Assembly (NCBI GenBank): GCA_035221665.1
Contig: CM069156.1
Span: 27,218,001-27,282,000 of the forward strand
Direction of reading: 5' to 3'
Source: Okamejei kenojei
Lineage: Eukaryota
DNA length: 64,000 bases
How positions within the stretch are numbered: the stretch's first letter is position 1; each line of letters begins with the position of its first letter. The position numbers and the translations under genes were made by a program. Under the pieces are notes generated by a model. It saw only the letters and a program-made list of their open reading frames with translations. It was not told where the DNA came from and made no database searches. Shown in pieces: positions 1-64,000 of the stretch.

Positions 1-37
1 ACCCATACTGTAACCGTCACATTACTCACTGTAACGT

Positions 38-197
38 AGAACATTAAACAGTACAGCACAAGAACAGGCCCTTCAACCCACAATGTCTGCCCAACATGAT
101 GTCAAATTAAACTAATCTCACCTGCCTGCATATGATCCTCATCCCACCATTCCCTACATATCCATGTGGTGATCTAAAAGTCTCTTAAACACCATGA
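38..197 (-). mobile_element. CR1-type LINE 3' UTR fragment
   Basis: acagcacaagaacaggcccttc...ccattccctacatatccatgt...aaaagtctcttaaa is the reverse complement of the CR1 tail. Confidence 0.75.
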
Positions 198-1939
198 CTA
201 AATGCCCTCTGATAAATCCCTCACAATAACACCAATATAATCCATTTAAGGCCACACAGCCGTTCCTGTGCATTTGCTGACAAGAAATATTGATGACCTA
301 CAGGTATCATCGAGATTGAGGTTGACTGCAGGATCCTCCCTCACCCCCTTCCTATTCTAGTGAAGGTCCACACAAAGTAACAATGTGGTCCTCACATGTA
401 CTTTTAATTGGATAGTGAGTGCTGGATAAAAAGGGTTGATTGCAACTCCCACGCAATATATGAAATAGAGAAGAAGTGTGAGTGGTGTTGACACCCAGTG
501 CATTGGCATTTAATGCAGACAGGGAGCTGATGTGTCGAGCACGATGACTTTTTTGTCTTTGACCCTGGAGATCACTAGTGTTAAGGTTTACCAAAAGTTT
601 TCCCAGAGCAGCATTATAAGTCCAAAGACTTCCTGGAATTTAGTTTATTCTTAGTACCTGCAGTCATGGGCTGTGAGGAGGATGAGGATTCCCAGAGAAA
701 TTTATCCCACGGTTTGATCTTTTTTGAGGAAATGCTGTTTGGAATTTCTCAGAGAGAGAGAATGTGTTGATGTCAGGGAAAGGCCAGGCCATGGTGTGAG
801 AGGAAGTGGTAGATGCTGAATGTCTCTTGTGCTTGTTTAAACTAGTGTGGGCGGACAGTACTTTCTCCCCTTGTATTCAAGGCTTATATTCGCTTCAAGT
901 CTCAAAGCAATGCTCCCTTCTGCTGTGGTACACAGGCTGCTGGGCATTCTAAATGGACACCCCAATTGCCGAAACTTTGTGTCAATTGTGCTTCCAGCCA
1001 TAACATCGGTTGCACTTGTGCCTGATTTATTTTACCTTGCATATATGATATTCATGCGTGCATTTTCACATGCACCTAATGCATGCATGGACACAGGCAC
1101 AGCATGCGTGCATGCATGCAAACCCATGTGCACACGCGTGTTTAGACACATGCTCGCAGCAGAGTTTACAAACACTAATTGAATTTATTCCCATACGAAG
1201 CATTAAAAGCAGTGTCATTTATAATTGTGCTCCCAACCCAATTGCAGAAACCTTTCTATTTTTATGTGTTTCATTTTCCTTCATACCTTTCATTATTGAC
1301 TGTTATCCAAACAAGGGACACTGGCGTTGACCAAGAAATGCACAAATATGCCTTAGGGTATCTGCCTCTCTGAATTTTCTCTTTGATCTGTTCTGTTAGT
1401 ACTGGGGATTTCTCTCTGTCCCTTCTATTTGACAATTCAGCTTCAATTTGCATTTAGATAGCGCGTTTAATATAGTAAAGCATCCCAAGGCATTTTACAG
1501 GAGCAGTGTCAAACAAAATTTGACACAAAGCCACTTGGAGGGACCGAGGACTGGTGACCAAACACTTTGCATCAAAAACAAATGAAGCTTGTGAATGGGG
1601 AATTGGATGGCACAAGTGTGCACCCTGCCTGTAGGAAGTGTAAAAAGAAAGCTGAGCATCTCCTGCTAAAATCAATCACTTCTTGTCGAGCGAGTTCTTA
1701 GTCGTGAAAACAACTGAAATCGTGAATGTCGTATGTTATCTATCTGCTGTGATCTTAGGTCAGCAGATGGAAGCGTGTATTATCGTTGTTATGTTTCAAG
1801 CCAAGCTTCCTTCTGGCACATTGTAAAGAAGAAGCTCAGCTTCTATTATTCAGTAGTTGCCCATGTACTGTACACCATACAGCGCTCCATTTCTCCACAT
1901 CACAGTTTTGATGGCAGTGCCACGCCTCTGAGTAGAAAT

Positions 1940-2200
1940 GGTACAAGGGCCCAGCAGGTAGAATTGCTGCCTCCCAGTGACACAGACCCAAGTTCAATCC
2001 TGACCTTGGGTGCTGTCTGTATGTAGTTTGCATGTGCTCCCTGTGACCACGTGGGTTTCCACCGGTTTCCTCCCACATCCCAAAGATGTGCGGGTTTGTA
2101 GATTCCTTGGCCTCTGTAAATTGACCGGTTGTGTGTAGGGAGTGGATGAGGAAGTGGGATAACATAGAACTCTCGTGGATGGGTGCTCGATGGTCGGCGG
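1940..2200 (+). mobile_element. HE1-type V-SINE (tRNA-derived)
   Basis: A/B-box head (ggtagaattgctgcc...gttcaatcc) and V-core gtttgcatgtgctccctgtgacc...ccggtttcctcccacatcccaaaga. Confidence 0.85.
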
Positions 2201-2380
2201 ATTGCTGAGCAAAGGTTATGTGCTTCCCCAGCTACCCATTTCAGTAGCTCCAATGGCATGTCACCCTGCAATAAGAAGGATGTCGTTAAGCTGGAAAGAG
2301 TGTTGAGAGGATTCACGATGATGTTGCCTGGACTCAAGGGCCTAAGCTATAGTAAGAGGCTGGCAGGATAGAACTTTAGT

Positions 2381-2692
2381 CTCCTCCCTTTCCCACCTCT
2401 CCCTCAGCCCTCGGGCCCTGGCATTCCCTCTCTCTCTCTATCTCTCTCCCCCACCCTAGTCGCACTAGCTTCTCATTTTCACACTACAAACAGCTTACAA
2501 TTCCCTTTATCATTGATACTTTTTTGCATATCTTTCATTCATTGTTCTTTATCTCTCCACGTCACCGTCTATATCTCTCGTTTCCCTGATCCCTGACCAG
2601 TCTGAAGAAGGGTCTCGACCCGAAACGTCGCCTATCTCTTTCGCTCCTTAGATGCTGCTGCATCCGCTGAGTTTCTCCAGCCTTTTGTGTAC
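2381..2692 (+). mobile_element. Penelope-like 3' end with hammerhead-like motif (2602-2629)
   Basis: CT-rich UTR, then ctgaagaagggtctcgacccgaaacgtc, then agatgctgc...gctgagtttctccagc...ttttgtgt. Confidence 0.8.
2602..2629 (+). ncRNA. Minimal type-I hammerhead ribozyme-like motif
   Basis: CUGAAGA + A + stem GGGU-cucg-ACCC + GAAA + CGUC. Matches the minimal hammerhead described in Penelope-like elements. Stem I is only about 2 bp. Confidence 0.55.
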
Positions 2693-2699
2693 CCTGGAA

Positions 2700-3037
2700 C
2701 TTTATTCGTTGCACTGCACGGTGCTGAGGGATGGATTTACGAGATAGTTGGTTCCCCGTTGTGACGCCAGTCAAGTTAATCAAAATGGCGATCTGAAAAC
2801 TGACGCCGGGCCCGACAAACCTCACTGAACGGCGCAGGCACGACTGCCGCTTTGAAACTCGTCCCGTTCAGAGTATAAAGTTAATTAAAGTCTTTAAAGT
2901 GATTTACTTTTAAAAATATAACAAAACTTAATACTGCACACCGCAGGCAAATGGTGAGTAAGGCGCTCCTAAAATAGTTGCGCTCCCGTGTACCGTTTTG
3001 GCTGTATTTCGGGAACATACATTCATACAAGATGAGA
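2700..3037 (-). mobile_element. Probable non-autonomous Helitron/Helentron-like fragment
   Basis: CpG-rich segment whose minus strand begins ...tctcatcttgtatgaatgtatgttcccgaaatacagccaaaacggtacac..., a short tetranucleotide repeat followed by an aaaacgg motif, as I recall from DINE/HINE-like ends. Based on resemblance only. Confidence 0.35.
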
Positions 3038-3411
3038 TATAAAATAATGAGAGAAATATATAGGGTGAATGCACAGTCTTTTACCCAGAATTGGGGCATC
3101 AAGAACCAGAGGGACATAAGTTTAAGGTAAGAGGGAGGATTTAATAAAAATCTGAGTGGAGACTTTTTCATTCAGAGGGTGGTGGGTATATGGAACGAGT
3201 TGTCAGAGGTGGTAGTTGAGACAGATAATGAAACATTTAAAAGACACTTGGACATGTACATGAATAGGAAAGGTTCTGAGGGATATGAGGCAAAGCCAGA
3301 CATATGGGACAGGCTTTGATGGGGATCTTGGTTGATATGGACGAGTTGGGCCAAAGGCCCTGTTTCTGTGCTCAACGTGTTAATGTGCAGAACATGTCAG
3401 GTAGAGAACCA

Positions 3412-3582
3412 CTCAACGGGACAGGCAGCATCTCTGTAGGGAAGGAATGGGTGACGAAGGGTCGCGACCTGAAACATCACCCATTCCTTCTCTCCAGAGA
3501 TGCTGCCTGTCCTGCTGAGCTAATCCAGTATTTTGTGTCTATCTTTGGTGTAAACCAGCATCTGCAGTTCCTTCCTACACAT
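3412..3582. mobile_element. Fold-back Penelope-like 3'-end pair
   Basis: 3412-3455 is inverted relative to 3474-3519. The loop holds a hammerhead remnant gaagggtcgcgacctgaaac. Confidence 0.8.
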
Positions 3583-3831
3583 GTACAGAACCACTCTAGC
3601 TTTTATTGGAATAAGAATGTAAAGATGAAACGTGTATTTCTCCACTGACTTTGGGATGTTGAATGCACTGTTAAGCCCATTTGTCGTAGATAACCATATA
3701 ACGTTAAAGGAGTCACTTTAAAAACATTTTGCAGATGTTGATGTAATGTAGGAAATGTGGCAGTCATTTAACCACAACAAGATCCTGCAAATCCCAATGA
3801 AATTAAACAGAAGGCACATTGGTGAATGGAG

Positions 3832-4190
3832 TGGCACAGTGGTGCAGCCAGAAGAGCCACTCCGTCACAGTGCCAGAGTACCAGGTACAATCCCGCCCTC
3901 CGGTGCTGTCTGTGTGGAGTTTGCGCATTCTCCCGAATTCAGTGCGGGTGCTCCGGTATCCTCCCACATCCCAAAGGAGTGCAGGATAGTAGTGCAATTG
4001 ACCACTGCTCTCTATATGGCATGTTCTGTATATTGGCCACTGTAAATTGTCCCTCATGTGGAGGTGATGGGAAATATCTGGATCGAGAATAAAAATGGGC
4101 TTAATGTGGGATTAATGAAAATGGGTGCCGATGGTTGGCATGAACTCAGTGAACCCAAGGACCTTTTTTTCCTGCTGTATGACTCTAGAT
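3832..4190 (+). mobile_element. HE1-type V-SINE
   Basis: ggcacagtggtgcagc head, gtgtggagtttgcgcattctcc core, CR1-like tail ...cctgctgtatgactcta. Confidence 0.85.
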
Positions 4191-4594
4191 ACTCAGTGGG
4201 GCAGCCAACATCTGTGGAGAGAGATAAATAACCTGATGATTGTTTTCTTTGAAGCTGTATATTGCAGGAACTCCCTCGCTCCTCTTCAGCACAGTGCCGT
4301 TGCATGTTACATGTCCACCCTAGGAACAGACAGCAGCTCTTCCCACATTGCTTAAACTGATCAAATAGAAGGAACATTTTAGAAGAGGGAGGCAGTGGAA
4401 GAAGAACACTTTCCCGAACAGGATTTTTTAAAGTAGCGATGATTCCATCTGTCCCTCCTCGTGATGAGCAGATTTTAGAACATTCCACGTAAAGAGCCAC
4501 TCAAGCCATTATTGGGGGAAGAATATAATGACGGAACTTGTATTTCCAAAGTGACTCCAGGATGTTTTAAAGCACTTTACAACCAAAGCCATTC

Positions 4595-4845
4595 AAGTCA
4601 GGGATGAGAGGAAATTTCTTCTCAAGAGAGGGCAATAAATCTTCAGAATCCTCTACCCGTGGGGGCTGTGGATGCTTTGTTGTTGCGTATGTTCAAACAA
4701 AGAGCAATAGATGTTTAGATATTAAGAGAATTAAGAGATATGGGGTTAGTGCAGGAACGTGGCGAAGAGGTTGGCCTTAATTTTAATGAATGGCAGACGA
4801 GGCACAAAGGGCTGAATGGCGCACTTCTGCTTCTGTTTCTTATCG
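4595..4845 (+). mobile_element. Old CR1-type LINE 3' fragment
   Basis: gatgagaggaaatttcttctc...gagatatgggg...gaatggcagacgaggcacaaagggctgaatggc. Confidence 0.7.
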
Positions 4846-6169
4846 GTCCAACGTTTACATAGCCTTCACCAGCAGATAGCCCATCTGCTGACTGGCTTGT
4901 CACTATTAGTGTAGTTGATTGAATGTAAGATGCAGGTCTATAACAGCTCCCTAGGGAGGGGCATGTTATGACTTAATATATGGATTGTCAGTGTAACTGA
5001 GAGCGAGAAAGCTGCTCACTAAAAAACAATATGTAAACTGATATAAGCACTAGTCCACTCACTATCTGCATGTCTTTAATCAGGCAACATCTGTTTCTTA
5101 TTGTCTTATTCCCCCAAAAAGGAAAGGTTCTCTACAATTTTGTGTACAGAGGTCAAGTATTTGTAAATTGACTGTAGTTAGGCTGTTGGATCTCAGAGTT
5201 TCCATTCGGTTTAGCAGCATTGAATACTGCGCCTCTTATTTAATTATGGAATTGCAAACCTTCTAGTCTCTTTCATCCGTTCCTTCAAATAAGCCAAATT
5301 CTGATCTGTATCTACCTGGGATTGAATTACATGGAATATGCAGCAGACAGACAGGCCGTTCACTCCAACTTGTCCGTGGTGACAATCATGCATTACTTGA
5401 GCCTCCTGATCCATATCAGCATAACGCTCTTTTCCATCTTTCACATATTTATCAATCCTCAGAGAGTGGATAACTATAGGTACAGTATTTGCCCCAAGCA
5501 TTCCCTGTGGGATGCCATGTTTTCACAACGCTAGGCCTTTCCTACTTGATCTGGTAGAGAGTCATACAGCACAAAAACATGCCCTTCGACACAACTCATT
5601 CATGTTAGCCAAGATGCCCATCAATGTTATCCCATTTTCCCGCATTTGACTCATAAACCTGTAAACCATTCCAATCCATATCTTATTATCACTATTTTTC
5701 TTTTTCTCACAAGTGAAAATTTTAAATGCTGTTCCCATTTTAATTCCACGTGCCAAATTATGTGTGGCCTCCTTGCTTTCATTGCTAAAATGTAATTCAT
5801 CATATTTGGTTGATTGAAATTCATTTGCTCATTCTGGAAGTTTATTGATGTCTCCATTTAGTTTATCATAATATGCCATATGATAGTTTCTCCCAATTTG
5901 GTATCATGCTCAAATAAAAAAATGGTGTTATTGGTTACTAAATCTAACTTGTTAATACAAACTGAAACTATGGTGTTCTCGGGTGAGATCTATGTGGGCT
6001 CCCAATTTCCATCTTCTGCACTTTTTGTTTTGAAGCCAGCCGGCTGCTTCTCCTGTAACTCTGTACGCTCTGACCCTGTTCATTAATCTATTATGTGGCA
6101 CTTTATTGAAGGACTTTAAAAGACATCTAGATAAATGACAGATCTAAGCAATAAAACAAAACTCATGGC

Positions 6170-6450
6170 ACCAGGGTTGCTCCGATCTGTACTGTGTCAG
6201 CTAATCCCAGAAGCCCACCACTTGAGTGTCACAGCTAGTCTCGGCAACCATGAGTGAGGGGGAGGAGAAAATATGCCAGCGGTCCTGCTGTTGATCAGCG
6301 TCCTGTGGCTTCTGCCGTCAAATGTGCATGTGCGTGCACTTAGAATGAAAAAAGGTAACCGGACAAGTTCAACTCCTCCCCTTCAGTGGGACGATAGCCA
6401 AGTGACTGACCACCTTGGAGAGAGAGGCTGTAGAAACAACACAACCCCAA
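6170..6450 (+). mobile_element. LF-SINE-like relic
   Basis: ccagggtt...tctgtactgtgtcagctaatcccag...ggaggagaaaatatgccagcggtcctgctgttgatc...gtgcatgtgcgtg parallels the remembered LF-SINE consensus (GGTCTGTGCTGAGTTAGCTGATCTCAG...GGGAGGGGAAAAATCAGCCAGGGTTCCCGCTCCTGATC...GTGCGTGTGTGTG). Confidence 0.55.
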
Positions 6451-6579
6451 CCTGAAGCCCCCCCCCAAGTGCAAAGCGTAAATGATCTAAAAACAAACTG
6501 TTCATGTCGAGGCACAAGAAGGAAAGATGCATTTACACAGTGCCTTCTGCAACCTCAAAATGACCTATGGTATTTTTTT

Positions 6580-6775
6580 CAGCGTAATCATTACTGTAAA
6601 GTGGGACCACTTTTCACACAAGCTTTGAACAATGACAGTGATCAGATAATGTATTTATTAATGTTCAGAAATAAATATCGGAGCAGGACATCGAGGAGAA
6701 CTCCCAGCTGTTCTTTGAAGTGGTGCCACATGAGGGGGCAAACGGGGCTTCCATTTAATGTCAGATCTGGACCGT
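6580..6775 (-). mobile_element. Deu-domain SINE (SacSINE1-like) relic
   Basis: ataaatatcggagcaggacatcgaggagaactcccagctgttctttgaagtggtgcca is the reverse complement of the Deu core. Confidence 0.6.
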
Positions 6776-7926
6776 GGAACATTTTATATGTGTGCTCACA
6801 CTATGTGTTTGTGCTTGCATGGACCAGGGTTTCTGTATGCTTGTGTTCCATAAATCCCATCACGGCACTTGTCTAACAATTCCCAGTTTTATTATCAATT
6901 TAAAAAAATAAACTGCACAGGTGGAGGACAGAGGACAGTGAGGGTAGAGTATTTTGGGGGAGGTGAGAGGAGGGAAAGTGGCAGGGGGGTTCTCCAAACT
7001 TGTTTTCAAACATTGACTCTAGGTCCGGATTTGAAGCCCAACATTTTGAATATTCTTTGTGTATGCAATTAAGAAGAGTAACATTAATACCAGATGAGAA
7101 TGTTTCAAAAAAAAATAATGATGTTTTAATGCAATTTAACTGTACGTTATTTTAAGATCCAACCTCGCTAGGAGTTAAGTAAATCAATGTGGAGGTAGAG
7201 CAGCAGGAGCTGCCAGAGTGAGTGCGGACGCCAGCCAGTCTCTGAACACATGCAGCCCTCCCGAAACACAGAGATGCAGGAAGAGCCCACCATAAATCAC
7301 AAGAGATTAGAGAGTCCTCGCAGTCAGCTTGAGATTGAGCTGCACTGTGTAATGTCAGGACAGAGCCATTCTCATTTATTAAAGTCTCCTTTGAAATTTG
7401 ATGGGGAAAAAAACGTATTTGTATTCAGGTTAGGGTCGAACGGGAGATTCCATCATCTCTCCTCCCACCTTGCCCTCCACCTTAAACATCAAGGTTAATG
7501 GTGTCAGGCTGCTATCGGCTTTCCACTAACTCGCTAAATAGTCTTACTTTCATGTATAGGTCCAGGCTATAGTTGCTGGTTGATACTGGTAGCTATCAGT
7601 ACTGAGATAAATCCTGTCCTGGTGATTTGTGGTGTCAGGATTCCTGGTTGATTATTTTCTTCTGCTCAATCAGTGATCAATCAATGATCAATTTGGGCGT
7701 CTTTAGATGAAGGTCTCAGTATTCAGTGCCACAGGGCGGTGTGTAAAGCAATGCTTCAGTTAATGAGTTGATAATTGCTTGGAGTTCAATCACCAAGTGT
7801 ACGCAAATGCAAGCAAAAGGAGTAAATGAGCACGGCTGGGATGAATCTCAGTGAGCTGGTGTAAGGCTACTTTGAACCAACGTTAGGGGACAATATGAAG
7901 GTGTCTATCATCTAAGGGGGGGCATC

Positions 7927-8084
7927 TCAGATTCAGATTCAGATTCAAACTTTATTGTCATTGTGCAGTGTACAAGTGTACAAGTACAGAGACAAAGAAA
8001 TGCAGTTAGCATCTCACCCAGAAGTGCGAACACAGAATAATAGAACAGTAAAATGTATATACAGTAGCAGTAGTGCAAATTTCA

Positions 8085-8127
<43 letters not shown>

Positions 8128-9735
8128 GATCAGTCACTGGGGGAAGGAGTGTCCGGGTGGGGGGGGGGGGGGGTGACTGGCAATCACCAAGGTGCGGAGT
8201 TAAGTAGGGTAACAGCCGCAGGGAAGAAACTGTTCCTGAACCTGCTGGTCCGGCAACGGAGAGACCTGTAGCGCCTCCCAGATGGGAGGAGGGTAAACAG
8301 TCTGTGGCTGGGGCGAGACCAGTCCTTGACGATGCTGCGCACCCTTCGCAGACATCGCTTGCTCTGGACAGACTCAATGGAGGGGAGTGAGGAACCGGTG
8401 ATGCGTTGGGCAGTTTTCGCCACCCTCTGCAGTGCTTTCCGGTCGGAGACAGAGCAGTTGCCTTACCATACTGTGGTACAGTTAGTAAGGATGCTCTCGA
8501 TGGCGCAGCGGTAGAAGTTCACCAGAATCTGAGGAGACTGATGGACCTTCTTTCGTCTCCTCAGGAAGAAGACATGCTGGTGAGCCTTCTTGATCAGTGT
8601 TGAGGTATTGTGGGTCCAAGAGAGGTCATCAGACATGTTGGCCCCCAGAAACCTGAAGCTGGAAACACGTTCCACCTCCGTCCTGTTAATATGATGGGGG
8701 TGTGCATGCCACTCCTAGACCTTCTGTAGTCCACAATGAGCTCCTTGGTCTTCTTGGTGTTAAGGGCCAGGTTGTTGTCAGCGCACCATGCTGCTAGGAG
8801 CTGGACCTCCTCCCTATAGGCTGACTCATCGTTGTCGCTGATGAGGCCAATCACCATTGTATCATCTGCATACTTGATGATGGTGTTAGTGCCATGTACA
8901 GGTGTGCAGTCGTAGGTGAAGAGGGAGTAGAGAGAGGGCTCAGCACACAGCCCTGTGGAACGCCGGTGTTCAGGGTAAGGATTGAAGAGGTGTGGTTGTC
9001 CAACCTAACAGACTGGGGTCTATTGGTTAGAAGTCCAGTATCCAGTTGCAGAGGGAGGGGTCGATGCCCAGGTCGATGAGTTTGGTGATCAGTTTTGAGG
9101 GGATAATGGTGTTAAATGCTGAGCTAAAGTCGATGAACAGCATTCTCACGTAGGTGTCTCTGTTGTTGAGATGGGAGAGGGTGGAGTGAAGTGCCGTGGA
9201 GATGGCATCCTCCGTACTCCTGTTCTTGTGGTAGGTGAACTGATAGGGGTCCAGTGTGGGAGGTAGGCAGCCTTTGAGGTGCGCCAGGACCAGCCTCTCG
9301 AAGCACTTGGTGATGATGGGAGTAAGTGCAACTGGGCGGAAGTCGTTGAGGATCGCCGCAGTGGAGTGTTTTGGCACCGGCACAATCAAGGTGGTTTTAA
9401 GGCACGTGGGGACAGCTGCTTGGGTAAGCGACAGGTTGAAGATGTCAGTCCATGCGTCTGTCAGCTGCGCAGCACAGGTCCTGAGGACGCGCCCGGGGAT
9501 GCCGTCAGGGCCAGCAGCCTTTCGTGCATTAATCCTGCTCAGTGCCACATACACGTCGATGGGGGTGAGTGTGAGGGGCTGGTGATCAGCAGGGAGCACA
9601 GCCTTGATGGCCACCTCTTGATTGTCCCTGTCAAAGCGGCCATAAAAGTGGTTAAGCTCCTCAAGGAAGGAGGCGTCGCTGGATGTGGGGGTGGTGTTGG
9701 TGGGTTTATAGTCCGTGATGGCCTGGATGCCTTGC
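7927..9735 (-). mobile_element. 5'-truncated Rex1/Babar-type LINE (RT region plus 3' UTR and microsatellite tail)
   Basis: ORF pieces [96 protein letters not shown]. Tail is (TCAGAT)x3.5 at 7927-7947. Several frameshifts. Confidence 0.92.
8085..8126 (+). repeat. Poly-G tract (42 G), with a second run of 15 G at 8159-8173, in the Rex1 3' UTR
   Basis: Read directly from the sequence. Confidence 0.9.
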
Positions 9736-9740
9736 ATCAA

Positions 9741-9855
9741 CCCACTGTCGCCGAAAATGTTTGTACATGTTGAAAATCCAGCGGCGACCAGAAAGACGCT
9801 ATGACTCTTTGGGCAACTGAGGAGGCTAAAATGTAGCCTAAGTAGGACAGGCCCT
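9741..9855. mobile_element. Right half of a PIF/Harbinger-type MITE
   Basis: Ends in agtaggacaggccct|taa, the same TIR end and TAA as the complete MITE at 34400-34706. The left arm is absent. Confidence 0.65.
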
Positions 9856-10204
9856 TAACTCTCTTTGTTACAGAAATCCCCACCCGATATGTGGATACTC
9901 TACTACTGCCCTCACCAACCTGCCAGCATCAATCCTCCATGAATGTCAACATCCATGAATTGCCCCTTGTACCAATGTATAAATATAAATAGTAAGTTTA
10001 AACGAGAACTTACCAGTTCGAAGTTTGATCCTTATTTTATGAGGAGTTACGATGAGGGATTTCGTGAAGACCCCGCCAGCACGCATGCGCGACAATTTTC
10101 AAAGCAGCTATGTGAAATCACAGATAGTAGAGTTGACTGAAGAGAGTAAGATAAGAGAGCTAACATACCAGTTGTCCTTATAATAGAGGGTTGGGAGCGG
10201 AGGG

Positions 10205-10317
10205 CACAAAATCCCTCATCGTAACTCCTCATAAAATAAGGATCAAACTTCGAACTGGTAAGTTCTTGTTTAATCTTACTTTTTTACTTCGGAGTCACGT
10301 GAGTGACTTAGTGAAGA
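10205..10317. repeat. DIRS internal complementary region (ICR)
   Basis: 10205-10280 is the reverse complement of 9991-10066 (76 bp, 3 mismatches). 10281-10317 is the reverse complement of 14735-14771 (37 bp, 2 mismatches). Confidence 0.95.
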
Positions 10318-10541
10318 TTTCAAAGCTCTGTGATTTCATGCCATGGAAACTGAGTCCATGCTCACACACTGCCATATTTAACCAATGGAGGAAGTATGTT
10401 AACATATTTCAGACTTGAAACAGAGCTGAAAAACAATTATGTATTTATTAACAACAAATAATAAAACCCTAACTTCGGGGAAATTAAGATACAGAACTTA
10501 AAATAGTATCTGCAAAAGTTGTAGGTGTGGTCACAGGTTTG

Positions 10542-11431
10542 TTAATAAAGCCGCTGAAAAGTTGACTCATTGGACCAACCCGCCGTTGCGAGGATGTGAT
10601 CCATGGGAACTTCCATCATCCTCGCCGCTGATGTAGACGCAACCCTGGTAGAATGAGATTTGAAAACGTCAGTGTCTACCCCTGCTGCACCTAACACCAC
10701 CCTGAGCCACCTTGAAATGGTCTGTACGGTTACCCTGTGGTGAGGGCGTTTAAAACTGATTAAAAGGCCCATTTCCGTACTCCTGAGATTTTTAGTGACC
10801 TCTAGGTAATGTCAAAGGTGGGTAGTTATACAAAGGCGTCTAATGGATAGGCCAGGAACTCCAATTTTAGGCCAGATGACCCACGTCTGTTATGTTTAAG
10901 TAACTCATTTATATAAAAGGTTACCTTATTTGGAGTCGATACCATGGTATCCAATTTTAATTTATGCAGGGTCTGGACCCACTGTGCAGTAACAAGTGCC
11001 ATCAGTTTGGTCAATGAGAGTGATGTGACTGGTGCCCAATCCCTTAGCAGGGACAAGACCAGTCCGATATCCCAGATGTGAGAATATCGAGGCCTGGGAG
11101 GATTAGAATTAAAAATACCCCTCATAAGTTTAGACACTAGGGGGTGGGATCCTACTCCAAGGTGTTCTAACCCAAGCCCGAGGTAGGACGATAAAGCACT
11201 CCTAGCGCAGTTGATGGGACTGTAACTGAGGCCCTCATCGTAATGAAGGCTTGCCAGGAATTCCAGTACGTCCGTAATGGTGGCAGAGTTGTATGTGGTG
11301 CCAGTCCTGGAACAAAATACCTCCCATTTTTTAACGTAGGTGAGGTATTGTCTCCTGGTGGACTCCCTGCACGACGCCGTGACGATGTTCATGGTTCTGT
11401 CCGTAAGGAGAGGTCTATTCAGAACCTGCAA
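10542..11431 (-). pseudogene. DIRS ORF3 tyrosine recombinase (split by a stop/frameshift near 10800-10830)
   Basis: SAM-like N-terminus STRRQYLTYVKKW...INCARSALSS...HPLVSKLMRGIFNSNPPRPRY..IWD. Catalytic C-terminus FKSHSTRVASTS...ILATAGWSNESTFQRLY. Confidence 0.9.
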
Positions 11432-13332
11432 GCCAACAGGTTTATGTAATCATGGCACAGATGATTTTCCCCTGTCACGGGATGTGCCAGGAGATTCGGG
11501 CGTTTGGGAATCGGGAGACATGGTTCTTTCACCATGTCGAGGACCACAGGGAACCATGGCTGCGTAGGCCAGTCGGGTACTATCAAAATCCCTGATGCGG
11601 AGTCTAATTGAATTTTCCGCAATACCCGACTGATGAGGCAGAAAGGAGGAAATGCATAGAAAAACAAATCCCGCCAATGTAGCGAGAAAGCGTCCATCGC
11701 TACTGCCCCGTGGTCTGGTTCCCATGCGACATATGTTGGTATCTGATCGTTAAGTCTAGATGCAAAAAGGTCGATATCTAGCGTTCCATACCAAGCTATA
11801 ATGTCGGTAAATACCTGGTGGTTCAACATCCATTCAGTGTTGTTATTGAATATGCGTGACCTGGTGTCCGCCACTGTGTTGAGCTTACCCGGAAGGTAGG
11901 TAGCTGATATCTAAATGTTTCTTTCTATGCACCAGTGCCAGATTGAATTTGCCAATTCATCACAAGATATCGACTTGATACCACCCATATGATTAATATA
12001 TGCCACCACTGTGGTGTTATCTATTTGTAGGCATGGTGCATATCTGTACAGTAGGCCCGCAGTCCATGAAACGCTCCCAACATTTCCAAATAATTAATAC
12101 CTTGTGTCCGAAGTAGAGTAGATTCGTGTGTATTCCATCTACCACCACAACTGGAGGTGGTATCGGTAGCTCCCCAGCCGTGAGCGCTGGCGTCAGTTTG
12201 TAACACAACCGAAGGGTTTGTGATTGTGATGGGATTAAAGCAATGTCGAATATTGCTAATCCACCATCGCAATTCGATTTTTGCTTTGGCCGGTAGCTGC
12301 ATAGGCCTGTCAAAATGACCAGCGTGAGATTTGAGTGCTGAAATTTTGGCTCTTTGTAAATTTTGGTAATGTAATGGTCCATATTGTGTGGATGGAAATG
12401 TAGCCACAAGTTTCCCGATTACCCTGGCAGCGTGCCGAATGGTTGGCGCAAACAAGGCTATTGCATGCCTCTATTAAGTCTGTCGCCTTGCTTTTTGGCA
12501 AGGTGACAGTCATATGAACAGAGTCGATTGTGAACCCCAGATAATCCATTATTACAGAAGGCATTAACTTGGATTTGTCTGGATGGATGATAAATCCCAG
12601 TTTTTGAAATAGAAGCTTGGTGGCTGTAACAGCCAATTTAGCCAGTTCCAAAGTTTTCTCCACAATTAGGATGTCATCAAGATATGCCATGACAAAGTGC
12701 TTTTGTTTCCGAAGATACGCCAATGCTGGTTTCAGTATTTTGGTAAATAGTCTGGGGGCTGTTGTTAGTCCATTAGGCAGTGCTTTATACTGCCATAGCT
12801 GCCCCATCCAGATAAATTTCAAATATCTGCGGTGATCTTCATGTGTGGGTAATGAATAGTATGCATCTTTTAGGTCGATGCAAGCCATGAAGTACCCTTT
12901 GGAAACTAGTTGTTTAGCAGTTACAAACATTTCCATTTTGAAGTGGGTATATTGCACAAAAGTATTGAGTTGTGTCAAGTCAATGATAATGCGGCATCCA
13001 CCATCTTTTTTGGTTTTAGTGAAGATGTTTGATACAAACTCAAGAGGTTCATGTTTAGTTTTCTCTATTACTCCCTTAGAATACGATCTAAGTAGTTCCG
13101 CATGACCTTCCACTTTCTCTTTTTGTGAAAGCACAAATTTCCAGCTAGGTACATGTTGAACTAGTAGGAGGAGTTTGTCAATGAATTCAATTTTGTATCC
13201 CTGAATACTGTGCAATATAAAGAGATCAGAAGTTATCGAACTCCATGCATCCCGAAACAAGTGTAATCTACCCCCTATTTGTGAAGTTACACATGCGATG
13301 TTCCCTAGGCAACCAGACCCACCTCCCTCCAT
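11419..13332 (-). pseudogene. DIRS ORF2: reverse transcriptase - RNase H - methyltransferase-like domain (frameshifted)
   Basis: RT motifs KKDGGCRIIIDL, IDLKDAYY, ALPNGLTTAPRLFTK, YLDDILI, DYLGFTID. RNase H motifs LQTDASAHGWG and INYLEMLG. MT-like motifs DIDLFASRLN, YAFPPF, WPTQPW. Frameshifts near 12450 and 12025 and a premature TAG near 11911. Confidence 0.92.
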
Positions 13333-13334
13333 GG

Positions 13335-14563
13335 TTACCGGTGGCGCTGGGTCGGCTTCCTCCGTCCTTGGCTCTCGGGAGGTAGAGGCGCTGTGGTGTG
13401 GGGTTGGCGCATCTTCCAGGAAGGCCGCTCTGGGACATAGCCTAAAAACGACCTTTGTGTGGGTTGTGCGGCCTTCGGTGTTTCACCCGCTGTCCTATCG
13501 CTATGGTAGCAGGGCCAGTTGGTGGTTGCATAGGGGTGCTGCTGCCGGCTGACTGTTGACCTGATGGTAGTCGGTGCCTTGATCATGCCCACCGCTTTTG
13601 CTTCTTCATCAAGGTCTTTAACCTGCTTTGGCAGGTTGTCCCCGAACAGCAGAGTAGGCGGCGGTGTGCTGCTAGTTTTACACAACCCTGCGAATTTTGG
13701 GTTAAGCGTAGGCCGGATCGCACTTTTTCTGAAGCAGTTAATTTTGAATTGGACATTGCAGAGTAGTGCTAAAGCGTCCTGTTGCTCATCCGTCATGTTG
13801 TTGCCATCTATAGATCTGGCAAATGCAGTAATTCCCGCAGCTAGCAGTTTTAATATCTTCTGCATCTTGACCTCTTGGGCCCTGATGCTGGGACTAATGT
13901 TCCCCCAGATGGGGTTGTTGACTGCCGGTACATTGAGAGACACGCAGTTCTCTGGAGCAAGGTATTTGGCCGTGGTATCATTGATAACTTGCTCCTGCAG
14001 TTGGTGCATCGTTAGATAATTAATGCTCGCCGCCAGCTGCGGTTGTAACGGCTGTCCCTTCTGGGATGGTGTTGTGAATTTCGATACCTTTCGCAGGAGC
14101 TCGACTTCCTGCACCCCTAGCACGTTGGGTTCTTCAGCCAACCCCTCTTCAGAATCAGCCCTGACTCCTAATGCTCCCCTGCGAAGAGGGTGAGACATTG
14201 GGCAGCCCTGAAAAGGGTACTGCCGTGGGTCTGCGAAGAGACCCACGGTGACCAGACTCCTGCTGGAATAGGTCATGTTGGAGCAGTTGCTCCGCCATCC
14301 GCTCCATGCGGGATAATCGACCGCCATCGCTACCCACGTACGGCAGGTCGTCATGCCAGGAATCAGCCGAGTCAACGGGGCTGCCCGACTTCCGGGTGGC
14401 TTTGCCGCCAGTCCGCGGTGCTCCTCCGGACTGTAGCGGCAGGAAGTCGGGGGCTGCCGTATGCTCAACGGCCAGCTCGGGCATCGTCGGCCGCTGTTTA
14501 TTGTCCGCGGTCCTCCGCAGTCTGTCGGGAAGCAGCCCGTTTCTTTCCTCGAGTTTTTTCCAT
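13335..14563 (-). pseudogene. DIRS ORF1, gag-like protein (N-terminal part disrupted)
   Basis: C-terminal block KYLAPENCVSLNVPAVNNPIW...DALALLCNVQFKINCFRKSAIRPTLNPKFAGLC...LLFGDNLPKQVKDL is typical of DIRS gag. The likely start gcgATGG at 14563 (MEKTRGKKRAASR) is followed by stops or frameshifts. Confidence 0.8.
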
Positions 14564-14787
14564 CGCTCGATGTAGTGGGTACTCTGGAATACAAATAGGA
14601 AAGCAGAGTGCCCTAACTACTGTAGGTTAGCGGTACTTACCTGAGGGATCCCTTTTTTAAACTGGCCGGTAGAGGAGCAACGCTCCTCCCAGCCTGTCGC
14701 TGTGCAATGCGTTCGACGATATGTGCTGGCGAGGTCTTCACGAAGTCACTCACGTGACTCCGAAGTAAAATTATACACTGTAAATAC

Positions 14788-14950
14788 TGCTCTGGCAGCT
14801 CGTTCCATATACCCACCACCCTCTGTATGAAAACATTGCTCTCAGGCTCCCATTAAATCTTTTCACTCCCACCGTAAACCTATCTCCTCTAGTTCTTGAT
14901 TTCCCTGCGCTCCAGGTAAAAAAACTCTGTTCATTCACCCTCAACACCTC
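14788..14950 (-). mobile_element. CR1-type LINE fragment
   Basis: Minus-strand translation includes SRTRGDRFTVGVKRFNGSLR and VGIWNELP. Confidence 0.8.
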
Positions 14951-15396
14951 AAGTTTAATACTATTTTTGTATTTAATTTTCTCCACATTTCTTACCTAAG
15001 ATGCCCTTTATCTTTCACATCTTCTGAACGATATATCAGCATTCATTCCCCGAAGTACTTCACAACCATTTACTGCAGATAGATAGGAAAGTGAGGATGA
15101 TCTTGTACACAGCAAGTTCCACTGAGAGCAATATAATATTGTTTTTGGTGATTTTGGTTGGGGGATAAATGTTCCACTGGGCACTTCGGAGAACTCATTA
15201 GCTTTCAAAAAAAATGAGATTTTTACAACTATGCAATAGGGCAAATAGGATTTCTGGTTACTGTTTCATCTGAAACCTCAGACATAAAATGTCAACACAG
15301 AATGGATTCCATTTGCTAAAATATCCTTGGAAATTTGACGAAAAATTCTTATGTTCAGGTGAATCATTGACAAAGATGTTTCATCAACATCTTAGC

Positions 15397-16175
15397 GGCA
15401 CTGTGGCGCAGCTGGTAGAGCTGCTGCCCACAGCTCAAAAGATCCACATTAGATCCTGACCTCTGGTGCCATCTCTGTGGAGTTTGTACTTTCTCCCTGT
15501 GACCATTTAGGTTACTTTCGGGTGTTCCGGTTGTCTCCCACATCCCAAAGATGTGAGGATTTTTTTGATAATTGGCCTCTGTAAAATTGCCCTTAATATG
15601 TAGGGAGTAGATGATAAAGTGGGATAAGATGGAAAGAAGATGATGCCAGGACCTGAGGGGCTGAACTGGAGGGAGAGGTTAAGCAGGCTAGGAATTTATT
15701 CCTTGGAGCACTGGAGACTGAGGGAGTATCTTATAGAGATATATAAAATAATGAGGGCAACAGAGAGAGTGAACAGAGGGCACAGTTTTTTCCCGAGAGC
15801 GCAGGGGAATCAAGAACTAGAGGAGAGGTTTGTGAGAATGGAAAGATTTAACAGGAGCCTGAGAGCAACTTTTTAATACAGAGGGTGTTGGGTAGATGGA
15901 AAGAGCTGCCAGATGAGGTACTTTAGGCAGGTAGTATAACAACATTTAAAAGATATTTGGACAGGTACATGGATAGGAAAGGTTTAGAAGGATATGGGCT
16001 AAACCCAGGCAGGTGGGACTAGCGTAAATGGGGCATCTTGGTCGGCACGGGAAATTTGGGCCAAAGGCCCTGTTTCCATGTTTTATGACTGTATCACAGT
16101 ATCAATGGTCGGCATGGACTCGATGGGCCAAAGGGCCTGTTTCCATGCTGCATCTTTGAAATTAAACTAAAACTG
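15397..16175 (+). mobile_element. HE1 V-SINE (15397-15630 and 16100-16175) interrupted by a CR1 3' fragment (~15633-16095)
   Basis: SINE head and core, then MMPGPEGLNWRERLSRLGIYSLE..RLR..LIEIYKIM (CR1) with its tail, then the SINE tail resumes at atggtcggcatggactcg. Confidence 0.85.
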
Positions 16176-16869
16176 AAAATCTAATCTCCACCCTTCCAAG
16201 CCTCTTGCACTGATTTTACTGTCATGCTTACGCAGCCTAAATGAAGTTGTACTCAGCAGATCTCTGGAGAATAAGAACCTTTTGGTGAGCAACGCCTAAT
16301 GCGTTCGGCCCCATATCAATTTTCTCCCCATACCTTCGTAAAAACATTTTGCGATGTTTTTCAAATTTAAGGGCAACATATGAATATGGACCTTGTGCTT
16401 ATTATTTTTGGAATAATCATGTTTACATGTTTTTTAATTGTTTGCTCTCTGCTCACAATATCATTAACCTAAAGCTGATAAGCTGAATAAATGTAGAATC
16501 AAAAATGCTTGGTCAAAATACATATATAATGTTTTGTGTCTGTACTTACTAAAGGGAAGGAAGCTTCCAAATTCTTGCCAAAAGGGAAGGTAGTAAAAAT
16601 AACAAAATACGTGGAAATTGATATGGGAATGGAACAATGGCTATGTTTAAGGAAGAAGTCAGCCAGTTTGAAAGGATGCAGCACACTTTGCTGAGAGAGA
16701 AGTAAAGGGAAACTAGGGGTAGCCATAATCTTGGTGTCCTCTTTCGAGTGATGTCAGAGAACTACAGAATCACATATGTCGCATCCAGTTCAGACAGGGC
16801 TGCATTCAAACACATCTGCAAGGACATGTTCAGCAACTGCAGCACTGTCAGGTGGCAGGAGAGCCATTA

Positions 16870-18340
16870 GGAACAAGAATATGCAAAGCAAATTAATGGG
16901 GAAGTCTGACTTAATACAGGGAAGCCAGCTTGTTAAAAGCAAACGTTGTGTTCAACTAACCCGACCGAATATTTTTGATGAGGTGCTATTATTGATAAAT
17001 GAAGTTAATGAGGTTGATGTCATTTATGTGCATTTTTCAAGGAGTTCAATAAAGTCCCATATAAAAAGCCCATTATTAAAATTATTGTTGCTAACACTGA
17101 CTGTTTTAATCCATGGGGACCAGAATAAAAGGTAGCATGGATGAGAAATTGGATTTGGGAACAATATCAATTATGTAGTGAAGGACGCAGGGTATGAATA
17201 CTAGCTGCCATACACATGGAGAAGGGACAACTTTTGGGGGAAATTTGCATTTTTGAAAGTGGACAAACCACCAGGACTGGATAAATATAACCCAGGCTGT
17301 TAAAAGAGGGAAAGGAGGAAATTGCAAACATTCTGCCCATAATTTTTCAATCCTTTCTGGCTATAGGAGTGAAGCCAGAAAACTGGAGGACTGCCAAGAT
17401 TGTGTTGCTGTTTCGAAAGCACGGAAGAGAATAAAAAGTAATACAGACTAGTTTTCTTAATTTTGGCATTGGACAAATTATAGGAGTCAATCCTGAGGGG
17501 GAGTATAAACCTTCATTAAGATTTGAGGACATTCAGTATGGTTTTGTTAGGAGGTCAAATCTGACTTATCATGTATGATTTTTTTTTTCGAGAAAGTAAC
17601 AGGAGTGAGCGAAGAGGCCAATGTAATTTAATCTAAATGAACCTTGGCAAGATTCCATGTGGTAAACTGAACAAAAATGTTGGGATCCAAGAGAGAGTGG
17701 CAGAATGATCTGATGCTGGCTCAGTGGCAGAGCTCGATGGTAATGATTTACAGGATTTTTTTGTGATTAGCAGATAGCTGCCACTAGGTTCAACGTGGCT
17801 TAGGACTTGATCCATTGCTTTTTGGAAAATGTTAATGTAGACTAAAGTATGGGAGCATGATAAAGAAATTTACAATTACAAAAATTGGCCATGTGATTGA
17901 CAGTGAGGAGGAAACCTCGACCACAGATAGACCACAAAGATCATCTGATTAGTTGGGCAGAAAAATGGCAAATTTATTTTAACCTAGAGAAGTGTGCGGT
18001 AATGCATTTGAGGATGTGCAGCAGTGCAGGGGGAGTATTCAACAAGAGGAGATGCATGACATGAGGGTACTCAAGACTTGGAGTGCATATATATTCACAG
18101 ATCCGTAAAGATAGCATGGTAGGCCAATAAGTCTATTCAACAGGCAAATGGGATGCTTTCTCTTCAACCAATGTATGGAAAGACCTTGAGGAGAGATGGC
18201 TATGACTTGGAATGCACTACCCGAAGATGTGGAAGACATAGATTCCATTGCAGCTTTCGAAAAGGAATTGGATAATATTGAAAGTTAACAGTTTGGATGA
18301 TTGTGGAGAAAGAACATAGGGACACGAGACTGAAGAAAGG
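16870..18340 (+). mobile_element. Old, fragmented CR1-type LINE ORF2 remnants
   Basis: Degenerate pieces such as DEV...NEVDVIYVHFS, ENWRTAKIV.LFRK, and aaaaatggcaa..ttttaacctagagaagtgtg. Confidence 0.65.
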
Positions 18341-18966
18341 CTGTATGAAGAGCCGCTGCTGTGCTCTAATATATCTGCCACTAACAGTAGGAAGCAGTTC
18401 ATCCTGGTACTGGCTGCTCCTCTAGGTTGGTGGCTCACTGAGAGAATGCTCTCCTTTAATGGCTCACTGGCAGATTTTGCCTAAAGACTCTCCTGTGACA
18501 TGTCGGGGAAATGTTACTCCAAAGATGCCCCATAAATGCAAGTTGTTGGCATTGATTATTTACACTGGAGAACCTCCAAGCTGATCATCTGACCTGGAGT
18601 GCTCAGATTCTGCCGACAGTTGTGAAGCTACAGATGCCGTGGACTTAAACCAGTATTTATCCAAGAAAGTCACTTCTGATTTTGAAAACCTCTAATTCTT
18701 CACGTTCAGTATCATGTAAAGTTAAACCAGGATTATGTCTTAACTGCGAATGTATTGTACATAAACTACAATGTGTCATTTTAGGTTTACAGCACTCCCA
18801 AAATCTCAATATGTGTTACATAAGCTTTCCTCTTATGTTAAAGGCATTTGTACATAGATCCGGGGACATCTCCAGCATCTCCCATAATAGTTTGTGCGAT
18901 ATATAGTTTTAAATAGTGGCTATTCAACACAGGGGAATCTTCATTGTCATGAATGACTGACTGCCG

Positions 18967-19108
18967 TCAGGAGTAAGAGCCAGGTTGATGCCCCCATTTT
19001 GCCCTGCCCCCAGGGAATTGGGGGCCAATGTAGACCTATTACCTTTGTGGAGATCAGCTAGCTCTGCGTAGACTGGGGATTTGAACCCAGGGCCTCCTGC
19101 TTTGTATA
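18967..19108 (-). mobile_element. LF-SINE-like relic
   Basis: Minus strand reads atacaaagcaggaggccctgggttcaaatccccagtctacgcagagctagctgatctcc...tacattggcccc...ccctggg...atcaacctggctcttactcctga, colinear with the remembered LF-SINE 5' half. Confidence 0.65.
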
Positions 19109-19849
19109 TTAATAAGGTCTTTAATCATCATGTCTTAGAGTGCTGTACAAGCACAGTCCTCAGAGAGTGATCACTCATCATTAGTTTCATATCCGGCCTG
19201 CATCAGTCCTGCATGGTCACCGAATCATCCAAACACTGCATGATTCATAAGGAACTGTACAATTTCATCTATGTGCTCAATTTATTTGCGCCGGTTATAG
19301 ACTGGCTCTTTGAAAGTACATTGCCTCTTGCTCTGTCCTGCTGTTACCATCCCGAGTCTGCAGGTACCACAGTCCAGAGATGCAGTGACCATGGGTACAT
19401 CCCAGAGGTACATGTTGTTGTAATTTTACAGATATCCCAGCCAGTGGATACTAATACACACAGATTTGATGAATGATTGATCTAACGATGGGTGGCAAGT
19501 CATTCTGGTACCGGTTTCTCCTCGAGGTCAGAACAGGTTCACTCAGGGAATGGTCTCCTTGGAACAGAAAGCTAAATTGGTGCCATGTTCTGACCAATTA
19601 TGTTTTATGGGAAGCTGTAAGGATTTTTTTCTGGGGCTCTGATTAACTTTCTTCCCTTGGTTACCTCACTATGGAAGACAAGTGAATTTCTAAACCATTG
19701 AAAGGTTTTAGAGTCATAGGGCCACACAGGACAGAAACAGGCCCTTCAGCCCATAATGTCAATAATGACCATCAGCTACCTATTAATAGCCCTTGGTCTG
19801 CAGCCTTATATGCCTTGACAATTCAAGTGTTCCATTTATGAAACCAAAC

Positions 19850-21120
19850 TTGTTCGAGGACTTTGAGGATGTCCTTAACAGAGTGAATGAAGGGCATGTA
19901 GATTATTTGCATTTCCAGAAGGCATGAATAAAGAGCCGTCTGAAATGCCACCGCACAAGATAAGAGCACATAGGTTTGGTATTAAGATCATCAGGTCATA
20001 TGTGATAAGAGTAGGATTAGGCCTCTCGGCCCATCAGGTTTACTCTGCCATTCAATCATGGCTGATCTATCTCTCCCTCCTAACCCCATTTCTCACCATA
20101 ACCTCTGACAGCTGTACTAATCAAGATGTTGCTAACTAACAGAAAACAGAGACTTTGGATAAATGGATCATGTTTCAAATAGCAACAATAACTGTTGGCT
20201 GCCACAGGGATCAGTACTGGGGCCTCGTCTATTTATAATCATTTATATTGGAGCCATAAAAGCTGATGGTACAAGAAGAGATGGCTCTGCAAGTTGTGAT
20301 GAGGGCACAAAGCCCTCTTTGTGCCCTCATCACATATAACTTGGAAGTGACTCGGCAACGTGGAAGATAATGTGCAAAATGTGAGATTATCCAATTAGGA
20401 TGAAAAGTGAAAAGCAAGTCTTTATTCAAACCCAGTGAGACTATAACATGATGCAGAACAGAATTAAATAAGGGTCTTAGTGTGAGAGAGTCAACAGATC
20501 GGCACACAGCAGGTAATTGAGAAGGATAGTGGAGTATTAGACTCAATTGCAAAAGGATAGGAGTATCAAAGAAGGGAACTATTGAAGCAACTTTCCAGGG
20601 CACTGCCGAGATGGCACCTGGAATATTGCATGCTGCTTTGCTGTCCTTATTTAAGGAAGGATGGTCTTGCAATGGAGACAGTGCTGAGTAGATTCACTAT
20701 GTTAATCCCTAGAATGAAGTGAGTTAACCTGTAAAAGGAAATGTTAAGCAGGCTGAGCCTAAACCTGTTGGAGAACAGAAGAATGTGAACTGAACCTATA
20801 TAAGATTCTGTGGAGGATTGACAAGTGGTTGCTGAGAGGATAATTCCCCGAGTTACAGAATGAGGGTTCAACTATACAGATGAAGACGAGGAGGATTTTC
20901 TTTTCTCCCAAAGGGCCATAAATCTCTGGAATTCTTTATCCTAGAGGACTGTGAAGGTGGAGAACATTGAAAGTATTTAAGGCAGAGGTCAAAAAGCATT
21001 TAAAACTACAAGGAATCAAGGGATATGGCGAGTGAGTAAGAAAAGTGATGTTCAGACCACAAACTTTGTTGAAGGGCAGAGTTGGTTTGAGGGGCCGAGT
21101 GGACTGCTCTCTATGTCCTT
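19850..21120 (+). mobile_element. Old CR1-type LINE remnant (RT to 3' UTR) with a short inverted CR1 tail inserted near 19985-20125
   Basis: gccacagggatcagtactggggcctc (PQGSVLGP), cacctggaatattgc, atgaagacgaggaggattttc, ggggccgagtggactgctc. Confidence 0.7.
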
Positions 21121-23064
21121 TTTTTTCCTCATTCTGAGCTGTCAGCCTCAAAGCCCATGGACACTTTTTTGGAAAGATGTTTTTCAAATGTTATTAATGC
21201 TAGTGAGCGTGTCTTGAAATGTAATGTTTAAATTCCTAAAGTCTGCATGGTAGTCCTGAGAAAGAACCCCACCAGTGCCACCGGTATCTGGAACAAGCGC
21301 TTGAATAGTATAATTGGAGCTGCGAGCGGTGATATTGTGAGGAGTTGTGAGCAGGAAAACCATTTGTTGCCGTTTTGTCCACCACAACGAATACAGCATT
21401 GTTCCTTATAGCATCAGGTTTCCAAGGGAACGGGAATCTATGAATCTTTTCTGGCACAAGAGTAAAGCCAGCCAGTCTGCACTTTGACCACTTCCAAAAG
21501 GCAAGCCCCATTGGCAGGATAGCGATGCCTCTCCAGTGTAAGGCCCAGTGAACCCGCCTCTCAGTACACTGGCAATCCCGATTTTAACAGTAAACACGTG
21601 TGTTTAAGTGGGTTTGCAATCGGTCTCACTCTTTTTACTCGTAAATCTCCCTCTTGAATTTGCTTGCTGTTGACAGCTGCATACACAGAAAACATCCGGC
21701 ATCCGGGAGGCCTTGGCTTGAGATGAGGGTTTTCCAAATCAAGTTGGTCAGACTCCTGGAGGTGACATCACCTGACCCATTGCCCACCCAATTAAACATT
21801 TGTTCCTCACCCCAACAACCCCCTCCCCCATCTCCAATAGATTTAGAATAAGAAAACAGAAAATCAGTAAAGGAAACGAAAATACCTCTTTTTTTTTAAT
21901 AACCTTTGATTTCCGTTCTCTTGAATACCGATTGCCACATGTCCTGGTGATTAGGCCTCAGTCTCCAGGATTGGCGACCCTGTCCAGGATATATCGACGT
22001 ATTCGCGAGAAGAGACTACTTTATTGGGGTGGAAGTTTGTTGCTTCCAGGACATTTTAATTTTTCTAGAGCTACCAATGAATTTTCTGAATTCAACCCAA
22101 AAAGCGCATTTGCTTTGTCTCGCAGCTGGAATACCGAGGTGTTATTGGCAGGAACGTGTTCTGGACCCAGCAGACTCTGGAGGTCAGGAGAATACTGCCA
22201 ACAGTCCAAGAATGATAGCAGGGTCTCTGTACAAACCCTTGTCTTCCTCTCCTAGCTTCAGCACAGAAAACGATGCATTTGCTTCTAAGCTGAGCACAGA
22301 ACTACAGCAGAAATACGGTCAAAATTGACTGGGCCCAAAGTAGGGTCATGAGGTCATCACTAGGTGGTAACCAGGGGGTCATGAAGAAGCACTTAAGCCC
22401 AGCAGTTAGTGTTTTATTAGCAAAGAACAACTTCATAAAACTACAGGAGATCCAATCACTGCATGGCAGGGTGGCTTGAAGGCTGCAGACTGCGATGGGT
22501 CAAAGGTCAGTCAACAATTCAATCAGCCAGTTGGTTTGAGAGTAAACAGTGGGGGAGGAGAGAGGGAAGGTGACATAATCTGTTTTTGGAAATAAAAATG
22601 TATATTTGTGTCCACTTTTTGGAAAATTGTCAGTGCGGTGCTGTCGACAGAGAGCTTCTTTTCCATGCAGGGTGCCGAGAGCATCATAATTGATTTTCTT
22701 GCAGCAGTGCTTCCCATGCCACTGTTGTTTGACACGAGGCTGACAAGATAATTAGGCCGAGGCCACTGCCACCATCATCAGTCTCTGCCACGTACCGGGT
22801 GATGGGCACATCTTTGCAGTCCCTTGCCTAAACCGTGACATAATCTGAAAAAGGGTCCCGACCCGAAATGTCACCCATCCAGGTCCTCCAGAGCTGCTCG
22901 CTGACCCGCTGAGTTACTCCAGCACTTTGTGTTCTGCTCAAGATTCCAGCATCTGCAGTTCTTTGTATCAACATAGTCTAATATGTGCCTGGACAGTGTG
23001 GTATTGCCTTTAGGTCTTGGGATTGTCTTTCTGAGAATCTGAGAAACAAAATGTCGGTTCTAAC

Positions 23065-23124
23065 AAGTCCACAGTCATAGATTACTGTCAGCAGAAGTCC
23101 ATAGTCATAGATTACTGTCAGCGG
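23065..23124 (+). repeat. 30-bp tandem duplication
   Basis: aagtccacagtcatagattactgtcagcag / aagtccatagtcatagattactgtcagcgg. Confidence 0.9.
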
Positions 23125-23544
23125 AAGACCCCTGTTCTTCCTTTCCAACCACTTATCAGAGAATTGCATCTGTTGCAAACCCAGCATTATCAGTTTGTTT
23201 CCCTCCGGGATGTGGACCAGGGGATTTTCAAAGCTGGGGAAGAAGTTTGCCTCGGCCCTATCTGCAACTTCCAAGCATATTCTGTATCACTCATGATCAT
23301 TGTGTGCTCATTCCCTGTTGCAGTCAAGAGACATTCCTTTTCCTCACAAGGAGAGTTGCTGAATCTTGAAGAAAGTGTTTCCACCAATTTGACAATTGAG
23401 CTGTTTCATCCTGCATCTCTCTAAGGAAGACGTTGGTTTCAAAGTATCTGAATTCCTGGATTATAGTCCGACTTTGATTCTGTAGGGGCTGCAAAAGCGG
23501 TCCTAGGGAGGAGAGAAGATGTCTGTGCATGACCCAAAACCTCC

Positions 23545-24280
23545 TTCACCTGCATCCAGGGTCCTCAGAGTCCTTTCAGGTGAGACGGCGGTTCACATGC
23601 AACTCATGTCACCTCATCAATGCATGTGGATGAAGTGGTCTCCTGTACATTGGCAAAACGAAGCATAGGATCGGTGATCATTTATCGTTTCAGTAATGTT
23701 ATGAACCGGTTATGATTCGGTTATCATTTCGCCGAATACTTGTGCTCGGTCCGCCAAGGCCTACTGGATATCCCAGTTGCTAACCATTTTAACTCCTCTT
23801 TCCATTCCCATACGGACCTTTTTGTCCTGAGCCTCGTCCTTTGCCAGAGTGAAGCATCACGCAAACTGGAGCAGCAGCACTTCATAGTCCGCTTGGATAG
23901 CTTACAACCCAACAGTATGAATTGAATTCTCCAATTTTAGATATCTATAGCCCACCCTCCCCCATCTCCCACCTGGACTCGTACCCATTTCTCCATGCAC
24001 CTTCCCCTTCCGCCTACATTCCTTCCTCTAGCTTCACAATATGCAATTTTTCAATCCCTTTCTCTCACACCTTTAGTCTTTTCATCTCAGGCCTTAGTCC
24101 AACCATCTGCCTATCAACCACCCCTGCATCTGTATCCACCTATTACTTGCCAGGCTTTGTCATGCCCTTCCAGGTTTCTTTCCTCCACCACAGTCAGAAA
24201 AAGGGTCCAACGTCACCTATCCATGTTCTCCAGAGATGCTGCCTGACCCGCTGAGTCACTCCAGCACTTTGTACCTTTTT
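23545..24280 (+). mobile_element. Penelope-like element fragment: GIY-YIG endonuclease C-terminus plus 3' UTR
   Basis: Degenerate translation ...GLLYIGKTKHRIGDH...SVRQGLLDIPVANHFNSSFHSHTDL..L...SEASRKLEQQHFIVRLDSLQPNSMN. It is followed by a CT-rich UTR and the conserved ...ctccagagatgctgcctgacccgctgag... end. Confidence 0.85.
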
Positions 24281-26179
24281 TCTTCTCCATCTCAACGCCT
24301 GTTTGAAATAGTGATGGGAATCCTGGCTCATGACCTCGCCGAGTACCAGGAGAGAAACTGCTTCCCTGATAATTGTTGAAGATGCTTAATTTAATTGTCT
24401 TTCTGATATAACGATGACAGCAATGTCATCACTAAGTGTTAAACCTACCATGCTGGCATCGTGTGGGTGTAAACAAAGGACTGTCTCCCGGCACCACTGG
24501 CAACCCCACCAATGACACCTCTGTAATGACACCACCGTAATGAATCGCAAGATGCTTCACAGGAGCATCATGAGATTGAACAATATGAGGAGCTATTACG
24601 ACATCAAAGAGACCATAGAAATTCCAAAGCTTTGACCAAAGAAGCTACAAACATGACCGTTAATTGTTGAAAGTCAACGATCTGTAAAGGACCAGGACTG
24701 GAAATGCACTGCAGGAAATTGCAGAGCTACAGATAGTTACAGAGAAAATTTTAAGAGTACATAAGAATTTGAAAACAAGGATGATAGTAGTAAAATGGAA
24801 GGATTGTTGGATGGGAACAAATGAAGATCAGCAAACAAATCAATTTTGCATGAATGGCATTTGGTGCAAGTTAACACCAGGATTAACAGAGATTTACATC
24901 AGTCGAAATGAAATGAGCGTGGATGATGAACAGTGTAGGAAGGAACTGCAGACGCTGGTTACACCGAAGATAGACACAAATGGCGGAGTAACTCAGCGAG
25001 ACAGGCAGCGTCTCTGGATAGAGGAATGGGTGATGTTTCGGGTCAAGAACGGGTGCCCATTACAGGTTATGGAGAACAGGCAGGAGAATGGGGTTAGGTG
25101 GGAGAGATGGATCAGCCATGATTGAATGGCAGAGTAGACTTGATGAGCCGAATGGCCTAATTCTATGCCTATCACTTATGACCTTATGAGATTCTTCCTC
25201 TGAAGGTTCCAAGGCATGGTTGATGGTTTCAGCAGCAAATGAGACACATCAATGGTGCCTCTCCCAAGGAAACCGGTGTGGGGTTTGCCGAAATCGTTGT
25301 TTTTATATAAGTGGATTAACCAACTCGCAGGTCAATGTATGCACAGAACACATAATGTTCCAGAGACACAATTGTGTCGTGATTTTGCTGAATCGTAGCA
25401 CATGACTGGATTCTTACTCGAACTGGGGGAGATGCATTTTCCACCTGAGTGATGATTTCATGATGGACAGAGCAAGGCGAGGATCATGGGGAGGGGGGAA
25501 GAAACAGAGCAGTTATCAAATCAAAGTGAGCATTTGTGGAGGAGGAGCTGGGTTAACCTCTGGCTCCAGGAGTCCGAGACAGCAAACAAGCCGCCCAGAT
25601 AACCAAACAAGTCGTATATCTGACACATCGTCAGCTGCAAGTGTTTGCTTATGCCCAGCACGGCCTGTCGCTAAAAGGAGCAGCTTGTAACTACTGAAGG
25701 TTGTTTTTGCAGTGCCTCCCTCAGAGTGGCTTTCAGCGTGAGTGTTGTTTGGAGTCTGTCTGTGAAGTGCTTCTGTAATTAAGATTGAGAACTGCAGGAG
25801 GATCCAGCGGTTGTAGATTCAAAGAACAGCAGCCTGCTTGGGACGTCCTCACCTCGGGGTGTGGTATGAGCTTGCAGCCACATCCTCTGTTCCCACTTCA
25901 ACTGATGTGTGGGTGTGCTGCATCGTTCCAAAGGAGATTTGGGAAGATCTTAATTATCCCTTTCCTGGTGGTTTGGTGTAAGAGTGCAGCATCTGATGTC
26001 ATATTGAACTTGCTTACTGCTCTAACTCCTGAAGGTGTGCAGTTAGCATTGACTGGGTCACTTCAGTAAATGTAGTGAGTGTTGGAGAGGGTGCAAAAAA
26101 ACACTCAGACTTCTTATTCCTGGTTGTTACAACCAACTCCTGAAAATGATGCATGTGCGGTTGAGATCGGACAGAGAGT

Positions 26180-26515
26180 GAGGAAGCTGGTTGAGCCGTT
26201 GCCCCACAGTGCAAACGACCCGGGTTCAATCCCTACCTCCAGTGATGTCTCTGTGGAGTTTACATGTTCTCCCTGTGATCTCCTGGGTTCTCCCGGGTGC
26301 TCCGGTTTCCTCCCCCATCTTAAAGGTGTGTTGGTTGGTAGGTTAGGAGACAGCTATGCATTGATCCTGGTGTCCAAGTAGGAAAATTGTACAATTTATG
26401 GATGTTGATGAAGATATAGGGTGAATGTAATGGGATTAGTGTAACAATGTGTGCTTGACAGTCAGTGCAGTCCCATTGGGCCAAAGGGCCTGTTTCCTTG
26501 CAGTATGTCTATATA
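26180..26515 (+). mobile_element. HE1-type V-SINE
   Basis: gacccgggttcaatccc B-box, V core, tail ggccaaagggcctgtttcc. Confidence 0.85.
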
Positions 26516-27529
26516 ACTGCACGTATTGTGCGTGGATAGGATTGAGCTCAGATGTAATAAAGGATTTGTCCCGGTTGCCCCTATCCCAAACCCCAATGCC
26601 TTGCCTGACAGATAGACACCTGATACTAGACATTGGAAGTTTTTAAGAAGGAACTGCAGATGCTGGAAAAATGGAAAGTGAAGTTGTTCTGTTCACAAGC
26701 TTACCCTTCACAAATCACTTTACACAGTGTCCAATTTATACATTGTGTGATCCCACAAACAGCTTGGTGGTGAATATAAGGGTAATCTGTTATCGTGCTG
26801 GTTCAGAAAGCCATATCAGCGAGGGCAACAGGGCAAGCAGCACCTCTGACAATGCAGTACTCTTTCACTAGTAAACCGAAAATCATGTGTCTTAAACAAC
26901 TCAACTGGATCACCTTTAGTCTACACTGGAAATAATACTGTCCTAGTCCGTGCTATGAAGTATAGTCAGCCACAAACAAAGTACCTCTGCGTTTCTCTCA
27001 TCAAACCGTCAATGTTGCCATCTCACTCTTCGCTATTAAAAACCTTTTTTCTCTAATTGTGTCCTCAGTTCTTCGTCCCACCCCCACCACCTCCTCCCCC
27101 CCACGACCATCTGCTCACCATCTGCTGTTTACTCTTCTTTACATAAAACAGGTTTGATAATCTCCTGTACTTGATGCCACGGATTGCCGTGTCCTTAGGA
27201 CATCAAACTTGGGTTTTCTTTTGATGGTGGTACTGAGGTCAACTGGCACTCGGGGTTTTGCCGAGTCAGACAGAGGCTGCTGAAAATAATCAACGGCTCC
27301 CTCTATAGTTAGAAACTTAAACAGGCCATGCAGACCACGATCCATTGCTGAGTTAGATACCTTATCTGAGGTGGTGATTGTGCTGGCTGAGGTTAAAATG
27401 TATTTCAGTAACCCTTAGACAAGGGAAAACAGCCAGTCCCCTTGCTCATGATCTCTAACTCCTCATGCAAAGTGTGTGCTTAGAAGTAAGATTGTTGGAT
27501 GACAACGGATACCTCCTTAGTTAAATAGC

Positions 27530-27740
27530 TTGAACAAAACACAAAGTGCTGGAGGTACTTAGCTGGTCGGGCAGCATCTGTGGAGTGAATGGACAGGCGA
27601 TGTTTTGACCCATCTTCAGACCCGGAGTGTGATGAAGAGTCCTGATCCAAAATGTCGCCTGTCCATTCCCTCCACAGTTGCTGCCTGAGTTCCTTCAGCA
27701 CTTTATGATGTTCTCAAGATTCCAGCAATTGCAGTTCCCT
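27530..27740. mobile_element. Fold-back Penelope-like 3'-end pair
   Basis: gcagcatctgtggagtgaatggacaggcgatgtttt is inverted relative to aaaatgtcgcctgtccattccctccacagttgctgc. Two degenerate hammerhead-like cores lie back to back in the centre. Confidence 0.8.
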
Positions 27741-27789
27741 GATTTAATCTCTGATTAAATAGCTTGCTTGGTACTGTCGATCAGAGTTG

Positions 27790-28110
27790 TAGAATCATAG
27801 GACATTGAGCAGGCCCTTTGACCCCCTGAATCCGAGCCGACCATTTATACTAATCCCACACAAATCCCATTTCTGATCCTCCACATTTCCATCAAATGCC
27901 CCGTCCACCCATTTGCATGATTTTCCCCACTCACCTACACACTCAGGACAATGTTCAGCAACCAATTAACCTACTAACCCAAATGTCTTAACAGTGTGGG
28001 AGAAAACAGTAGCACCGAGGGGAAACATAGAAAATCACAGGGAAAATATGCAAGCTTCCCACAGACAGCGCTGGAGGTCAGGATTGAACCCAGGTTGCTG
28101 GATCTATGCT
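27790..28110 (-). mobile_element. HE1-type V-SINE
   Basis: gtgggagaaaacagtagcacc...ggtcaggattgaacccagg. Confidence 0.75.
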
Positions 28111-30769
28111 GTAAATGCTTCTAGATGCTCACAGCATGATGTGTGCTTGGCTTCAGTGGAGCCACAACCCAGCAAGGAGTCAGTAACTTCAGACGAGTAG
28201 AGGGGGGGAAAAAGTCGACTTTTGCCAACCAGTATTCTTAAAACCATTGACAGTCCTGACAGTTTGTGATTGAATTTCTTTTAAGGGGCTTGTGCATGTG
28301 TGAATGTGTGTGAAATATCGAAAGGGGTGTCCATGAGTCGTCGCCACTTCATATATCATCTGATCGTGGTGATTAAAACAGTATTGGTAAACTTGTAAAA
28401 AGAGTGCGTTAGTTGTGAGTAATGAGGTGCCTTGGTTGTTCCGCTGATGGTTTAAGGTTGTAACGTTTTCAGCTACCACCTCAGGAGGTCAGAGTTCACG
28501 TATTATCCTGGCCCGAAGTGACTGTCAAGAATTCACCAGTGAAATATAAGGGTCAAGAGTCACCTTGATCAGCGAGGTGCTTGGCAGCGGAGCACAAAGC
28601 AAGTTGAGAACAAAACCCTCATGTTCTTAAAGTGGTATTCTCACCTGAGTGAGGACTGCTATATTTCAGTATTTTGCCAAAGCTTTGTCAAAGAATACTC
28701 TTAAATCCGCACAACTTCTGGAGTCTGTTATTTTGTTCTTTCTTCAAAGCACAATGTAAAGCAGCTTGACTGGACACAGCACGAACGTGCCAGGTGCGAA
28801 CCAAGTCTTGCTCTGATTTTGCTGATGTCAGCAAGGCTAGAGGTAGCACTGGCACCCCTTAGCTTCAAGTCCCTTGAACGTAGGGAGTGGATTGCAACCT
28901 CGGGTTAGTTATCCTGCTCAGTGTCCACTCAGTCCCCCGCGGACTGTGTGGGCATTGTGTGCGATGGTGACCCAGCTAAGTTGCATCCTTCCCAGGGTTG
29001 ATAGCCTGTTGCGTGGGCTATCTAGCTTCACACACAATGACTGCTCTCTCAGCTCAGCTACAGGTGCATGCCCCCAAACTGCCCCCCGGGGGAGGGAGGG
29101 GAGTGGGGGGGTGGGGCGGAGGGGGGCAGGATTCTCCCAAGAGGATTGAAGAGGAAAAACGATGAAGAGAGCCTCTCACTATTTTTCCTCTCGCTGCAAA
29201 CATCCTGATTGTGTCCCCAGGGATATAAGCTGTTTGTGCAGATGAACTTTCCCAGTTCCCTTCTCAGTTTTGTCAAACCCCTTTTGCTGCAACCCATAAG
29301 TAAATGCTTCCTTCAGTCGCTTTACGTGTGTGCGTTCAACGCACGAGTTGAGCAGAGAGGTTTTTTTTGCTTTTGTTGAATATAAGGACTGATTAACAGC
29401 CTCTTCATCTCAACCCTGGGCCTAAACCCACGGCGGATTAGATTACAGCCGAGAGTAAGGAAATGTATCTGTGATAAATTATTTTCAGTGATGTTGTCAA
29501 TAATTTCCGCAGCGGTCGGCTTCTAATTCTCCTCATATTACAGCCCTCCAAGGTTCAGATGTGCTCCTTTGAGTCAGACAGTATCAGATACTGTTTTCAT
29601 CAAAAAAAATCCAATTTTTCCTTCTCGACCGGACAACCAGTGACACGGCTGCTAACCTGCTCTGACAGCAGACCATGTGAGATTATAGATGAAGAGATCA
29701 GACGCTCAGATTTTGAAGCCAAGGAAAAAATAATTTAATCAAGCCAGGGTTACAGACAAGTGTCTATTTGTAGTCAATTTATAGAGAAGCAGCAAGGAAT
29801 CAGCAATCAGCACCATGGTTCTGGGAATTATTCTCAATACACATAATGCAATTAAACATTTTAAAAAATATATATATATTTTATTTATGGAGCTCCTCCC
29901 AATGGATTATTCAGGAAATACACCTCCCATTATCTCATTAAACCATTCAAACCAGGTAGGTTGTGGTCCATGCTGGGTGACCTAGTGCTGTGGTGGAGCC
30001 TACATCGTCTCCGAGAGGTATCTCCATGATCAAAATCTTCACCCTTGTGACTATGCTTAGCATCTTCATCCGCACGGTAGACATCAACAATCATCTCTGC
30101 CACCTCTCTTTAGTAGCACCTCCACCGTACCTCCCTCCCAGTTCACACCTCCCTGCTTAGTTACTCCAGCCCTGTGCTATTCTGCTGATGGTTTGTGCTA
30201 GATAGTATATTATTTTTCCCTGTGTGTCCCAAGACCATGGAATGTAATTGCAACCATTCAAGGTCAGACTCCCAGATAGATAAAATATTGGGCTGCCTGG
30301 CAACACGGTGGCAAAACATGGCAGGCCCAGATCTGCTTTTGGAGTAATAAGCTTAGGGAAGTTTGACCTAAAAAGACCGATTGCAGTCTGTGCATTGAAT
30401 TTCCAAACACAGTGTCTTGATCTGATTGTGTTTTAGGTGAGATTAAATTGGTTAAAATCCTTAACTGTTCTAAATCCCACAGAGTGATTCCTCATTAATC
30501 TCTTTTCCTTCCAAATGCAATAGTGGCAGGTTTAGGAGGATTTGCCCTCTAGATGAATACAGACAAGGGCAGTATTCCACTCCGTGGATACTTGGATACG
30601 GGAACCTTGTTCGCTGGTCAGTCGACCGGCAAGCATGGTGCAGTTAGTTGCCATGTCTCTCCCCCTACGGGTCAGAAGCTTGTCGATTTTAAGCCTATTC
30701 CAAATGGATTTAGCGTGTAATCCAGGCTGAAACTCTCAGACTGGTATCCGCACCAGGAACTTCTGCATT

Positions 30770-31420
30770 GATAGAATGGTAAAGAAGGCACATGGTATGC
30801 TCACCTTCAGTGGTCGGGGTATTGAGAATAAGAGTCAGGAAGTCTTGTTGCAGCTTTATCGGACTTTGGTTAGGATGCCTTTGGAGTATTGCATGCAGTT
30901 CAGATCTGCCCATTACAGGAAGGATGTAGAGGCTTTGGAGAGGGTGCAGAAGAGGTTTACCAGAATGCTGCCTTGATTAGAGGGTATTAGCTATAAGGAT
31001 TGGTGGGACAAACTTGGATTCTTTTTGCTGGAACGCTGGTGGTAAAGGGGAAACCTGATAGAAGTATAGAACATTATAGAGAGGCGTAGATGGGGTAGAC
31101 AGACAGAACCTGGGGGAATTGCCAAACATTAGAGGCATAAGAGGCATAGCTTTAAGGTGAAAAGAGGAAAGTTTAAAGGAGATGCGTGGGGTAATTGTTT
31201 TGTGCAGAAGTTGATGGGTGCCTGAAACGTGCTGACAGGGGTGGTGATGGAGGCAGATATAATAGTGTTATTTAAGAGGCTTTTACAGAGACACATGGAT
31301 ATGTAGGTATTGGAGGGACAATGATCATGCGTAGGTATATGAGCAAGTTAATCGTGACTCCATGTTAGGCACAAACATTGAATGCCAAAGGGAGTGTTCC
31401 TGTGTTCTGGATTCTATGTC
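30770..31420 (+). mobile_element. CR1-type LINE 3' fragment
   Basis: VKKAHGMLTF..RGIENKSQEVLLQLYRTLVR..LEYCMQF.SAHYRKDVEALERVQKRFTRMLP, followed by the 3' UTR. Confidence 0.9.
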
Positions 31421-31493
31421 AGAGCAGTCCATGTTTCAAACCATATGGAAGACCAAAGCCCATCAGATGGAAGTGATAGATCCCAAACAAAGG

Positions 31494-31740
31494 GCGACAC
31501 GATGGCACAGCAGTAGAGTTGCTGCCTTACAGCACTGGAGACTCGGGTTTGATTCTGACTACGGGTGCTGTCTGTACGGTGTTTATACATCTCCCCATGA
31601 CCACCCGGGTTTTATCCTAGATCTTCGGTTTCCTCCCACACTCCAAAGACATAGGGGTATGTAGATACATTGGCTTAGTGCGGACTCGGTGGGACAAAGG
31701 GCCTGTTTCCGCTCTGTATCTCTAAAACTAAAAACTAAAT
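31494..31740 (+). mobile_element. HE1-type V-SINE (internally deleted)
   Basis: Head, V core and tail gggcctgtttccgctctgtatctctaaaactaaaaactaaa. Confidence 0.85.
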
Positions 31741-32119
31741 ATCCAAAACAGGGCAAAGGGATTCTCCAGGTACTCTGATTAATACATACCTTAACCATCA
31801 TCACTAAACTGATGGTGGCATTGCTGTTGGTGGGAGTTTGCATTTCTAAATTAGCTGTCGTATTTCCTACATGATAATAGTAAGTACATCTCAAAATAAT
31901 TATTGTACAGAGCTTTGGAACAATCTGGGGTTGGGAAGGCTGTTATAGAAATGCAGAGGAGAATAGTTTATCTTGGGACAGACATTATAGGCTGAAGGGC
32001 CTGTCCCATTGCTGTACCTTTGTATGTTCTGTGTAAAAATATTACATGTGGGAAGAAATGCCTTGGCAGGGAATGCCACATGAAAACCTCAGGAAGAACA
32101 TTCGTTCAGAGCGGAACTT

Positions 32120-32540
32120 AAAATGGTGGTGGAACCCAGTGGGTAAGGCAGCATCTGTGGAGGTAATGGGCAGCGAGGTTTCAGGCACCTTTCTTCAGAC
32201 TGACAGTAGTTGGTGAGTGAAAGCTGGTAGAAGGGTGGAGGGGGGCGGGTGGAATAAGTAACAAAGGCTAGAGATGAATATGAGACAAAAGACTGTCTGA
32301 TAAAGAGAGGAGAGGGGTGAAGCTTGAGGGAGGGATGTGGGTGGAAGTGTTAACAAGGGAGTGGACAGAGTGGGAAGTAAAGGGGGAATCGGGGATGGGA
32401 GATGAGGGGATAAAGGAGGGGAAAGGAACAAGGTGACCGGGAGGGGTAGGAGTTTGTGGGAGAAATGGGGGCGCGCCAGGGTGCGGGTGGGGGGCATGGG
32501 AAGCAAAGAGGGGTTGAGGGGTGTAACTTGAAATTGAGCA
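32120..32540 (-). mobile_element. Penelope-like 3' UTR fragment
   Basis: ggcagcatctgtggagg...cttcagact, followed by a GA-rich stretch ending in acttgaaattg. Confidence 0.65.
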
Positions 32541-33334
32541 TGGGGATATATTTAAGTAGGTTAGTGGATCTTTTATCAGCTAATGCAGAAGTGGGGAAAT
32601 GTGTAAGGCACTGCCCACAGGCAGTACAGCGCAAGTTATTTGTTTATCATTCTGTACAACTCTTACGTTCCACTGCGGCTGGCCCAGTCACCTCACACGA
32701 CATGGGTAACGCACTTAGCCAGATAATCCCTTGGTTTCTCTGGAAGATTTATGTCGCCAGAAAGGGTCAGTGTTGTTAGACACCGCTACTCGAGGTGTGA
32801 ACTTTAGTGCTGACCTTGCGGTGATTGTGCCAATCCCTCCAGCCACTGGCTTATCCAGAGAGCTGTAAAGAAAGTTTCCTGCCCCCACGCTTGACAAGGG
32901 CGGTCCTTTGTCTGCCACTGATAGTCCTGTAAGCAGTGTGTCTGTAAAATGTAGTTTATTGTTAGTTAATCTGTTGACAGAGCAGGCAGCTTTTTTCAGT
33001 GAATTCCAACCTGAGGGCCATGGCTAATTGAACAAATTAGCACAGCAGGGGCTGGATGGGAGTGGGATCAGGCAAGTTTGCAGCAGCAACATTGCATCGC
33101 AGATCACTGGAACCTTTCACCGATTTCTCCAGCCTTGGACTTCCCATTCTCAATCTCTCTGTCTAACATCTCCAAGATGTTTCTTAAAATCTCCCCCTGT
33201 GGTTAATCGTGTACACATCTACCAGCATAATGTAGATTGGTGTCAAATGTTTGCTTAGTAATGTTGCTGCAAAACAGTTGTAACATTCGATGATGAATTC
33301 CGGCTATTACTGGCCCCATCCTCCATTAACCAAG

Positions 33335-33636
33335 GGTAGCACAGTGGCGCAGTGGTGGAGCTGCTGCCATACTGCGCCAGAGACCCGGGTTTGATCCTGA
33401 CGAAGCGTGCTGTCTGTACAAAGTTTGTGCGTTCTCCTTATGACCGTGTTGGTTTTCTCCAGTTACCTTCCACGCTCTAAAGACATACAAGATGTGTAGG
33501 TTAAATGGCTTCGGCAAAATTGTCCGTTTTTCCCAGTGTGCAGGATAGTGGTAGTGTACAGGGTGATCACTGGTGGGCGCAGACTTGGTGGGCTGAAGTT
33601 CCTGTTTCCTTGTTGTATTTCTCTCTCTAAAGTCTA
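33335..33636 (+). mobile_element. HE1-type V-SINE, full length
   Basis: gcacagtggcgcagtggtggagctgctgcc...gacccgggtttgatcctgac...ggtgggctgaagttcctgtttcc. Confidence 0.88.
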
Positions 33637-33699
33637 AACCATACTTCAAATTCATTGTGATCATGAAATAGACAATGAACAAAAGCCACTTTTATTTGC

Positions 33700-34205
33700 G
33701 GAGTGAAATGTAAAGGCATAGAGATGGATATGGGTGGAAGGGGGGAGAGAGGAGAGAAAGATGGGGATAAAACAGGAATACTCGACTCGGGGATAGGAGA
33801 TGAGCGTGTAAAGGGGAAAGATGTGTTGCGCCAGTGGGAGGATGCGGTGGGGGGAGAGGAATGAGAGGGGAGTGTAGCATAGATTCACTCCTCCGCTGTT
33901 TTCCTCAACTGGCACCCCTTTGTCTCCTTTTCATCTCAATACTGTGTCATTTAACTCCAGCCATCTGCCAGTCATTCCCCCCACCCCCTTCCACCCCCAA
34001 CTGTATCCACCTATCACTTGCTAGGTTTAGGCTTTGCCCCGTCTCTCTTTTCCAGCTTTCTCCTCCGTACTCGACCAGTCTGAAGAAGAGGCCCAATCTG
34101 AAACATTGTCTACCCATTCTCTCCACAGATGCTGCCTGACTCACCTCCACAAAATGTTTGTGTTTTAGCTCAGGATTCCAGCATCTGCAGTTTCTCGTGT
34201 CTCAG
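33700..34205. mobile_element. Divergent (inverted) pair of Penelope-like 3' UTR fragments
   Basis: GA-rich minus-strand piece 33700-33880, then a CT-rich plus-strand piece ending agtctgaagaagaggcccaatctgaaac...ccagcatctgcagtt. Confidence 0.65.
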
Positions 34206-34399
34206 TGTAACCAAATAATTGGGGTGTTTTGAGAAGTATTTATTGGACTTAAATCATAAATAAAAACAGAATTTGTTTGACTCTGCTTGGATGGAAAATC
34301 CTATATTTCACAGTTTTAGGGAATCCTTTATGGATAAATAACTACGGTGGATTACTAACTTGAAATGTTGGACTTAGCCACTCTTGGTGTGTCCTGTAA

Positions 34400-34706
34400 A
34401 GGGCCTGTCCCACTGTACGAGCTAATTCAAGAGTTCTCCCGAGTTTCCCCTGATTCGAACTCGGAGAATTACAGTAAAAGCCGCTCGTAGGTATTCGGGG
34501 CCCTCGTGAACATTTTGCAACGTTGAAAAATCTTCATGAGTCTTCACGAGCTTACCACGTTTCCCGATTACCTGCCGTTAGCGTTACGAGCCGCTAAGAG
34601 ACGTCCCGAGCTCCAACGTACCCGCTACCACATGCTTACCACGAGTTTGATTTTTTTTTAAACTCGGGAGAGCTCTTGAATTACCTCGTACAGTGGAACA
34701 GGCCCT
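34400..34706. mobile_element. Complete PIF/Harbinger (Tourist-like) MITE, 307 bp
   Basis: 47-bp TIRs agggcctgtcccactgtacgagctaattcaagagttctcccgagttt with 3 mismatches between arms. TAA TSD at 34397-34399 and 34707-34709. No ORF. Confidence 0.9.
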
Positions 34707-36519
34707 TAACACTGTATTTTAGGTGTGTGGTTGTGAGAGGGACTGGGGAATTATCAGGTTCGACCCTTGGGCTGACAGCTGAGTCTAGTGAAGCCGTCAG
34801 CTGAGGTCAAAATTAGCCTTAACTTTTATAGATGAAGAAGATAAAACCAAGTTCCCACCTTGTCACTGAAAGGAGCATATGCATAGATGTGAAAAACAAA
34901 ATTAGACTTGTTTGTGACTCCTCCCTTAATTGGATATCTTGTTTGTGTCTAAGTTTGCACATCAGGAATGACTGGGTTACTTATTGAAAGCTGCTCAGTG
35001 CCCATAGAAACTGTAGTTCCACAGGAATTGACACATATTGACCCCTTTTATGGTGAGATTCATCCCATGGAATCCATAACCCAGCATGAATGCATTCAGT
35101 CCCTTGTACACACATGCTGTGCATGTTGCAATGACAGTGCCCCTGCTGCCCATGCCCAATGACAGCTGATGCATGTGTAGTCCATCATAAAATGGTAGTT
35201 AGTGACCACGGATGCTGAATATGCCCTTGGACATAATGCCTTGAAGATTTGGACACGGGCAAGTTAGGCCCAAGGGCCTGTTTCCGTGCTGTATAACTCT
35301 ATGACTCTATTTAGACTCTTTGGGATGTGTACCCCCCAATGTATACTTTCAGAAGAAAACTGGACGAATGTAGATCATTTAACTTTGACTGACGTCTTTT
35401 CTGGCCACCTTGGGTAGGTGTGTGTTCTAGTTCCGGACTACTACAGTGTCATTAGTGCCTAGTGTTGTGGACCTATTTGGGCAGGGTGATAGATTTACGT
35501 CTAGGTTCGGATCTGAAGCTTGCTGCAATTGCTTTTCTGGAAGCCTGCCCTCTCAACTCCCTGATCACAGGTTTGTAAAGCAAACTTCAGACTTTGACTG
35601 TTTGCTTTGGCAGACCCTGAACTGCTGCGATGATCTGTAAAGTGGATTTTATATTTGGATATTTTAGTTGGCAGTGGTTAAAAGCCATGCCGCTGATTAC
35701 AGGCCCAGATGTCACTGCACACATCGCTGTTCAGCGTTAACCCAACTTTAAAGTTTTAATATTAATTAGCAAAGGATAATCTCTACTGTCTTACTATTAC
35801 TTTCCCCCATCCCCCTAACTGGTCTGATCACTTTCTTTGAACTAGCACTGTCCCTGTGTCTCGACAGGTATCATGAGAAAGTTGCCTCATTGAGAAGTTT
35901 GTTTTCCAAAGGAAGTTTATCACTCGGGTTGTCTTGGCTGCTGACACCAGATTCTTCACTTCCTGTAATAAGAAGGTTATGCAGATGAAGTGGATACAAA
36001 GAGGTTTGAGACCACGTACACAGTACTGATATTTCATCTCGCCGGCCTTCCTTGCCTGCCTGCAGCAGTCCGTATTAGTTCACATTATTAAAAATGAATA
36101 ACTCGGTGGATGCAAATTAATAATCCAATGTCTGTCCGTCACCTCTCACATCAAGGAGGGTGGCACTGGGACAAATAATTCCACCTGGTGCTCACTCTGT
36201 GCCATTGTCCCCTTGTTCCTCTTTCCAACCTCTGCTGTATCGTAGGAGCTTTTGTTTCAGAAAGTCTATCAGACTGGAAACCCATGGACATTGACAATGC
36301 AAGACTGTTTCCTGGCCCAGTCGTTTGTGCTGTAAAACTTGTAACATGATTACTGAAGAGTCCACTGTGAGGTCCTTGAAGTCCCAAATGGATTAGAGTG
36401 GGCGAGAAGAAAGTATCTGTGGCCCGTCTATTAAAACTTTCATTCATGCTATGATTTTTTAAATGGTAAACATGTATCACAGTGGATAGTGAGACAAGCT
36501 GGCTGATAAGGTTCCTGCT

Positions 36520-36828
36520 AGTTTTAGTGTTTTAGTTTAGAGATACAGCGCGGAGTCAGGCCCTTCGCCCCACCAAGTCCGCGCCAACCAGCGGGTTCCG
36601 CATACTTACACCTTCACTATCTATCCTATACACACTAGCAACGATTTACAATTTTACCAAAGCCACTACAAACCTGTACGTTTTTGGAGTGTGGGACGAA
36701 ACCGGAGCACCCGGAGAAAGCCCAGGCAGGTCACAGGGAGAACGTACAAACTCTGTACAGACAGCGCGCACGGTCAGGATCGAACCCGGGTCTTTGGCGT
36801 TGTAAGGCAGCAGCTCTACCGCAGCGCT
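36520..36828 (-). mobile_element. HE1-type V-SINE, young
   Basis: tttagtttagagatacagcgcgg..aggcccttcg...ggagtgtgggacgaaaccggagcacccggagaaa...ggtcaggatcgaacccgggtc. Confidence 0.9.
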
Positions 36829-36949
36829 GGGATTTCCAATTCCAGAAAGTGGGACCAACCTGCTCAAAAAATGCAAGAGAAAGACTGTTTGTTAATAAAA
36901 GACCTTGCACCATCTCAGCACATCCCTTAGCTCCTCACACATATCAAAA

Positions 36950-37300
36950 TAATCATGAAGCACGGTCATTGCAGTTTTGTGAGGAATGCAGAATGTAATT
37001 AGTGCACAAACAAAATCTCACAAACAACACCAGATTATGAACTATTGACTCTTACAGAGAAGGCCAAATTGTTGGCCAGGTATACAGGGACACCTCTCTG
37101 GATAATGCCGTGAGATCTTTTTGGTTAACAGACCGTGTCTCCACCCTGAAAGACAACGTCTCTGGCAGTACAGCATTCCTAGAGCTCCACTTTAGAAATC
37201 AGACAAAGTTTTGTCCTTTAGTCTCGAAAAGACTTGAACCCCTAGACCTCATGAATCAGAATGCCACTGATGGAGCCAAAGCTACTGAGCAATTCCATAC
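36950..37300 (-). mobile_element. Deu-domain SINE (SacSINE1-like) relic
   Basis: ttggccagg...gccgtgagatctttt...tgaaagacaacgtctctggcagtacagcattcc...gacttgaaccc...gagcca; the tRNA head lies at the right end. Confidence 0.6.
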
Positions 37301-38759
37301 TGAGACTCCATAGTCTGACAGGCTCAGCACAGTGACCCAGTTTGCTGAACGATAGTCTCACAGCTCCAGTGACCTATGTCCCATCCTGATCTCCGATGCT
37401 CTCTCTGTGGAGTTTGCACATTCTCCCGGTGACTGCATGGCTTGCCCCAGGGTACTATATAGTGGAATGAAGAACGAGAGGCCATAGGTTTAAGGTGAGA
37501 GGGGAAAGATTTTAAAACAACAGGACAATGTTTTCACTCTATCAGATTTGTAAATCATGATATCCCATGCACAAGGCCACGCTGATTATCCCTAATCAGT
37601 CCATGCCTATCCAAATAGTGGCAGATCCTGACCCTAGTAATCCCCTCCAACAACTTGCCCACTATTGACATCAGGCCAAAGGGCCTGTTTCCACATAAAA
37701 TCTCTCTATGACTTTAACTCCATACAGTAATTTATCATCTAGGTTTTCCAGAGAGGGCAGTAAGCTCACTGTATTAATGTCAGGACTCAGTTTAGAAACT
37801 GAAAGAGACATAGAAAGGTCTAAAGCCTTGGGCAGAGCCATGTCAGGTTTAATAATTTCTTCACTCTATCATCCCACCTGCAAGTATCGCCTGCCCCATT
37901 TAGACACCAATTGTCTGCTGTATAATACAACTGACAAGGGCAGGACCTTGCCCCTGAATTGAGGAGATACCTTTAGGCCGCCTGGCCATCCTTGCAGAAG
38001 CTGCTAGAAGGCCACCGGCCTTTGTGCAGGAGGACTCACACTGTTAAAAGGGAAACCGAGACAGGATTAGTTTTCTTGAGAAAATACAGATCTCCAGTTG
38101 CAGGAGAAAGGAAAAACAACTCTAGTTAAATTGACAGGCTTGAGTCGCAATGAATTATAAAGGACAAGTGTCCAAGTTATGGAGAAATATATTTCTGCAT
38201 TTCTGTTCTATAGATTTGTTGATTGCAGGTTTGCATGTTAATTGGCTCTATAAATTGCCCCTTGTATGTAGGGAGTGGATGTGAAAGTGCAATGGCGGAG
38301 TGGACTAGTTAGCCTAATTCTGCTCCTATCACTTACTGTATGACCTTATGGACTAATGTGAACAGGTGACTGATGGTCGGCCTAGACTCGGTGGGCCGAG
38401 TTTCCATGCTGTATTTTTCAAGTCCATCAGAGCATGTTTCATGCTAATTCTATCAGAGGATTCAAAGGAAAGTTTGTTAGGCAGGGAATTGACCAAAGGG
38501 ATTGAGGGTAAATGCCTGCGCTGACACAGGTTTGATTTTAGAGGTGAGAGATTCCAAGGTGTCCTGGGTGGCGAGCCAGCCATTTTAACAGTGCTAGTAT
38601 TGTCCCATAATTCAAGCTAAAGAATGATTGGTGTACTGGGATAAACAGCTCTGTCCAATCATTTCCACGAGCTTTCATCATAAGACCTTTCGTTACCCTG
38701 GCACCCGCTCTGCTATTTCTGGCACCTTCACCACACCATGATCCCTCTACTCACAGCCA

Positions 38760-38809
38760 ACGAGGTTGGCAAGGCCAGGATTCGACGAGGCTGGCAAGGC
38801 CAGGATTTA
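38760..38809 (+). repeat. 25-bp tandem duplication
   Basis: acgaggttggcaaggccaggattcg / acgaggctggcaaggccaggattta. Confidence 0.9.
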
Positions 38810-39374
38810 CTGCCCTTGTGAAGATGGGGGTGAGTCACCTTCTTGATTTGCTGGAATCTATGCGGTGAAAATAATTCTACAGTAACATTGGTTCAGAAGT
38901 TCCAAGGGTTTGGCCCGGAATGAGGGAATAACAACACACTTTGAAGTCAGTGTGGTTTGTGACCATATGAGGGAAACGTGCAACTAATTGCATGCCAGCT
39001 GCCCTTATCCTTTAAGCGTTGAAAGAACACTGGCAAATTGTACGTTGCTGAATATTTATAGCCCTGATTATCAGTTGAACAACCTTTCTGCCTCATCTCC
39101 AATATTTTTGTGAGATAAACAAAAGAAATTACAAGCAATCAGACCGTCCTGGAGAAGTGACAATCCAAGTTTGGACTCTGGCAGTGCTTTGTGCAAATTC
39201 CCTGTTGATTCTCAACCTACTTAAAGTAAAGGTTGAGAAGGCTCAGAGATACCAGTGGTCTAATGTCAGAAGCTGAATATGAACCTCGGCAGACCCAGTG
39301 TAGGAGCTGTGTATCAATTGTGTGGCCAGCACAGGCCTACAGTTGATGCACACCTAAACTAAAATAAACTAAAC

Positions 39375-39552
39375 TCAAGGAACTAAGGGAGAGTTAGATA
39401 GAGCTCTGGGGCTAGTGGAATCAACAGATATGGGGAGAAGGCAGGCACGGGTTATTGATAATAGACGATCAGCCATGATCACAATGAGTGGCGGTGCTGG
39501 CTCGAAGGGCCGAATGGCCTCCTCCTGCACCTATTTTCTATGTTTCTATGTT
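39375..39552 (+). mobile_element. Young CR1-type 3' end
   Basis: gatatggggagaaggcagg...gctcgaagggccgaatggcctcctcctgcacctattttctatgtttctatg. Confidence 0.8.
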
Positions 39553-42403
39553 TGTAAGCACAACCAGTGAGAGATCACTGATGAAGAAAAGGAGCTGCAA
39601 CTTTGTTAGCCCCTTAAACTGCCTCAGCATTTTTCATAGCATTTTACAGTTAATTAAATATATCTTTGAAGTGTAGGCCCTGTTGTAGATGGGGTAGATG
39701 CATTTAAGAGGCTTTTAGATAGGCATGTGGATATGCAGTGAGGGATATAGATCATGCAGGCAGAGGAGATTGGTTTAACCTGGCATCATGTTCGGTACAG
39801 ACATTGTGGGCCAAAGAGCCTTTTCCTGTGCTGTACTGGGTTATATGTTCTATGTCTGTTTTTATAATTAGTGGGGGATTACACTGGCACTCTTTCCCCT
39901 TTTGCTCTCAACTCCGCAGGGAGCCTCTGTTCCTCAATGGAATGTGAGAGGAAAGCAAGCCATTCAAAGTAATTCCTCACTGGTGAAACATCAGGTCATG
40001 TGGAGGTTGGAGTCTGAACCTGCAGTGACTCTGGCAGGTGGAGAGACAAGACAGAATAAAAATAGCACTAGGAAAATCTCATTAAAATGTGGGTCTGAAA
40101 TCAATTGAATGTCCAAGTGGCTCACTGGATATGTGCACTTGTATGCATGTGCACTTTGTGTGTGATTCTGTCAAGATGTATGGGCAGGCAGAGAAAGCCA
40201 TAAGTGTCCGAGTTTGTACCTCATCCCTGCATGCACCTCTTTTTCAGGGGTAAACAGGGGCTCAGGGTCTGCATGCACTACCTCTCTGGCAAATAGGACT
40301 GGTGTGTAATGGGCCAATTGGATAACAACTCAAGCGGCTTTGAGTTTAGGACCCTGTTCAAAGATTTAACCAGAGAAAATCGGTTGATCAATGCAGTGCT
40401 GAGGGATAACTACTTTTTTTTGTTAAGTCATGAAAGATGCTATCCAGAAAGGGAGTGGAGATGTGATAGCTATAGGTGGAAGTTTCTGGCAGCAGCTTTG
40501 GGAAAAATCTGCTTCCATTGCCCCATTTCTGTGGTGCTAACGCACACCTCTCTGTGCCTGAGATCAGAGTTAGGTTCCCCAACTGCGGACGATGTTCACC
40601 GTTCAACATGAAACACCATCACTTTCTCCCAAGGAAATCACACTTGCTTGTTCCCCACAGCCTTGCACACGGACTTTTACGTGTTGTTAGATATGATTGG
40701 GTGATTTGTGAGACATTTAGAAGATACAATGGGGTAATTAAAGAGGCTTTTAAAATATATGATAGAGACATTTAAGAGGCTTTTAGAAGATACAATAGAG
40801 GCATTTAAGAGGCTTTAAATAGGCACATGGATATGCAAGGAATGGAGGGATATGGATCATATGCAGGCAGAGGAAGAATTGTTTAACTTGACTTCATGCT
40901 TGGCACAGACAGCTGAAGAGCCCAGTTCCTGCGCTGTTCTGCTCCATGTGTTATGTACTGCAATGTCGGCAGGTGGCCATGGAGGCCAGATCCCGGTTAG
41001 TTCCCTCCTCATCCTGTCATTAAAGCAGCATATCAAATCCGAACCACTTTGCCAACAGGTCACAGAGTCAGTGCCCTAAGGGTTCGCCCGTCGCGTTGGC
41101 ATCGTGCTCTTACGGGTCAGAGTCCTCAAGATGGGCTCACCCTCCTGCGGCACCCACACCCTCGTCCACCCCAGTCTGCCCTGACTCTCAGCATCTGTCA
41201 GTAGCCATCAGTGTGTTGTGAGACTGCACAGCCTCACTCAAGGGCTGTGACAGCCAAGAACTCTATCCTTAGAACACTGAGCACTTAATCATCTCCCAGC
41301 TTTATCGCTGCACACGCACACTTCCTGCACAGGGCAAACAGTGCAGCTAGAAAAACTGGATCAATGCAGTCAGGAATAATCTCGCATGACAAACAGTTGA
41401 CAGCTTTGTTCTCCAAGCCGAGAAGGTTAAGGAGAGAATTATTAGAAGTATTCAAATATCATGAAAGTTTTGATAGGATAAATAAGGAGACACTGTTTCT
41501 AATGGAAGGAGACTGGGGCAGAGAACGCAGATTTAGAGTTACTGGAACGAAGTAAAAGAATGATGGTTCGTTGTGAATTAAATGATCTGGAACATGGCAT
41601 TAGAAACAGTGGTGTTGGCAGATTCAATTGTAACTGTCCAAAGAAAGTAAGTGAATAGGAAAATAACGCAGGACAATGCCAAGATACAGGAGTCATCTTG
41701 TAATACAAGGAACACAGGATAGATCTTTCAAAGGGCTGGCACATGGCTTCCAGAGTTGCGTGATTATACGATGATTCATGGTATATGTAATCATCTACTA
41801 GTTCCTTACTCTTCTGCAACCAGAAGGCCGCTAGTTCGGTTGTCTAGTGCTCTGTTCATTCATTGATCACCGTTCTGACTGGGCAATTCTTGGGCACAAC
41901 CACAACCCAGTGCTGCCCTTTTCCCTCAGGGCTGCAGAAGGAGGCATGTGAACAGGACACTGCACTTTACAGGGAGAGGAATTCCAATCAGAGTTCCTCC
42001 ACTGCTGTCTGAACCTTGATGAAAATTGGAATTAACCTACCAGTGGGGTGGGGGGGTTATAGGAAGGGTGAAACCCATCTGGGATTATAAATTGACCCCT
42101 TTGGAAGCATCATGTTTGCCTGTCCACTCATGACACCATACATTTAGATTCAGTGACTGTCCAAAGGGTAGATAAACTCATGCCATACACTCTAATGTGT
42201 GGTATGGAATTGAGCAAGATCCCTCTAAATTGGTGTCCACCAGCAGTCCATCTCTATCAGCACGTCCACAGCACACCTAGGCACAGGTCACCCAACGACA
42301 GAGCGCTTTAGACACCAAACATGCAAAAGATGTACCTCCAAAGTGTACCGCACCTATCTTATACAATGTCCCATAGTCTACTCGTAAATGGGCCACTGAA
42401 TAA

Positions 42404-42742
<339 letters not shown>

Positions 42743-44859
42743 TAAACCTTGTAGAGAAACTGAGATAACAACTTGGAGAGACTCTTACGTGGACAACGGA
42801 ATCATGACCACCCTACAATAAAAGCAATATGCTATCAATATCGGTAGGTTTCAGAAGTCTTAAAAATGGCATTTAAAAACTTAAATAGAAAATGTATTCC
42901 CATTCCCTTTATTAGTTTTCAAGACACTTTGGTCGTCTTCACGAGCCACTGTGCAAAAAATCTATCCTTACATTTTCAAGGCACAGGCACTAAATTATCT
43001 GAGGTTTTAGCCGTATCAGAGTTTATGATAAACTAACCAGACCAGACATCACCCCCATGACCCATTTTACTTTTCATTGGTCAACTTGCTAAACAGGTGC
43101 CAAAACTGATGAAAACGTTTCATATTTACCTACAACACAGAAGGAGAGCCTTCAGCCCATTATTTGTGTTAACAATCCCATCAATCCCCTCCCTCCTATA
43201 TTTCCCTGCAACCTATTGTCTCGCATATGCCCATTAACACCTGCCACTGATTTACCTACCATCCATCTGCATGTAAGTCAATTTACAGTGGCCAATTAAC
43301 TGAACGGCCTGCACATCTTCTGGATATGGCAAGGAACTGGGGCACCCTGGGAAAGCCCATAAGGAGTGCCTGTAAACTCTGCAAAGACAGTATCCACGAT
43401 CAGAATTGAAGAGGGTCAGTAGAGGTGCCGTATCACATGCACCCTGATTGTGTCTATTTCCCTCTGAGTGCTGTGGGCTGAAATTATGCCCTGATTGTGC
43501 AACTTGCATCCAGGGACACTCAGCTTCTTGCCCATTAGACAGACCGCTTATAAAAGAGCCCAGTTGAGGTGTGCCATAGGTTGGAAACCAGCACACATCA
43601 AATAACCCAGCAGAGCCTGGTGAAATTCAGCAGAGAAATTCCCTCTGCTCTCAAGTTGTAAACGGTCACTTTGAGCTGATCTGGTTTGGGCACATCCGAT
43701 ATACACACTTTGATGTGTGGCCTGACTCCAGTATTTGCTTCAGGTTGCAACAGCCCCCCCCCCCCCCCCCCCACATGCTGTGATAACCTCAAGACCTGAG
43801 ACATTCACAGTTAGAATAAGTCCATATGATGCAGTTACTGGATTGGGTGGTCCTAGTAGATGCCATTGGATTGGATCATCATTGAAGAGCAAACTTCACA
43901 GAAAGCTCTCCAAAGAGGACCAATTACAGAAGTCTCTTCACCTTACCGTGCCTCAGCATGGAGGCTGTCACATTACTGTCATTTCTTTATTCAGAGCACA
44001 GCCACCATCAAAGCCTTGAGCAAAACATAAAATGGTGGAGGAACTCAGCAGGTCAGGGCAGGATCTGTGGATGAATGGATAAAAGACGCTTTGGGTCGGG
44101 ACTCTTCTTTCAGACTTCAGACCCTTCTTTGTGTTTTGCTCAAGATTCCAGCATCTGGTGTTCCTCGTGTTTCCATCAAACCGAGACTTTGATCCCACTC
44201 CCAATGGTCCTACTCTTGCCCTTCTGTCTGGGTGTGAAGTTAGCGACTTCGACCTTCTAGCTCAACCTTTCTGATGTTCTGCCTTACATCCCAAAGAAAC
44301 CCAGCAGCCTTCAGTGGAACTCCTGGCACTGAGTATCCATACTTACTGGGTTGAGTAAATTTCTGACAGTCCTAGAGTCATACAGTGTGGAAAAGGCCCT
44401 TCAGCCCAACTTGGCCGCACCGACCCACAGTCAACCTATGCTGCCAGTTAAATATTGGAATTTTGGGTGGGGGGAGCAGAGGATATGGAAGATGGGGGCA
44501 GGATATAAAAATTGAGACTGATTTGGCTCATTGGCTCACAGGTTGTTTACTGTTCCCTGTGAAGGAGGTATTCAGCCCATTAGATTCCTGACAAATAATA
44601 ACTTCATGAAAAACACTGAAGAATGTGCTGACATGCTTGCAGTCTGACATCCATTAATCCATTTTTAGTGTAAGAACCGCAGAGATTGGCCGGGGCAGGC
44701 TGGCTGTATCTTATCATGCGACTCTCTGACCCTGCACAACATCCCTTCCCCCACAAACGGCATGGTCAGTGCACGGCCACCTTATTTGACACATTCAGAA
44801 CAGAAACCTTAGTGCAGCTTGATCTATGGCTCTGGTCATGTGCAGGTGATATTCAGTTC

Positions 44860-45320
44860 CAATTAACATGGAACAGTACAGCACAGGAAAAGGCCTTTCA
44901 ACCAACAATGTTGGTTTAAACTAATTAGTTAAACTAATCTTCTCTGCCTGCATGTGATCCATAACCCTCCATTCCCTACAAATTAGTGTGCCCATCTAAA
45001 AGCCTCTCAAATGCCACTGTAGTACCTGCCTCCACCACCAACCCTGGTAGCACATTCCTGGCAACCACCACCATCTGTATAACTTGCCCCACACATCTCA
45101 TTTAAACTCTCCTCCTTCCCACCTTCTATCCTATTTATGCCTCTCATCATTTCATACACTTCCATTAAGTCTCTCCTCACCCTCCGGCATTCCAGAGAAA
45201 ACAATCCGTTTGTCCCAATCTTGCCTTGTAGCCAATACCCTTGAACCCATTCAGCATTCTGGTAAACCTCCCCAAAACCTCTCCAAAACCCTTTCCAAAG
45301 CCTCCATATCATTTCTTGTA
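44860..45320 (-). mobile_element. CR1-type LINE 3' fragment
   Basis: Minus translation GLFSLECRRVRRDLMEVYEMMRGINRI, plus tail. Confidence 0.85.
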
Positions 45321-47174
45321 ATTACACATTTATTCTGCCTCATGTTTACTTCTTGCTCCATTGCCTTAGCCAGAATAGCTGATGAGTCAACCAGTGAAGT
45401 TGTTGGCTGATTTCTCACCCTGCCCTTTTCGACAAACTGCTGTCATCAAACCCATGACTGGGTTTCCACTGCTGCGATTGTACCTGCAAACTGATATAGA
45501 CCCAGAGATTTCATCTGCTTCCAAATTCCCTGAACCTATTCTCTGTCGCTCAACCTGTCCGTGCTCACATCGACAGACCCAATGATATGATAAGTGGCTC
45601 TGTCAGTAGTTTTACAATTGGTGAGGAAAAGTGTTCAAAGTAACATCTCCATTGGTTATTCTGCTGGTTGATGATTGTGAGAGTGTGTTGGAACTTAGTC
45701 CTTGATGCCTGGAAGCTTCCTGGATATTAGTAGTAACCCATGTGTAGGGAGAAGGGAGAAATAGCACCTCGATTGACCACCTGATGAATGGCCAGGCATT
45801 GATACTTCAGGGACTCTCATCTCACTTTCCTCTTCTCCGTTAGCCAGTGAGTACCAGAGGCTGGAATTCCACCTTGTGGCAACGCAGCCTAGTCTGTGTG
45901 TGAGTGCCAGCAAACTGGCTGTCCATGGAAGGAAGGTCAGAGCCGAGCCCACAGTGTCTGGAGCAGCACTTGAAAGCCTTGTTCCCTTCCGGTTCAAGTG
46001 CCTTATCTGCATTTCATGCTGGCTTCTGAGCCCTATGACTAGTGCTGGGTGGGAGTGAGTCATGGGGGGAGCTTAGAGGAATAAGGAAGAGGAAATATCA
46101 GCATCTCTGAAACTTCCAAAGAACAATAACAAATCAAGTTTATATAGTGCTTTTAACACATCAAATATTCAAAGGAATGTGATTTGAAGGTAGCCGGAAA
46201 GACGCCAGGACAGATGACCAGTAGCTTGGCCAAAGAGGCAGGTGAGTCTACACTCCAGAACCAAGATTACTCCATCCGGCAAGCTGTTTATTTTCTCTTT
46301 TCCATTATCAGGTGTACCAGGGTACAGTGAAACACTTTTTTTGCATGCAGCTCAGCAACAATAAGCGCAATCCCCCGGTTAATCCAGAATGTACAGAACA
46401 TCCCACTGAGACTATATGCAAAAGGCGGCATTTAGGCACCATTTTACAGTTCCAGCTGCAGCTGGCCACAAAGGCCCGTTGCAGCCGACGCATCCCCCGG
46501 TCGTCTGGCGAACCGTTTGCCCCTCTCCCTCCACTTGTTCCCCAGGTGGGTGCCACGTGTGGCTCGCAGGGATTCCTTTACTCACGCATGGTACGATTTA
46601 CCTGGATAGCATGCAAAACAAAGTATATCTCGGTACACGTGAGAATATAATAAACCAAAACCAAACCATCACGGAGTTACACTTCACGCAGAACGCTTCC
46701 ACACACCAGGAGGATGAGCTCCATTTTTTTGATTCTTGTACTGAGAGGATGTGCCTTGCACTGAATGGAAGTAAAAGGCCCATAAACAAGATCCTGAAAA
46801 GCGTGGATCACTTTCTGTCTGCCGGGAGCCACCTCTCAGCAAAAGACAAAACCCACCACTGCCCACATCGAGCCAGCACATTCTGGCAGACTGAGTGACA
46901 GATCAGGACCTTGAACCTTAAGCCGAACTCTTGATCTCAGGGTGCTGCAATGAGCACTGGTTTGGAGACATGGACATCTCACAACAGGTGCCCCAAAATG
47001 CCACCAACACTGTGTCGAGAAAATATTTCAGATTTCTTGGCAGAATTGGCAAACCAATGTCAGTATCCTCTCCTAAACAGATATCCCAGGCATTGAGGTT
47101 TTGATCATGCTCAATCAGCTCTGGCGTACAGAGCACATTGTCCACATGCCCGGCATGAGGCTTCCGGAACAAGT

Positions 47175-47745
47175 AGAGCACGAAGTACTGGAGGAACGCA
47201 GTGGGGTCAAGCAGCAATGGAGTCATGAGGTTTTGGGTTAGGACTCTTCAGACTGATTGGAATTGGGAAGAAAGCTGGAAAAAGCTTGACAAGTGATAGG
47301 TGCACTGGTGAGAGGGGTTTAATTGGCAGATGGGTGAAGTAAGTGACAAAGTCTAGAGGTGAAAAGGAGACAAAGGGGTGTCAGATGAGGAGAGGAGGAG
47401 TGAAATGTAAAGCGGGAGGAAAGGACGTGTATGGAAGGGGAAAATGGAAATGGAGGACTTGGGGATGGAAGATGAGTGCATGAAGGAGGGGGATGGAACA
47501 GGGGAACTGATGTGGGGGGGGGGGGAGATGAATGGTGGTATTCACCAATCACTTGCCAGAAATTATCCCACCCCCACCTCTCTATATCAGCTTTCACCCC
47601 CCTCTTCCACCCAGTCTGAAGAAGGGTGGCAAACTGAAACATCGCCTGTCCATTCCCACCACAGATGCTTCCTGGCCCGTTGAGTTCCTCCAGCACTTTG
47701 TGTTTTGCTCACGATTCCATCACCTGCAGTCTGTTGCGTCACCAT
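47175..47745. mobile_element. Divergent (inverted) pair of Penelope-like 3' UTR fragments
   Basis: The minus piece 47175-47530 and the plus piece 47540-47745 share aaagctg/cagcttt, gataggtg and cttcagact/agtctgaag motifs. Confidence 0.75.
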
Positions 47746-50619
47746 TTTACTGAAACAAGCACGCTTGGTCTTGTCATGAAAAGAGATTTCCAGGAGGAAA
47801 GAGGATATACATTCTCAAAATCTCCTTTTAAAAATATAACATCCTCATGCAGGGCCCAAGTGTAAACAACGGACAGGAGCAAACAACACATCCATTGCCT
47901 AGTGGAATATCACCCACCTGTGGTAGAGTCTGTAATCCTGTATTGCACTCACTAGCTATCTCAAAGCCCACAAACCTTGTTGCTGAATCAGCCTAAGAGG
48001 AAGAGAATAAATGATGAGAGGAAGGTAAAGAGGTAGGGTGGCGCAAGGAGGGAATTCCAGGCCTTGGTCGCTGAAGCCATGGCATCCAGTGGTGAGATGC
48101 TGGATCTCAGAGATGTTCAAGAAGCTACAGAGGAGCAGAGAGTTCCCAGGGCCATAGAGCTGAGGGCAAACAAAATAGCCGAAGGTTCAATGTGTTTACC
48201 ATTGCCGTGCTTTCGATGGAGAGGTTGAGCTGGGTATCAAGAGAGTGACACATAAACAAAGGGAAACTTTGACAGCTTAGTGTTTAACTCATTTAGGGAC
48301 ACTGCCTTGTTCCACTGCTTTTCCTAACAACAGGCTCTTTCATATTCCAGAGGGTGCAAGTCTGAGTCTGGACCGTGCAGCTCAGAGCAGAAAGGTCACA
48401 AAGCAGTAATGCAGTTAGCATTGACTGCCCCCTCTTGTAGTGCGTCTATTAGCCTGTAATTTGATTTGTAGCTATTCATTGGGAGTCCCTGCAGCAATGT
48501 GGTATGGGCTGCCATATAATTGGTACTGTCTCTATTTTTACATCATTAGATTAGCCCCTGGTGCCTGGCCACGTGTTGTCTGTGCTGGGCCGACCATTTA
48601 TGTGGCTTTAATGTAACATAAAATTCATTACTGACCACATTGAGCAATCCCACAGCACCAGCACCAAGACCATCCCCCACCATCTCCCTAGACTACCCCT
48701 CTCGACCCCGCCCGCCATCTCTCTCCCACCATCTCAAGTTCTGCTTTGTGCAAGAACATTGTTTTAACCCTTTGTGGAACGACAGTCAGGATAACACCAT
48801 CAGCTGGACTAAAACAAAGAAGCAGCCATGGCAAAGATGCCTCGGGGCTATCTGCAAGTCAGGACAGAACACCATGGTCCAAAATTATTGTTAGTACTTC
48901 CGTGTTTGCACAGAGGGCTCTGGGCACACGAGGTGATGTCAAACGTGCCTCATACTCATTTGACATTGCCAACAAAGTCCTCCTGCACATTCAAGCCACA
49001 GTGAAAACCAATGCACATTTTAGCAGGGTATTAATATTTGCAATTAAAACTCTCATTCCTATGTTCAAATACCTCCATCATTTCTATATCCCCTCTCCTC
49101 TACAACCTCTGAAATAAATTAAATCCTCCAATCCTCATTATTAAATCACAGTGAAGAAGTTGGTATGGCCATAGAGGGAATTCAACATGATGATTTTAAG
49201 ACTTTAACGTCTTACTCGTTGAATAACTTTCCTCTGTGGATCTATGGAGTTAACAGTAATTTAACAAAAGAGATCTAGCATAAAGTAACAGCTTTACCTG
49301 AGCTTGTGAATTCTACCGAGCAGCTGCCCATTTGATAACAGGGTAGAATCTCCCTTTAATGAATACAGGTTAGGAAGCTTCTGCCACCGGGTGCTGAGAT
49401 TCCAGGTTGCCAGTATTAAATGGGTGCAAAGATATCCTAGGATTCACTTTGGCATATTTGGTTCCACTGAAGTCAAGGAAGTGAAGAGCAGCATAAGGGT
49501 ACCTGATATTATCGTGTGTGTTTAGTGCTGGTGACCAAACACTCATTTCTCTCAGCGGGTGTTTGTGAAGGAAGATTCCCACAGGGATGACTTGGGATTG
49601 GAAATCAATGATACTACTATTCATATATGTTGAGTTGATCAGTCTTGGGCATAAAAGCCACACACAAAGAATTACAGAGGTTCTGCCCAGAAGTAAGAAT
49701 ACCTTGAATCATTGGTTCTGGGATTGCAGTCCTGAAAGTTAAAAAAAAACGCAATAACGTTGTGGAATATTTGACTGCGGCACTGTGGCATCTAATTGTT
49801 TAATTTACAAACACATAAATGGAGCAGGAATAGGCCACGGCCCCTCAAAACCACCCCGCCAGGGCTGACTTGCTCCAGGCCTCCTCTTCTCTTCTCTTCT
49901 GTGCCGGTTACACACACACTCTCTTCAGCTTCTCCAGATACTTCTCCTCATTAATCTCGAGTTTGAGTCCCAGCACCAATATAGAACGCACAAGAACACC
50001 GCGCCCAGGTTGATGCTATTCCGGGAGGTTTAAGAGCAGGATATTCTAACCAATGTTACCTTATTTATTTTTATAAAGGTTAGGTCTGCTGTGGCTGAGT
50101 TTGCAAGCAATTGATAACTTACAAGTAAGGCTTTTTTTTATTATTCATTATTTGAGACATGAACATTTCAGCATTAAGTGGCCATCCCTAATTGTCTTTG
50201 AGAAGATGGTAAGAGAGTCAGCTTCTTGAACTGCTGTAGACCTTCTGGTGCCAGGATTTAGAGCCAGCGACAATGAAGGGTTGGTGATATATTTGGAAAC
50301 GTATTTGATTGGTGTGTAATCTGGAGGGCGGTGTTTCCTTGCGCTTACTTCCCTGTCCGTCTTGGTGGTAATGGTCTCGGGTTTGGAAGGTGCGGTTGAA
50401 GCCGTGAGTAATTTGAGTATTTTCTAGCTGGTCTGGCACTAGATACTGGAGGTTTGAATTAGAACAAGCTTGGAATAATCAGCAGGTCAGGCAGCATATG
50501 TGAGACGAGAAATCAAGTCAATGTTTCAGGTAAGTCACTCATCACCAAATCACCGGCTTGTAACTTTGTCTTACTGTGAAAGTGTTTACATGTCTGGTTC
50601 ACTTGAATTTTGACCACAG

Positions 50620-50940
50620 GACAGCACAATGGCACAGCTGATAGAGTTGCTGCCTCACAGCGCCGGAGATTCCAAGTTTGATCCTGAACTTGGGTGGCTG
50701 TCGGTGTGGAGTTTGCACATTCCCTCTGTGACTGCATGGTTTCCTCAAGGGGCACTGGTTTCCTCCCACATCCCAAAGACATGCGAGGTTGTAGGTTATT
50801 TGGCATCTATAAAATTGCCCCTAATGTATAGTGAGTGAATGAGAAAGTGAGTTAATATAGAACTAGTGTGAATGGGTGATCGATAGTTGGTGTGTACTCG
50901 GTGGGCCAAGGAGCTTGTTTCCATGCTGTAACTCTAAACT
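50620..50940 (+). mobile_element. HE1-type V-SINE, full length
   Basis: Head, V core gtgtggagtttgcacattccctctgtgactgc, tail tttccatgctgtaactctaaact. Confidence 0.88.
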
Positions 50941-52167
50941 CGAACATTCCCAATTCATCCACATGTGCTTCTGGTCAATGAATGGACAAGAGTGCAGTGA
51001 GGATGTGCTGACTGACTGATCCTCGCTCTCTTCTCCATTGGGAGGTCGCTTCCTTCCTATGGAGCTCGCTGCCAGAGGATGGAGAGACGCCACTATAGTC
51101 CTCCATCTGAAGCCTGTTGGTTCTCCAGACCGTTTCTCCATCGCCGGTCCTGCAAATGCACAGGCACTGTTGCCATGGGTTACAGCCTGCACCGTTCCAA
51201 ACCATTGCTGTGATAACTTGATTATTTCAGAGGAAAAATAGTGTAACCCTGGACCGAACAAGTACTCAGGGCAGTAATTCTTTGTCAAAATTCACATTTG
51301 GAGAAGAAATTCAATTTCTTATGTGTACACGTTATAGTTAATAATACATTACATGATGCATGATATTTGATATATTGCACTTAAAGCTTTGAAGGAGTGT
51401 TGAAAATGCACATAACTGCACGGGACTTACAGTGGTTATGGTAAGTAACCACACACCCTGTGTGAATTGAATGCAACTGAAACTTACAGCATCAAAACAG
51501 GCCCTTCGGCCCAACGAGTCCATGCCAACCATCGATCCCGTATTCACACCAGTTCTATTTTATCCCACTTTTGTATCCATTCCCCACAACTAGGGGCAAT
51601 TTACAGGGGCCAATTAACCCATAAATCTAAGGAGGGGTCGAGGGGGGAATGACAGAGAGGAAGGTGAACAATGAAGGGTGTGCTCAAGGATGGAAGTAGA
51701 AAGTGATCAGGAGAGAAGGGGAGATACAGCAGGAGGCAAAAGGGGAGCGAGAGAGTAGCCAAAATCTCTAGCCAAGTGGAGGCTCAGTTGTGGTGTATAT
51801 TCGGTGATTATATTTTGTTGGATTTTTGGGTTTGAAGGAGATTGCTGGATGTAAGAACCAGGCAAATTGACATTAGAATGAGTGTGATTTGTTAACTTGA
51901 TTGAGAAAGCTTGCGAGGCCATGCGGCCTACCCCTGCAAACATTTTCTATATTCAAATGTTTTGTTTAGCAACAAACAAGTTGAAAACTAAATTATTTTC
52001 ATTGTTTGTCATGCAAAGAAAACTACTTTCAAAATATTGTGGCACCAAAGGAAATGTTGAGATGGTCCAAGGATCTTGTTATGAAAGCAGGCACACTCAG
52101 AGAACCCGGCAAATATTGACAGCCTATGGTTAGCAAAGTTCTTGGATTTGTTTTGCGCACAAAGATT

Positions 52168-52246
52168 GACCCTTTGGATGAGGTACTAGCAAGCTGTCAG
52201 CGTCCATAGGACCAGACCCCAGCCACTTGAGATAGGATGAGGAAAA
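52168..52246 (+). mobile_element. LF-SINE-like 3' fragment
   Basis: ctttggatgaggtactagcaagctgtcagcgtccataggaccagaccccagc resembles the remembered CTTGGGCGAGGTACTGGAGGGCTGCTGGCACCCGTGGAACCGTACCCCAGC. Confidence 0.5.
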
Positions 52247-52629
52247 GCTAGAGGGCAAAACCATCAATCCGAAGACATTAACCCCAAGAGTTCATGAAAG
52301 GCGTGATTTATCGCAGCGTAGCATGCCTGAGGTGGTGATGACTGAGCGTTACCAGGATATTTTAACCCTGGAATTGCAGATAAGGGACCTACAGGGTCAA
52401 ATCAATGAGTGAGATTTATTAATATCTGTCCAGTTCCTGGGCAAACACTCCACACTCATCATTGTTTCTGATTGGAACTTTCAGGAAAACAGATTAAAAG
52501 GCGTTTTGTACTTTGAACCTTTGAAGACTTGCTAGTAATTTTATTTCTGGTTCAAAGTTTAAAGATTTAGAGCCCTCTTTCTGCAATTCTACCAATAATG
52601 AAGACAGGGAGATATCTATAGAGCAGGTC

Positions 52630-53000
52630 ACACATTGGTGAGTGTTGTTTAGCCTTGCTCAAAGACATGGGTCCGGATCCTAGGTCAAGCCTGTCAGTGT
52701 GCTATTGAACGGTCCTCACTGTTCAAAGTACAGTCTTACAGACCAAACGTTGAACAAAGGACTAACTACGCTCCTAGATGGATGCAAACAATCCTGTGAT
52801 ATCCGATTACTCTCTAGTGTTTTGGTGGTCAATATTTATCAATGTTACTAATACAGCTCCTTGTCATTATCATATAGTTGGTGAGAGCTTACTGTCCGCT
52901 GTTGTCTTACCCACATTATAACAGTCATTACATTTCAAAGGTACGGTAAAACATTAGGGTCTTCCTGCGATTGTTAAGAGATTATGTAACTGCGGTTCTT
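52630..53000 (+). mobile_element. Deu-domain SINE relic with L2-like tail
   Basis: gtcttacagaccaaacgttgaacaaagg...gatggatgcaaacaatcc...ggtcaatatttatc...cacattataacagtcattacatttcaaag. Confidence 0.5.
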
Positions 53001-53106
53001 TATTCTTCTTTACTTGGGTAACGCAAGCAAGAGGAAAGCGTAATAGTTCCTCTGTATCCTGACCCCATTAGTGCACCCAATACTCTCAGATCTTCACTAG
53101 CCAACT

Positions 53107-53316
53107 GTGTAGGACAGTACTGCAGAAGCTGGTTTAAACTGAAGATAGACACAAAAAGCTGGAGTAACTCAGCGGGTCAGACAGCATCTCTGGAGCAAGG
53201 AATCGGTGACATTTTGGGTCGAGACCCTTCTTCCAACAAGACATATCATCCATTGCTTTTCTCCAGAGATGCTGTCTGACCCGCTGAGTTACTCCAGTTT
53301 TTTGTGTCTATCTTCA
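53107..53316. mobile_element. Fold-back Penelope-like 3'-end insertion with probable TSD
   Basis: Arms 53140-53195 and 53261-53316 (56 bp, 1 mismatch). Flanking direct repeat atcttcactagccaact (53090-53106) / atcttcactagttaact (53310-53326). Confidence 0.85.
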
Positions 53317-53649
53317 CTAGTTAACTTTTCTCGTCACTGGCCAATGAAGAGCAATCACAGGTATGTTTAGGCCAAACACTCTCACCAGGCAGATGCAGTA
53401 GTCAAGATGCTCCTAAGCCTCTGTTGATCTTCATAGGGAGGGAATGTCAAACGCTCTTTTCCACTCTGTGTACACGGCTCAGGAAATTACAAGTATACTT
53501 TTGCTCCATCCCGGAATGAGCATGTTATGCAGTACATTGCAGGTCTCTTTTACAGGTCTGTTATCTGTCTGTGCTGCCATTTTGGCTGAGGATGTTATTT
53601 GAACCTATTTTTCATGCATAACTTCTTCTAGATTCCAAGTCAGTCACAT

Positions 53650-54100
53650 TTAGTTTATTGTCGTATGCACAAGTACAGTGAGCTACAGCTCCATTGAAAA
53701 TTTTGCTTGCAGCCGCATCTCAGGCACATAGGCTCCACGACAAACAAAAACATCAATTGCACATCAATTGAAAAGAAAAAGACTGCAAAAAACATGATAC
53801 CAGTGCAAGACAAGCCCATGGTAACACAAGAGGTGGTCTGGAATATTCTGTTGCCGAGGTGGGATTAGGGCTGTGCGGGTTGGTTCAATAACCTGTTCAT
53901 TATAAGAAAGTCATATTCCTGGCCCTGGTGGTGTGTGACTTGAAGCTTCATAGTTGCAGTGAGAAGAGGGCAAGGCCTGGATGGTTGGTATCATCTTGAG
54001 GTGCTGCTTCAATGGTGGGGAAGTCAGTCCCCATGGTGGACCAGACTCAGTCCACCACTCTGTGCAGCCTCTTGTGTTCCTGTGTGTTGGAATTTCTGCA
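53650..54100 (-). mobile_element. Old LINE 3' end (Rex1-like)
   Basis: tttattgtcgtatgcacaagtacagtgag...tattcctggccctggtggtgtg...ccaccactctgtgcagcct parallels the young Rex1 copy at 7950-8460. Confidence 0.55.
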
Positions 54101-55879
54101 CCACTACAAGATACAAGAAGCTGTGATTACATTTCTATGGCTGTATTTAAAAGAGTTGCTGCAGGGGCGGGGAAACCGATGAGGGGAGGCATGCATTTCT
54201 GTACATTTTGTCTTTCTTGTGATCAGAGAAAACATTCCTAACAAGAAGCTCAGATGCATTGAGAGATCCCATGAGGCATGAGCCATGCAGGCATGCTTGA
54301 AATTATTTACAGATGGTCTGGGCATCTTGCGTAAAGAAGAGATGAAATACGTTCGAAGATATGAAGCACACCTAGATAGTTCTGAAGAAGGGTCTCGACC
54401 CCCGAAATGTTATCTTTTCTTCTCTCTGATGCTGCCTGTCCCGCTGAGTTACTCCAGCTTTTTGTGTCTAAGATATTTCTGATCCCAGGCAAGTTACAGC
54501 CATTGGATTTTCAGTACACTGCCCAGCTATTCTTTTACTTTCAATGCTCTGTGAGGTCCTAAAATAGCTTCACGGCCTGTGAAGGATTTTGAAAGTGCAG
54601 TCAGCTTTGTAATGCAGGAAACATGTCTATCAGCAAGCTCGCACATAATCTTGTTTTCCCATCAAAGTACATGAGTGGAGTGACTGACTTGGTGAGGCTG
54701 GAGCGTGCTGGAAACCTCGGAGAGTGTGTGGGAGTTGCTTGTCGGTCGGCAGAAGTGCTCTCAGCCCGCACAGAAACACCCAGAATAGCAAAGGGTTAAA
54801 TCACCACGAATGGTGAATTTGGTAAACAGGAGTTTGGCTAAAAATTTGGGTGGAACAAGAATAAACTCTCTCTAATGGTTTAACAGTTCATTTTCAAAAT
54901 GGTCTTTTTTTTTTCAAGCTGTTGTGGATGACCCAGTGTCGGTCTTGTTACAAAGAGATTCATTTATTGAAATCAGTGACAGCTTCCAGGCATCCGGTCA
55001 GAAGGACACACATCCTGTGCTGATCCGATGGACCATTTTTCATGCAGCAAGTGTTTATAATCTACCATTCCGGCTGAGGTTTTAACCCCCTCATGTACAT
55101 GACTACTCAAAAACAGTAATCAGTGCTGAAATGTCCATCTGGTTTGGCGATCTGCCCACCCAGCAGACACAGGATGGGTAGGAGACCTCTCAAAACTCTT
55201 GGCCCAAGGGAACCGGCCAATTTCAGTTCCTGTCTGTTGCACCTATTTGACTCGCAACAATAATTTGCATTTATGCAGCTCCATCAGCATGAAAAACTGT
55301 CGCAAGACACACTTTAGAAGAGCATTTTTCAGTCAAAGTTTGCCACCGAGCCACACGGTCAAACCTAAAGCTTGGCCAAAGAGTTCGATTTCAGGGGGCA
55401 AAGAATGATATGAAGTTTAGTGACAAGATTCCAGGCAGAAATATGGATATGCAGGGAATGGAGGGATATGGAGCACGTGCAGGCAGAGAAGATTAATTTG
55501 GTATCATGTTCGGCACTGACATGGTGGGCCTGTTTCCATGCTGAAATGTTCTGTGTTCTGTATACTGGAAAGGTAATCTGCCTTTTGTCCCAGCTACTGA
55601 AGGCAGTCACTAATGGCAAACAAAGGAATTCAGCGTTGCAGAGGAAGCTAGCATTGTAGGAATGTCAAGAACTCAAAGTTGTGTTAAAGTGAGAGGTCAC
55701 AAACAGAGGTGGGCACAAGTGAGAGGTGGAGGGATTTAAGGACGTGGGAATTCAAGGCCGGGCCAAACCAGAGCTAATATGAATCATGTAATAGGTGAAC
55801 AGGGCGACAGAGTTATGGCGAAACTGAAGTATACTGAGATAAGCATCTTAGAAATTAGTCATAAGACCACTGATTGAAT

Positions 55880-56185
55880 AGAAAGATACAGCATGGAAAC
55901 AGTCCCTTCAGTCCATCGAGTCCATGCTGACCATCAATTATTCATTCACATTAGTTCTATGTTATCCCACTTTCACATCCTCTTTCTACACACAAGAGGC
56001 ATTTTACCGAGGCCAACGAACCTACAAACCAACACGTCTCTGGGATGTGGGAGGAAACCGGAGCACCCAGAGTAAACCCACACGGTCACAGCAAGCTCCA
56101 CACGGACAGCACCCGAGGTCAGACTGGAACCTGGATATCTAGCGTGTGAGGCAGCAGCTCCACCAGCTGCTCCACTGTGCTGTCT
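55880..56185 (-). mobile_element. HE1-type V-SINE
   Basis: gggatgtgggaggaaaccggagcaccc...gaggcagcagctccaccagctgctccactgtgc. Confidence 0.88.
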
Positions 56186-56839
56186 TTGCCTTTAAATGGA
56201 CAATTTTACTTTTTTCCCACATTGTACTACATTTACTAAACCTTTGCCTGCTCACTGATTTTAGTTTTTCCCTCTGAGTTTCCCTTGAGAGAAATGATAA
56301 ATCAAAATAGAACAGAATTAACTACAAAGATTTGTCCATCTACCAAATCTGTTGGATGGATTGAGTGAGCATGGCTGAATCTATTGAGAATATTTGAAGA
56401 TCATTGGCCTGAGGTATTAACTCTTTCTTTCTACACATATGCTGCCTGACCTGTTGAGCATTTCCAGCAATTTTGTGTCTTTTTATTTGGAAATTATTAG
56501 GAAATTATCATAACTACTTTAATGTAGTCAGACTTAGCCTTTCAAACGAGAAGGATCCATGGCACAATATGTGCAGAAGATACCTAGCTGTGTGTAAACT
56601 TAATTAGGTAGCAAGACTGCACATGGAGCGGAACCAAAGATGGATTTAGTCTGCGAGCCGCGATGTTAGTTTATTGGTCTGAAACATTGTCAAATGCTGC
56701 ATTCAGCAGGAAACCCACTGTACTTGTAGCTGACTTCATTAACAAAGGTATAATCTTCTTCAACAATCCCTTGAGCAAGAGTGTTTGACTACCATGGTAC
56801 AATCAGACCTTACCACAAGGAATCTGTACACTCATCCGT

Positions 56840-56960
56840 GTCTTCTCTCTCACTTTCTATCTCAGTCTCTTCCTCCCTCCCGCTCATTCTCTCTGGATTC
56901 CCTCCCTCCCTCCCTCTCAATCTCTCTCGATCTTCCCTCCCTCCCTCCCTCCCTCTCTTT
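56840..56960 (+). repeat. CT-rich low-complexity / (CCCT)n microsatellite
   Basis: Read directly from the sequence. Confidence 0.8.
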
Positions 56961-59329
56961 ATACATGCAGTTGTATCACAAATTTCAGTTTCTATTTTCC
57001 TAATGAAGACACACTGTCCTTCCCTGCCCTTTCCCTCACATAACTAATACAAAAACACTGCATGGGATTTCTCAGATACACAACGTGCGGGTTTTCTTTT
57101 TTAAAAGTGAGCACAGCCTCTTGTGGAAGGAATGGTTCCAGTTTTTATCCTCTCCTTTGGTCTCTGATGAGGACTGGCCACCAGAACTTTGTCCTGCCTT
57201 TTCCAATTGCAATGGCGGGCTGTTATTTAAGGTACAAATGCTGCCATTACCTCTTAGATCAGTCTAAATTTAAGGGGGGTTGCGAGGGGTGTTAGTGTGG
57301 TGGGGACTGGTTGGTGGGGGGACTCGGCTGCACTGTCTCCCATCAGGGCTTAGTCAGGATGGAAACCAGGCAGCACAATAGGCAGATGTTCAGAAGTGAT
57401 TCACTAAATTTTCTTTATTTGACAACATACCTTTCTTCCTCGTTGCTCATGGTGTAGATGTGAGAATATGTGCAATTTTTTTACTGATATTTAACTCATC
57501 CGCATGTAGAACGGACTATCTTAGCTTTTACTTGGGCCAAGGATCTTGAAGTTTATTGAAATGGAAAGTAACGGACACAATGCACTGTGGACGACACATG
57601 AAGGTTGAAAAGAGCAAGAGTGAAGATGAGGTAAAGCAAGAATTAATGATTTGGCGCCATTAATTTTAGCTTTTAGAAGTCTGTCAATTGTAGGATGCAG
57701 AGAAAACCAAGTAAGGAATTTCATCAATTTGGGATTTTCAGGAATTATAAAGTGGATGAGTCTTTGTTTCAACAGATGTAGAGGATGATTATTGTGTCAG
57801 ATGGTGTAATTAACCCCACAGTTCCTGCCCCCATGACCCCTGCTTTGCCCAGCCTCTCTGCCCTGCTCTGCCCTGACCTTTCACTCAGCCTGCATCCCTG
57901 GCTTGTCTCTTCCACATCCATAACCTTGTCTCTGTCCCTCCTGACACAGCACCCCACCTTTCCAGACCGTGTCTCTATCCGAGAACTCTCCTTACCCTCT
58001 CCCTTTCCTCACCCCTCGTCTCTGCTCAGCCCCACCCTTGCCGATGTCCGTTCTCACCTGTCATGACTGCTCACTGCCTCCTTGCATCTGCGCTGCAGAA
58101 ATTATATCAAATCTTCGCAAGTAACCCTTGGCCTCCTGATTTGTGCTTTTGATCCCCTGGAAAAGTCGCCAAGTTTTCTGTCAGTGATTTTCCCACCTCA
58201 TTGACCCTATGGATTTTCCTTTTTTTGGAAGTCTCCCATTGCAGTGCAGGGAATGACGGAAGAAATGAGGAGGGGGGAAAGATGGAAAACTGCTCAGGCA
58301 TGATTATTTGGCCAACAGGAGCGTGGGGCAGGTTTGATGGATCAGCTGGACATCACCTGCCAGTTAATATTACATCCTCTCGTGTAGCCCAAACTTAGCT
58401 GCAGACTGGTGCTTAGACCTGAGGCCTCGTTGCCCTATTGTATGAAAATGGGGAGTAGACGCCCTGGTTATAATCCAATGTGTCTACCGTAGTGTGAGAG
58501 AGCAGTCTTTTTTTAAATTACCACTCTTGCCCCAGTCTGATTTCTCCAACACTTAGCTAGTAACTGTGATGGCACATTCCACATCAGAGAGGCTCAAGGA
58601 CAAGGAGCTAATCCAGGTTTCTCCTCTTTTTATTGGAATTAATTGTCGATTCTGTGCTTGCATGAAGCCTCGGGCCAGCTGTCTGCTCTTAGATGCTGCA
58701 GTCACTACTTAAGAGACTCTAAAGATAGAAAAAGGAAGGAACAAGCATTAAGCTCGGACCTTGAATAGCAGGCAATTTGCAAGAAAGGCCAGTGTGTGAA
58801 AAGTGGGCTGCATTTTTCTGAACTCCATGGGGAGAATTGTGTCCCATTGATTTGAGGATGCTGCTTTCATTACCCAGGACCTGACTGTAATTCACAGTGA
58901 CAGTATGAGATGATGAGGAAGAATCTCTTCTATTCAGAGCCGCCCCAGCCTCCCCTTCACTGATCCATCAGGACGGGATGTCATTGTATCGTTTATGCAT
59001 CCTGCCACTCTGTCACTTCTGGGGAGAATGAATTAAGTCCTCACGGCAAATTGTTCTGAAGAACAATTTGCCTGGAGAGTGGCAGGCAAAAGGAGAGCTA
59101 CTTCACAAAGCAGGGAGGTCTCTTCACGATTGCTGGATGCTAGCAAGGGCTTGGTGTGATGGGCTTCTTCACTGGCCCCATGAGGGACAAGGTGTGTTGA
59201 CTTAATGACACCCCCAACAGAAAGGACCTTCATCTGCAGATCTCAGCGTCATCCTACAACCCTGATATGCAGGTTGCTTCATCACATGGTAGAACTGACA
59301 TAAAGCAGTTTGGACTTCATAACGTCACA

Positions 59330-59720
59330 GGTATTGGTATATCATAGTCACAAGCACCGAGATACAGTGAAAATCTTTTGCTTACATGCCATACAATTAA
59401 ATCAGATAATACTATACATGAGCACAGTCAAACCATAGAAAGTAGAGCAAAGAGAAAAATACCAAGAGCGCAGAATATAGTTTTGCAGAATTGTAGCATA
59501 AGAGTTCCAGAGAAAATGTCCAGGGTTTGTAATGAGGTAGGTTGGAAGATCATGACTACACCCTGGCTATGGGGGGACCATTCAGAAGCCTGATAGTGGA
59601 GGGGAAGAAGTTATCCCTGAGTTTGATGGTACCTGCTTTCAAGCTTTTATACCTTCTACCCAATAGGAGAAGGAAGAAGAGGCAGTAACCAGGGTATGAG
59701 TGATCTTGGATTATGTTGGC
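59330..59720 (-). mobile_element. Old LINE 3' end (Rex1-like)
   Basis: gagatacagtgaaaatcttttg...ggggaagaagttatccctgagtttgatggt. Confidence 0.5.
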
Positions 59721-59869
59721 AGGCTGTTGTTAATTAAAATCGGATCCATCTCTTAGCTTTATATTTACCTCATTACATTTTTGACACTGAGACACAAATC
59801 ACTGTATAATTTAAAAATATATATTACTACAATGGCCTTGAATTAACAGGAGATGTTGAATGCAATTTC

Positions 59870-59995
59870 TATATCTCTTGTTTCCCTTATCCCTAACTAG
59901 TCTAAAGAAGTGTCTCGGCCCGAAACGTCACCCATTCCTTCTCTCCAGAGATGCTGCCTGTCCCGCTGAGTTACTCCAGCTTTTTGGTGTCTACC
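59870..59995 (+). mobile_element. Penelope-like 3' end
   Basis: tctaaagaagtgtctcggcccgaaacgtcacccattccttctctccagagatgctgcctgtcccgctgagttactccagc. Confidence 0.85.
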
Positions 59996-59999
59996 TTTA

Positions 60000-62050
60000 A
60001 ACTTTATCTCACATTAAATCTATGCCCTACATCCTTTGACATTTCCACAGTGGGGAAAAGCTTCTGACTATCTACCCTATCTAAGCTTCTATAATTTTAT
60101 ATTCTTCTATCAGGTCTCTCCTCAAACTCTGGCATTCTAGAGAAATCAATCCAAATTTGGAAATGGCAGGGGAATTAAACCTGCGATACACGGAAGTGGA
60201 CACAAAATTCCTGCCGGAAATACAGGAGAACAAAAGATCTGATGCAAGTCAGGGTACAAAATTAAGTAGCATGTAAAGGTACGATAAAAGTTAATGAGTC
60301 TACAAACTGATAAGTCCCAAGGACCTGATGATCTACATTCCAGAATTTGAAAGAGGTGGATTTAGAGATAGTAGATGCTCTGGTTATCATCTTCCAAAAA
60401 TGTTATGCACACTGCAGTGGTTTCTGCAGATTGGAAAGGAGAAATGTAATGCAACCTTTGAAGCAAGAATGGAGAAATAAAACAGATAACTACGATCTGT
60501 TGGTCTGGCATTTAGTAGTCGGGAGAACACGGGAATCTGTAATAAAGGATGTGATATTAAGAAGTTTAGAAAATCATGGTCATAGAGTTATACAGCATGG
60601 AAATGGAAGCTTCAGCCCAACTCATCCATTGGGACTCGGTGCCCATGTAAGATAGCTCCTTGATAATATGATTAAGCAGAGTCAACCTGTATTTTTAATT
60701 GGTGACACAAGGAACTGCAGATGCTGGAATCTTGATCAAAACACAAAGTGCTAGCGTAATCAGTGGGTCAGGCAGCATCTGGGGAGGGAATAGACAGGCG
60801 ACGTTCCGGGTCGGGACCCTTCTCAAAACATGGGAGTCTCATGGAATTTTAAATGTTTGACTAATATATTGGAGTTTATTGAAGATGTATCTGGCAGAGT
60901 AGATGAAGGAGAACAGGTGGATGGGATAAATGCAGATTCAGCAGTCTTGCATGAGGTCTCATTCATAAATATGGGCTCACCTATACTACACTGCATAGGG
61001 CTGACTACCATCTAGACTCATCTGATGTTCATTATTGTTACTGAATTTATTTTTTATTTGGTAATGACATCATGAGAATCATTGGATATGGAGAGGATGT
61101 TTCCACTAGTGGGAGAGTCTAGGATCAGAGGTTATAGCCTCAGAATTAAAGGATGTTCTTTTAGGAAGGAGATGAGGAGGAATTTCTGTAGTCAGAGGAA
61201 TCTATGGAATTGTTTGCCACAGAAGGATGTGAAGGCAAAGTCAGTGGATATATTTAAATCGTGAAATAAAGTTAAATATAAGACACCTAATTACAGAGTC
61301 GTTACAGCATGAAAAGATGCCTGTCAGCCATTGACCAAGTCAATCTAAGAGCAATATAGCTAGCCCCATTCCATCTACCTCACTCTCATCCCTTCAAATT
61401 ATTTCCTTTCGAACACTTACCTATCTCCCTCTTAAATACCAAAATTGAATCTTAATTTATCACTACTGCTGCCGAGCATTACAGGTGATAGCAATGCACT
61501 GTATATAAGAAACCGTCATGTCAGTTATAGCTCTTTTGCCAGTTTCTTACGTAGAAACATAGAAAATAGGTGCAGGAATAGGCCATTGGGCCCTTCGAGC
61601 CAGCACCGCTATTCAATATGATCATGGCTGCTCATCCAAAATCAGTACCCCATTCTTGCTTTTCCCGCATATCCGTTGATTCCTTTAGCCCTTAGAGCCC
61701 TTAACTCTCTCTTGAAAACATCCAGTGAATTGACCTCCACTGCTTCTGTGGCAGAGAATTCCACAGATTCACAACTCTCTGGGTGATCTATGTCCCTCAT
61801 TTTGGACCAGTCTGCTTAGGTGCAGAAACTTTGGCTGCATCCTTCATGAGTTTAAATATTAGATCACTTCACAGCCTCTTCTAGTCCAAGGAGAACAGGC
61901 TCCTTTTCTGCAGTCTATCTATAGAACAAAGCTCCCTCAATCCTGGAATTATTTTACTCAATCTCTTCTGCACCTTCTCCAAAGCCCCATTTATTTCCCT
62001 AATGTGTGGCAACCAGAACTAAGCACTGCACTTAGTTGTGGCCAAACCAG
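60000..62050. mobile_element. Cluster of CR1-type fragments on both strands, including a young minus-strand tail at ~61553-61785 and a Penelope end at ~60705-60825
   Basis: KSQGPDDLHSRILKEV..EIVDALVIIFQ and DMERMFPLVGESRIRGYSLRIKG..FRKEMRRNF on the plus strand. tagaaacatagaaaataggtgcagg is a reverse tail. Confidence 0.8.
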
Positions 62051-63360
62051 TGTTTATAATCTTCATTGTGATGTTCTTGCTCTTATTCTCTTTATCTCTG
62101 GTAATAAATTCCACGATCACATACAACAATTTTCTCAACCTGCTCCCTAATTTTCCACAGATACAAAACGCTGGAGTACCTCAGTGGGTCAGGCAGCACC
62201 TTTGGAGAAAAGAAACACGTGACATTTCAGGTCGAAACCCTTCAGACTGCCTGATCCAGCTGAGTTACTCCAGCATTTTGTATCTATTTTTCGCTATAAA
62301 CCAGCATCTGCAGTTCCTTCCTACACATACTCTCATTTTCCATGAACAATGCACGTTCTCCTCGACTTCTCTGTTCGTGTATCCCTTTAAAAGTTCCCCA
62401 CCAGTTTATATTCCATCCTAGTCCTTTTACCAGAATGTAACGTATCCTGCCCATTCAACCAGCCCGTCCACATTTCCTTGAAGTCTATTGCTATCCAATG
62501 TCACAGGTCCCTAGGTTTTGAGAGTCATCGACCCATACAGCACAGAAACAGGCCCTTCAGACAATTCACTGCACTGACTATGAAGCACCTATTTATACTA
62601 ATACTGCATCAATCCCATTTCATTCTTCCCACATTCCTATCAGTTTTCCTATTCCCCTTGAGGAAACTTGCTATGTCCAAATTGCCGCCAGATTTGTTTT
62701 TTATTACGACAGGAACTGTATTTGAAAAGTAACTTGCTGACTGACTTGCCGTTGGAAGTAGACAGAGTGTGCTGTTGTAACTCAGTGGGTCAGGCAACAT
62801 CTCTGGAGAAAAAGGATGGGTGCCATTCATGGTTGGAGCCCTTCTTCAGATTGCAAGTCCCCAGATCATCAAAATAGGAACTTCTTCTGTTTATTTTCCC
62901 TGTTGGCTCTTATTTGGTGGAGAGAAACATTCTGTCAGCAAATCTCAGTATTTTCTGTTAAAATAAAAGTCAATTGGATAAAAAGGTCTGCAAATCCACA
63001 CTGAATTGTGATCCTCCCACCATTGTATATGTGAGCCTATAGTGACAGAACTGCTGCTTTGGCCACATTTAGGGTCCGGGCACTCTGATACTGAAAAGGC
63101 AAACATTCTTGGGCTTACTTGTAATAAATGTAACGACTATCTCTTGTCCTGGGTGGCGGTTGCTGTATTTCTTGGCACACTTGAGTTCTCTTCACTGACA
63201 GCAGTAATTGTGGGAAGTTGGAAGGTTAGTAACAGCAAAAATTCAACTTCTGCTGCATTCAAATAGACATCTGGGATTTCATTGGCAGTATGCTGTCACA
63301 TAAAGTTATAAATATATCAGTTGCTTGTGAATGGAGCAATATTTGAGGCAATTCAGGACA

Positions 63361-63492
63361 TCTGAAGAAGGTTATCGACCCGAAATTTTAGCCATTCCTT
63401 CTCTCCAGAGATGCTGCCTGTTCCAGGAGTTACTCCCACATTTTGGGTCTATCTTTGGTTTAAACCAGCATCTGCAGTTCCTTCCTACACAT
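63361..63492 (+). mobile_element. Penelope-like 3' end
   Basis: tctgaagaaggttatcgacccgaaa...ccagcatctgcagttccttcctacac. Confidence 0.8.
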
Positions 63493-64000
63493 CAGGACAT
63501 TCATCTCTGGTTTAAGGGCATGCTTCATCAAGGGACCCCACAATTTTTGCCAAGATTCTGCTGTTGCCCCACCATAAAATTAGTCGGTATCTTTGATTAG
63601 CCGCAACCATTCCAATACCATCCTAGCTGGCCTTACAGCTCACCATGGACAAGCTCATCAAAGCACAATTGCCTGTATCTTAACTTGCACCAAATCCCAT
63701 TCACCCCCTCACCTCACTGAGTTAACTTGACTTCTGGTCAGGAAATGCCACGATCTTCAATAGCTCATATCTACTTTCAAATCCTCCCTGCCCTCACCAC
63801 ACCCTAACTGAGTAATCCCCATCTCTACAACCATCCAAGAACTCTGTTCTCCTCCAGTTTTAGCATCCCCTGTTCCGCCAACATCATTAGAGTGCCCATT
63901 CATTAGAAATTGGGGACACATGCTATGCAAACAAATAATGTGACAGAGGTATGTTTAAACTAGTCTTTAACATTTCCAACCTGGGAAAAGGTTCTGACTG

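What the first reader, a model, noticed from the sequence alone, without database searches (positions are those of the whole stretch)
9987..14771. Complete DIRS retrotransposon whose replication and integration logic can be read from the sequence (ICR = circle junction, AAAT crossover core)
Seen: the ICR is a fusion of the reverse complements of both ends. 10205-10280 mirrors 9991-10066, and 10281-10317 mirrors 14735-14771. Its seam (cttact|tttttacttc) equals the predicted circle junction cttact-ATTT-tacttc with one substitution. The same 4-mer (AAAT on +) bounds the element at 9987-9990 and 14768-14771. The shared ITR core is only 22 bp, with long non-shared terminal extensions. Established: DIRS1-group elements use the ICR to build a circular cDNA, which the tyrosine recombinase integrates without a true TSD. 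Inference: this copy integrated by recombination between the circle junction and a genomic AAAT/ATTT site, and may represent an uncatalogued elasmobranch DIRS family with very short ITRs.
Basis: partly seen in the sequence, partly recalled or inferred. Interest (0 to 1): 0.7.

Follow-up and report, generated by a model that had tools for sequence, protein, structure and literature searches.

The report
DIRS retrotransposon with integron-like crossover
This is a decayed copy of a known kind of jumping gene, but its thousands of sister copies show that insertion swaps DNA at one fixed point inside a three-letter site, which likely means the element integrates as folded single-stranded DNA, as bacterial integrons do.

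Summary
The structure is real. It is a full-length, coding-decayed DIRS1-like retrotransposon (minus strand, 9988-14771) whose ICR mirrors both ends, in a group of at least 15,700 related copies. Two details are wrong. The core is the known 3-bp ATT, not AAAT; the fourth base is chance flank. The 22-bp ITR reflects a private deletion: sister copies have about 34 bp, like published molluscan DIRS.

New here are genome-wide counts against the ICR seam as mutation control. Core base 1 is host-derived at 5' ends (5.2% variant vs 1.0%), and bases 2-3 are host-derived at 3' ends (5.1% and 3.4% vs 1.1% and 0.7%). So the crossover is A^TT (antisense AA^T), with almost no heteroduplex sharing: the integron AA^C geometry. 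The ICR seam was not seen used as donor site (0 of 24 candidates), yet it is a target hotspot (at least 11 nested insertions, about 1 expected).

Best reading, inferred: a folded single-stranded cDNA is joined by one strand exchange and resolved by replication. This scan noted the family before in this genome, and an AA|T crossover for Ngaro elements elsewhere.

The parts
9988..14771 (-). DIRS1-like retrotransposon copy, 4,784 bp counting ATT at both ends; strictly element-derived 9990-14770 under the A^TT crossover
   Evidence: crossover
14769..14771 (-). 5' core ATT: A (14771) from the host target, TT from the element
   Evidence: sequence; polarity from copy counts
14735..14768 (-). 5' terminus mirrored by the left ICR; right arm of the junction; includes a 6-bp hairpin at 14744-14759
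14723..14744 (-). conserved part of the 5' ITR, shortened in this copy by a private deletion of about 11 bp
13335..14612 (-). ORF1, 425 codons stop to stop, gag by position; no Pfam hit
11422..13296 (-). pol: RT (RVT_1, E 2.5e-19, YLDD), RNase H-like stretch, methyltransferase-like stretch (Dam, E 0.005, below cut-off); frameshifts near 12450 and 12028, stop near 11911
10542..11449 (-). tyrosine recombinase: SAM-like N-terminal domain (E 3.5e-7) and catalytic part with HSTR motif (E 4.9e-4), in two frames
10284..10317 (-). left ICR, complementary to the 5' terminus
10281..10283 (-). ICR seam core; TTT on + in this copy, ATT in nearly all others
10205..10280 (-). right ICR, complementary to the 3' terminus
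10061..10094 (-). conserved part of the 3' ITR, about 34 bp
9991..10066 (-). 3' terminus (divergent ITR plus about 46-bp right extension) mirrored by the right ICR; left arm of the junction
9988..9990 (-). 3' core ATT: A (9990) from the element, TT (9988-9989) from the host target
   Evidence: sequence; polarity from copy counts

Best explanation
This is a coding-decayed copy of a high-copy DIRS1-like retrotransposon whose copies recombine with host ATT sites at one point, A^TT, and which likely integrates as a folded single-stranded antisense cDNA through a single strand exchange that replication would resolve. Steps: (1) The RNA is reverse-transcribed to antisense cDNA and the missing ends are copied from the ICR. 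This is the published model; the ICR is shown essential in PMC7192593; here it is supported by end-ICR identity and two overshoot copies. (2) The joined ends pair with the ICR on the same strand, forming a duplex of about 115 bp, a dumbbell-shaped att site. This is predicted from the sequence. (3) The YR cuts the antisense strand at 5'-AA^T-3' in donor and target. The crossover point is shown by copy counts; the strand is inferred. (4) The recombinase prefers targets whose right arm resembles the element's own, which makes ICR seams and ends of older copies hotspots. This is shown by counts. (5) Lack of homology left of the cut blocks a second exchange, and replication copies the inserted strand. 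This is inferred by analogy with integrons and phage CTX. Identity as DIRS1-like and the A^TT point are about 0.95 sure; the stated confidence is for the whole mechanism.
For: Variant rates at core positions 1/2/3. ICR seam, as mutation control: 153/180/103 of 15,733. 5' ends: 170/53/20 of 3,277. 3' ends: 157/547/372 of 10,817. The share of the excess variation at the 3' end is 0.10, 0.89 and 1.02; 5' vs 3' p is 4.6e-30, 7.1e-21 and 4.3e-23. A shared heteroduplex would give 0.5. Trimming from the host side does not explain it: at 3' ends the inner base 2 varies more than the outer base 3; only 11 of 88 readable base-3 variants also vary at base 2 (by eye); about 74 of 100 listed 5' base-1 variants are G (by eye). 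L037 has 5' G where its host repeat has G. There is no element-derived patch left of 5' cores (T at -1 only 22%, n=58). The ICR seam was not seen as donor: 0 of 24 ICR-arm/host ends are permuted integrants, and about 1 of 100 listed left-ICR arms has a host-like neighbour (by eye). Yet it is a good target: 31 element-arm/5'-end joints, 15 at ICR seams, at least 11 with both nested joints, and 16 head-to-tail tandems, against 0.8-1.3 and at most 1.5-2.7 expected. The inner copy is younger in 7 of 7 nests. TTAC plus a non-T follows 355 of about 17,500 3' cores, about six times a base-composition estimate. The junction strand folds on the ICR in silico. Literature: integrons recombine between A and C of bottom-strand AAC on a folded single strand (PMC5027507, passages), with one exchange and replicative resolution (PMC3458562, abstract). 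DIRS-1 cDNA is antisense and single-stranded and can integrate (PMC7192593, abstract, introduction, discussion).
Against: No intermediate was observed, and the cut strand is not visible in genomic products. A double-stranded circle with one exchange, or with strand-biased repair plus accessory sites beyond the 37-bp shared arm, predicts the same products. Small excesses remain on the 'wrong' ends: 5' base 2 is 1.6 vs 1.1% (p 0.03) and 3' base 1 is 1.45 vs 0.97% (p 5e-4). Of 7 copies with both ends read and a non-canonical core, 2 go against the polarity (L034, and L035 with its duplicate L065). The 5' set is one subgroup while the 3' and ICR sets span subfamilies. Duplicated loci inflate the counts slightly. 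The predicted stem has no extrahelical bases like those of attC. About 2-3% of copies have the ICR-to-end segment inverted, which the model does not explain. PMC7192593 itself keeps the double-stranded circle model. The hotspot expectation assumes equal use of all ATT sites.
Confidence: 0.5

Rival explanations
1. A double-stranded circle integrates, but only one strand's crossover is inherited (single exchange or strand-biased repair), and accessory sequences in the ITR tell the junction from the ICR seam.
For: It fits the A^TT polarity equally well. The ITR beyond the shared arm holds conserved palindromes that could be accessory sites. The double-stranded circle is the standing model (PMC7192593, introduction).
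Against: It needs two extra assumptions. The ICR seam in double-stranded chromosome DNA is a strongly preferred target, so the YR accepts it without the ITR context, yet it was not seen as donor. No double-stranded circle or junction product was detected in PMC7192593.
Confidence: 0.27
2. [quoted passage not shown]
For: ATT flanks both ends and sits once in the ICR seam. Empty sites rejoin at one triplet. It is the published model (PMC3266345, background).
Against: Mismatches in a shared overlap should appear at both ends alike, but they are 89-100% one-sided. The fourth base is free. Two identical att sites should give permuted integrants, and none was found in 24 candidates.
Confidence: 0.1
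3. A linear folded cDNA with abutting but unligated ends is inserted: the YR cuts only the target and host repair seals the second joint.
For: The cDNA is mostly linear and the junction was not amplifiable (PMC7192593). A nick at the junction would also give one crossover point.
Against: Joints are base-perfect at both ends in nearly all copies. Two overshoot copies (L217, L222) suggest that the cDNA ends are not fixed at the core. YR chemistry normally activates both partners (recalled).
Confidence: 0.1

Closest known systems
DIRS1-like retrotransposons, short-ITR type: AcaDIRS1/2 (Aplysia), LgDIRS1/3 (Lottia) (PMC3266345, section 10 and Table 3 read)
   Same: ATT at both ends and AAT junction; conserved ITR 31-36 bp (here about 34); right extension 48-49 bp (here about 46); ICR halves 39-45 and 86-88 bp (here about 37-40 and 76-79); gag, RT/RH/MT, YR order; YLDD and HSTR motifs.
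   Different: Different host and a far larger copy number (at least 15,733 exact ICR arms). The crossover point and one-sided inheritance are not given in the parts of that paper read. The nearest named RT relatives are only 40-44% identical (Paramuricea, Mytilus).
Dictyostelium DIRS-1 (PMC7192593; abstract, introduction, discussion read)
   Same: ICR complementary to both ends; tendency to insert into older copies; antisense single-stranded cDNA fits the strand inferred here.
   Different: ITRs of about 300 bp and a TTA junction. YR specificity is untested there. Here the insertion into older copies is mapped to the ICR seam and the termini.
Vertebrate DIRS of fish and Xenopus (PMC3266345 Table 3; PMC9210276 passages)
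   Same: Same superfamily and NTT-type ends.
   Different: GTT or TTT ends, ITRs of 100-150 bp and a LAP2alpha gag domain. This family has ATT ends, short ITRs and no Pfam hit in ORF1.
Integron IntI attC x attI recombination and phage CTX integration (PMC5027507 and PMC4792948 passages; PMC3458562 abstract)
   Same: Tyrosine recombinase; crossover in a conserved triplet at the same register (bottom-strand AA^C vs AA^T, with G tolerated at about 4% of targets here); a folded single strand as candidate substrate.
   Different: Bacterial, with no RT. attC has extrahelical bases and IntI an I2 helix. The DIRS stem is a long perfect duplex, closer to the CTX stem. A single exchange is proven there and only inferred here.

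Membership tests
DIRS1-like | Reverse transcriptase | tested here: met
   RVT_1 E 2.5e-19, YLDD
DIRS1-like | RNase H after RT | tested here: inconclusive
   No Pfam hit on the broken fragment. The region aligns at 46-55% with longer RT homologues, and another homologue, P0017, carries RT_RNaseH.
DIRS1-like | Methyltransferase domain | tested here: inconclusive
   Dam PF05869, E 0.005, below the curated cut-off, at the expected place
DIRS1-like | Tyrosine recombinase instead of integrase | tested here: met
   Phage_int_SAM_4 E 3.5e-7, Phage_integrase E 4.9e-4, HSTR motif
DIRS1-like | gag-like ORF1 | tested here: inconclusive
   425-codon ORF at the 5' end, no Pfam hit
DIRS1-like | Non-identical inverted terminal repeats with a right extension | tested here: met
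   (20 copies with both ends)
DIRS1-like | ICR complementary to both termini, overlapping on a 3-bp junction | tested here: met
DIRS1-like | Same trinucleotide at both ends, no target duplication | tested here: met
   Rejoined flanks match paralogues for L046, L054 and L037 (23 sites tried, 16 without any spanning paralogue, this window's site among them).
Ngaro / PAT | Split direct repeats | tested here: not met
   Terminal repeats are inverted; no direct repeat over 24 nt in 9000-16000
Integron-type ssDNA recombination (works-like) | Crossover inside a conserved triplet, two bases from its end | tested here: met
   A^TT from one-sided variant counts
Integron-type ssDNA recombination (works-like) | Folded single strand can form the att duplex | tested here: inconclusive
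   It folds in silico, as any such inverted repeat would. This is no evidence that it is the substrate.
Integron-type ssDNA recombination (works-like) | Single strand exchange with replicative resolution | not testable with these tools
   Compatible product statistics only
Integron (membership) | attC with extrahelical bases | tested here: not met
   The junction/ICR stem is a plain duplex apart from post-insertion mutations
Integron (membership) | IntI-specific I2 helix | not tested
   No structure or alignment to IntI was run
Catalogued Repbase/Dfam family | Close match to a library entry | not testable with these tools
   Neither library is held

The most novel reading that the evidence does not exclude
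DIRS retrotransposons are eukaryotic single-strand recombination systems. The ICR is not only the template that restores the ends but also the partner strand of a folded att site. The YR makes one integron-style AA^T exchange on the antisense cDNA, replication finishes the insertion, and no double-stranded circle is needed.
Probability: 0.45. Interest if true: 0.75.

Novelty: new member of a known kind. Interest (0 to 1): 0.45.

Why it matters
How DIRS recombinases integrate has rested on a 1985 model. PMC7192593 states that YR specificity is untested and found no double-stranded circle. This very large family gives a base-level crossover point, a target-arm preference and a donor/target asymmetry of the ICR. 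These turn the question into precise bench predictions: which strand, which phosphate, one exchange or two. If the single-strand reading holds, a recombination logic known from bacterial integrons and phage CTX also drives an order of animal retrotransposons. The window's copy itself is an ordinary dead member.

Tried and rejected
4-bp AAAT core: rejected. Very short ITR as a family novelty: rejected. Empty site of this very copy: not obtained. The left flank is single-copy, no paralogue spans it in local loci, and no sequencing run was listed (no evidence either way), so no reads were laid. Inversion between the 5' end and the left ICR as the source of ICR/5'-end joints: rejected for the 11 of 15 with both nested joints; 4 are incomplete and undecided. 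Dimer circles as the source of tandems: partners are 79-89% identical at the 3' end in 8 of 9 pairs, one pair 96.5%, so they are mostly sequential insertions. The upstream partner is younger in 5 of 7 datable pairs, with 1 tie and 1 reversed, too few to decide which end is targeted. Host-side trimming as the cause of one-sided variants: rejected (see evidence). Literature on DIRS in cartilaginous fish: nothing specific. The Poulter and Butler 2015 review is not held; PMC6681497 had nothing on junctions. No phylogeny, structure prediction or host identification was attempted.
Full report
Observation. The mirrors are as described: 73 of 76 and 35 of 37 bases. On the minus strand lie a 425-codon ORF1 without Pfam hit, an RT (E 2.5e-19), a weak Dam-like stretch and a tyrosine recombinase in two frames. 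Alignment to longer homologues places frameshifts near 12450 and 12028 and a stop near 11911, so the copy is full-length but coding-dead. Its ICR and termini differ at 5 of 113 bases; it is not among the youngest copies.

Family. The 3' region hits many copies at 94-95%. Exact-pattern counts give 25,611 matches to a 24-base terminal motif, 15,733 right-ICR arms and 10,817 3' ends under a condition that passes roughly 60%. I took 39 copies with 7.5 kb each. Many carry internal deletions, and lengths with both ends run from 3.5 to 6.7 kb. The seam reads ATT in nearly all, 3' ends are ATT plus a free base, and 5' ends are ATT plus the element's TTACTT. Among 65 local 3' ends the next base is T in only 38%. 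The core is therefore 3 bp, the commonest DIRS1 junction in Piednoel et al. (PMC3266345, passages and section 10 read). That table also lists molluscan elements with 31-36 bp conserved ITRs and 48-49 bp right extensions, the anatomy seen here. The 22-bp ITR of this copy comes from a private deletion of about 11 bp. Flanks were rejoined for 23 sites; 16 had no spanning paralogue, including this window's. L046 and L054 rejoin at a single ATT, and L037 keeps at its 5' end the G of its host repeat. L035/L065, L038 and L069 are too diverged or repetitive to judge.

Crossover point. I counted non-consensus bases at each core position genome-wide, with the ICR seam as mutation control. ICR: 153, 180, 103 of 15,733. 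5' ends of one subgroup: 170, 53, 20 of 3,277. 3' ends: 157, 547, 372 of 10,817. The excess over the control lies 90% at the 5' end for base 1, and 89% and 100% at the 3' end for bases 2 and 3. So the A is the host's at the 5' end and the TT the host's at the 3' end: one crossover, A^TT, which is AA^T on the antisense strand. Trimming is excluded because inner base 2 varies more than outer base 3, most variants are single (11 of 88 readable base-3 variants are double, by eye), and base-1 variants are about 74% G (by eye). Left of the core, 5' flanks show no element-derived patch. Against: small residual excesses on the other ends (p 0.03 and 5e-4), 2 of 7 paired non-canonical copies with the opposite pattern, unequal subfamily make-up of the sets, and some duplicated loci.

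The ICR as donor and as target. A double-stranded circle holds two identical sites, junction and ICR seam, and should give permuted integrants. Of 301 right-ICR arms followed by a non-T, 30 were examined: 6 mutated ICRs, 19 copies with the ICR-to-end segment inverted (two are duplicates), 2 fold-backs, 2 mini-elements, 1 unclear, and no permuted integrant. Of 690 left-ICR arms with a changed neighbour, about 1 of the 100 listed looks host-joined (by eye). As a target the seam is favoured. There are 31 joints of an element arm to a 5' end: 15 at ICR seams, of which 11 show both nested joints, and 16 head-to-tail tandems. Expectations under equal use of all ATT are 0.8-1.3 and at most 1.5-2.7. 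In 7 of 7 fully visible nests the inner copy has fewer ICR-end mismatches. Tandem partners are mostly different subfamilies. Ordinary targets also resemble the element's right arm: TTAC plus non-T follows 355 of about 17,500 3' cores (denominator estimated).

Mechanism. Malicki et al. (PMC7192593; abstract, introduction, first part of the discussion and section 29 read) show that the ICR is essential, and that DIRS-1 cDNA is antisense, single-stranded and able to integrate. They could not amplify a junction and call YR specificity untested, but they keep the double-stranded circle model. Integrons recombine between A and C of bottom-strand AAC on a folded strand (PMC5027507, passages), with one exchange and replicative resolution (PMC3458562, abstract only). 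CTX uses a stem that mimics duplex DNA (PMC4792948, passages). On the antisense strand the DIRS junction pairs with the ICR over about 115 bp. One exchange at AA^T on that strand accounts for the one-sided variants, for the purine-only tolerance at the single base 3' of the cut, for the preference on the arm 5' of the cut, and for the ICR never being the donor. The crossover point and hotspots are shown; the strand, the single-stranded substrate and replicative resolution are inferred. A double-stranded circle with biased inheritance and accessory sites remains a real rival.

Novelty. The element is a new member of a known superfamily; Repbase and Dfam could not be checked, and the host lineage was not tested. 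Searches of the held library for DIRS with integron, circular junction, strand exchange and target preference (listings, plus the papers named above) found no statement of the crossover point or of a single-strand exchange. The main DIRS papers by Cappello, Goodwin and Poulter are not held and were not seen, and no supplements were read, so an earlier statement cannot be excluded. PMC9210276 (passages) and PMC6817897 (passages) served for comparison only. Earlier scan notes, consulted after my reading was formed (note), record this family, its 3-bp rule and one tandem in this genome, and an AA|T crossover with an integron analogy for Ngaro elements elsewhere. They are leads, not support.

Verdict. 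The feature is real and the copy is ordinary. Interest 0.45 rests on the family-wide crossover and ICR results, which make the open integration mechanism directly testable.

Noticed in passing
window 9027-9854 (-): Fragment of a LINE-type reverse transcriptase (RVT_1, E 9.8e-13) ending about 130 bp from the DIRS 3' end; unrelated to it.
   Followed up: no
window 14791-14923 and 15786-15913: Two copies of an interspersed repeat end in opposite orientation (87-90%) just outside the 5' end.
   Followed up: no
L200, L202, L204, L205, L208-L216, L219, L223-L226, L229: Copies in which the segment between ICR seam and 3' end is inverted while the body stays forward; roughly 2-3% of copies by extrapolation, in several subfamilies; origin unexplained.
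   Followed up: partly
L217, L222 around 1460-1581: Fold-back copies whose 3' end carries ICR-side flank, as if copying from the ICR overshot; direct trace of ICR templating.
   Followed up: partly
L203, L218 around 1328-1581: Mini-elements of about 250 bp (5' end, ITR, inverted spacer, ICR arm) between host ATT sites; possible non-autonomous DIRS derivatives.
   Followed up: partly
L118/L119, G000:C1:3006911-3007193: Unit of about 290 bp with a 3'-type arm at both ends, each followed by ATT and host DNA.
   Followed up: no
L148/L171, G000:C13 near 43942540-43947000: Apparent multi-level nesting: a copy's 3' end at one ICR seam and another copy inserted at its own seam.
   Followed up: partly
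G000:C2:146865703-146865755: A further element-arm/5'-end joint with one extra T, missed by the pattern and not counted.
   Followed up: no
window 14744-14759 and 10006-10019: Small hairpins inside both termini (6-bp and 5-bp stems, 4-nt loops), kept in other copies; possible priming or binding signals.
   Followed up: no
ICR seams genome-wide: The base just before the core is often changed to C or A in ICRs (about half of 100 listed); the rate was not measured against a denominator.
   Followed up: no
L035/L065 and L214/L215: Same insertion with the same flanks at two places: segmental or tandem duplications after insertion.
   Followed up: no
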